From Octopus sinensis (lineage: Eukaryota), in contig NC_043011.1 in NCBI RefSeq assembly GCF_006345805.1, positions 31,632,464 to 31,696,463 on the forward strand: 64,000 nucleotides of DNA. The letters are read 5' to 3'. Below the pieces are notes generated by a model. It was given only the letters and a program-made list of their open reading frames with translations. It was not told the DNA's origin and ran no database searches. The position numbers and the translations under genes are program-made. Of this stretch, positions 1-64,000 are shown in pieces. Positions within the stretch are counted from its first letter, which is position 1. Each line of letters opens with the position of its first letter.

Positions 1-3000
1 GTGTGTGTATGCATTAGCAGAAAACCTAGTTAAAAATGTATCCATAAATGGTCCAGAATTGTTCTTGTCGAGGTATATTTGATTTTTCATAAATTATATA
101 TATTCGATTGAAGCATATTAAATAAGAACATAAGGTTAAGTAAATATGAAAATGCTTCACTTCATTTGAAACTATTTTGAACATAATATGTTATCTTTTA
201 TTATTGAAATTCTTTAATTCTTAGGATGATTTTGGAAAATATCTAGAAATCAGTGTCAAGTCATAAATTTATCACTGAAAATAATTATTCCTATAACGTG
301 GAAACCAAATTGTCAAAAAAAAAAAAAATCCATGCATTCAAATATTAGCAACTACATTATATGTCTTTATTAAGAAAGAGTTAAAACGTTGAATAAGCCT
401 CAGCTTATATTATATTAGATGTATACCCATCATAGTCTTCGAGATTCTGAACGTTGTTATTAGCACCTCCGGATATGCAAGATTTTTTGGTTTTTATCAA
501 CAGAGATTATGGAGGCTTCCAGTTTTTAGCATCCTACATTAAATTGGCTAATGGCAAAACAATATTCCTCAGGATGCAGTCTAGTAAATGTCAGTGTTTG
601 CTCTTAGGATTTGTTGATTCACATATTAGTAGTTCACAAATTTATTTTGGTACGAAACTCATTATGTGATATCCCAACATTTTAATAAACTATTAACTAA
701 GAGAATTTAGATATATATGCAATAACTTAGTATTTTGAAAACAGCGAATAGCATTTGTTTTATAAAGTAAAAAGACACTTGGAACCCAAAATTTATTTTT
801 CATGAAACCTACTTTGAGAAATACTGGCTTAGGTGTTTTGGAAAGTAAAGCATTCTAGATTGAAAAGACACATTTATATGAGTGGAATTCTGGCTTGAAA
901 TGCTTACTCTCTTTTGGTACCTCCCAAAAGAGTTGCTGTCTTCTGCTGTTGCATAGCTGTGGCTGATCTAAATTACACATCATTGGGGACCTTGTTTTTA
1001 ACTGAAGCTTATGTGATGGCCACCCTGAAGCTTCCAATGAATTTGAAAATTTTGCAAGCGAATGAAATATTCCTGGTCCACGACCCTGTCTCTTAATTTA
1101 TGGGTGTACCTGTATTTCCTAGAAGTGCCTGGAACACACATGCTGGCACACACACACACACACACACACACACATCATGATTTTACTGTCCACTTTTCTA
1201 TGTCCCTATGGGTAAAGGGAAGCTTTATTGAGACAAATTTTTCTTTACCCAGTTGCTTTTCTTGTCACCAACTGTCACCTGTTTTCAAGTAAGTTATATG
1301 TTCCTTTGTTTCTTGAATATCAATAGCCTTGACATGCTTTCATGGTGAGTTGCAAGCAAGTGAAGCTACTTGTATGATGGTGACTTTCGTTTACAATTAG
1401 CATGCTTGTATAAGGACCAGGGGAACAAATAAGCTTTCTCCACTTTCTGCACTTTCTGTCTACCAAATTTTTCTTGCAAGGCATTAGTCAAGCTGCAGCT
1501 ATAGTAGAAGATACCAGCCAACAGTGTCTTCTTAACCACCCAGCTATCTATGTCTATGTTTATATATGTATATACATTATATTAGCAAGTATATAAATGT
1601 GTGTGTGTATGCGTATGTGTGCAGAGGGGAGAAAGAGAGAGAAGTTTGTGTGGGAGCTAGGTGGGTCTTTTAAGCATAAAAGAATTGCTTCATTTTAGTA
1701 TGCTCTAATGCACATTATATTGTCACACCTCTCTTGGTAACAGATGTGACTTATCAGGGTTCTTTAACCACCAGTTGTGTGTGTGTGTGTATACACTTGC
1801 ACATACACATGTCTCTGTCTGTAATATATATGTGTGTGTATTGTCATACATTTGTAAACATTATTTTGAGATGGCTAAACTGATAGGTAAATATTGCTTA
1901 TTGAAATGAGGATAACTGTTAAGTTTTTTTATTGTTAGATTGAATACATAAAAAAAAATTCTATGGCCGTTTTGTTGTCAAGCTTTTTAAAGTTACTGTT
2001 GTCACTATAAATGTATGGGATATTTAAATAAAATGAATCTACATTAATGCGTTGTGTTAACATTTTTGCTTAACTCTTTAACATCCTGTTGAAAGCTTTT
2101 GAAGTCAAAAGCTCAGTTCTGTATTGATTAAGCAGAAAGTACCTAAAAATGGGTTTGGTCCTAGTATTTAGTCTCTTATGCTTATGAGGATGGATTAAAC
2201 AGGACAGGAGGTGACATGTGAGACAGGGAGTCGCTGAGCTGGTGTGTGACGAAAGATTTAAGACAAAGGACACCAAGATAAGAACAATAATAAAACTGAA
2301 GTGAACATTGAGTATATGGTGCATGTGTTTATTTGGAATAAAAATAACAAACAATATACTTACAGTATCTTATTGTGAAGATTGGCCGTATTGCAGAAGA
2401 TATTTTTCTTGTTCTTTTTTGTAAGTTGCCGTTTGTACTTAAAAACAATGTTGTGCATGTGTGGTTGTTCTTTAATCACACAACGCTAACTAAAAAACAA
2501 ATGCATATAAAAAAAAAAGATAAAAAAAGTGTCAAGTGAAATAATTTTAATGCAATTAGTAATAAATATGGACATACAAACATCACAAACAAAAAATGCC
2601 CCCCACCCCCACCCATGAAACAGCATATCCAGGTGTGCATGAATTTCAAGTCAGGTAGGATCAAAATGAACTCCCTTTTACCCTTCACATATGAATTAGA
2701 AGTAAAAAAAAATAACCCAACAGCTATTTTTGGACCAGCAACCTTGCAAAAGGTTCAATGCCCAACCATTCTTCAGGTTGTGTTTTGGCCAGGTCACTTG
2801 ATGAGAAATCAGATTGATCAAAATCAAGAAGAATATATCACTTTGTTTATCACCTCCAAAGCTTTATCTGCCATGGATTAATCAGTTAATTCATTGACTA
2901 AGTTGTTGCTCAAAGTATAATCAGTGGCCATTTTTGAAAGTTTTGGTAAAAAAAAAACCCAAAAAACTCAGCACCACGGATAATTTTAAACAACAAATGG

Positions 3001-4584
3001 CAAAGAATGTAAATAAATGATTGAGAAATGGATTAAGGTTTTCTTCCATAGATAAGAGAGAGGGAAAAAATTTTAAAGCAAATTTCTTTAAGAAGATGGT
3101 TTGAATCATCATGTATTTTCAGGTAGTTATAGGACTGTTGGACAGGCACAGTATTGCGCTGATTTATGTCATGCTTTGTGGAATATTGTTTTGTGAGGGG
3201 AAGGCTCCAAAAGACATATTTTTTAAAGTCTGATATGATGTTCTCTGATGGCTCATAGTTCACATGACTTTTATATAATAATATATCTTTTTTGGTACCT
3301 AAGTATTTTTAGCACTCGTGTGGAACAGGGTAGATTGAAAGACCTTTGATGTAAATATTTCTAATATAAATATTTAGAACATCTACAGAGAAATTATGGG
3401 TTACATTAGTGTCGCTTGTCTAGCATATAACTACTTGATTTTTATAAAAGAAATAACAGTGGATTTAGTGCCAAAATAAACATTAGCACAGAAAGACTGT
3501 CTCCTTGAAATATGTATATATGTATGTTTGTTTGTATATGTATATATGAAAGTTTGTCTGAATGTAACTACATGTTTTTGTGTATATATGTTTGTATGTG
3601 TATGTATATATGTATGTATATTATGTGTGTGTATGCATGTGTGAGATCATAATGTATCTGTTTTGTATCAACATATCATTTTGAATGCACACTCATACAC
3701 ATAAATTCTGTGTTTGTGGCCAGAGGTTGATGTATAGATGTCGACACCAGTCTTCCCTAGCAGGCTTTTTTCTCTCATCTGACTGGTTCTGTCTGTCTGT
3801 CTATCCCCTCTCTCTCTCACATCAATAATCATGCCAATCCTGATGTAATCATATATATACAAGTAAACTTTACAAGTGTAATGAAACTTCTTAAACTTAA
3901 TCAAGTATACTAAAGATATGTATAAATACATTAGAAAATAGTTAGTTGTAAATAAGAACAGAAGAAAAGGGGCGTTTAACAGTCAAAACAATACTAATTG
4001 ATGAGATGATAATTAATCAGCTATTTCAAATAACAGTTGATGGAACAAATGGGTTTCTTTTGTTGTTGAACTGCTCAGTCAGGTCATAATACACAAGTAG
4101 TTAATGAAATTTTTAGGAACAACTAACATCTTTAGCCACCTCGAGATGCTATATATGTCTGATTTGGAACAATGATGTTTTGTAATTGTTAGTGTAAGAC
4201 GTCTTGCACCTGGAAGATTTTCTATCCAGTTTGTAGTTTAATCTTTCTTGTGGAAAGTCAGGAGGTTTAGTTAGTAGTCGGAACAGAGATTTTGTATTTT
4301 CAATTACTCAGGGCTTGTTATTAAGAGCTTTGAGTTAATGTAATTGATGGGAAACACAATTGCATAAATCTTTGCCTGTCCTTTGTGTTACATGTTATAG
4401 ACAAGACATATTTCCCTAGCATCCATACATCATATATGATTCAACTACCAGAATACTTGGGACTTACAAAAGGAAACCTTTATTTTATTGAGAACGTATG
4501 AAAAAAGACCTAACTAAAAAGTCAGACAACAAAGTTGGTTGTCTAGGACAAATTTACGAAAACGCTTTGGTTGGGCAAAGAGTT

Positions 4585-4954
4585 ATTCTTTTATTCTTAT
4601 ACTTGTTTCAGTCATTTTGACTGTGGCCATGCTGATGCACAGCCTTTAGTTGAACAAATCAACCTCAGGACTTATTCTTTGTGAGCCTAGTACTTATTCC
4701 ATTGGTCTCTTTTGCTGAACCGCTAAGTTATGGCGACATAAATGTACCAACATAAGTTGTCAAGCGAGAGTGGGGTGGACAAACACAGACACATACATAC
4801 ATATATACGGCGGGCTTCTTTCAGTTTCCATCTGCCAAATCCACTCACAAGCCCGAGGCTATAGCAGAAGACACTTGCCCAAGGTGCCACGCAATGGGAA
4901 TGAACCCAGAATCATTTAGTTGGGAAACAAGCTTCTTACCATGCAGCCACACCT
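4585..4954 (-). mobile_element. tRNA-derived SINE family A (CORE-like), full length
   Basis: Reverse complement of 26228-26612. tRNA-like head, ggcaccttgggcaagtgtctt core, A-rich tail. Confidence 0.85.
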
Positions 4955-5933
4955 AACCATTTTTTAAATCTTTAATCAAGGATAAAAAAAAAATAGTGTA
5001 AATGTATGCAAGTATAAATTAGGTACAGATAAATTGACTAAAAGGCGGAGGCTAAAAAAAATACCGATGAAATTCTATCTAAATCTGGCTTACAGTTACA
5101 TGTTCCTGATATGAATGTTCCCTCTTAAGAATCTTTTTTCGTATGTACCAAATAATCAATAATTTGAAAATGTTTTAAAATGTGATTTACAAAATCAATA
5201 TATTTTTCTTTTCTTACTTGGATACTTTTAATCAGTTGAATAAATCAACCAGAAAGAACGCAACGAAAAGAACAGATGAAATTATTTTTCAGCATGACTA
5301 TTTCAAACTCTCTTCACAAATATAAGTTATGTGATAAATATAAAAACAGGCTTGGTGTGTAGTATTCATTGGAGAAGTATCTATCGCAAGTTATTAATCA
5401 ACAATCAATTGAAATAAAGAATGACTGAAAAACTTAAAGCAATGGTCAGCGATGGCAATTTGAAATGCAGAAATCTGAATTATGCAAATTCCTTTATATT
5501 CAGACAAGATTATTTGGTTGTGGGAAATGCAAGCACCTAACCGATGAGCATCAAGATGAATATATTTCAATGAATCATTATGTTTTATTCCCATTAAACT
5601 TTCAAGAAACCAAGCCTGGATATTGCTTCAGGCAACATACTTAGGAAAATGTGCATATCTTGCCGATCTAGGAAATGTATGCACATAAAAATAATGAAAT
5701 AAGTATCAGCTTACACAAACACACACACACATTATATTCTTCACTGTCTTATCTATTAAGAATAATGGTATAGTGTGGAATCAACTTAAACTGAATGAGG
5801 TTTAACTATGGTTAGTGTGGGTTTTGTGGTGAACATGATATAAGTGACAAGAGAAAGAGAGGATTTGCCTGGCTTTTGGAGTAGCAATGCCTCTATTGGT
5901 GTGTGTACACACACACACTTGTATTTATACATA

Positions 5934-5936
<3 letters not shown>

Positions 5937-5986
<50 letters not shown>
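5937..5986. repeat. (TA)n microsatellite
   Basis: Direct observation. Confidence 0.95.
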
Positions 5987-5990
<4 letters not shown>

Positions 5991-7569
5991 GGGTATATGT
6001 GTACATGTATATATATGTGTTTATATATGTATATGGTCAGATCATTCCCAGGTGAATTTGTCATCACCCTTCAAGTTAGAATACCCTGAGGCTATTAAAC
6101 AGTACTTAAAAATGTATTGAACTGGTAAAAGTATGCAAAATTTCTCTTTCAGTTTAGTATGGTATTGAAATATGGGGAATAACAAAAATTGGAATGGTAT
6201 GTCGAAAAGAAAACGAAACTTAATGTATTGAGATAAATTACTTTTTCGTTTTCTTTATTTCCTTCTCCTCTGTTTCACTGGACATATCAATGCAAGAAAT
6301 GCTTGTAGAAAAACACAATGCAACTTCTATATTAACATATAAAGTAAAATAATTAAAACCAAAATTTATTTATCCAAAATTTATCAAGGAACATTCACAC
6401 ACACACACAACAAAACTAAAAAAAAATAATAAAAAAATATCAAGACATTTCAGGTAGTGAGCAATTGCTTTCAAGAGATTTTATGTTCAGAATCGTAAAT
6501 GTATATCACATTTCTAATGCTCTCGTTCATATCTCAGTATTTCTTCTTTTGGCTACTTTCTTCTCTCAGGATAAATTTTTGCTATTTGACACTTACTTGG
6601 ATCTGTTGTGATCAATGTAGTTTTTTTTAACAAAATCAAATGACTTTTTATAAATGGGTTCATCATCATAATAAATAAATAATGGGTTATAATTGTTATC
6701 TCTTCTATACCTCTGGACTCATCCTCTATTTATTTACTTTGCATTTTACTAAACCAGACCCAAACAGTTCAAGAACCACTTAGAGCAATGGTTTGACACC
6801 TGCACATTTCACTGAGTTTTGAAACAAATGTCTTTTCCATAACTGCAATTTAAACTGAAACCAAAGCAAATATTGCAAACTATAAACCAAAATAACAATG
6901 GTGACACAGTGACTTGGATACTGACAACAAATTGTTCTGATGATGAATTGACCAACAGCAAATTGTCCTAGTGCCAGCTTCACCATCAGCTCTAAGTTAC
7001 CATTAGCTAGAAAGGATATTTTGAGACTTGTTTTGTGGCTGGATGTCCTATTGCTAACTGTTTTAGTTACCTGCTATGATGCATAGAGATACAGTGTACC
7101 TGTCTTCATGTGGGACACACAACATGTGTATGCGTGAATGCATGTTGGCAAATGGTTTAAACATGGGAAAACTGGTACTTTTTAATACTCTGCATCACAT
7201 TTGTTCCTCTTTGAGTTGCGCAGACGATCCCATGTCACTTTTGCTGTAAGAAAAGCAGTGAACCAGTGATTGATTTACTATAAATCTGAACCAGTAATAC
7301 TATTGCACACCATATATATATATCCATGGATGCACACACTATAGAAAATAATAATCAAATAGATAAATCCTCTCCTTCCTTTTGTAAAAGAAAAAAAGAC
7401 TCATTTCTGATTCCATCCATCAGAGAAAAACTAAATAGTAAATTTACTGAAAAATAACCCTTCCATAACTACTGTTATAGTTTCAGTTTTCATTTTGAAA
7501 AACACCATTCTTTACCTTTCCTTTATTTGATCATATTTACCTCTCAAGTGATTATTACACATTGATATA

Positions 7570-8450
7570 GTTGGATAGTGTTCTTCATCTTGGTTGTTTT
7601 AGTTGCAATGTTTTGGCTGTTGTACCTCCAGCCTTCTTCAAATGATACTTTTAGTTAGTAACATTCTTGGAATTTTAAGCAGAATTCTTTGTTAAATCAA
7701 CAGGGGTAGAATTGTTGTTATTCCATTGTCCATTCCAAGAACATTCTCATATTAGTTACTCTACTTGTGATTCCATTTACCTGTTCTTCTTGAATCAGAA
7801 TGAATAGAGATTGACTGACTGAGGAACTGAACTTTTATGTCTACTAGGTAAACTAAAATATTTTAACTCTTCTATTCACTTTGTTGTCCCTATCAAATCA
7901 CGGAAATTTGTTTGTCCCTGTCAAATAATGGAAATTTGGAGCTTTTAAACCTAACTTTTTCTCTCAATAATTCCATTGAAATATCCTGTTCATCTCTGTG
8001 CTATTTCTACTTGGGAGATTGTCATGTGCTGTTTTATTTATTTATTTATTTTTCTTCAAGGAAAAATATAGTTCAGTTTACAATCATTAAAAAAGGTTAG
8101 ATTTAAAAGCCTCTCTAATTTCCATCAGTAAATTACCCTATGGGATTATAGGATAGTGGATATGAACTTTGATTAAGTGTTGCATTTTTACCTAGTGAAC
8201 GTGAGTTTGGTAGTGTGGGTCAGTCAATCTAAATATACTCTATGATTGAAATGGAAATATAGAATAACTAATACAAGAATATCCTTGGTATGGATAATGG
8301 AACAAGAACATTCTACTCTTAAGCATTTAATTGAAGGTTCAGTTTAAAGTTCTAAATATGATAGACACATGAAGGCTATTAGAGTACAATGACTGAAATG
8401 TAACTAATAGCCAAAATGAGGGAATTGGTCCTCATTTCAAGAATTCCAAT
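7570..8450. mobile_element. Inverted pair of Penelope-like terminal repeats
   Basis: About 7570-7780 is a diverged reverse complement of about 8240-8450. Both carry a decayed TGAAGAAGGCTG...CAGCC.AAAC-type motif. Confidence 0.5.
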
Positions 8451-8542
8451 ATAAACTTCCAAATGCTTTAACATTTAGTGTGGAAGGGTTTTCATAACAT
8501 TTAAAGGGTAAAAATATCTTTTTACAGTTTTAAAAAAAAACT

Positions 8543-8840
8543 ATTTGCTTGTTTCAGTCTTTATGGCCTTGTTGGGGAACCACCTTGAAGAATTTTTAGT
8601 CAAATGGATCAACCCCAATGGTTTCTTTTTTTTATGACTAATACTTATCAGTCTCTTTTAACAAACTGCTAAGTTATGGGGACATAAACACACTAATACC
8701 AATTGTCAAGCAGTGGTGGGGGACAAACAGACACAAAAGCACACACATATATACAGCAGGATTCTTTCAGTTTCTGTCAACCAAATCCACTCACGAGGCT
8801 TTGGTCAGCCCGAAGCTATAGTAGAAGACACTTACCCAGG
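8543..8840 (-). mobile_element. SINE family A, 5' truncated
   Basis: Homologous to 4585-4880. Confidence 0.8.
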
Positions 8841-11800
8841 GAAATATCTTGGTTTTAGCTGAGTATATGGATGACATTTTAGGCAATGCTGCACTCTGTT
8901 AATCTGATCACTACCAAATATCATAGCTTCAATCATGTCTAGAAATTGAACTATACTTTCTGTTTGGAAAACTGTCTTTCACATTTCTCTGTTATGTCTT
9001 ATAGGATTAACTATGTTGTATGGATATATAAATGATTAAATGCTCTGGCCTCTACAGCTGCCTGGTCTGAATGAGATGAATGAACCAAGAAAGACTACAA
9101 ATAATGAAATTGCCAAGAGAATGGATTAGTTTTTTTTTTTTTTTTTTTTTTTCTGTTTTGTTTTTATAATAGATGGTCAACAAGTTGATAGCACAGTGAA
9201 GCTTTGGACATATTTTGATGAGTTAGGGAAGAAAACTCTTTGTGAAAGAAGCTGGAAGTCTTTGTTAATGATTTCTAAGTCCTAGTCTGTTAGGTAAGTT
9301 GTAGGGATGGTGAAGATATGCAAGTTCATATTTCACCTGACTCAGTGAAGATGATGAAAAAAAAAAGTCAATAGACTTGAGTGAATAAATCAAGATCTCT
9401 GTTAAATGAGGCTTTGAAAATTGAGTTCGGAATATAAATTGCATGTGCTAAAGTGATTGTTCATGTGGCATTAAATAAATATTTCTATATTAATTTGTTA
9501 GATTATTTGAAAACATATCAAGCATTTAGTGAGATATTGTATGTAGATTGTTTTCCTTGACTGTCTGATGACAGGTTTGTTGGATAGGCTTTTTTTTTTT
9601 AGCCAATGTGGAGAATATAATAAAAGGGGTTTTATAGGATTAACTTTTGTGACATGTTTATCTCAAAATAATATTTTTTCAATAGCTTAGTTAAAGGACG
9701 AAGTGCAATGCTCATGGCTCTTTTTAGGGGCTCTGTGACTGGTAGAAGGAAAATATCCTTGTACTTGAGACCTAGCTTGAATGCTTGCATTAGAATAAAC
9801 TCTGCCAAAGGCAGCCAAGTGTCAGATGTTGTTGATATAAAACAAATATCTCTCTCAAAAATATTAAACTCTATAATAAAGGGAGCAGGTTTAAAAATAA
9901 ACTTTTAAAAAATATTTGATGCCCTTGCCTTTCAGTGATATTAGGGATACCTAAACTATTTTCAGGGGAGTTCTTGAGTAGCTTTTTTAATAAATTCAGT
10001 TATTTAAATTATTCAGAATAGTTTGTAATGGGAACCTACCATATTTTCATTCATACCTAGGGAACATGTGTTATACAAAATAATATATAGTTTTATGTTA
10101 ATTAATGATACACATAAATAGAAAATTATATTGGGTTTGGGCATAGTTGTATACTGAGATCAATATTTATTTGCCATTTCCATCCTAAAATGATCTTTCA
10201 TGAATGGCAATGGAACTTTTTGAAGTTTAGTAAATTATGCAATTAAAAATGGAAAGCTGTTATTAATTATCATAATTAAGCTTTTTGAAAAAATATTGGC
10301 ACAATAAAGAAAAATGGAATATATGTTATTTGCTTCAGTATTATTCAGAATCTTGAAAGACATTCTCTACAATTTCTTTTCATGGCATAGCTTCCACTCA
10401 GCAGACCAGGCAGTCATATTTCACAGGTAAATTTCCAGAAAATTTTCTTTCCAATCCACTAAAAACATCAATGCTTTTAAAATTGATTGTGTTCTGTTGT
10501 TTTTATAGTCTTTTAAATAGATTCTGAGGTTTGAATTGCATTTTACTCATCATTTATTTATTTCCTCCTGGTCTCTGAACTGGTTGCCAAAACTTTATTC
10601 TGCCAAAGAATGTCTTAAATTTCTTGACTTAAAAGTCTCAAGGAAGGTAGATGAAATGCCACATGCAGTTCAATTGAATTGAACGCAAATGTATCAAATA
10701 TTACATTTGATCTCATTTCATATTACCATTGTTCCAACTGGGTGTTTTATATAGTAAAATAAATGTAATCTTATTTAGTTTAGTCAGAAAGTATTTCAGT
10801 CATTTTGACTACAAAGATATTTTCCCTTTAAATGTGATTGACTTTGGGGGTTGCAATTTTAAACATAAATCAAATTCTTGCTAGAGACAGTATTATGATC
10901 TGAGGTAAAGGCACTTTATTACAATATGTGAGAAATTTGGAAATAAATACTCCTTGAAATAAGTTGTTTAGACTCTAAATTTCATTATGGAAAATAATTC
11001 TTGTAAGTGTGACCCCAACTGCATAACAGCCAAATGTATGTTTTGACTAGTTGTAGCTTTGTTCATGATCATCACATTCTTAGTGTCTTAAATATCTGTG
11101 TGTGTTTGTGTATAAATATACAAGTTGGAAAGCAGTGCATATTGATAAACTCTGAGTCAGAAATGTTATGTTTTTTAATTTGTGAATTTTAAATCGTTTA
11201 GATATTTTTTTCACTTCTTATTTCAATTAACATTTAAACTCCTTATGTATAAGTTATGAAATATCATTTGTTACTTGGTTTGTGTTATGGTCTCTCTTTA
11301 TTGAATGCTGCTATTCTACAGGTTGACTATTACTATTATTACTACCACTATGGCTATCATGACTTTCATAAACTCTTTTTGTTACTGTTGTTTTGGAGAT
11401 TCAATAACATTCACTTTAGGCTGATCATCCTCAACTAATTTTAGGATCTTTTCCATACTATATCATACTTTGAATTTGCTTCAAATTGTAGTTCCATATT
11501 TACTAAATTCAAATAAATACATTGTTTTAACAGCAAGTATTTACTAGTCTCTCCTTTGTCAGACTGGAATGTGAAAGTCTTGAAATACTGATGTATAAGT
11601 GACATTTCATGACATGATTATCCTAGGAATAAAATAAAGCAATGAAATATGAAGATATTAAAGAATTAGGTTTTGCAGCTAGAAGGAAAGTATGTATGGC
11701 TAGGGGTAAGAAGGAGCTTTAAGTGATGAGATTTATATTTCAGTATTAGATATATAAATCTTTTTTTTTTTCTAATCACACACACAACTTTGATGTTCTG

Positions 11801-13062
11801 ATATTAAGGTGCTGGATATCTACTTTACTTTGCTGTAATGTTTAGTGGTTAGCATTCTATTAAAACAGTTCAACCAAACCATGCATGACACCCATGCAAA
11901 CAAGGAAAAAAACACACACACACACACGTGAATTGAAACTGATAAAATCCATAAAATATTGTAAATCTTAATTTCAAATGGAATTCAGATTTACTATATT
12001 TTCAATTAAATTTTCTCAAAAATAAATCTGTCTTTTTCTATATTTGAAAATTACTGCAAAAAAAATGAAATGGCTTGGTCATTGGTTTCACAAACTGCAT
12101 GTATGTTTTTTGTCTACATGCAAGTACAAATTGTACCTTTTTTTCCGAACACAATTTCTGGCATTTTATTTTACTTATTACAAATGTATTGTACTTATCA
12201 GATTTTTTTGTATTTGTATGTATTTTTTCCTTCTGAAAATCAAAACTATAATTATATATATAAAGCAAATTAATCTAGTGCTGTCACACTACTGAGTTTT
12301 TTAGTTTCCTATAGAAAACTATTTCCTTTTTGTTCTATTTATCTGTCAAGATCAATAAGTAATTTGAAAATGAGTTGGGAACAGAAAGTTTGATCAAGTT
12401 GCTCTTATTCTTTATTTTTATATCTTGCTCTGGAATAATGTCACACAATTCTTGATATATTCTGGTATTAAAATTCACTTCTTAAAAAGAAAGACCAGCC
12501 TCTAAACATGCGTGCAAGATAATGTTACTTAGAAGGCTACTGTAGAAGCAGCTAATAGAAAAACGATAACTTTTGCAAAGCTGTTTATGACATTAGCTGG
12601 ATGTATTTTGGATATGAAAATAAGTTTGTCTTTTCTCTCATCTTTGTTAATAATGTAGTAGTTGTGCAACTGTATGGTTGTTGTTGTTGTGCTCATTTTA
12701 CATGTGTATACATTTATGCACGTGCACCTGCTGCACTACTTGCGTTTTTCATGTTTAGATTTGAAAGGAGCTAATGAAATTTAGATGTTATCCTTTTGAG
12801 AATTTAAAAGATGCAACAAAGTAAAAATGACAATTTTAGAAGTGGTTTTATGAGTTTCACTGAGGATTTTGTCTGCTCCTTTGCCATTATAATTAGTGTT
12901 TATAAGGCTTTATTACATTTAGTACCTTTCATTCATCTAAATGATATAATTACTATATTTGTTGTAAAAGATTATTTCAAAGTATTTACTAGAAAGAGAC
13001 AAGGTTTTGTAATATTCTGCAGTGATATTATTCTGTCTCAAAATGAAATAAATAATTATTTC

Positions 13063-13711
13063 TAATTTAAGCCCAAGGTCAGCGGTTTTAAGGGAAAGTT
13101 TAATCAATGAAGTTGATCCCAAGTACTTAATTGATACTATATTTTATCAAACCCTGAGGGATGAAAAGCAACATTGACTAAGGTGGAATTTGAACTTAAT
13201 ATAATAATAATAATCTGTATACTATATGCACAAGGCCTGAAATCATGGGTTAGGGTTAGGGGTAAGTGAACATCAGTAACCCTGGTGCTTGACTGGTACT
13301 TATTTATTCACTCCAAAAGGATGAAAGGCAAAGTTAGCCTCAATGGGATTTGAACTCAGAATGTAAAGATAGACAAAATACCATTAAATATTTTGTCGGG
13401 TGAACTGGTAGAACTACTAAGGTGGTGAACAGTTGTGCCAGATCTCCACATTAATAACAACAACAACAATAATAATGATGATGATAATGGTAGTCCTTTC
13501 TACTATAGGCACCAGGCTTGAATATTGGTGGGAAGAAACTAGCCTAATGTATAGACCACAGTGCTCAACTGGTGCTTATTTTATTGAACCTGAAAGGATG
13601 AAAGGCAGAGTTGACTTTGGTGAAATTTGAACTCAGAATGTAATGAGTCACAAGAAATGCTGCTTAGCATTTTGTGTGTCATGTTAACAATTCTGCCAGT
13701 CTGCCACCTTA
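13063..13711 (-). mobile_element. Three stacked copies of SINE family D
   Basis: Repeated ggatgaaaggcaaagt...atttgaactcagaa motif, separated by (AAT)n tails. Confidence 0.75.
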
Positions 13712-16700
13712 AAAAAAAAAGTATTAGAAGAACATGACGTTTTATTTGACAATGGTTGATTGATTTCTGTTTTGTTCATTTTGGCTGAATTGACTTTGCT
13801 TGTAATGATCATTTATTTATTTAGCATTTTCATAACACTTAAACATATATGTATGTATGTATGTATAATTTATTACAATTCCATTGATTCTCCCTTGTTT
13901 CAATTTTTCTATTTAATTGAAAATGGATCGTTATTATCTAAAAAAAAGAAAAAAGAAAAGAAAAAAAGAAAATTTTAATCATTTACTAGGGCTCTGTAAC
14001 ACTCTTTATATTACTTTGAATTATATTTTCAATTTTCCTTTAATATATTTTGAGATGATTAATGATGCAGGAATAAAATCAGATGATGTTTTTCTTTCTT
14101 TCAGAAATCATCTAATTCTATTCTTGTTAATAATATTATTTATCTGCCTATGACTTTTTTCTTGACCTTTTATTTCTGATGCTATTAATCTAATTCTCTG
14201 AATGAAATGTTAAATTAACTGATGTATTCATTAGTGATTTAGTCTTATATAGATATTAGTTTGCTCTGTTTAATTCATCAATTTCTTATTTAAAAAATAT
14301 TTTTGATATATAGTTATTTTCATTAAGAAGATTCTGCTGATTGTATTTTGAGTTTTTTTGGTTTTTTTATTTTGTGTTACTGTCCTCTGAGTCGCTGCCA
14401 GCACTTTCATTATAGTCTCCTATATATGAATGATAAATAGTATTATTCTAGTGAAATACTGTCACATCTAAATATTTAAGCAATGACAGTATTACATATT
14501 TTTGAATATTATATTAACATTCTGTAAGACTTTATGTTCTTGTAGTGAATGAAATATTTATTAATGTCATTTGAAGTTCAAGAATAGCTGATATAGAAAA
14601 TATTTCCAGTTCCTTTCTTTTCTGAAATCAAAATGTTATTCAAATTATCTTTTGGTTTGTCAAGGGAAATAGGATACAACAAATCCAGTGCAACACTAGT
14701 TTTGTAGCACATAATAGTTTTGATATTAGATAAAGTATCTTAACTCTTAACATTCAATATAGCAAGTATCCACAACAGTTACCAAACCCCAAACTGCACA
14801 TAATCACAATTCGAATAGTATTATTCTTTGGGGGTCAAAAATGAAACTAAGCATTCTTCTGTGTAAGAAACAAAGTTTAGCTTTGTTTCAGGAAGAACTT
14901 CCTGTTAAAAGAATTCCTATTTGTACCATACATGCTTTTGGGGAAATAGGGGATTATGAAGTGAATTTCTCTGGATTGTTTATCTGTTGATTTTTGAGCA
15001 ATTGAATGCCTTAAGTGACGAATTATAATTCAGTGATATTTTATTAATGATTTATTTATTGTTTATTTATTAATGATTAGAGACAGAAAACTTAGACTTG
15101 GAGAAAATAAGTAGAGTGATATTTCAGTGTCATCTATAAACACAGCTAAGTGAGATCAGGATTTATCAATTCTGAATAAGAGTGGAGTTACCACATTGTT
15201 GATATTGCATCAGTTGTTTTCATTAGTAAATGGTAAGGATTAATAGATACTAATTTACTTTAAATGTAGGGTCTTTGCATTCTGATGGGTTTACAAGGAG
15301 AGCATAATTATGGTAATACGAGTAAATGACACTAATTTGTTAGGTCTTGCAACACCTTTGGAGGAGATGAAGGCATATCTCACAATTCTTATTCTAATGA
15401 GAGTTCTGCAGCTTCCAAGTTACAGAGATGAGCATAAATTGAAAGCTAAGACAGGAAATTGATACTCAGGAATCAATATCTAGTAGATATGTTTGAAAAC
15501 AACCTACTTGGGCAAGTGAAAATGGCATGACAACAGGTAATAATCAGTAACAGGTAAAAGCCACATTCACAATGTCCACCAACAATCATTATTTTGTATG
15601 AGTAAATTTCATCCAAATTCATGCAGTGGTTATAATTTTATGCTCAACTAACTGCATTTCATTAAAATCTTTTGTTCCTAATTGGATTGGAATTAATTAT
15701 GTTGAGAAAGTACTATAAGACATTAAAAGTTACAAGCTTTTGACTAGATCTGTTAAAAAAAAAAAAAACACTTCAAAATTGAAAAGGTACCTCTTCCAAA
15801 CAAAAAGAAAAATTAATAATAATAAATAGAATATTAATACAAAAGGTGAGGAAGAGGTAAGCTTTATCTTATGATACATCAAATATATTAGAGAAAGTGA
15901 GATATGGATGAGATGCATTTTACAGAATAGGAACCTATAAAATTTTAGCAATTCAATAAGTAATGCAATTATGAATATGATGGAAAATTTACTTGTTACA
16001 AGTTTGAGTTTCTTCGGGTATCACTTTTGTAATAATGAAGACAACTGTTTCTGATTTGTTTTTGGTTCCCTTTTCCGAATGTTGGTATGGTGCTGAAAAG
16101 TAGAGTTATACTTTAAGCATGTTTATGTGCTTCATTCTGAATGTAAAATACTCTTCAATGCACAATTCAGCTTGTGGTGAAGGAATACTACATTATTTCA
16201 TGTACCAAGATATAATTCAAAAGCACTTCAAACACATGCTGAGAGAGGGAGAGGGACTAAGAGATGTACAGACCTCACAAATATTGCTGTGTCTTGATAG
16301 TCTTCCTTCTCTCTCCACGTCACTTTCACCCTTTTTCTCGTGCATGTAATAATACTTCAGCACTTTTACTCAGACCTTCACATCTTAGAATCCTTAGTCT
16401 TATTCACTTTTTCTCTCCCTTCTCTATTTCTCTCATGTTTTCTCTTGCTATTCCTTCATTAATTCAACTATTTCCACCACCCTCTTTCCCTTCTTTCTCT
16501 CTTCCTCTTTCATTCATTCTACTATTATATCTCTGCCAGTATCCCTTCCACTATCATTACTATAACTACCAGCTGCTTTACTTTATTTGAGTTACTTCCC
16601 TTAGTGTTTACAAAGAAGGTAGGTAGGAACATACTATTGTATAGATTGCTATCTTATATCAATTGTCTTCATCATAACACTGGCTTTTCCATTTAGCATT

Positions 16701-17892
16701 ATATCTTTTACACATGATTCCTACAGACTGCTCTCCATAACCTTTTGTTCCCAACAATAACAACAGTTTTCTAATTTTTTTTCGTCCCTTATTTTACTCT
16801 GTTAAAACACCTCCAGCACTATATAAATCACCTGAGTAGCAGAAACTATTGACTATGTCTACTGAGTTCATGGACTTCATTTCATGAGTGTTTCAACTGT
16901 TAACTACGGTTTGATGCATTAGCATTTCATAGTCTCATTTACCACCATTTTGGTCTTTCACGTGTTAACCTTCAGATCTGTTGACTATGCTTCTAGGTTT
17001 TAAATTTTCTGCAACTCTTCAGAACTGCTTTGAGAATCAAACAATCAGCATACAAAAGTTCTAAAGAACAGCCACTGGTTGTGACCACAAGAACAATGAT
17101 TAATAGAAGGGTGCTTCAGTACAGAACCCTACTGAACATTTACCTGTATGCAAAATTGTCAGTGAATTCACTGCCAACTGTAATATTGCTAAAAGTACTT
17201 TTTATGTATTGTTTGTTATTTTTACCCAGTTTCTTTTCTCCTATGGAGACTGGAATGAAGGCCTCTGGGTTGAAAGCTTAACTGAGTGGTTTGGTTTTTG
17301 CCAACAGTTTGTTGCAGCCATTGCACAAACTTAAACTATATTATCTAAACTAATCTTAAGCCCTGAACTAAGTTTACTAAAGCTGTTATCGGGTACTTTT
17401 GACTTCGCACATCATTTTTGGACCCCTATCCAATGCATTTTTGCCTCTGCACCAGTTGACAGCGCTTTTATTGATCAACTAACTTTCGTGTGTGCCCTAC
17501 ATGATCAACTAGTGTGTGTGTGTGTATGTGTGCCACACATATCCTGCTGCTTTCAGAATTTTAACAATTATTCCTGATGATATTGAACTTGCTGCTTTCC
17601 TAGCCTTCAGGTTTTTTTTTGTTTTTTTTTTGTAGCCTCATTATCCATACTGAAGCTGACCTCAGTAGTTTACCTTTCTATTGATTCCACTTGGGATAGT
17701 ATTATCTTCAGTGTTACTTAAGACATTCAAATCTTTGACACAAAAGAATTGGCAGATTCTGTCTCTTGATTCGGCAATTGTTTCATTAATTCATTTATAT
17801 GTAGATGGTTTCGCATCTTTATCTTTCTACATCGATTGTATTTACTGTTTTGCTTATATTCTATACAGATTATATGGAAATTATTGATACTA

Positions 17893-17925
<33 letters not shown>

Positions 17926-17949
17926 CTGAATCTTTTTGTTCTTTTTCAG

Positions 17950-18034
17950 ATGTTCTCGCCGCCAGTTGCTGGTCAAGGAATCAAAAATGGAACCACAAAT
18001 ATGGACTCTATGTATTCTGGAGGATATAAACAAG
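17950..18034 (+). CDS. TCF12: E-protein (TCF12/TCF4/daughterless family) coding exon A, MFSPPVAGQGIKNGTTNMDSMYSGGYKQ(G)
   Basis: Polypyrimidine tract plus cag acceptor, aag|gtaaat donor, 85 nt, phase 0 to 1. MFSPPV is the motif that follows AD1 in TCF4 (MFSPPVSSGKNG) and TCF12. The symbol marks the family; invertebrates generally have one E-protein gene. Confidence 0.9.
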
Positions 18035-19100
18035 GTAAATATTTTCCCCATTGGGTAAATTTGAAGAGTGAATTTCATGATTATGCATTTTGAATTGTGA
18101 TAGCTTGTGTGGAATGCAGACTGGAAGAAGTCTGATCATGTCCACGGTCCATTCTGTCCATATGGCCTGAAGGTTCTAGTAGTGACGACAGCAAAACAAT
18201 GCAAGTCATCTCAGTGGTAGATAGCCCAACACTAGGTGCAAAGCTTATGAAGCTGAATGTGATAAAATTTATTTGGAGAGTATTGTGCATGCTTGCATGC
18301 ACACATACCTACATTGATTCCTTCTCCTTATCACAAAGGCCCTCTTGATTTACTGTCTTCTTTTCAGCCTTCTGTGAAGTTGATGTGACTAAAGATGAAA
18401 GTGGGTCTTTTTTTTCATTCCATACTGCCCACGTATCTCAAGATATCATTGCATCTATCTAAATGTAATCACTCTACCTCTTTCACTTATCTCCAGGCCT
18501 TTCTATAAAAGAAAGATAGCCTTCCAATTTCTTTATGTCCAATACACTTTACCTTTTCCGTACTGTCAGTCATCACTCCTCTCTCCTAGGACCACTTGTA
18601 CTGATGTCCATCTCCTTCATATCATTGCCCACTTCTGTTACTACTCATCAAACTATTTCCTCTTCTATAAGCCTCTCATATTATCAGTCACTCAGCTTCT
18701 GCCATCATATTTTTGCTCCTTTCACCTTCAAACCCTGATTCTTCACCTGTCATTACTCTATCTTATGTTGACCCTCCTGGTCATATTGCCTTGAATGAAT
18801 GGGCACATCAAAAGGTAGCAAGGACTTTTTTTAGTCTTATGAGGTAAAAGACTACCTCACTATACCGGTGCCATGATATAAATGTTAAATTGTGTATGTA
18901 GTTTGCACGTGCATAGATGTAGGAATGGCTGTGTTTAAGCAGTTTGATTCCCAGCCATGTGGTTTCAGGCTCAGTCCCACTATATAATACTTTAGGCAAA
19001 TGTTTTCTCCTATCCCCTGAGGTAAAACCTTGTGAGTGGATTTAATAGGCAGAAAGCGAAAGAAGCCCATCATGTATGCATATAATATATATATATATAT

Positions 19101-19423
19101 AAAGGGTAGAGACATCCTTCAGTCATGAATGACCATGGGATTGCACCTAGAAAATTCCTTCCCAAGGCACAAGTCTGGGCAAGGTTGCTTATGGAAGACT
19201 AGTAGTCACCCATGCATTCTACCAATGTTATCCAAGAGAAAGGCAAAAGCTGATACAGCCTGGCACCAGTGACATCGTAACTCATTTCTACAGCTAAGTG
19301 AACTGGATCAATGTGAAATAAAGTGTCTTGCTCAAGATCACAACATATAGCCTGGTCTGGGAATTGAACTCACTACCCCATGATTGTGAACCCAACGCTC
19401 TAAACATTGAGCCATGTGCCTTC
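19101..19423 (-). mobile_element. tRNA-derived SINE family B
   Basis: Reverse complement of 50880-51215. Confidence 0.8.
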
Positions 19424-19778
19424 ATACACACACAGACATGCACACGCAGTTGTGGGTGGGGGTGAGATGTGCCACTATGTCTTGAATTATGTGATGATTT
19501 GATTATAGATGAATGCCACAGTCATAGAAGTGGTGCCCCTTATTTTCAGTTTTCTGCCTTAAACAGTTTGGTCATGGGGAAAATTTTACTTTAGAAACAT
19601 TTGAGTGTTTGCAACAGGGAAGGCATTCATTTCTAGAAAACCTGCCTCAATGAATTCTGTCTGACCCATACATGTATGGAAAAACTGGATGTTAAAAGTG
19701 ATTTTAACGATACATACATGCGTGTGATTGTGTGTGCACGTGCATGCATGTATGAGTGTATAGCAAGAGAGAGAGAGT

Positions 19779-20080
19779 GAAGGCTTGTGGCCTAGTAGTT
19801 AAGATGTTGCACACATGATGACTATATTGTGGTTTCAATTCCTGGACTTGGCAGTGCATTGTGTTCTTCAGTGAAATACGTCATTTCACATTGCTCTGTG
19901 ATCACTTTGACATCTGACTTGTGGCACACCATGCACCTGTATAGGTAATGTCGATTTGACAGAGGGAGTGGACTAATGTACAGCACAAACATTTGATCAC
20001 TATAAACAAATCATGTGTGCAAGTTGTTGAGCAAGAAATTGCGGAACTCATCTATCATCTACAACTGGAGAGCCCATAAT
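19779..20080 (+). mobile_element. tRNA-derived SINE family C
   Basis: Head gtggcctagtagttaag...tcaattcc. Inverted copy at 55540-55786. Confidence 0.75.
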
Positions 20081-20191
20081 ATATATTTGTGTATATATGT
20101 GTAGATAAACATTAACACCCCCGCCACAAGGAAATACCAGGTGTTGCTGCCAGTTTATCTATGATACATAATTGTATATAATGTTTATGTG

Positions 20192-20320
<129 letters not shown>

Positions 20321-21327
20321 TGCATTTATGTATATATATTATGTCAATTATATTTTGCTATCTGTTTGTTATTTTGTGTGAGTGTATATCTAACCCATGT
20401 TAGTTGGGAAATATATATTCAGAAAATGTATGGGTTATACAACGTGAAGTCAGGGAGGTTGACGAGTGTCAGCTAGTCCAAAGGGAGGAGAAACTTGATG
20501 GGTGTTAGTGTTAGTTAATAGTTAATATATGAATGTATAAAAAGAAATATTGTTGATAAACAAAAATGATGTAGAAAATCAGTCAATCATATGATAATGA
20601 ACAGAAAGTGTAATAACGGTGGTATTGTTTATGAAGGTGTTACATACATTCATAATGCATGTGTGTGTGCATATATGTATATAGGTATATTTGCTTTTGT
20701 GTGTGTGTGTGCATGGGTGGGTGTCTGTATGTACATGCATGCGCATATGAGTGCTTGTGTGAATATTTGCATTCTGCAACGTCTTCACTCATATTCGCTC
20801 AAGTAAAAGTGGTGACATTATGTTGACAATTCCATGTCAACAAATTGACCGTAACTCTGTGCTTTTGACAAGTAGGATTAAAATCTTGTTACTTGAAAAA
20901 CAGGAAAGGGTTAACAGTAGGAAGAGTATCTTGTATACTTACCTGTACATACATATATATATATATATATATACATGGCTGTGTGGTTGAAAAAAGTTGC
21001 TTCTCAACCATGTGATCTTTGGTTCAGTTCTACTGTGTTCACCTTGGACAAATATCTTCTGTGGCCCCAAGCCAACCTAACCTTTAAGAATGGATTTAGT
21101 GGATGGAAAATGAAAGAAGCTTGTTGTGTGTGTATCTATCTATCTATCTATCTATCTATCTACCTACCTGTCTTTACCCCCCCCCCCCCCCACACACACA
21201 CAGAGTCATACTTCTCGCTTTATGAGACCTTGGGTTTGTGACCTTTTACGAGTTTTATTTTCTGTTTACAAGTTTTTGCTTTATGAGCAGCCTCTGGGAA
21301 CATGTTAACTCATATATTGAGGCATTA

Positions 21328-21393
<66 letters not shown>

Positions 21394-21799
21394 ATTCGCA
21401 CACATGTATTTATGTGTACCCTTTTCTAGATATGTGATGTTGTAAATGAGTTGATTGTTTCCAGTCACCCACAGAAAATATATCTAGCTATGGGAAAATA
21501 TTACTTGAAAACAGGTGAGGGTTGACAACAGGAAGGGCATTCAACTGTAGAAAATCTGAATCAACAAATTAAATCTGATCCACGCAAGCATAGAAAAGTG
21601 TACATCAAATGATGATGATACATGTATATGTATGTATGTATGTATGTATACATACATACATACATATGTACGTACATATGTGTGTATAGATACATATATA
21701 CATACACACACACAGTCACTAGATATAGCAAATTCGAAGGACACTGATGATCTGTATCAACAAGACATATATTAGTTTGGAAAAAAGTGGAGTGAAATT

Positions 21800-22450
21800 G
21801 CTGTGATGAGTGCCATATCCAACATTTTGGACAGAGTCCTCTTCCAGAATAAAGTAGAGAGTAGTTAAATAAAAGAACGACAGCAGAGTTTTACATCCTC
21901 TGTGTTTGAGTAGTTGGCTCCAGTTGATAGGGAACAGATAAGTGAGCTTGCGTATTTTAGACAGGAAGTAGCTGGAGAGAAACTGGGTGAGAGATGGCGA
22001 AGAAAAGAGGAAAAGTGTATGTAGGTAAGGTGGAAAGAAAAATTGAGGTGAAAGTGAAGCTGAAGAATAAGAATGAGATTACTGAACTAAGATGTGGAAA
22101 AGTAGAAGGTAAAACAGTTTAAAGCCATAGGTTTCAAGTTTGAATATGAAATGTTCTTTTCACTTCCTTGAGTTGGTGGAGATGCCACTCACTGATAAAA
22201 GGGTAATGGAATGGCCTGTTGTGTTAAGTGGGTGATGACAAGTCAGCCTGGCATATATAGTATTGTGTTTTGAATGTGTTCCTGAAAGTGATTGGCTAGG
22301 CAACAGCCTGTTTCTCTAGTGTAGAATATCCTGCAAAGTTTGCTAATGACAGAGTTTGTGTATGAGGTTAGAAGTCATGCTGTGGAAGTTTGGGATGACA
22401 TGGTACTGTGACTTAGGCCTGGTAATAGTGGTAATGTTCTTGTAGGGACA
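21800..22450 (-). mobile_element. Penelope-like retroelement 3' remnant (GIY-YIG endonuclease plus 3' repeat)
   Basis: Minus strand near 22260-22340 reads LCRIFYTRETGCCLANHFQEHIQN, consistent with CpG-decayed YxGETGRRLxxRFxEH. Followed by a pyrimidine-rich tail and a decayed hammerhead-like core. Confidence 0.7.
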
Positions 22451-22559
22451 GGTGGTGAGCACTTTTAAAAGTACTGTCCATACATGAGCTGTTGTTCATT
22501 TCCAGTCTTCCATGGATAAACATGTCTGGATATTTACTAGGAAATGATCCATGAAGGCT

Positions 22560-23620
22560 GTGTCATCATCAAAAAGAAGTATATGGAATACATATATCAC
22601 ATCACATCCTAGTGAACCTTAGTCTCGATATGTTCCACTGTTTTGTAGAATTTACACTTTGCTTGTATGTTCACTTGCCATCCTTTGAAGCAATGCACCC
22701 AGAAATTATACAGATTGAGTACACAGCCCAGTTTTGCCTCATAGGTAACTGGAAAGGGGATCAAACTGTCTTCCTCAAGTGAAATGTAGTAGATGTACCA
22801 TCATCAAATTACTTGACTATTTCCACAAATTTTTCTGGTCACCCATATCTTTTGAACAAAGCCCATAAGCTCTCTCTCTTCTCAACTGTCAAAAGCCTTC
22901 ATAAAATCCAATAAGTGTGGTGAAAAATTCACATATTTGGGTAGTATGATTTCTGTTGATACATTCTGGACCACTCCATTCAGTCCTTTGTTGTTGCTTT
23001 CAGGAAGCTCAGTGATTGGTTTTGGAAAGAATGCAGCATAAAACTGCAAACTTTTCTGAGCAATAATATTGTGCTTGTCGTGTTCTGCAGAGAACTACAT
23101 TCTGTGTCATCAGTTTATCGAAATAGTTTATGACCTGCCAGCTACAATCCATAATGAATATTTCTTGGTGGGATGACATCTGCAACCTGGTAGCTCTGTA
23201 GTGTACAAATGTGCTTGGTATTGTTTATCCTACTGGAATTACAGTTGTACTGGGTGTGACATGTGATGTGTATGGAGAGTAGGCTGCCCAAGTTTTTCTT
23301 GTGAGGTGAAACATGAAAGTTGTTGAAGAGGATACTCAAAACTACATTATAAAGATAGCAATCAAATGATATTTCAATGAAGTGGATGGCTTGATTGCAA
23401 CTATATGGAAGAAGGTAATGTTTAAAGGCATATAATGATGGAGAGCTATTAAAAAAAATAGAGTAAATGTTGCAGGTTGGAATTGGATGAAACAGCTCAC
23501 TGGAGAGGGAAAAGGCTAGAGCAAAATCTGCTTCACCAGAATGACCAGCTCTGCTTCTCAAATACCTTTGGTCATGTTTGGCCAGCATATTCAGTCTCCA
23601 ATCCTACCTTAGAGTGAAAC
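22560..23620 (-). mobile_element. RTE-clade LINE reverse transcriptase remnant
   Basis: Minus strand near 22790-22920 reads DFMKAFDS...LWALFKRYG*PEKFVEIV..FDDG (with a frameshift), then KLGCVL (GVKQGCVL-like). Confidence 0.7.
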
Positions 23621-24380
23621 ATCATTGATGAAGTTGCCTATATATAAATTGATAAAAGAAGCCTTTACTACCAAGTAATACTTCAGTACTTTATTACACA
23701 TGGCAGCCAAGAAGATGCATATATACATATACACACATGCATATATATACGTTTGTATATACCTACATATTTGTGTGTGTGTGTGTGTAATATACAAATA
23801 TATGATATATGTACATTTGTACAGACATATACACACGTGTGTATGTATTTTTATATGCACATACATATGTGTGACTATGTTGATATTATTATGTATTGTA
23901 AATAGTAGTAATGGATGTGTACAACAACTGATGAAAAAGATAAACAAAATAAAGGTTATTCGAATTTCATCGCTTAATTTCTGTTTCAGAATTATTACTA
24001 TTTTGGCACTTGGAAAAAAGTTGGTATCATTCATCTGGAAAGTGCTCATGCTTACACAAAACAAAACAAATACAAATCTTGCAGCTAAAAACATGTTAGG
24101 GGATGTTAGGAAAGTCTTACAACTGAAAAGGCCACAAAGCAGAGACAAAAGATTGGTACAAAAAAAAGACAAGAGTATAAGCAAAGAAGATGTCATTTGA
24201 CTAAAAGCAGGGACAAACATGAAAACAACTGTGTAGATTAAAACTGTGAAAATCTTTTGTTTAGGCATGCAATCTGAGTAGGAAGAAATATTGGACATAT
24301 GTGGTCAGTATGACGCACATGAGACAAAAGGTTGGCAGAGAAGAGTGTTGGGTGTCAGGGGATATATATATATATATGAA

Positions 24381-24592
24381 AGAGGGGGTACTGAAAAGTT
24401 CCTGGCTTTAAGGGCATTATGAAAGGCCTGGTTGGAGTCCTTCCAAGTTCTTTTACATGGCTTAGAAAAACTGAAGGGCCACTGCAATAAGTGTGAGAAT
24501 CAGAAAGGGGAATATGTTGAATAAAATCATAATTAACTAATCCTCCTGTATTTTCTTTTACCCAAAACCAGGATCTTTTCAGTACCCCCTTG
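24381..24592 (+). mobile_element. Mariner-derived MITE
   Basis: TIRs agggggtactgaaaagttcctgg and ccaggatcttttcagtaccccct. Internal 24459-24524 encodes GLEKLKGHCNKCENQKGEYVE*, like a mariner transposase C-terminus. Confidence 0.85.
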
Positions 24593-25338
24593 AGTGAGTG
24601 TGTGTGTGTATATATGTATGTATGTATGTATGTATATCATCATCATCAAACATCTGTTGTCCATGCTGGGTTGGGTTGAACACACACACACACATTAAAA
24701 TGTGGAGAATGAAGTATTTGAACACTCAGTGTTCAAATTCTTCATTTTCCCATTTTGATATTGTTCTTTACATTCTAAGTAGCCAAAAAATAAACTGGAA
24801 CATCAGAAGAAACAAGCCATGGCATTTTACTCTGAAAAACTTGTTATCTGCCTGGATATCATATCCCTCCTCTTACTATATATATATATATATATATATA
24901 ATACTTGTGAGAAGTAGCATGAATTTGAACAAAGGCAAAGAAACATATTCAACACTGTACAAAATAAATTCTTAGTTTGTTGAAATTACCTGTTCTCAAG
25001 TGAAGGTAAATAAACCTAGCATTTAAGCTTGAAGCAAGAAAACTAGTTGTATATTTTAGATTTTGGCTGATTAAAGAATATTGTTATAAGACAAATCTAA
25101 GGATATTGAAAGATTTAAGAATGTGATAAAGTAAGAAAATCTAATACAATTTTTTTACACAGCATCATTTGCACTTGCTATCACAGCGATTGGTCATATC
25201 TGAATGTTAATCAGATATACTCGATGTGGATATTAGTTAATTTGTTTGTCATTTAACTTATAAACATTGTTGATAAATTTTTAGAAAATATTATGGTGTA
25301 ATGCTATGATAAGTCAATGAATTGATTTTATTTTGTAG

Positions 25339-25394
25339 GCCTAGATGATGCAAATTGGAGTAACAATGGACAAGGCTCTAGTTATGATTCAAGG
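25339..25394 (+). CDS. TCF12: E-protein coding exon B, (G)LDDANWSNNGQGSSYDSR
   Basis: ttttgtag acceptor, agg|gtaagt donor, 56 nt, phase 1 to 0, in frame with exon A. Resembles TCF12 GIDE...SWG..GQPSPSYDSSR. Confidence 0.88.
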
Positions 25395-25869
25395 GTAAGT
25401 AAACCACTTCTGCTGTAATGATCTATATTTTTCTAATCTGCTAAAACCACTTCATCTACAAAGAGATCTGTCTCTTGTCTGAGGCTGACTTACTCTCTTC
25501 CATTTGCTAACAGATTATTAATGATGTGAAGAATATTTTCAGGTCTTAAAAATGACTTACCCTTTCTGTTCCAGCACATTGTAGTTACAGAGTCCTGTGT
25601 TAACTATTGTTTTAATGTTATTGTTATGCTAATCAAATAATTTAATTTTATTATGATTTAAAGCATTACTTCAATATTCACTTTTAACCCTTTTGAAACC
25701 AAACTGCCTGAGATCGCCCTGGTTTTATGACACCAACTTCCTGTTTTAAAGTGATCTAAATTAAAACCTGCCATCAAAATTTCATGTTAATCTATGTTCT
25801 AAACACCAGCTTAACAGTGACGGATATTTTACTAAATTCTTCATTATTTTCAAAAATCGCTGTCTTCTA

Positions 25870-26180
25870 CACATACGGGCTTGTCTTTTCAGGTGCTGGT
25901 GCCACTTAATAAGCACCCCTGCCAGTGCTGCATTGATACACCTGTGCTGGTGCTGCATAAATACACCCATACTAGTGGCCCATAAGAAGCACCCATGACA
26001 CTCTGTTAAGTGGTTGGCATTAGGAAGGGTATTAGGTTGTTAAGTGGTTGGCATTAGGAAGTGGAAGCTGAAGAAACTATGCCATATAGACAGTTGGAGT
26101 CTGGACAGCTACCTGCTAGCCAGCTCCATGTCAAACTGTCCAACCCATGCCAGCATGGAAAGTGGACATTAAATGATGAG
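25870..26180 (+). mobile_element. Retroposon family E with (GAT)n tail (RTE-related)
   Basis: aagcaccc repeats, then aacccatgccagcatggaaa..ggacattaaatgatga. Confidence 0.7.
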
Positions 26181-26227
26181 GGTAATGATTATTTTCAAAA
26201 TGAAATGAAACAAAGACCATGCAATTC

Positions 26228-26612
26228 AGCAGGAGTGGCTGTGTGGTAAGTAGCTTGCTTGCCAACCACATGGTTCCAGGTTCAGTCTCACTGCGTGGCA
26301 CCTTGAGCAAGTGTCTTCTACTATAGCCCCAGGCTGACCAAAGCCTTGTGAGTGGATTTGGTAGACGGAAACTGAAATAGGCCCGTCATATATATGTATA
26401 TATACGTTAGTGTGTCTGTGTTTGTTCCCCCAACATCGCTTGATAACCAATGCTGGTGTGTTTACAACCCCGTAACTTAGCGGTTCAGCAAAAGAGACCG
26501 ATAGAATAAGTACTAGGCTTACAAAGAATAAGACCTGGGGTCGATTTGCTCAACTAAAGGCGGTGCTCCAGCATGGTCGAAGTCATATGACTGAAACAAG
26601 TAAAAGAGTAAA
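26228..26612 (+). mobile_element. SINE family A, full length
   Basis: Head gcaggagtggctgtgtggtaag...ggttcagtc, internal microsatellite, tail gactgaaacaagtaaaagagtaaaa. Confidence 0.88.
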
Positions 26613-26856
26613 AACGAAATATTGTAACAAAAAGATTAAGAGGAGAGAATTTGATGTTAATTTATTCCCACTGCTAATCAGATACTGTGATAGCATCTGT
26701 ACTTTATAGTGTGTGTGTGTCTCCTCAAGAAGCTGATCTACTGTGGTACATCTAAATGTAGACAATATTATTACACAGTTAAATACATAATAGACACAAA
26801 CGAGTAGGTTCAATGTAGCATCTCTTTCTCTCTTCATCAGATAGTTGAAAGACATT

Positions 26857-27370
26857 ATCATCATCATCGTTTTACGTCCGTTTTCCATGCCGGCATGGGA
26901 TGGATGGTTCAACTGGTGTCTGGGAAGCCAGGAGGCTGCACCAGGCCCCAATCTGATCTGGCAGTGTTTCTACAGCCGGATGCCCTTCCTAATGCTGAGC
27001 ACTCTGTGTGTATAGTGGGTGCTTTTTACGTACCACTGGCACAAGGGGCCACAGGAGCTAGCATCGACCACAAACGGATGGTGTTTTTTACATACCACCA
27101 GCACGGAAGCCAGTCCGTTCGGATAGTGCTTTTTATGTGCTACCAGCACGGGGCTCACAACTACAATTTCCATTTGATTTGATTTTGATATTGCTGATGT
27201 TGATGCACTTGACTCAATAGGTCTCCTCAAGCACGGCATGTCAACCTACAATCCAAGGTACTTTTGAGTGGGCTTGTGTAGGTTACAGCTGTGTACTCAC
27301 TTTATTTGCCAGGTCTTGTCAGTCACAGCATACCTCCAGAGGTTTCGGTCTTTTGTCATTGCCTCTGTGA
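26857..27370 (-). mobile_element. Retroposon family E, longer copy
   Basis: Starts with (CAT)n, then gttttccatgccggcatggg...ggatgcccttcctaa. Confidence 0.7.
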
Positions 27371-27395
27371 GAAAAGACTGAAACCTCTGGAGGTA
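27331..27395. repeat. 24-bp inverted repeat with a 17-nt loop
   Basis: tacctccagaggtttcggtctttt / aaaagactgaaacctctggaggta, with one G-U pair on the + strand. Confidence 0.9.
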
Positions 27396-27560
27396 CATTT
27401 TAATAAAATTCTCTCCATGTGTGGATAGTTTTAGAAAGAAATTAAGCTCTTATGAACTAGTGTGGGTGAATCTATTTCTATTGCATTTTGTTTTCTGATT
27501 TGTTTTTATATATAAATATTTATATCTAACCTATAAACAAGCATGGGCTGTTTAACTTAA

Positions 27561-27780
27561 CCCTTTAGCATTTTAGCCAAACATATCTGGCCCTTTACAT
27601 TTTACTTGTTTTATGTTCAAACCAACCAGATATAGTTTTTCGTACCTACTCTACTGTGTCATTCTAAGAATAACAGCCACATCATCAAAATCTCAGAGCT
27701 ACAAAATAAGGCATGATTAAGTTGAAAGAATGTGAATAAATAAGCATTACATTTGACAGAGTAATCTGAATGCTAAAGGG
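27561..27780 (+). mobile_element. piggyBac-like MITE with TTAA target duplication
   Basis: TTAA|CCCTTTAGCATT ... AATGCTAAAGGG|TTAA, 220 bp, with further copies in the window. Confidence 0.8.
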
Positions 27781-28593
27781 TTAATATCCTTATTGCCACC
27801 TCCCCAACTGCATTTGGAAAAGTGAATTTTAATTTTGCTTAGCAACCATTGATAGTTTTGGAGTCACTAACTTTAGTATCTCTGAGAGACAAGCAAATGA
27901 GCTAAGAAGAAAACAGACAAAAAATTGCTACAATAGATATTTTGATGGTTTGATATGATAGCTTGGGATTAATGATAGTCATGTTTGCATTTTGTTTCCC
28001 CACCATTTGGCAACCAGTGTTAGTTTGTTTAGGTCCCTGTAACTTAGCAGTTCAGTGAAAGAGATTAAATGAATAAGCTCCAGATTTAAAGTAAAGTACT
28101 GGAGTTGGTTTGTTTGACTATATCTTTCACGGTACCCCAGCATTGTTACAGTCAACTGACTGAAACAAGGAAAATAATAGAAGAATATGAGGGCCTCCAT
28201 CAGTCAGGGTTGACTCTACCTTTATGTTGTGTAGGGCTGAGCTTTTTTTTCTTGTTGTTGTGAAGACTGACTGTTGCATGCAAGTTTCTCATCTACTGAC
28301 TACCATTGTTGTTCAAAGGATAGGGCCAATACACCTTGATACCAGTGTTATCACAGACATTACTATCAGAATTCAAAGAGATGAAACAGATATCACAAGG
28401 TATTCTCTCTGATGTTTTAACAGCTCTGCCAATCACCTTCCAGTCAAGATCTTTGCACATTTTAGCTTCTTTGTCAGCCTTGATAGAATGAAAAGCAAAG
28501 TTGATCTTGATTTAGGCAAGATTTGAATTCAGAGCACAAAAAGCTGGAATAAATACCATTCTACTGACTACCAATTCGCCATCAGCATTTACA

Positions 28594-28630
<37 letters not shown>

Positions 28631-28919
28631 TGTGTGTGTGTGTCTATATAATGAGTATGAAAAAAAGTTTCATGCTTGTATTGGATTTGATTAATTGCTT
28701 GTATCTGTAAAGAAGCAAAAATCTTGTTTAAAAAAAAATCAAGTGGTACATTAGAGAGGATAGTAAGCTACTTTAAAGTAGACCATCAAAATGATAATGA
28801 ACCAGATAACATGTAGCTCTTGTAATCTGGTTCTTTATCATTCAGCTATTTACTTATTGGCCTATTGTTCACATTGGCATTTCCTTCTGTGATAATTTAT
28901 CAGATTTCTGTCATTTATA

Positions 28920-29310
28920 GTGCAAGCGTGGCTATGTGGTCAAGATGTTAGCCTCCCAACAACATAGTTTCTGGTTCAGTCACGCTATACAATGCATTGG
29001 CCAAGTGTCTTCTGCTGTAACCTCTGGCCAACTAAAGCCTTGTGAGTGGATTTGGTTGACAGAAACTGAAAGAAGCCCATCATGTGTGTGTGTGCACACA
29101 TGTTTGTGTCACCTTGTCTTGATGTTGCATGACTTACTGTAAATGAATGTCATTCATTTCCGCTATTTTGTGAAAGCATGTCTGGCTATGGGGAAATATT
29201 ACCTTACTTGGAAATAAGAAGGGGATGGTTGCAAAGAGGAGACATCTGGCTGTAGAAAATTTGCCCCAATTAACTCCTATGCAAGCATTATCATTGTTTT
29301 AATAATGATG
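28920..29310 (+). mobile_element. SINE family A head with a (GAT)n-type tail
   Basis: Same head and core, different 3' half ending gatgatgatg. Related pieces near 18925, 20975, 34705 (-) and 40420 (-). Confidence 0.7.
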
Positions 29311-29873
29311 ATGATGGTATAGGATGAATTTTAATATCTTGGTTTAAACTGTAAATTTGGGGGAATTACCATTTAACCGCAGCAGTAACAAAACTATTCC
29401 AAAGTGTAGGTTGTAGGTTTTACTTTGTATATAAGGTGCAATGTCTGTAATGACCCAGATTGATTAGTGCTTAATTTAAATGCTGCTGTTAATGAAAAGG
29501 GTGAGCTGTTTCAGATATTCATTTCTATTTTTTTTTTTCTCAAGTTTTTAGTTTTATAGACTATGTCTCTCATCTCAACAAGTCAGACAAGTGAGTGAGT
29601 CAGCCAGAAAGACTGCTTTAGTTCACCTGTCATCACCCTAAGCCGGGTATTTGGAGGCAATATTGACATTTTCTGTCACTAGGGGGATCTCAAACATGTT
29701 TTTTTGGATAATTTCTTGTTATATTTACTCTTATATTGCATTCTTTATTGAAGTACTGTGCAAGATAAAAAGAATGAAGTGCATGTTAAATTTTGTATAT
29801 AAAAAAAAAATTATATATGCAAATAATCACATATTCAATATTGTAACATTTGTTCACACGCACACACATCCTA

Positions 29874-29889
29874 TGTGTGTGTGTGTGTG

Positions 29890-29971
<82 letters not shown>

Positions 29972-29972
29972 T
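29874..29972. repeat. (GT)n(CT)n(AT)n compound microsatellite
   Basis: Direct observation. Confidence 0.95.
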
Positions 29973-30853
29973 ATTAAACACTCTTCCCACAACACCTGGT
30001 ATAAAACTACTTCTCCCACCACTTTCAAATATTCTCCCTTCTCCTTAACTTCCTCCACTTAATCAGGGGAGCTTTTTTTCCCTTTTATTGTTCTTTTCCT
30101 GACTTGCAAGTTATTCAGGAACCTCACTAGTGCTGGTGGCGTGAAAGTAGCTTCCATTACACACTACAAAGTGGTCGGCTTTTGGAAAGGCAATCAGCTG
30201 TGGAAACCATGCCAAAGCTGACATTGGAGCTCCAATGTCAACCCATGCCAGCATGGAAAACAGACATTAAATGATGATGATGAGGTGCGTGTGCACACAC
30301 ACACACACACACACACACGCACCATGTATCTTCATTGTTTGATGATGTGAATCCAGTTGTTTGATCATCTAGACAACTTGCTGAATTAACTGCAAAGTGG
30401 CTGAGCTTTCACTCTGCTGGCACATGTACCTTTGATATAATTTTCAGGCTGATTTGTTATGACACAGTGTGTGAGTTACTTAGCTGCTTGTTTTGAATTC
30501 CTGGCACAATCCACCTGACCAGCTTCTATATAGTTCCCACCTTCCCCAGTTGCATTCACAAGGTGTGGGGGTCAGTCCAAAGCTGGAGGAAATAACATTT
30601 GTCCAAGATGCCACACAATGGGCTCGAACACAGGAGCTTATGTTGTAAAAGCAAGCTTCTTAATTGTTTCATCATACTGTGCACCTACATACTTACATTC
30701 GCTAATAGATCGTTTTGGAGAGTAACAGTTTTTTATATCATAGATATGTTTTCATGTTTTTTTAAAAATAATTTTTTTTGTTAGTAATTTTTATTTTATT
30801 TGTTATTATTTATTTTATGATGTTACTGATACAATTCACTCTTTTCATTTTAG

Positions 30854-30932
30854 CTTTATGATAACCAAACATACAATGGACAGGCAAACGAAAACATGCA
30901 CTCATTTATGAATAGTGATATGTCTCTCCTTA
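30854..30932 (+). CDS. TCF12: E-protein coding exon C, LYDNQTYNGQANENMHSFMNSDMSLL(S)
   Basis: cattttag acceptor, ta|gtaagt donor, 79 nt, phase 0 to 1. FMNS motif as in TCF12 PFMNSNL. Confidence 0.87.
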
Positions 30933-31879
30933 GTAAGTATCTGCTTTTTATTTGGGAAAACCATTGTTGGCAGTTAAGTGAAGGATTGGTTATGTATAAA
31001 ATATGTACTAATATTACTTGGTAACAAAATTTATGATGTGATTTTTCTTATGCTGGCAAATTACCCATTTTGTTATATACACTGTGACTGACACATGTTC
31101 CGTTTACAGTTTTGGTCATATTGGAGAACTTACTATGAATCCAGTACAAAATGTTTAATAACAAATGAATTATAGTGAATTAATGGAAATGATTATTGAA
31201 TTTGTTTGGTATAGGGACAGTTCAGAATATTACTAAGTCATCTTATTATTCATATAAATTGGACTATATGCATAGCTGTTAAAAAATGCAATACCTAATT
31301 TAGTTTTTTGTCCGTGGGTTGTTGTTCATGGTGGAAACTCAATATTGTGCTTAATGAAGACAATAGACTCGTGGGAAACCTGGTTTGGATTTGTGGTAGT
31401 ATAGGTACTTGAATTTTAGTAAAAAGTAGATAAGAGTTTCTATTGCTAGTGCTATTTAACCCTTGGGTCATCCCAGTGAAATTCAACAAAGGTCTCTCAT
31501 GAAATTTGCACCATTTGTTCATATCTATGTGAGATGTAATTCCTGAAAATTTTAGTCAGACTTTTTAGGCAATTTCTGAAATTTTCAAAATATTGAATTT
31601 CTTTTATTTTTAGAAACCTATTATTCCAAATTGATTTCATACCATACTTTGGAAAGTGTATTTGTTTAATCCCCACCATCTCAAGTCCTCCAGGCATTAA
31701 AGCTCAATTTTAACTCAACCAATGTAGAAAAAATGCCAACCAAAAATCAAAGAAACTTGCATTCCATCTTCTCTAATCTTACACTAAGGCCTGAAATCTT
31801 TAACAGAACACATGAATTTACTTACTCAAAAGCCTATTTTCTTGTGTTACAGGTTTGGGGTAGGGGTCATTGTTGAAGG

Positions 31880-32088
31880 TTCAGCATTTAAACTGGCCAT
31901 ATCTAGTTCAAATATTCTACTTGTTTTAAGTTAAAATTGTTAGATTTGGCTTCTCATGCCTATCCTACAATTCCATTTTAAAAATAGACAATTACATGCT
32001 CAAAATCTAGAAACTACAAGATAATGCAAAACAAAGCAAATAAATCTGGATTATATTTGACAGATTAATCTGAATGCTTAAGGGTTAA
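31880..32088 (+). mobile_element. piggyBac-like MITE copy, decayed left end
   Basis: Homologous to 27561-27780. Ends aatctgaatgcttaagggttaa. Confidence 0.7.
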
Positions 32089-32633
32089 AGCTATGGCTAA
32101 GTTGAATTAAGTAGCATGTTGAAAGTATTGTTACGGAGGTAAATAAACAGGAAAACATTGTGCCCTACTTCCGTTGGTTGGATGTTTGATGTGAAAATGT
32201 AATGTATGTAGATCTATTGCAATTGTATTGTCTGCTAGATATGCATTATTGACGCCACCACTCTCCTACTAAGTTGTGAAAGGAGATGAGTATCAAAATG
32301 TCAACTGATTTGTGCAATACAGCCGCTTACACTTTAACTGACATGTAATGATGGTGCATGCTTACTGAAAGAAAGACCTGCTGTAGCAATGCAGACTTGC
32401 GAAAAAGTAATTAGATAATTTAGACCAAACTGAGATTGGGCCTCACATATGATTAACACAAAGTTGAGACACATGAAAGATGGTGCATTGCAGCTCCATC
32501 CAACCCATGCCACCATAAAAGTATTTGTTAACACTATGATGATCTTCTGAAATTAGAAATATACAGCAGCTATGTTTTTATGTTTTTACAAAGCACATGA
32601 GTGCCCCACTCAGGTAAAGCCTACAGGCTAAGA

Positions 32634-32915
32634 TAGTGCTTCCTAAACTTTTTCAGGCTGCTGCCCCCTTGACACCCAGGCCACATTCCTAGTGCCCCGA
32701 CCCCAACTAACCATCACAAACATAGACCTCTCTCTGAAGCAAATTCAAAGCAACTGTATTTCCCAAATAAAACTTAACCTTATGAACCCATTATTTTGTT
32801 GTTTTTACATGAATTGCTACTCCATTATTGACCCACTTTTCTTCAATGCTGCCTTGGAACTTTCTACTCCCCCCCCCCAGGGGTGGGGCAATACCGCCCA
32901 CTTTGAGAACTACTG
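32634..32915. mobile_element. Non-autonomous Buster-type hAT MITE (282 bp)
   Basis: Perfect 8-bp TSD GGCTAAGA at 32626-32633 and 32916-32923 (nnnTAnnn). Ends tagtgcttcctaaac and tttgagaactactg resemble CAGTGGTT-type TIRs. Confidence 0.85.
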
Positions 32916-33469
32916 GGCTAAGAGGTGAAATACTTGTGATATTGAGATACCTGCTGATGATACAGAAGGATTTCCACCATTGCAGTGGATTCAGAAGAAG
33001 AGCTTGCACTATACCTCTGATTAGCTTCTGCAGTTTCTGCAGGAGGCAAAGCACCTCTGATGTTTCTTTCACCCAACTTTATCAAGAATGATATTTACAA
33101 CTTTATGAATAGGAGAGTGACTTTGTTTTTTTGGGTGGGGAAATACAAATTTTCCTGTCTCCATATCTATATTTACCCTCATCACAATATTATTACTGAA
33201 TCCTTCCTATTACTAACAAGGTTTCCAAAGTAAAAAATCTTTGTGCTGGCATGAATGTGAATAATTTTAATTCTTTAACTTAAAGAAACCCTATCAATTT
33301 TGATTTCATTTACATTATGTAACCTAAAATGTCAGACAGTTTTGACTGTCACATATATTGGCTAGCATGCTCAGCTTAAAGGTCATTGTTGAGCTGAAAG
33401 TATATTCTGAAATAAAATGACATGCTTTTGAATGTGACAAAAGCTGGATTCAATGGATGTGTGAATAAA

Positions 33470-33825
33470 AGCCATATAGGTTCGGGTTTAGTTTCACTGT
33501 GCAACAGCTTGAGCTAATGTCTTTCTACTATAGCCTTGGGTTGACCAGTGCCTTGTGGGTGAATTTGATAGACAGAAACTGTGGAAGCCCATTGAGTGTG
33601 TGTGCATGTGTGTGAGAGAGAGGGAGAGAGAGTATGCATGTGATTGTTCTCATCGTTTGACCAGTTTTGGGTTGTTTTTGTCCATCTAACTTCAACTTAA
33701 CAATTCTGCATGAGAGCCTGGCAGAATAAATACTGCAGTCACTTACTTTGACTAAACACCCTTCAAAGCAGTACCCCAGGATGACCATAGCCCAACAGTT
33801 GAAACAAGTAAAAGATAAAGGATGA
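33470..33825 (+). mobile_element. SINE family A, diverged
   Basis: Core and tail homology to 26228-26612. Confidence 0.7.
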
Positions 33826-35623
33826 TACTATCTGAGAAACAATTTGTGATATAGAATGGTAAGAAATAGTTAAGTAAATGTATAGAATAACACCTGTGAA
33901 ATTTCTGCAAGCACTGGGCCTCTTAACTTTTAATGATCTTCCATGTCAGATAAAGACCTATAAATAACATTGCTAATATTGCATGCCAAAAGCTGGGCTT
34001 CCTCTTGAGAACTAAACATATACTTCTGAGGCACTTTTATTGAACTTTACTATGTAATCCTCAGTAGATACATGTCAGTTGTTCCAACTATAATGAGCAG
34101 AATACAGAGCATATGTTAGTTAGTCTTTATGTTTACATAATTCATAATGGGGGCCGTAGTGTGTCAATCACTTGACTCTGGTGGAATAAAAATTTGTTTT
34201 GTAAAAATAACACTTGAAAACCTCGTAAACAAGATATTTTCTTAAGATAATGGATATTTTTACACATAGGTTAGTTAATTAGCTTTAACAACACTAGTGT
34301 TTGGTCTTCCTGTAAAAGAGTATTCATACTAAAAGTTTTAAGTATGTTGCATATCAAATCAGTGCACAATATTTTTAGCAAACTGTTTTTGCATTTGACA
34401 CAGCAGCAGCAGAGGTAGATCATTAGAACATGGTACTGAGCAGAAATGTTTTGTCTGAACCCTGCTAAGGTGAAGCAACTGTGATGATAGGAACATTTTT
34501 TAATTGAGACGCTGTAGATCAAGGATAATACAGAGATAATTAGGTAGATAACATTATCTAAGGAAGCTGATAAAGAAACTGTTGATGAGACTAGGTCAAA
34601 TTAAAAGAAACTGGTTCTCTAGATCTGGGTTGTTTTAGATAAAATTGTGATTGGAGTTAGTAACCGGGAAAAAAGAAAAAGATGTGAGCACATCCTGTGT
34701 GTGTGTGTATCATTTTAATGTCCATTTTTCAATGTTTGCATGGGTCAGACAGAATTTGTTCAGAACGATTTTTGTATGGCTGGATATCCTATTTGTTGCC
34801 AACGCTCACCTATTTGCAAGCAAGGTAATATTTCTCTGTGTCTGGTCATGTTTAAATGGCAGATTGGAAATGAATGACATAACTTGTGTGACAGTGACGC
34901 ATGTTTTACAACTATCACATGATGTCAAGACAAGGTCTCACACACATGAAAAGCTTCTTTCTGTTTTCTGCATGCTAAATCCTTTCACAAAGCTTTGGTT
35001 GGCCCTATGCTTTAGAAGATACTTGGGCAAGATGTCATTAGGTGGGTTTGACCCCCAAACCATGTTTTCAGAATCAAACTTCTTAACAAGCCATATTATT
35101 ATTATTGTTATTATTATTATTATTATCATTAAGTGTATGTCTCAGTATGTATATATGTAACCAAAAAACTTCTGCCACTTCTTTAAGTAAGTTAAGCTAT
35201 AAATTTGGTAGTAAACAATTAGTTATAATGTCAGGAACAAAATCTTATTGATGATGATGATGATTTCAAAATTTGGGTTTTAAAAAAAGGAACCTTTAGA
35301 TCTAACACTGTCTCATCTGTGCTATTTTGGCTAACAGTATCAAAATGATAATTCTATAGAACTTGTAGCCAGCACTGATTTTTGCTACAACATTGCATAT
35401 CGAGACGTCAGATGTAAACAGACAATGTGATTGAAGAGAAAAGTGGGTAATGAGTGTATATGCCATATTTTGGTGGTTGTTGCCCCTTCTTGAGCACTCA
35501 TCTAACTCACTCTTGCCTCCAAACACACTGCTTCTATAGCCACTGCATACAGTGGTGTTAAGTTATTAGATATACCAATTTACATATTTGACATATTCCT
35601 GGGGCTGGTATGTAAGCATCAAA

Positions 35624-35692
35624 GATTTGTAGGTACGTGGTACTTCATTATGCATTATGTTTGCATAATGAAGTACCACGTACCTACAAATC
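35624..35692. repeat. Perfect 31-bp inverted repeat with a 7-nt loop
   Basis: GATTTGTAGGTACGTGGTACTTCATTATGCA-ttatgtt-TGCATAATGAAGTACCACGTACCTACAAATC. Confidence 0.95.
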
Positions 35693-36629
35693 CAAAATGA
35701 CATTGATGCACTGTGTGGTCCTCTAAATTGTTGGACTGCCCATAAAACCACACAGTTGTTGCCAGAATTGAAAGCAGATTTGAATGGTGTATGTGTCGCA
35801 TCCATCAGTCTTGCAGACTATGGAGAGTGTCTTTGTAGGACAAGAAAGAGCAACTTCTGAACAGACTGTGAAGTCTAGCCTTGGCTGCAGATTTTGTGTG
35901 TGTCTGTGTGTGTGTGTCTGTGTGTGTGTGCCTGTGCACGCACATAAGTATACATATATATGTATATATATTTATGTATGTATCTCTTTCTCTTTGTCTC
36001 TCTCTCCATACATATGCATGCACATGCACACACAAACACATGCATATCCATCCTTATCATAATGAGCAGTGGAAAACTGCTTGCAGGCAGTATTTCTGCT
36101 TGTATATATATCATAATTATTATTAGGAAGAAATGAAAAGAAGTAGGCAGATATAAAAAGATATATATATATTTATAACAGGAATTAGTGAAAAGAAACA
36201 AAGGTACTTATCTCACGCCAAACAAAAGCTACCTAACCTTTGGCAAATGTTGTTGTGTAAAACAAAGTGTTACTAGTTAATTGGTTGGAGACTGCACTAG
36301 CATAGGAGACTGAACTGGTCTATGTCACAAATTAGGCTTATTCTATATATATATATATATATTTGTGTGTGTGTGTGTGTGTTCTTATCATATGCTTGAA
36401 CATACTTTTTTCTTATATTATTAATGCTTGCATGAGTGGGAAGGTCTTTTTCCTTTTATTCATTTACTTATTTATTTTGTAACTGGATTTATCTTTCATA
36501 CTACTGATTAGTCAGCTGAGGTAGTGGGGTGAAGCTTGCTTTTGTGTGTGTTATATATACATTCATATATGTGTGTGTGTGTGTGTATATATATATATAC
36601 ATATACACATATTTATACATATTTTTTCT

Positions 36630-37300
36630 TTTGCTTGTTTCTTGACTGTGGCCATGCTGGAGTGCCTGAGGGGTTTTTAGTTGAACAAATTGACCCCGCA
36701 GGACTTATTTCTTAAGCCTAGTACTTATTCTATTGGTCTCTTTGTTCAGCAAACTAGCAAAACATAGTTAATTGCCTTTCTTAAGCTTACAATACAATGA
36801 TAGTAAATTTTTGTATTAATTGTAGAGACAGTGTTTGTTATTTTTATGTATCTCCTTTTATATTTGCAATTGATAAGCAAAACCATTGTTGCTTACTCGT
36901 TTTCAATGGGTAAATCAATGGCTTACTGCATTTATGGCAATGATCGTGACATGGGTATAGCTTTTATTTTCTGCTTGTCGTTAGTTATTGGACTGTGGCC
37001 ATGCTGGCTGCCTTGAAGCATTTAGTCAAACAAATTGACACTGGTATTTTTAAAGTCTGGTAGTTAATCTGTTGGTCTCTTTTGCCAAACTGCTATGTTA
37101 CAGAGACTTAAACAAGTGGTGGTGGTAGGGAACTAAGACAAAGACGTGCATGAACGTGTGTGTGTGTGTACGTGTATGTGTGTACAATAGGCTTCCATGC
37201 AGTTTCGGTCTACTTAGTTCGCTGACAAGGCATTTGCCTGCTCATGCAATAGTAGAAGACATATGCCCATGGTTTCCTGCAGTGGGACTGAACCTGAAGC
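36630..37300 (-). mobile_element. Two SINE family A fragments
   Basis: gactgtggccatgctgg tails near 36645 and 36990, plus core homology up to about 37300. Confidence 0.7.
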
Positions 37301-37445
37301 ACAACACCACTGTATTTTACTCAAATAGCCTGTGATGTCACAGTAATGACTTTATATATACATAAAGCATGCTCTCTTATTTTATTTTATTTTTATTTTC
37401 TTATTTTTCAATCCTGTGTTAACATTCAAATTTTGTTTTTGTCAG

Positions 37446-37513
37446 GCAAAAATAACGATATTCCCTATAATCGCTCAGGATACTCATCAAGGGATAACTC
37501 AGTACCATCTCAG
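37446..37513 (+). CDS. TCF12: E-protein coding exon D, (S)KNNDIPYNRSGYSSRDNSVPSQ
   Basis: tttgtcag acceptor, cag|gtaaga donor, 68 nt, phase 1 to 0. Resembles TCF12 K..ERG..SLYSRD...Q. Confidence 0.87.
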
Positions 37514-37609
37514 GTAAGAAGCGTTTTTTCTTCTCCATTTCACTATAATATATCCATTAACTGAGAATCACAAGTCCAGTTTTGCAGGTTGTGAAAAATC
37601 TTTGAAGAG

Positions 37610-37644
<35 letters not shown>

Positions 37645-38139
37645 TAACTAGGTGACACAACACTTAGTAGTTGTAAAATCTTATCTTGTGACTGTTGCAG
37701 TTCTTCAGTTTACTTAGCATTTCTCTTCTATTGACCAGTCTCACTTCTTTGATCCATTTCCTACTGATTCGCATTGAATTTGGGTTTATTTTCAGTCCTG
37801 GTTAGTAACTAGGAGAATTACTGAGACAATGAGGTTTGTGTCCCTGGTTATCTATCTTTTAATAATTTAGTCCAAAGACAAAGTGGGCAATGCTTATGAA
37901 TGACATTTGTAGGTCTTCCCCTACTGGTGAGATAACCCATCCAGAACACCTGCTGGTGGATATGGCCAGATTGGTGAACCAGTGATTTCTTTGGTATATC
38001 TCAATATAGTAAAATAGGCATCTCAGAAGAAAAGTGCCACAAAAAATAATTCCTGGGTATATTAAATATTGGAAACACATAATATGGGATAAATTGAAAA
38101 TCATGAGATATTTCTTAATGCCCCCTCCCCTCTCAGAAT

Positions 38140-38460
38140 TTCCTTGTCTTGCACTTTACTCAGCAACCCTGCTAGTGCTGGTGCCACATAAAAAGCATCC
38201 AGTCCACACTGAAGTTGTTAGCATCTGGAAGAGCATCCAGCTGTGAAAACCTTGCCAAAACTGACCTCACCTGTAACTAGTGCCACATAAAAGGCACTTA
38301 GTACACTCTGTGAGGTGGTTGGTGTTAGAAAGGGCATACAGCCATAAAAATCATGCCAAAACTGACAGAAGCCTGGCATGGTCTTCTGCCTGGTCAGCTT
38401 CTGTCAAAGCGTCCAACCTATGCCCGCATGAAAGCAGGTGTTAAACGATGATGATGATGG
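38140..38460 (+). mobile_element. Retroposon family E
   Basis: Same motifs and tail. Further copies near 30110-30283, 41150-41330 and 56470-56660. Confidence 0.7.
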
Positions 38461-39141
38461 TGGTGGGCCAAATACAGATTAATTTGCCAGACATGATTGT
38501 CCTCTCCTAATTCTTGTATTTCAGTCTTTATTGCTATTACAACAAAAATACAAAGCATCTGCATAGAATGCATTCTGTCCCATCCGCAATCTCTTATCGT
38601 AACATTTCCATGACTCTTCCTTCTCAGCATCAGTGTGCTGCACATTATGCACACACTTCTCACCAATATTCTGATTCATACTAATATTGCATGCTGTGTA
38701 AGGTGGTAGATTGGCAGAATCGTTAGCACACCAGGTAAAATGCTTTGTGCCATTTCGTCTGTCCCTTCATTCTGAGTTCAAATGCTACTGTGGTCCACTT
38801 CACCTTTCATCCTTGAGCATTGCTGGCCTTGTGCCAAAATTTGAAACAAATATTGCATGTTCTCTAGAATATGTCATTCCTCAGATCTGTATGTTGCAGA
38901 ACATTGTCAAAACTTCTCTTGGTTTTTTTTTCCTTATTAAGTGTATCGTGTGTCTAGTGTCTATTATTGATTTCCAACAAGTCCTTCCTTCTGAGTTAAA
39001 GCTAGATGAGTTGGGAAGGTTTTGTTTTAAATAAAAATAAAGAAAGAAATCTTTCTGAAGAGAACCATGTTTCTAAGGTAAACAAATACATTAAAGTGTG
39101 GAACATGATAAATAAAAGTTAAGAGCAATAAATCTTGCTTC

Positions 39142-39318
39142 ACCGTTTAGCATTTAAACTGGCCGTATTTGGCCCCTTACACCTATGCTACAATGTCGTA
39201 AAAATAAACAATTAGAACATCAAAATATTGAAGCTACGCGATAATACTTTATTAATTCAAAACAATGTGAATGAGTAAGCAATATATTTGCCAGAGGAAT
39301 CTGAATGTTAAAGAGTTC
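39142..39318 (+). mobile_element. piggyBac-like MITE copy
   Basis: Homologous to 27561-27780 (tttagcatttaaactggcc ... atctgaatgttaaagagtt). Confidence 0.65.
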
Positions 39319-39848
39319 AAGTATCAGGAGACAGCGCTAGTGTTATTAATCGCAACAAGAATTTACTTGGTGAACTAATGAGATAACGAGGAAGAATCTA
39401 TGCACTTACTAGACCTGCTTAAAATAGCAACCAAATTATCTTTATGTCACAAAAGAAGAAAAAATATGTATCTGGCTGAATAAATAAAAAAAGTAAATAA
39501 ACCTTTGAGATTTTTATAGTCGGAACACCACCTTTGATTACAGGACTGTTGGATGAGAGCTGAACAACTAGCTGAAATGGTTTCTAAAAACTTTTCATGA
39601 AATAATTGCATGAATTTTATCTTTTTATCTGACAATGTTTATATATATGTTTATATATATATATATATATATCAAAAGGCACAAGTACAATTGTCACTAA
39701 AGTGACTAAGGGTGCAAGTCAGCTCCAGCATTGCTAGAAATAAGAGTCAAAACAGCTCTTACCCATGGGCAAGCTTTTATCTGTTTACTGACAAGGGAGA
39801 CAAGCTCCTTACAGCAAGTGAAGTAGTCAGATCATCAATATATATATT

Positions 39849-40252
39849 GTTTTATTCTTTTACTTGCTTCAGTCTTTGACTGCAGTCATGCTGGGACACC
39901 ACCTTTAGTCGAACAAATTGACCCCAGGACTTATTCTTTGTAAGCCTAGTACTTATTCTATCAGTCTCTTTTGCCGAACTGCTATGATTACAGGAACGTA
40001 AACACACCAACATTGGTTGTCAAGTGATGGTGGGGGGACACACATACACACACATAAATTAATACATACACATATATATATATATATACACACACACACA
40101 CCAGGTTGCTTTCAGTGTCTGTTTACCAAATCCACTCACAAGGCTTTGGTCAGCCTGACACTATAGAAGACATTTGCCCAAAGTGCAACACAGTGGGGCT
40201 GAACCTGGAGCCATGTGGTTGGGAAGCAAGCTTCTTACCACACAGTCACTCT
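39849..40252 (-). mobile_element. SINE family A, full length
   Basis: Reverse complement of 26228-26612. Confidence 0.85.
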
Positions 40253-40691
40253 TATGTCTATCCAGTTTGTAATTCAAATAATCTAGTGCTACAACCAACC
40301 CCTTTTACTTAGAAAAACTGTATCACTAGATGGAGCCTGAAGTACAATAGGTAGACCAGATTATATAACCCTGCCAAAGTATTATAGATAACTTCAATAT
40401 TTATGCTAATCATAGTCATCATTTAAACATTCAATTTTGCATACTTGCATGAGTCAGGTGGAATTTACTGTGGCAGATTTTCTACAGTTGGATGCCCTTC
40501 TTTTCACCAACCCTTACCTGTTTCCAAGTGATATTTCCCCATGGCTAGACGTGTTATCAAAGAACATTGGAAATGAATGACACTTCTTGTATGATAGTGA
40601 CAATCCTTTTACAACTGTCATACAATGTCAAGACAAGGAGATATAAGTGTGTGCACACATACATTCACAGAGTCAGATTGACAGAGAAAGA

Positions 40692-40822
40692 TCTGGAGAA
40701 TTGTATTCGAAGAGTATGTTTGTATTAAAACAAAGACTGGAAAATTTGGTATATTAAAATATACCAAATTTTCCAAGTCTTAGTTTTAATACAAACATAC
40801 TCTTGAAATACAATTCTCCAGA
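40692..40822. repeat. Near-perfect palindrome, arms about 64 bp, 2-nt loop
   Basis: tctggagaattgtatt...ggtatatt-aa-aatatacc...aatacaattctccaga. Confidence 0.93.
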
Positions 40823-41614
40823 ATTTTCTACTAGTATGTATGCTCATTTCAAATAAAACATCTTTATACATACATTTGATCATTACAACATGCAGATGTG
40901 CTTCATGAGGACATAGCTTGTATTATAACCTCTTCTTTATATATAGAAGTGTCCTGAGGTTGTTCTGGGACTAAGTACTGAAGAATGACCCCAGGACACT
41001 GAACTCTTCAGGCGAGATGACAAATTGACTGAGATGCCTGGTGCCTTGCTCTACTCAAGAAGACCTGTATGCCATAGAAGAAGCGTTAAGACTGGTCCTT
41101 TTCATGGTGTAAAGTACTCATGGCAATTCTGCATAATATTGCCCATGCGGCGTGACGTAAAAGCACCCAGCACACTCTGTGAAGTGGTTGATGTTAGGAA
41201 GGGCATCCAGCCAGAGAAACCATACCAAATCAGACTGGAGCCTGATGCAGCTCCCCCAGCTTGCCAGCTCTGATCAAACCATCAAACCCATGCTGCTAGC
41301 CTGAAAGGTGGACGTTAAACGATGATGATATATATATATATATCAGTTTCAATCTACCAAATCCACTCATCCGGGTCTGTAGTAGAAAACATTGGCAAAC
41401 TATTATGAAATGATCTGGTTATAGGCCCTCATTAACAAAAACTATGAACAAAAATTATGAAATACATGTATTTCTTTTATATATTTTTTTTATTTGGTAA
41501 AAGCCTCAAATACAACTTAAAAATATCTTTATGGCAATGGCTATACACTAAAATTTCATATGAATATTTTCATAATGTAGGACACTTGTTTTATGATTAG
41601 ACACTATCTAATCT

Positions 41615-41995
41615 ATACTCTTCTTTTACTAGTTTCAGTCATTTAACTGTGGCTGTGCTGGAGTACCACCTCAAAGGGTTTTAGTCAAACAAATCGACCC
41701 TAGGACTTAATTTTTTAAAGCCTAGTACTTATTCTATTGGTCTCTAACAAACCGCTAAGTTATGGGGATGTAAGTTGTCATACAGTGATGGGGGTGACAA
41801 ACACAGATACAAAGACATGCATGCTCACACACACACATTCAATGGACCCCTTTCAGTTTCTGTCTACGAAATCCACTCACAAAACTTTGGTCGGCTTGAG
41901 GCTATAGTAGAAGACATTTACCTGAGGTGTCATGCAGTGGGACTGATGTTGGACCATGTGGTCGGTAAGCAAGCTTCTTACCATACAGCCATGCC
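41615..41995 (-). mobile_element. SINE family A, full length
   Basis: Reverse complement of 26228-26612. Confidence 0.85.
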
Positions 41996-42135
41996 AAGAT
42001 TTTTAAATATGTAATGAGACGGAAACCAAACCATCTAAACTTGGTTGGTCAACAGTTGTTTCATATTTTTGGAAGTAAAAGCATCTAGGCGACACATTTT
42101 ATTAATTGAAAAGACTTTACAAGAAACCAAAATTG

Positions 42136-42335
42136 AATATTGGGTCATCCCATAAATGTGTTTTTTTTATACTTTTTATTTTTCAAAATTAAGATAAGGT
42201 TCTTTTTTAATCTAAAATATAACTCTCCTTCATTTTCTACAATGTTCCAGCTATCTGGTAGACTTGCAAGGTCCCTCTTTCAAAATTCACTTGTCTGTGA
42301 TGAAAAATACTCTTCCAGTACTTTCTGTCCTCATC
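42136..42335 (-). mobile_element. Mariner 3' end remnant
   Basis: TIR-like tattgggtcatcccataa. Minus strand reads EEYFSSQTSEF*KRDLASLPDSWNIVENEG, like the mariner C-terminus. Confidence 0.6.
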
Positions 42336-43185
42336 TACAGGCCTCACTCAGACTTTACTGCTGACCTTCTACTAACATCTGTTTCTAGCCTGGTTATCTT
42401 GTGCTCTCTTCTCTCTCCTACCTTCTTGCTCAAATCCTTTCCATTAGTGCTTTATTCAGCACTAGCAGAAAGCATTTCATTTTCCTTCCAAAGCAAGGCC
42501 CTTCTGAAAATCAGAATTGACATAACATGTACAAACTTACTCTGTTCATATTTGCACATTCAGACCTCTGTTATTTCCTCGGATTCTGATGTTTGTTTGT
42601 TCAATCGTTCATTCAAGTGAGTCAATACTTGTAAATAAAGTTAACAAACACACTTATCTTGACTATATATTTCTGCACATTCATTTAATGCAATTTTCTT
42701 TTATTTTCCTGCTACAGTCTTTGACAATTATTGGAGAGTATATCATAAAACAAGTTTCCTTTTAGAACCAAAATTTATATAATAACAGCATGGAAGACAC
42801 ATTAGCCATTAAAAAAAAAAACCATTTTGACACCAAAATAATGTTGAGGTGAAATTAACAGTTTTTGTATGTTTTTGAATGGCTAATATATATTTCATGC
42901 TGTAATTGTTTTAGTTTTAACAGTCTCAGATCAGATCACTTGCCAGGCAAGAAATTTATATTATAAACTGTCAGACTTAGCATATAGTAACAATCACCTT
43001 ATGCTAGTGGATAAATTCCTGGTGTGACATATAACACCATTTAACTCCACAATGACTAATCTGTCATAAGATTCAATACAGTTTTTTTTATAGTTTCACT
43101 TTAACTCTGTTAATTAAAAACTTGATCCTTTTATAGTGAAAGTTATTATTTTTTTTTACATTATGCTGAATTTTAGAATATTTTT

Positions 43186-43365
43186 TTAACTCTTTAATAT
43201 TCAGACTTCTCCATCAAATGTAAAGCTTATTTATTTACGCTGTTTTGAATTAACTATTATCATGTAGCTTCAGGATTTTGATGATGTGATTGTTTAGTTT
43301 TAGAATAACTCTATATGGTACATATGAGAAGACAGGTATGCTTGGCTTAAATGCTAAACAGTTAG
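43186..43365 (-). mobile_element. piggyBac-like MITE copy, inverted
   Basis: Reverse complement of the same family (ttaactctttaatattcag ... aaatgctaaacagtta). Confidence 0.6.
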
Positions 43366-43911
43366 GAACTCAATACAAAAACAAAATTATTTTTAAGCAA
43401 GTATCCAGAAACCCCACCCAAAATATTTCCAATCTTTTAGTTATTGACTTTTATCATTTTGTTTTCTTTGCAACGAATGTGTGCATGAAGCTAACATTAT
43501 TAAAACAAAATATAGTTTTTCAGATGATATCGTAGTAATTAGTCTTGTAATTATAGCCATCATGATACTTTGGGAAATCTTTTGAGTAATTTTGACTAGT
43601 ATACTAAATAAAAGGAATAACACTTAAAACATATTTTATTCTTAATTTTATGACTATTCACTTTATCTATCTCATGGGTGCTAACCTATGGCCTCCAGAA
43701 ACTCTTTAAATCATTTGTTTCTGACCAATGTTAAGATGTAGTTAAGAACCAGTAATTGAAAGCTCACACCTGCTGCTGAATTTAGTCATGTTGAAAACAT
43801 TGTTTTTATAACTAAGTAGTAGTTCATGTTCTTTCTAGAACTTATTGGAGAAATTATTTAGCCACTAAATGTAATATTGAACATCTGAGCCTTTTGACAT
43901 CTATAAGCACC

Positions 43912-43944
<33 letters not shown>

Positions 43945-44088
43945 TATATATGCATGTGTATATGTATGTATAGATTGTTTATACATATATATATATAGAT
44001 GATCTACCTATCAATATATATGGTTAAACCTAGTTGGCATCAAGATTGTTTTTAACAATCCCTTATGTGGATATTACTTCCTCAAATT

Positions 44089-44222
44089 CTGTGTGTGTGT
44101 GTGGTGTGTGTATATATGTATATATATGTGTGTGTGTGTATGTATATAAATATATATATATATATGTATTTATATAAATGTGTATGTATGTATATATGTA
44201 TATGTGTGTGTGTATATATATG

Positions 44223-44253
<31 letters not shown>

Positions 44254-44270
44254 GGTGTGTATATATATAG
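44089..44270. repeat. Degenerate (GT)/(AT) microsatellite
   Basis: Direct observation. Confidence 0.9.
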
Positions 44271-44360
44271 GAAAGGAAAAAATATTAAGGCTGAATGCTA
44301 AACTGAAAGTTTAGCATTCTGCCAATATATCTTTTCCTTTCCAATCATTTCTCCAAAACA

Positions 44361-44551
44361 TAGAGGGGACAAACAAGAGATTAAGTCGATTACATCGACC
44401 CCGCTGTGTGACTGGTATTTATTTAATTGACTCCGAAAGGGGGAAAAGCAAAGTCAACCTCGGTGGAATTTGAACTCAGAACGTAACGGCAGACAAAATA
44501 GCACTAAGCATTTCGCCCGGTGTGATAACGCTTCTGCCATCTCGCTGCCTT
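44361..44551 (-). mobile_element. SINE family D, CpG-retaining copy
   Basis: tacatcgacccc...gtcaacctcggtggaatttgaactcagaacgtaa. Other fragments near 38698, 61620 and 63040. Confidence 0.8.
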
Positions 44552-44586
<35 letters not shown>

Positions 44587-44888
44587 CTGTGTATATATAT
44601 ATATGTATATATGGAAAACACAATTAGCACTTCAGAAACTGTTGACTGCACTTCTGCATTTGTTATTTGGTGTCAAAATTTTTTGTTGCCCCAACCATGA
44701 CCTGGTTACTGACATGGTTCCCTTGCAATTTTCAGAGTTAACCAGTAACCTCTATTCTAAGTAACACTTACTCACCCAGTAATGTATGTTATCTGTTTCT
44801 TGAAATTTGGAACTTATCTCAGAATGTGATGAGAGCTGTTTCATTAAGTTCTTATTTTAAAATGTTTTATTTTTATCTCTTGATCCAG

Positions 44889-45003
44889 GGCTTGTTGGGT
44901 AATAGTATGCCCATGTCTCCAGATTCATTGTCTCCAGTAGCCAAACCAGGTTCTCCATACTATGGTTTTAACAGTAAAAGAACATTAGAAGAACCTTTAC
45001 GTG
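44889..45003 (+). CDS. TCF12: E-protein coding exon E, GLLGNSMPMSPDSLSPVAKPGSPYYGFNSKRTLEEPLR(G)
   Basis: atccag acceptor, g|gtaagt donor, 115 nt, phase 0 to 1. Strong match to TCF4 [25 protein letters not shown]. Confidence 0.92.
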
Positions 45004-46220
45004 GTAAGTCTTTAACTGTTATATTTGATTATGAATGTTTAAAGTCCTCAGATGGGGTTTTCATTACTCTTGGATTCTTACATCCAATGTAGATTGAACC
45101 TGCTTCTGAGGAAGAGGATTTCACATCATTTATAAAAGAAATACATGTAATTAGAAATTTGGGACAACATAGTCTCTTTATCTGACAATCTGTTTGTATT
45201 ATAAAGAGACCAAAGTAATTTCTTAACTTTGGCTGTATGTTCTGGTGTAAGATTCATCTCATCGTGGTTTTGCCTTTCTGAGAGAGGTGGTTTGAATCAT
45301 CAGCATTCCACAAACCAGGTTTCATTATCATAGCAGCACAGAACACGTGTAAACACTGATGATCTAAAAGTGCAAATGTCCAAATTGCAATTGGTCAGAA
45401 CAGTAAGAAGTTCTTCAGAACTGTTGTTCAGGAAGTCCAAGCAGCATTATAATAACTGACCATCCACTCTAGTTACTCAGGTATCAAAAGACATCAACAT
45501 TCTTGACCATTTCACAGTCCATTGCTTCATCTGAACTGGTTCTACATCACATCAGAATGTTGTTTGTGCATCTCTCTCAGGTGTTTTTTTTTTTAGAATT
45601 GGTAGAAACACTGTGTTAATTGCAATTAGAAACATATCGATGTTGATGATGGGCTGACACATAGCTGAGGAAAGTAGAGATATGTCAATTCAATCTTGGT
45701 GTTATGAAAACTGCTGTGACTGCAGTGTTTTTATAAATCACTGCCAATTGGTAAAATGGCATGGGTTATTTATTCTTCCTGTTTTAGGTAAATCCATTTT
45801 CATAGTATAATGCATTTGAATTGAATAAGGAGTCACTACATTGACTGATGTAATAGTGTCTTGAGGTTTTACATGATGTATATAATTACTACCAATTTTA
45901 AATGTTGAGTAATTTTGAGAATTAGCCTATAACATGTATTCTTAACAACACATTTGCTCGCCTAATAATATACATTATCTGCTTTGTCAATAATATCTGT
46001 TTTGAACATGACCTGACTGTCTTATTTGAGCATTAGATTTATCCTCTACCCACCTCTTTTGTAGCTGAGGAAAATGATCAGTAATAGAATAAAGATCTAC
46101 TGGATCATTTCTTGATTGTGGTTCAGTATTTTTATAGATAGATATAATATCAACTACCAGTTATATAGTATTCTGTGAAAACAAACAAACAAACCCAATA
46201 ATACAGATATAAAATCAAAA

Positions 46221-46413
46221 TCATCATCATTTAACATTGATTTTCCTTGCTGGGCATATGTTGGACAGTTTGACAGGATTCAGCAAGCCCCAGGGCTGCA
46301 TTAAGCTGACATTGGAGCTCAATGTGGCCCTGTGGCTTGCTGAATCTTGTCAAACTGTCTGACCCATGCCAGCATGGAAAACGGACATTGAATGATGACA
46401 TGATGATGATGAT
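46221..46413. repeat. Fold-back of two family E tails in inverted orientation
   Basis: gacagtttgacaggattcagcaagcc pairs with ggcttgctgaatcttgtcaaactgtc. Arms about 85 bp, loop about 8 nt. Confidence 0.88.
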
Positions 46414-46608
46414 AATAATTTTGATACGATATGTCAATTCAGTTCCACTTCACTGACATTGCTTATTATTTTGTTGGTTCCAAATTAAATTTGGAACTCT
46501 GCTAATTACAAAGACTTCTCCTAGAGTCCAAACTTCAATTGTAAAATATATGATGGATCATGTTCTTTTTTTCTTTTTAGTCTTATTATCCCATTATAAT
46601 TTTTTCAG

Positions 46609-46673
46609 GTGCAAGAGCAGGAAAATACACACCTCCCAATCCTAATTCACAAAAACGAAGGAAAAGTGGTTCA
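46609..46673 (+). CDS. TCF12: E-protein coding exon F carrying a basic NLS-like motif, (G)ARAGKYTPPNPNSQKRRKSGS
   Basis: tttttcag acceptor, tca|gtaagt donor, 65 nt, phase 1 to 0. KRRK lies at the position of the TCF4 KKVRK NLS. Confidence 0.82.
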
Positions 46674-47165
46674 GTAAGTATATAATTACTGTTTGTCTTA
46701 ATTACCAATATATCACTTTCATATTTTCGGAGCTCTGAATGTTGACATTCACAATTAGTTTTAAACATTATCTGGTAGGATTTAAATGATAAGTTATAAA
46801 GCCTTTTTAAAGATTTTTGCTTAAGAAAGAAGTGAGTTGGAAAACGAGTATCTAAAAGATGCATTGGAAAACATACAAAAAAAAAAAAAGCATATTGTTG
46901 TGAAAATATTTTGTTGAAATATGTACAAAAATGTCATAAGCTGGTGGCCTGCGATCCAACCGAAGTAGATGGTGTTTACAAAGTAATATAGTTACTTTTG
47001 CTATTGACTTGGTGCAACTAACAGGATTTCGGTTATATGTCTTGATATAGGACAATCTTCTGACTAGCTTTGGAGATGGTGATTCACAAAAGACTAATAT
47101 GGCTTTGCTGTTGTGAGGAGAATGAGGGATTACAGAAAAAAAAATTCTTAGCTCAGTGTTTAGAG

Positions 47166-49635
47166 CAGTGGTTCCCAAACATTTTTTTTATTCGTGGCAC
47201 ACCTTACAAGAAGTTGAAATATCTTGACACTTTTTCTACATAAATTCTAAAAGTTATTCAAAAGGGGTTTTATACATCATACTAGCATAGCATAAACTAT
47301 AAAGTAATAATATAGATAATTAAAAATTGCATGTACTTACTCCTTATTCAATGTATGAAGTAAAATTATCAACGAGAAACACATGCTTGATGTTTTTTGG
47401 AAAGGTTTTCAATATTGGGAGATTTTTGAGAAAGACAAACCCTCATTTCTTCTTTGATGCAATGGAGCCTCTCTTTTTGGGGATTTGATGTTATTGAGGG
47501 TTGACAATTCCAACTCACATAAATACAATGTGGAAAACTGCATCAAAACGAGTAAAGCTATTTTTGCTACTGCGGGGCATTCTTATATCATAGCAATCCA
47601 AAATGTATCCATAGGTAACTCAGTATACTTGATTTTAAGTCAGCGATCTCTAGATAAAGATGCCAATTCCTCTTCTTCACAAATTTTTAGACCAATATTA
47701 GATGGAATTTTTATGAAGGGATTTTGAACTTCTGTGTTCATTGATGGAAAATAAAAGTTTATTTTTTCTTCCAGATTTGTCAAATGTTCAAATACAATAG
47801 GAGTCATTTCTTTCATGCAAATTTATGTGTTAAGGGAAATGTTTCGAATTTACCACCTTCAGTTCTATTTTTTTAAATTACAACTTTCTTTTTAAATGGA
47901 ACCAGCTTATCTGTTGTAGTGACAATGTTTTCATTTCTACCTTGCATACTTGTGTTGATGCTATTAAGTTGTGCAAATATCTGTTAAATATTCCAGCTTG
48001 GAAACCCAAAATTCACATTGTAGATATTCCAAGAAGCATTCATGTTTTCTTCTTTAAAAAATGCATGCAATTCTTTCTGAAGTTCATGTATGCGATGTAG
48101 CACCTTACCTTTTGAGAGCCATCTGACTTTTGTGTTTAAAAGTAAGCACTTGTGTTAGAATCCATATCAACACAAATTTGTTCAAGTAAGCAACACTTCA
48201 ATGGCCTACTTCTAAATATTAACCATTTCAACAACTTGGTTTAATACTTGCTTGAGCTCAACTGGTATTGTTTTTGAAACTAGTACCTCCCTATGTAGGA
48301 AGTAATGAGTGCATATAACATTAGGATTTTGCTGTTGTATGAGCGATACAAAACCTTTAATAGAGCCTATCATAGATGGTGCCCCATTGGTACATATTCC
48401 AACATATGAATTCCAGGTAGGCAGATGAAATGTTAAAAGTATCTTGACCTCTTGTAGTGAGTGGCATTTCTTCACAACAAAGGAACTGACTTATGATTCG
48501 GTTACCTTCAATAAAGAGAATAAATATAAGTAATTGTGCTTTGTTGTTAATGTCCTTTGATTTGTCAACCTGTAGAGCAAATTCTGAGTTCTGAAGTTTG
48601 TTCTGTACATTTTCCTCTATATCAGCAGATAAATCCATAATTTTCCTATGGATTGTATTATTTAAGAGTGGAATCTTGCTTATTTCTTGCTTGGCTTCAT
48701 CACCTAACATGGTTTTATCCATCTTTCAAGCGGGTAAGATAATCGAGTGTGTTGTTGTAAAATGTCTTTTCAACTTTCTGGACAATATGCCTTCTTTAGA
48801 CATCTTTTCACCACAAACAGCACACAATGGAAGCACACAATCCTCGTTGCCAGTCCAATGAAACCCAAACTTTAAATAGCTATTACAATATTTACGATTG
48901 GCTTGAGCTTTCACATTATTATCACTACACTTAGTTGCTTTTGATGAATGTTCACTTTCAAATTCATAATCATCACGGTTATGTTTCCTCTTCATAAACT
49001 GTTCCGTTTTATGGGTAATTTAGTCTGTTAATATGAATTGTATCACACAAAGAGCACAGATACAGTAAAACAGATTAAGACAAGTGACCAGTGAGCTGTG
49101 AAAAATGGCAGTGTGTCACATGTTATTGGACTCTTTTGAGAAGTCTTTCAAAATGAATTGAAAAGAAGAAAATTCTTGCCACTATATGAATGAAAATATT
49201 GAAATACAGCCGCAATACATGAGGACATATTATTAAAAGATTTAGTTCAATAATTTATTTTTCACATGTATTATTGAAATGAAAATTGCTGAGGCTATGA
49301 CCAAAATAAACTAAAACATAGTCGTGAAGTGAATATGTCCATAAGATGTCAATTTCTAGGATAGCTTGATGCTAATTTAGTTCTTATCCTAATGAAATTT
49401 CAGATTCAAAATTGAATAACACTGTCATGCCATAATTAGCCTAAATGAATTGAATGACATAACCTCCTCTCATTCTTTGTTTAAAACTTAGTATTTAGTT
49501 TTTTGCCACTTTGACATTTATATATGAACTTTCAAATGAATTTCGGTTTGTATTTTTCATATTTTGAAATATAATCTTACTCTTCTTCGAGGCGCATCTA
49601 ATTACATCTTGCGGCACACGGTTTGGAAACCACTG
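47166..49635 (-). mobile_element. Buster/Charlie-type hAT DNA transposon, decayed, both ends present
   Basis: TIRs CAGTGGTTCCCAAAC and GTTTGGAAACCACTG. Imperfect 8-bp TSD gtttagag/ggtcagag. Transposase remnants lie inside. Confidence 0.92.
47370..49006 (-). pseudogene. hAT transposase pseudogene (ZBED5/SCAND3/FAM200-like)
   Basis: Frameshifted fragments: RKY...LKFGF...PLCAVCGE...KLKRHFTTTH (BED-type zinc finger), FALQVDKSKDI, ICTNGAPSMIG...CTHYFLHREVL. Multiple stops and an internal deletion. Confidence 0.9.
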
Positions 49636-49966
49636 GGTCAGAGCGTCAGGTTTGCAATCATGAGGTAGTAAGTTCGATTCCTGGACCAGGCTGTGTGTTG
49701 TGTTCTTGATCAAGAAGACACTTTATTTCACGTTGCTCCAGTTCACTCAGCTGTAGAAATGAATTGTGATGTCACTGGTGCTAAGTTGTATCAGCCTTAG
49801 CCTTTCCCTTGTATAACGTAGATGGTATGGAGAGAGGAGGCTGGTATGCATGGGTGACTGCTGGTCTTCCATAAACAACCTTGCCCAGACTTGTGCCTTG
49901 GAGGGTAACTGTGTAGATGCATCCCAGTCATTCATGACCAAAGGGAATCTGTACCCTTACCCTTTA
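49636..49966 (+). mobile_element. SINE family B, head interrupted by the hAT element
   Basis: Continues gctcagtg from 47151-47165. Homologous to 50880-51215. Confidence 0.85.
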
Positions 49967-50843
49967 CTCTGTTCAATCAGAATTCTGTATTGAGAATGTT
50001 ATAGTTATATTTCATTACTTTTGATGCATGATTTTTCACATATTTCATATAATTATATAATTTTTGAAAATATCTTTTACAATGTATTAAATCAGATAAT
50101 TATATTTAGAATGATCTGATGTTTCAGTAATTCCAAAATCAAGACTCACACTTATTAAAAAGCTGATAAGGCATCATTATCCTTGTTTCTTTCTTTCTTT
50201 TCTTTATTTTCAAAGTCTGAGTAATAGTTTAAGTATCAATGCATTGAAGGTTGTTTCTTTGAATTGTGAAAAATAACGGAACCTTTTTTCTGACATTTAA
50301 AATACTTGTAGAGTCCAGTTAAATCTTTTTAAAATATAGTTTCATATGCAACACTTGCTGATATTTTATAGTCTGAAAATGTTAAACAATTAAATAGCTT
50401 TGATGTGTTTTGCTGAAATCAGTGACACTAGCTTCTGCATCCATATTTACAGCTGTTTACGTATTTACTTCTGCGCCTATATTTGCAATTACTTCACATG
50501 CATTACACTGTTATATAGGGGATGTCTTTTTATCACTTTTCTATTGATTATCACTGATATCTTTATTACATTCAGTATTAAATTCTTGTGGAGCTGGTAG
50601 TGACAGACTTACTCCAGAACTGAAATGTGTTAGCAACTGTTGCCATATGTTTTTGTGCTCACTTTGCGACCAATCAACAGAATCCTTCAGCAGGCTGTCA
50701 AACCAACATCAATTTCTGTTTCTCCTGATGCCTTAAACATGAATTTAAGTTATGTCTCATCAATATTACAAGTTTTTTTTTTGTTTCTTATATTGCAATA
50801 GCATTTATATTCTCCTTAAATGACATTCAACTATCATACATAC

Positions 50844-50879
<36 letters not shown>

Positions 50880-50880
<1 letters not shown>

Positions 50881-51215
50881 AAGGGGCATGGCTCAGTGGT
50901 TAGAGAGTTAGGCTCACAATCATGAAGTAGCGAGTCCAATTTTCAGACCGGGCAGTGTGTTGTGTTCTCAAGCATGATGCTTTATTTCATTTGCTCCTGT
51001 TCACTCAGCTGTAGAAATGAATTGTGATGTCACTGGTGCCAAGTTGTATCAGCTATTGCCTTTCCCTTGCATAACATAAGTGGTGTGGAGAAGAGAAGGC
51101 TGGTATGCATGGGTGACTGCTGATCTTCCATAAACAACCTTGCCCGGACTTGTGCTTTGGAGGGTAACTTTCTAGGTGCAATCCCATGGCCATTCATGAC
51201 CGAAGGGGGACTTCT
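50880..51215 (+). mobile_element. SINE family B, intact
   Basis: A-box-like tggctcagtggttagag, central gttcactcagctgtagaaatga. Confidence 0.85.
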
Positions 51216-52222
51216 TCTGTAATATATCTTTATTTACTAACTTACCTTTAAAATTCACATCGACCAGATCTTTTAGTTTCATCCAACCTGGTTGTGAAAA
51301 CAGCCTCCTTTCTGCAGTATGATAGAATAGGGAGTAATATTGAACTTTGAAAAAAATATGAATAACTATTTGGTATCATTTTACAGTTTTAAGTATTCCA
51401 GATGTAGAAAAATGGATGCAAAATAAATTTTAACTTGTTCTATAAATTTTTGCATTGTGATGTTGTAGGATGATTGCTTGAAGAACTGGTACCTTTTGAA
51501 GTTTGCCTGTCACAAGTAGCTGTTAATTCTTTAGTTTAGCTGTCAAGCCACTATTCTCTAGTTTGTTCACTTTATGGAAAGATATACAAATACAACACAA
51601 CCTGTTTATGTCATATTAAAATCCTAAAGTTTTAATTAAATCAACTTTACAATTTTTTCTTTCTTTTCTTAATAATCTAATTTGTTTTACTTTTAACACA
51701 CATGGAACATTTGTTAAAGTAACTATTTCAACATCTACCGGAGCTGCGTAACTCTACAAGTACTGTGGCTATGACTGTTTAGTATAACATGACTAATTAC
51801 ATGAATATAGTGCCTTTGTTATGTAGGTTTTACATGTAACAATTTGTATATATCTCTCCATATTGATTGTGAAGAGAAATTGGTGACTACCTCAATTAGT
51901 ATTAGATTAAAATTACTGTTACTATTCACTATCTTTGATGTGAGCTTTGAGCAAAAATTGAATAATATGTGAAATATATTTTAAAAGCTGTGCAAATAAA
52001 AAGAAATAAAAGAAAGAGTAGCTTTTTTTTTTTTTTTGTAGATCAAAATATATGAAATTTAGTTAATGCATTAAATTAATATTGATTTTTGCTTGATAAA
52101 CAGAAAGAATATTTCTAAATTTAGAATAATGATTGAAGCTATCCATTAAAACTTTTTTTTTTGCAGGGTAATCAAATTTAACAAGTCTTAGTTTATATAT
52201 AGCTATATCTATATATATATAT

Positions 52223-52398
52223 AGGGAGAATTCACAAAAAAACAAAAGACGAAGACAGGTGGTGTAGACAACAAACAGATGTATTAGTATAATGCTCGGG
52301 AAGTGAAAAAGTCTTTAATGTTTCTAGCCTACACTGTATTACACAAAGAAACAAGGAGAGAAAATAAAGAATGTGTAGTGGCTAGTGATCTGTCATGA
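52223..52398 (-). mobile_element. Penelope-like terminal fragment flanked by (TA)n
   Basis: Resembles Penelope 3' ends with a very decayed hammerhead region (gtttctagcctacac). Recognised by pattern only. Confidence 0.45.
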
Positions 52399-52603
52399 TA
52401 TATATATATATTCTTCTCTCAAAAGCCTACATCATTTATTCATAATTTTAATAGTGTGAGAGCTTCTTTTAAAAAGCTTACAGAACATATACAATCTAAG
52501 TGATGTTTGATAATTTTATTGCCCACATGGTCAGATCATCGGTATGAATTGTATCAAGTTGTTATCAAAAGCATCCCTAAGGACAAACTATCTGACCAAA
52601 CTA

Positions 52604-52920
52604 TGTGGCTGCATAGTGAAGAAGTTCCACATGGTTTTAGATTTGATTTCATTTTATGGCACCTTCAGCAAGTATCTTCGACTATAGCTTTGGGCTGACC
52701 AATGCCTTGTGAATGGAATTTGTAGACAGAAACTGTGGAGTCACATCATGTGTGTGTGTGCATTTATGTGTTTGTGTCCTGTAGCTTAGTTGTTCAGCCG
52801 AAAAAAAAAGTTAAAAGAAATACCAGACTTTAAAAAAACATGTACCTGGTACAATTTAATTGACTAAAACTCTTTAATGCAGTACCCCAGCATAATTGCA
52901 GTCAAATGATTGAAACAACA
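52604..52920 (+). mobile_element. SINE family A, diverged
   Basis: Head, core and tail homology. Confidence 0.7.
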
Positions 52921-52999
52921 GCCGCTGTATTAAACTGTGTTGATTTGTATTGACTGTTATATAATGGATATTCTTCTTCAAAAAGTATCTTTAGATGGA

Positions 53000-53580
53000 G
53001 CTATCCATCCATCTTCTTCCCCCACTATTCCTGGATGTGTCGTTTGAGTAGAGCCCTTGGCCACCTCCTTCATAGGGTCCTTTCAGAAGCAACCATCGTT
53101 AGACTTTCCAGTTGGATTTTCAAGTATGACCAACTGAATATTATCCAGCTGTTTCATTCTCAGTCTGTCTTTAGGTCTCCTGCCGGTTGGTTTGCTCGAA
53201 GAATCTGTCTTGCAATCCTTTCCTGTAACATTCTAATCACGTGTTTGTAATACTGGAGCTGTGACCTCTCAATGTGAAGAAGTAGCAGCTCAAACTAGAG
53301 GGACTTTTCAATCTCTGAATTACACAATCCTGTCAAGTAGTGTTACCCTAGAAATCATTCGATAGAACCCTGTTTCAGCTGCTTGTATTTGTGATGATGC
53401 ATTTTGTTCATTGCCCAACATTTTATGATCATATATGAGGATAGGCGCAAAAACCAAATTGGAGATCCATTATATTTACCTATTGAATATAAGTAAGATG
53501 TGAGTGGTTTGTTGCCAGAGGCCAGTTCTCCGTAATGCAAAGCTTTTAAGATCCCTACTGTCATGGTCAGAGAAGATGGC
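53000..53580 (-). mobile_element. RTE-clade LINE 3' fragments
   Basis: Minus strand LLLHIERSQLQYYKHVIRM..ERIARQIL and ILKALHYGELASG match RTE C-terminal motifs. Confidence 0.7.
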
Positions 53581-55539
53581 TGGAGTGGTACTCAAAGAGA
53601 TGTAAATACAGTGGCAATGAAGTAAAATAGTCTCATGGTAATATGCCTAAGAAGGTGGATAGAAGAGGGCATGGTATACAGAAGAATCAGGGAGGGTTGG
53701 TAAAGTGCAAGAGTGTGGGAGGAGAGTAAGAGATAGATAAAAATATGGAGTGGGAGTAGTGAGATGTGTATAGGGGATGAACGTAGTGAATGGTAAACAG
53801 GGATGGTAGGATGGTAAATATGAGTGTGGCGATGATGGTAGGTATAACGGGGGGTGGGGGCAATTAGGTGTATCTCAGAGAAGAGGGAGTGTTGACTGGC
53901 AGTACAAAAGTAGTAGATAAGAGAGATGGAGGAGGGATGAGTGACAGGAAGATAAAGGTAGGATAGGGTGGGAATTGGATATAAACAAGGGTGGTAGTAG
54001 TTAATGGTAAAAATAAAGGATGGTGTTAATAGGAAGTGGTTCAGAAGAGGGACCCCACTGTCTATCTGGCTGGGGGAAGTAGAAGAAAAAGTAGCAGTTG
54101 TAGACTTGGAAGGAACATTGAGAGAGAGACCTAGATAAGTGCATACACATTGTGCTTTGAGAGCCTCAGTCATACCCATGCTAGCCTAGCTGGACAGATT
54201 TTCTCAACCTCTGTATATCACACCAATTATCTAGGTCCTTTGTCATCTCTTCCATGTTGCTCAACATCCTGAGATTAGATTTTTTGCTTCCTCAGGTTCC
54301 ATATACTGTAAACAATTGGCACTTCTTTATACAATATTCTCTCTCTCATGCTACATCTTATTCCTCTTGGGCTCAGTTTTCACTGGTCCTCATATTCAAG
54401 GCCTCAGATCTTACTACATTGTAGCATTGCAGTTCATACACAAGTATCATAGTTTGTCTTTCACTTCTGTCCATCTACCAATCCAGATTGTGATGTATAT
54501 GCAAAGATAAATTTCTCAACTGCATTAACTAAGACTATTGTAATCTTAATTATCCTATCTCTCACTCATGACTATGTTGATTACTTTATCCATTTTGCTG
54601 CCAATATTATTTATATTCCACCTACTAATATCAGCCCAGGAAAGTTTATACCTTTATACCTATAGGCACAGGCATGTCTGGGTGGTGAAGAAGCTTGCTT
54701 TCCAACTATGTGGGAGTATCTTCTACTATAGCCCCAGGCCAGCCAAAACCTGTTGTATATGTGTAGGTATGCACTTACGCGTGTATGTTTGTTTCTACAT
54801 TTGTCTAGATGTCATGTGATAGTTGTAAATGAGCATCACTATCATACATCATTTCCAGTCTTCCTTGTTGAGCTAATTTTAACGATAATTTCACAAAGGA
54901 ACAACATAATTTTTATTTGTTTTAGTTAGGTGTCATAAGTAATTGCAAAATTTTCAGAGCAAATGCAACATAGAAAGAGCCTATTATTTATATGCAATAT
55001 TTAAACTTATTTCAAGCAACATTTTTAAAGGACAGAGTAAAAAAACATTTTTAATACTAATTCTGAATTTTACTTTTAAGTATGTACTTCCAGGTAATTT
55101 GTGTTGGTGGTTACAGTGGATAGTTTCCCACTGTGTAATTTGTCTTCAGTGCTAGATTGCTCTTCTTTAAACTTTTACATCCATCTGTACACTTTTGCTT
55201 TTGACAATGATGTCATCTACTTGAATGATTTGTAGCCTGCTGTGAGTTTTGGACATCATCTTGCACCTCTTGCAATGAAGACGGACAGGAAGAAGAAGAG
55301 CTATTCTACCAACCTATGTAATTTGAAAGACCTGTGTCTGTTAAGAATAAGATTATTCCCACTTTTGCATTACTTTTGGTACAATACGCATTCATATATT
55401 TATGTCTATGTGTATGTACTAATATAGATATGTATATAGCTATCATTTTACGTCCATTTTCTTTGTGTGTGTGTGTGTATATATGTATGATGGACTCTCC
55501 TGTTGTTAGATGATTTATGAAGGTTCGATAATTTTTTAT

Positions 55540-55786
55540 CAAACAAGAACAAACACACAGATGATTTGTTTATAGTGATCAAATGTTTATGTACCCATAA
55601 GCTCATTCCCTCCATCAGATCAACATTACCTGTACAGGTGCCACATGTCAGATGTCGAAATGCTCACAGAGCAATGTGAAATGAAGTGCTTTGCTCAAGA
55701 ACACAATGCAATGCCCGGTCTGGGAATTGAACCCATGATCTCGCAGTCGTGAGTGCAACACCCTAACCACTAAGCCATGTGCCTTC
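55540..55786 (-). mobile_element. SINE family C
   Basis: Reverse complement of 19779-20040. Confidence 0.75.
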
Positions 55787-56077
55787 ACACACACACATAC
55801 ACAAACGTGTTTAAACACTCATATATATGCATGATTTTACATTCATTTCTCCTGTTAGTATCCTGTTCTATTGTTACATGCTTTATATAGCCAGAGACTC
55901 TTTTGGCCACCAAATCGCACTGGTTTTGTAAATAAAGTAATTTTAATTCTTTTGGCCTCCACATATCACAGCTGATGAAGTAGCTCAGTTTTCTTTACTG
56001 GAGAACATAAAATCATTGGCATTTTGGGGGCAAACTTAATGTAGGCACTGCTGAATCAACACATACATACATATGTA

Positions 56078-56117
<40 letters not shown>

Positions 56118-57668
56118 ATGTGTGTTTGTGTTTGTTTAATATTTGTCTTTCCCGTGCTAGCATGGAAAAACCTGTAAATATGAAACAAATATAATATTCA
56201 TCTAACCAATGCTAGAATGCTGAAACAATTATAAGCAAAATCTCCTCTTTGTCTGCCTGTCTTTCTCTCTCTCTTTCTCTCTCTCTATGCATATATAAAG
56301 ACCCCTCCCACACAACTTACACTATTGCCTTTCCATTTTGTCCCTTCCTTCCCTCCCTGCTATTATTAATACCTATTCTACTACTGTTACTCTCTCCACC
56401 TATCTGCCTAAGATCTCTGCATTCTCTCTCACCTATTCTCCCTCAATTATAGGGACTACTTTAGACCTTTAACTTTGCGAGATAGTGCTGGTGCCATGAA
56501 AAAAGGCACCCAGTACACTCTGTAAAATAGTAGCATTAGGAAGGGCATCTATTCATAGAAACCATGCCAGAGTAGACAGTGGAGCATGATGCATTCCCAA
56601 CTCTTCAGATCTTCTCAAACTGTTCAGTCCATGGCAACATGGATGCCAGATTTTAGAAGATGGATCATTGCATGTGTGCATATGCAGTTGTGTGTGTGTG
56701 GTATCTACCACTTTACAAGCCAATGAAAACACACTTATGTGATTGCTTGATCTGTTGTAAATAACAACCAGATTTTCCACGAATCAAACCCTTCCATCTT
56801 AAAACTGAAAGGGGACACTGGACATGGTGTTCCTGGATCTACAATAAAATGTATTTTTCCAGGCTGGAACATTTCTGATTATATCTTCTCAATCAGTTTT
56901 ATTATAGGGCCAAGTGACAACAACGAGGTACATACACATGTACCTGTATGACAGAAATATTCAATGAATAAATTAACTTGTCACAGATTCAATGATTTGA
57001 ATAGAATCATAATTTTTTTTTTTAATCACTAAACATGGCAATCTTCCCTGCCTTTACATATGCTCCTAGTTGTATTTTGTTTTTGTTACTTCTTTCCTTT
57101 AAATTAGCATCTAATCACATACCCTGTTCATTAAGCTTGAAAACCTGTTTTTAATAAGCCAATATTTATAAATGTCCTGTACAAAACTTAGCTTGCAAAA
57201 TTATTATTTCATTGTATATAGAGGTCTAATCAATTTCTCTTCTCCAGAGAGAGAGACTGTTATTTGTCAGAGTTTTTTTATTAGAATTTTTAATCCTAAT
57301 TTTCATTTTGACCTGTCACGTTTTATCCATTAGGGAAATATAGTCAATTGAATTCATCTCAATAGATTATTGAAACTTGTTTTATTGGTTGTATATCAGC
57401 AAGAAAAGCAAAATTGATCTCACCAAAATTTCTACACAGGACATTGAGTCAGTATAGTTTTGCATGAATTGAAGCACCTCAAGGGACCTTGTACCAAGAA
57501 TGTTATTGACAATTAGTAGTAAAGTTAACCCAAATTTCATTGGGACCCCCACCCACAGAAAGCTTAAATCTGGAGCAGCGATGTAAAAAAAGTTACAGTA
57601 GTTTTTAAACTTTTTTTTTAATATTTTAATGTCAGGTTCTTAGTTATAAATTCACTGTTATTATTACC

Positions 57669-57701
<33 letters not shown>

Positions 57702-57894
57702 GTATGCACACACCCACACACGCATTCACTCACTATATTTAGTATGTATCTTAGTGTATTCCTTTTCCTTCTTGTTCAACATTTGTATGTTTGTCCCTTT
57801 CCATTGTTCTCATCTGTGCCATTTAAAACTTGTAGCTTCACTGTAAGACCCGATATTTTTGACGACATAAGGCTGTTTATCTGCTCACTCAACT

Positions 57895-58400
57895 TGAGCC
57901 AATGAAGCAAGCCTCAGCTGTGCCATTCCCATTTACTGCTCTTTATAAAATTTAACAAAATGCAACAGCTGGCTACAATTTTATTGAACATTATTTTCTA
58001 ACTGATAAAAGAATTTTTTTTTTTCAAGCATGTATTTGTGTGTGTATGTGTGTTATTTAACAATTATTCCATGCATTATTTCAATTAGATATTCTCTAAT
58101 TCATAATGAAATAGTATATATTTTTTTAAATAGTTGACTTTCGTTTGCTTACTTTTGTTTTTCTTCTACTTTTTTGTTTAGTTAATATTTTCTTTCCCTC
58201 CTATTCTTCAGTAGTTTCAGGTAGTCTCTCTCTCTAATTGTGTCATGAACTCACTTGAAGTAGATGTTACTATTAGAAATAGTTCAATCAATAGTTTAAA
58301 TGACCTTTATATTATAATGGATAGTCTTAAAGACTTCCTGGCTTCAGAAATAGAATGTTTGTAAAGAACACCTCATTTCCATTCAATGATAGGAAGTGAC
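57895..58400 (+). promoter_or_regulatory. Candidate internal promoter
   Basis: CCAAT at 57899, TATAAAA at 57944, CAGCTG E-boxes at 57915 and 57966, ETS-like ACTTCCTG near 58333 and AGGAAGTG near 58391. Motifs only. Confidence 0.3.
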
Positions 58401-58691
58401 AGTGAAAGAGCTGTTATTTGGGATCTTCTTTTTCCACAGTATTTACTTTCTGTTGGAAGGAGCAACTGTAAGGATGTGAAAATATTTCACTCTTTGTAAT
58501 ATCTATTCTGTTTGCTTTGATTAAGATTTAACGTCAACTATGTAATACTCACTTGCTGTGTAATGGAGCTAAAGCATATGCAATGATAGTGTAAAGTAAT
58601 AATACATATCTTTTTGGCTACAATGCTCTTTGGTTGATATATTCTCTAAAATAAGCTTGAACTTATAGTTTGTTGTAAACAATTCTTTTCA

Positions 58692-58733
58692 ATGGATTAT
58701 ATTGAGCTAAAGCCATTACAATTTTACCATGAG
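58692..58733 (+). CDS. Candidate alternative first coding exon of the E-protein gene, MDYIELKPLQFYHE
   Basis: ATG followed by 14 open codons ending at a consensus GAG|GTAAGT donor in phase 0, the same phase as the exon F donor. Lies in unique sequence. No transcript evidence. Confidence 0.5.
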
Positions 58734-59674
58734 GTAAGTTTATTTCTTCTTTTCTTCTCCTTTTAAATCAATGTGAAAAAGTATAGGTCTTTTAATATGT
58801 ACCTTTAATATTTGTTCACTGTACTTAACCAAATATTTAAAAGAAATTATACTTTTACTGTGTATTTATTATTTTAAACTTTCCTTTTTGTGTTACACAG
58901 GTCAGGGAATTAGTTCTTTCTCCTTATCAGTGTTATTTGGCTATATTCAGACTTTTGATCATGTTGATTTGTTTATAGACAACCTCTGTGTGTGTACGTG
59001 TGTGTGAGTGTGTGTATCTTCCTGTTTTTCAACCCGGTTTGCATTTTTTGCATCATTAAAATTAGTATTACCTGAAAAATGGTAGTTATAATGTAAAATC
59101 TAAAAATGTACTTTTAATTATAGTTTATTATGTTGTGCAAAACTTGTATTACTCATTTAATAGTTTCTCCTCTCCCTCTATATTGTAGTTCATTGTAAAG
59201 GATGTATTAGATTAGCATTATTGCATTAACTAGTTTATATGAAGTTTCCTTTATGGTGTCATCATCATCATCATCTTCCATGCATGAATTGCATGAGTTT
59301 ATTCACCAGTCCCCAGTCGGTATGAACGAGCCTGATATTCTATAACTGAAAATATTTTTCCTTCCTATCTCTGCTTCAAGTTTTCATTTTACATTGGATT
59401 AACAGCCCTATCTTTTTAGTGAGTAATATTTCATGACTGGAAATGCCTCGACACAATTTTATTCTCAACAAAATTATCTCTCTAGCTTCAGTGAATTAAG
59501 TACCTGTAATGTACTGGGTTTTACTAAATGAAATATACTGCTTCTTCACTGGTGTAAGGATTTGAGTTGATTAAAATAATAATAATAATAATTTTCAGTA
59601 TTTTCTGTAATGCAACAGCACTGTTAGGTTGCTGTTGTCTCTGTTTTGTGCATGCGTGTATACTGTTATGTATA

Positions 59675-59883
59675 TAACCCTTTAACATTTAAATCGACCC
59701 AAATATTCTTCTTGTTTTATATTCAAACTGACTGATCCGGCTTCTTCACACCTACCCTATAAAGTCCTACTAAAAATTTTTTAAAATCACATCGTTGAAA
59801 TCTCAAAGCTATAAGATACTGTTATGATTAATAATTAATTAAACATTACATTTGATAGTGTAATCTGAATGCTAAAGTGTTAA
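59675..59883 (+). mobile_element. piggyBac-like MITE copy
   Basis: taaccctttaacattt ... aatctgaatgctaaagtgttaa. Confidence 0.7.
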
Positions 59884-60532
59884 ACAGTGTAGAATGTTCA
59901 AATGTGCTACTTCCTGCGATGATTCTGTTGTCAATATTACTTATTATTCAGATCAGAGGTAGCTGCTATCAATGAATGTTTATCCATATCAAGTAGCTTT
60001 ACTGCATTTCATGCTATACCAATGGAGCATTTCATCAAGTTTTGCTGTTCCTGCTGCTGCTCACAACAGTAAAATGTTTGCTGTTTTGTTGGGATTGACA
60101 GCCAGGTAAACCTGGGATTGAGCTTTTGTCACATTGCACCTGTGTATATAACATTACAAACGACCAGCCCATTCTGGGTTTTCTTATGTCTTATCCATTC
60201 AGCCGTTTGTGACTCTCCCATCTATTTTCTAATGCTAATTATATTGAAAGAGATAACTTCAGGTTATATCTGATAGATTTTCAGTGGAGTTTAAGCAGAA
60301 GGAATTAATATAATGTGAAGAATTATTTTTGCCAAGACCCATCACTAATGATGCCAGAGTGGTTTGACTTGTTTTCTTTTTCCCTTAAGTCATATACTAA
60401 CTGCAGCCATCACAACAATAAACTCATCCTTTTGCCCTGAGATTTTTCCCAGTGTACAGACATGCTCAACATACAGCAGCATAAACATATTACCTTTATT
60501 ATAAGCATGCAGAATGTATAATTTTTTAGGTG

Positions 60533-60950
60533 TGGGAGAGGCTGTGTAGTAAGTAGCTTGCTTACCAACCACATGGTTCCCGGTTCAGTCTCACTGTGTG
60601 GCACCTTGGGCAAGTATCTTCTACTATAGCCTCAGGCCGACCAAAGCCTTGTGAGTGGATTTGGTAGATGGAAACTGAAAGAAGCCCATGGTATATATGT
60701 GGATATATATATATATATATATATATGTTTGCATGTCTTTGTTTGTCCCCCCCCACACACACACACAACATCACTTAATAACTGATGCTGGTGTGTTTAC
60801 GTCCCTGTAACTTAGCAGTTTGACAAAAGAGACCGATAGAATAAGTATTAGGCTTACAAAGATTAAGTCCTGGAGTCGATTTGCTCGACTAAAGGCGGTG
60901 CTCCAGCATGGCCACAGTCAAATGACTGAAACAAGTAAAAGAATAGAAGA
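60533..60950 (+). mobile_element. SINE family A, full length
   Basis: Closely similar to 26228-26612. Confidence 0.88.
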
Positions 60951-63900
60951 ATACGTGTATTTTCTGTTAGGACAGAATTTTTGAGTTATGAAATTTGATT
61001 GAGTAAATTCTTGTCTGTGGAGTAAGTTTTTCACTGTAGCAGGAGCACTAGCGTGTGTGTATTTTTAATTTTTTTTTTTTTTTCATTGTGAGTAACACTC
61101 TTGATTGTTGGCTATTTTTCTCTCTATCGACCATACCATATATCAGTCAGTTTTCAGATTATAATATCTTATTATTTGCAGTTAATTTCATATTGATGTG
61201 TGCACCCACAACCTAGATGATTGCTATTTCATTCATTTCAGATATTTTCACAGTGTCCAATGCTGAAATATCTATCTTGTTATTGTGATTATGAGACCTA
61301 TTCATTAAGTCCTTTCAACCTGTTTGCTCACTATAAGGTGGTAATCCCTTGATAAATCTTTATATTGTTAAAAATTGTGGAGAAAATCATGAATATCATT
61401 CTTTTCATCCTCGCCCCTCCCCATTTTTTGTGTCAAAGGTCAGATGGCAAACCTGTCGTTACCATCACCATTTTTATTACAAATGCAATGGAGAGCATAA
61501 ATAGTAAAAAGTTTGATCAAATACCCTATGGTTATACAGTTTCATTTCTGTAGATCCTCTTAATCAGCTTTACCTTTCATTATTATGTAGACCATAAGTA
61601 CCATTTAAAGAATAATTGTCATCGCAGTGGTGTATTGGGAGAAACAGCAAAATATTGGACAAAATGCCTGTTACATTCAACATTATGAGTTCAAATCCCA
61701 TTGGGATCAACTACAGCTTTCATCGTTCTGTAATTGATAAAATACGTACTGGTGCGATTGATTCAGTTTACTGTACTCCTCCCAAAGTTGGCATTGTGCC
61801 AAAGTTAGATATTAAATTCTATTACTATTAAATGCAGTAATATTTATTTTAAAATAAATTGTGGGCTATAGAGATGATAGTAGTATCAATTTTTAAGTGT
61901 ATCACTTTTCCTTATTTAATGGTTGCTTTTACTAGTAGTCTAGTTGAGCTTTCTTTAACCATATCTACATACCACTGAGCCTTTAATCCTTTTAATTCCA
62001 CACTGTGTTTCTAAATTCCACTGATTCTATTCACAAATTAGGTCATCTTAATGTTTTATAGACACCCTCAATAACACTCCAGCCTTGAATTCTGTTGTGA
62101 CACTTTTAAGTAGTTGGATTACAATTAACATGCCCAGAATTGGACCCACATAGATTTTGAATTCCTCTGTATAAAAATAATAACCTGAATATGCCTTTTT
62201 TTTATATATATATTTCCCACACCTGAATTTATAACTTCCTTTCATAAGTCATTCATCCATATCTAATTCCTGCTTTCTTCACCACACCTCACTATACAAT
62301 ACAGCTCTTGTCAAATGCTTTACTTTGTTAGACTCTGCATTAATGCTTATAGACATCTAATCCCTAATACTGAAATGACAGTATTAGATTAAAATTGATA
62401 TTCTTTCACACTAATCACATGGAGTGGTAAGGGGGTCCATTTCCAATCATAGTTTTCATCTCATTGTTTATATTTCTTGATTATTTATAACAGTTGATCC
62501 AATGCCTTGTATCGCTGTGTACATTACGCTGATTCAATCAAGTTTATTTCCTCTTCAAGTTGGCTTTGAACATAGCAGCAGAAACATCCTGTTAAATCTT
62601 GGTCGTCCGTTGGTCACCCAAGGAATATATATATCTGATTGAAAGTGAACTTTCAATTGCTATGTTTAAAATACATCAATTTTAATCAATGTCATTTGGT
62701 AGGGTTCGGATTAAACTCCTAAAATATTATTAAAATGTTCTACTGAAGTATAACTGCTGAGTAAAAATTGACAGCTGCGGCAGTAGCATTGTTGCTATAC
62801 CCCAGGCCGATGGTGGGGGTAGGATGCTTAAGTCCTTCAGAAAGAAGTACAAATCATTATATTGGATTATATTTTTGTTGATTTAAATTTATTGAAAGCT
62901 TAACTTTACAGTTAAATACGAATTTTTAGAAAGACCTATTTAAATTTCTCTGATCTACATTGTAACTACAATTGTGTTTTAAAATATAAATCCAAAGAAA
63001 GTTTAAAAAAGTTATAGTATTTGTTTTAACTCATTAAATCTTGCTATGATCAACTTAACCTTTCAACCCTCCAGGGTCAATAAAATAACATACCAGTCTA
63101 GTTTTGAGGTCGATGGTATCCACTAACCCCTCAGAATTGCTAACTTTGTGTCTAAGAAAGTCCCTCTCAAAATTGCTTACTTCTTGTCTAAATTAGAAAC
63201 CGTTTTGATGCCATCTTATCAGATGGCAGTAAACTAAGGCAAAATGCGTTGAGTGTTGCGTCATGTGCTACACACGAACAAGAAGGAACATCTTGTGAAA
63301 CTGAATTGAAATGTTATTGTTTATAGTACGGCAATTGATTCCTTCTAACACAATTGTAAATCAACCTTATTTTCACGCTTTTCTCCAATTCCAAAAATAT
63401 CGATCGAAATATGGTGTATAAACTATAAAACTAAACTACCCCTTCTCTTTATTCAAATTACTATCAACTGTAACTAATGCTAAATGCCGAGTTTTTAACA
63501 GCATGTTTCAAGAAAAGATAATCTGTGCCTTCGTAGATCATTAGTTATCTCCCTTGCGTTACATCGCGTATTGTTTTTTTCAATATTTTGCGTATTTGCG
63601 ATCAAGGTATATACTAACTTGAATTGATGTATAAATTGTTTTAAGATATTTTTTAAAGTTTATATCTATATTATTCATTTTGAGTTACATTGCATCAAAT
63701 GATGTTGATGGTGCTAATAAAATAAGAATATTAGGTGTTGGAATAATGATTAGATATGTGACTTTTAAAATGTATGATATAAAATATAAAGCAATGAATA
63801 TTTAAAGTTTGTAAGAGCTACTAAGATAATTCATTACTACCATTTATGAAATAATACAAATACTGCAATCTTAGGCACATCTCAGTTCTCCACTGTGCTT

Positions 63901-64000
63901 ATGTGAATGCATATTTAAGTAATGTCTATAGCAAAGAGGAGAGCAAAGATTTGGAATGACAGATTCATGAAAATGTTACTTTATTGTTTAACATTATATA

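Follow-up and report, generated by a model that had tools for sequence, protein, structure and literature searches.

Does the octopus E-protein gene start short forms from internal first exons, as vertebrate TCF12 and TCF4 do, and is the ATG-initiated exon at position 58692 of the stretch analyzed here (64,000 nucleotides, hereafter the window) the counterpart of the vertebrate Alt exon? The vertebrate Alt forms, HEBAlt of TCF12 and E2-2Alt/TCF4-A, are well described in two reports (PMC3346973, PMC3137626), the second of which shows the human TCF4 A and H N-termini joining VYAPS straight after the NLS exons. As predicted for octopus, HEBAlt and E2-2Alt/TCF4-A start from a separate first exon that lies in the intron following the NLS exon and makes a phase-0 join to the VY[AS]PS exon; and like the predicted octopus form, HEBAlt and TCF4-A lose AD1 and the N-terminal NLS but keep AD2 and bHLH.

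The window spans the 5′ half of a TCF4/TCF12-type E-protein gene from octopus. Exons for AD1, AD2, and a class I bHLH domain were found in order in the window and in the downstream stretches L003 to L008, and match the Octopus-labelled TCF4/TCF12 protein P0012; the bHLH exons lie near 115.8-121.3 kb in continued window numbering, and the class I assignment follows PF00010 proteins named TCF4/TCF12. A motif search for a vertebrate-type KKVRK/PPGL exon gave no result, the octopus exon carrying KRRK instead. The 58692 exon sits in the 29.9-kb intron between this KRRK exon and the VYSPSP exon, which begins 17.8 kb farther downstream. None of the 14 Octopus cluster members is a short form (all 14 annotated isoforms are long), nor did an octopus short form appear as its own cluster among the best 120 of 1055 matches to P0012 residues 212-420. 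The present analysis corrects the octopus gene model, which is without any short form in the records examined.

Table 1. Features of the octopus E-protein gene around the intronic exons; positions above 64000 continue the window numbering.
Feature	Window position	Other coordinates	Strand	Evidence
Long-form coding exon MFSPPV… (second part of AD1), absent from predicted short forms	17950-18034		+	match to P0012
Long-form coding exon GLLGNSMPMSP…, spliced to 46609	44889-45003		+	joint 45002>46608, GT..AG, 4 of 4 runs
Basic-cluster KRRK exon (ARAGKYTPPNPNSQKRRKSGS), position of vertebrate NLS exon, phase-0 donor	46609-46673		+	sequence, RNA joint
Transcribed leader, presumptive 5′ UTR of internal first exon	58170-58691		+	RNA contigs; 12 upstream ATGs with short ORFs
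D-class internal first exon, coding part, MDYIELKPLQFYHE	58692-58733		+	ORF, RNA contigs, snail isoforms
Splice donor GTAAGT, used	58734-58739		+	X2 and X4 contigs stop fitting at 58735, 28 loose letters each
Intron past candidate donor, continuing beyond window	58740-64000		+	ends at VYSPSPDEY… exon
Predicted R-class first exon MYYYSRPKLQ	67464-67493	G000:C15:31699927-31699956; L002:9464-9493	+	peptide comparison
Predicted Alt-type first exon MYCTTYPFYRTLMYLPPKGN	71880-71939	G000:C15:31704343-31704402; L003:3880-3939	+	peptide comparison
Common phase-0 exon VYSPSPDEY…	76566-76653	G000:C15:31709029-31709116	+	phase-0 acceptor

The open reading frame from ATG 58692 encodes MDYIELKPLQFYHE and ends in phase 0 at GAG/GTAAGT (58733/58734). 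The preliminary description had read it as an ATG-to-donor frame in unique sequence, behind an NLS exon whose donor is also phase 0 and in the intron equivalent to that of the vertebrate Alt exons, and was right on each count. An exonised repeat or a non-coding RNA was considered and rejected: 58500-58900 and 58100-58520 each have a single match in the genome (by a search that skips very common words), no tandem repeat was found on the exon, and no Rfam family matches 57500-59500. As sequence, the feature is only modestly rare: an in-frame ATG is present for 5 of the 36 GTRAGT sites on the plus strand of the window, and among 300 introns simulated with matching dinucleotide composition, 21 contain an AG/GTRAGT site with an in-frame ATG at least 8 codons upstream; the 58734 donor is the sole AG/GTRAGT site of the 29.9-kb intron. 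We conclude that this is a real, unannotated internal exon because of the RNA contigs and the cross-species peptide described below, not because of the ATG and donor motif.

Contigs from 4 of 24 listed runs (coded X2, X4, X10, and X14) were mapped on 44620-64000. RNA is only a guessed label for the listed runs, and the runs were picked for holding the candidate stretch, so contig cover alone proves little, but all four contain the GT..AG joint 45002>46608 and therefore hold spliced RNA. In run X2, a 599-letter contig fits 58170-58735 (record 6-571), and in run X4 a 340-letter contig fits 58424-58735 (record 29-340, minus strand), each with 28 letters loose beyond 58735. The two runs come from two studies and bear two organism labels, and both contigs break at the same base with equal loose length; the splice donor at 58734 is used in these two of the four runs. 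The VYSPSP exon starts GTT and the intron after 58733 starts GTA, so a spliced contig should fit two letters past the donor, and the sum, 2 + 28 = 30, equals what a side branch should share with the main contig when the assembly uses 31-mers (k being taken from the 31-letter words). From this geometry of 2 + 28 letters, rather than from joined letters, we infer that 58733 joins the VYSPSP exon at 76566.

The other leader contigs cover 58258-58411 (run X4), 58316-58568 (run X10), and 58182-58619 (run X14); among the 32 pieces listed, ahead of 38,395 others, none from runs X10 and X14 reaches the donor. Listed cover starts at 58170-58316 across the four runs, and transcription extends at least 520 nt 5′ of the ATG and through stops, as in a leader. 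In run X14, which bears a different organism label, the leader is less diverged, with 11 differences in 437 letters compared with 155 in 2549 for its 7 other listed pieces (Fisher p 0.0015), although repeat copies from other places may be among those pieces. The contigs reach only a low depth over the exon (4.7 and 5.3 compared with 59 and 40 for the long-form contig), depth being a poor measure and its bins no ranking of expression. Very high depth was seen in all four runs over repeat families at 60148-61441, 49149-52383, and 55619-56265; repeats dominate the 19-kb stretch mapped, and the loose-end and joint listings have 3103 and 374 further rows. The contigs show neither start nor strand; we think it likely that the 58692 exon is a first exon with its own promoter.

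Short isoforms from other species were gathered by the same search with P0012 residues 212-420 (best 120 of 1055) from the members of 20 clusters, up to 15 each, and several of the members listed have their own N-terminus ahead of the common exon. Specifically, i) the short N-terminus of Babylonia X5 (P0406, XP_076438962.1) ends DYIELKPVQ, and that of Pomacea X8 (P0226, XP_025081083.1) ends DFIELKPVQ, in both cases directly before VYSPSP; ii) among the 1348 open segments of the intron, the one at 58734 is the best match for each of the two, and 0 of 30 shuffles do as well; iii) the octopus peptide has 8 of 9 and 7 of 9 residues in common with the two snails, the changes (Y/F, L/V) being conservative; and iv) snails and octopus are alike in a short N-terminus of the D[YF]IELKPVQ type before VYSPSP, but the snail proteins start at a Met farther upstream and join right after Q, whereas octopus adds FYHE. 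Of 440 stored proteins, just 2 carry the motif, both automatic gene models from caenogastropods, which gives it a known range, limited by annotation, of cephalopods and caenogastropods; no additional case was found among 50% representatives, and a query with P0226 residues 18-60 returned one, uninformative, candidate. These comparisons suggest that the 58692 exon likely represents a separate mollusc-conserved class, D[YF]IELKP[LV]Q (D), a second class beside Alt.

Taking this together with the exon at 71880 discussed below, we consider it quite probable that the 58692 exon is a spliced and likely internal-promoter first exon of a short E-protein, forming its own mollusc class, and that 71880 is the likely Alt orthologue. 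An internal promoter 5′ of 58692 would start the short transcript, and splicing of 58733 to the VYSPSP exon would yield a predicted 615-residue protein in which fourteen new residues replace the first 209, with loss of AD1 and the N-terminal basic cluster and retention of AD2 and bHLH. By analogy with HEBAlt and TCF4-A, such a protein would form dimers and bind E-boxes while lacking the cofactor site of AD1. Vertebrate AD1 binds p300 and ETO (PMC3346973), so the cofactors that accompany the short form on E-boxes and with its partners would be expected to differ; promoter choice and AD1 loss would be the main effect, and the DYIELKP peptide a secondary conserved tag. The internal N-terminal peptides are short, and the region in which they lie is likely disordered. 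AD1 and KRRK would go, but a second basic cluster before the bHLH domain, SKRAR (P0012 residue 585), stays in the predicted short form. The SKRAR/SKRPR cluster is kept in octopus, Argonauta, a squid-like record, and the snail short forms, whereas it is missing from the two vertebrate-type short forms tested (P0103, P0264); partner-dependent nuclear import as in TCF4-A may consequently not apply.

The best surviving alternative, which we nevertheless regard as unlikely, is that the exon belongs to a low-level internal transcript that is spliced but makes little or no protein, either because a uORF-rich leader blocks the ATG or because the conservation resides in the DNA or RNA. The 12 ATGs in 58170-58691 could suppress translation unless starts lie closer; the low contig depth, the absence of the exon from 14 of 14 annotated Octopus isoforms, and the different, earlier Met of the snail peptides all fit such a view. 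Opposed to it are the 8 of 9 and 7 of 9 residues common to octopus and snails, with conservative changes and in frame with the VYSPSP exon, and the lack of an Rfam match around the exon.

Somewhat less likely still is a cassette or second exon entered through an upstream acceptor, which together with the leader would act as a stop-containing poison exon in the long form. There is a pyrimidine tract with an AG (58210-58220) and an in-frame AAG/ (58655), and these, together with 5 unfitted letters at the 5′ end of the X2 contig and 374 further joints beyond the 15 listed, leave some room for this, but the X2 and X14 contigs cross 58210-58220 from 58170 and 58182, none of the 15 joints listed enters 581xx-586xx, and both snail models place the peptide in a short N-terminus rather than as an insert in a long form.

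The intron also contains a far better Alt candidate. Listing all ATG-to-GT phase-0 peptides of the intron brought up MYCTTYPFYRTLMYLPPKGN at 71880, with the donor AAT/GTAAGT, 13 kb beyond the 58692 exon and outside the window. A loose pattern, M[YF]C..YP.Y...[ML]Y[LM]P.K, describes the N-termini of Pomacea X10, Ridgeia, Lamellibrachia, and Mytilus; 71880 is the best match for the first three species (0 of 30 shuffles each), and Mytilus P0234 picks it with 3 of 30 shuffles equal and 88 of 1000 in a second test, which is only suggestive, as is the second-best match of Bulinus P0069 (439 of 1000). Tachypleus X7 (P0432) resembled Alt by eye, failed both tests (6 of 30; 619 of 1000), and was set aside. 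When 8 vertebrate-type Alt peptides, 3 of them named and 5 judged vertebrate by likeness, are compared with the 317 ATG-to-GT peptides of the intron and the comparison is anchored at start and donor, 71880 takes ranks 1 and 2 and is thereby first of the 172 starts, with 0 of 60 shuffles as good; in a test with shuffles of the 71880 peptide itself, 37 of 2000 were as good. Unanchored, none of the 8 vertebrate-type peptides gave a significant match in the intron, and 1 of the 8 picked 71880 first, with 3 of 30 shuffles as good. Because these unanchored pairwise tests are not significant, we consider orthology of 71880 with the vertebrate Alt exon likely but not proven.

That the 58692 exon is itself a diverged vertebrate Alt orthologue is very improbable and already contradicted: it shares intron, phase, and predicted protein outcome with Alt, but against the same Alt peptides it ranks 48 of 317 with 249 of 2000 shuffles as good, far behind 71880, and Pomacea carries the two classes as separate isoforms, X8 (D) and X10 (Alt). 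The 23-residue Alt domain of HEBAlt/TCF4-A is unrelated to the 58692 peptide, the Alt-like octopus peptide being that at 71880. The preliminary description, which had seen no obvious homology to an Alt peptide of the MYCAYPVPGMG type, was correct to the extent that there is no measurable likeness, but in proposing 58692 as the HEBAlt/TCF4-A counterpart it had the wrong exon. By position and predicted product the 58692 exon is Alt-like; judged by its peptide, it is not a member of the Alt family. A long/short E-protein arrangement, of which a switch was also proposed there, likely exists, given a donor in use and snail short isoforms with the peptide before the common exon. Its suggestion of an ancestral or convergent origin leans toward ancestral, by way of 71880 rather than 58692. 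Least probable of all is a chance ATG and donor covered by pre-mRNA, for although simulated introns can hold such a motif (21 of 300), the runs were picked for holding the stretch, and other parts of the intron also have contigs at depths of 3-7, runs of two studies break at the same base with equal loose length and snails conserve the peptide ahead of the same exon.

A third internal first exon is predicted between the D and Alt exons. MYYYSRPKLQ (R) is the best match for the Priapulus X4 and Haliotis (abalone) N-termini, with 0 of 30 shuffles each; in bivalves, Mizuhopecten P0171 (8 of 30) and Sinanodonta P0401 (6 of 30, and not the top match) both fail. The intron thus likely carries three conserved internal first exons, D, R, and Alt, of which R and Alt are predicted from peptide comparison; for each, the predicted product is a form without AD1 and without the N-terminal basic cluster.

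Other internal N-termini were encountered. Pomacea X9 (P0225) starts MDYI..K like the 58692 exon and has a CCLE motif near its end, but none of its matches in the intron was significant (20 of 30). In octopus, CCLET precedes a phase-0 GTAAGT at 72167-72187 (L003:4167-4187), about 240 nt past the Alt exon and without an in-frame ATG; this likeness was not significant. In human TCF4-H, CCLD precedes the equivalent common exon (PMC3137626). An ATG-to-donor phase-0 peptide of 26 residues (CAG/GTAGGC) lies at 48339-48416 in the same intron, without a homologue among the stored N-termini tested. In other spiralians, internal N-termini are also present in Haliotis P0029, starting upstream of the NLS exons, in Tubulanus P0070 (5 residues), and in Mizuhopecten P0033 (about 57 residues).

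As a general idea, an Alt form in an invertebrate has been put forward before. Schrankel and colleagues reportedly trace the Alt form to the ancestral bilaterian. A sea urchin E-protein with a conserved alternative form has been published (Schrankel et al. 2016, Dev Biol 416:149, PMID 27265865) and resembles octopus in being an invertebrate E-protein of this kind. We found no published description of molluscan short E-proteins, of the DYIELKP class, or of the three-exon set in a literature search that most subscription papers lay outside; and as far as searched, the snail D-type isoforms are automatic gene models and apparently not studied isoforms. Human TCF4 exons 10a-10c (isoforms A, H, and I; PMC3137626) are likewise three 5′ exons before one common exon, as we infer for octopus. 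None of the human TCF4 N-termini in Figure S1 of that report is like DYIELKP, and one-to-one homology is supported for the Alt type only.

Tentatively, and with more doubt than conviction, one may imagine that the ancestral bilaterian intron was a battery of internal promoters (Alt, R, D, and perhaps a Cys-Cys class as in TCF4-H), each with its conserved N-terminal peptide; Alt would then belong to vertebrates and spiralians, R to spiralians and a priapulid, and D to cephalopods and snails. Were this so, human exons 10a-10c would be a remnant of the battery, and the peptides functional motifs conserved over more than 500 million years. In T-cell development and in TCF4-linked brain disorders, what the short forms of E-proteins do is still to be settled (PMC3346973, PMC3137626); an invertebrate gene with what are likely three conserved short forms would make it possible to separate the effect of AD1 loss, which is common to them, from that of the added peptide, which differs.

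Three further observations concern the 3′ half of the gene. An identical tandem duplication of 847 bases at 115558-117248 (L007:7558-9248) holds the bHLH basic-region exon twice (115827 and 116671) and is likely an assembly artefact, the alternative being a very recent duplication. Among squid-like proteins, P0003 differs from P0018 and P0019 in the basic region before RVRVRD, the two versions being ERLRRQANNARE and ERRRANNTRE; this suggests alternative basic-region exons parallel to E12/E47, although a search of 112-121 kb in octopus turned up no second version. Just before the AD2 core, at 99445-99483 (L006:1445-1483), lies a cassette exon of 13 codons, LRYSRGENKNSQK, which is present in P0012 and missing from P0005 and occupies what is probably the site where HEB takes its ankyrin-like exon.
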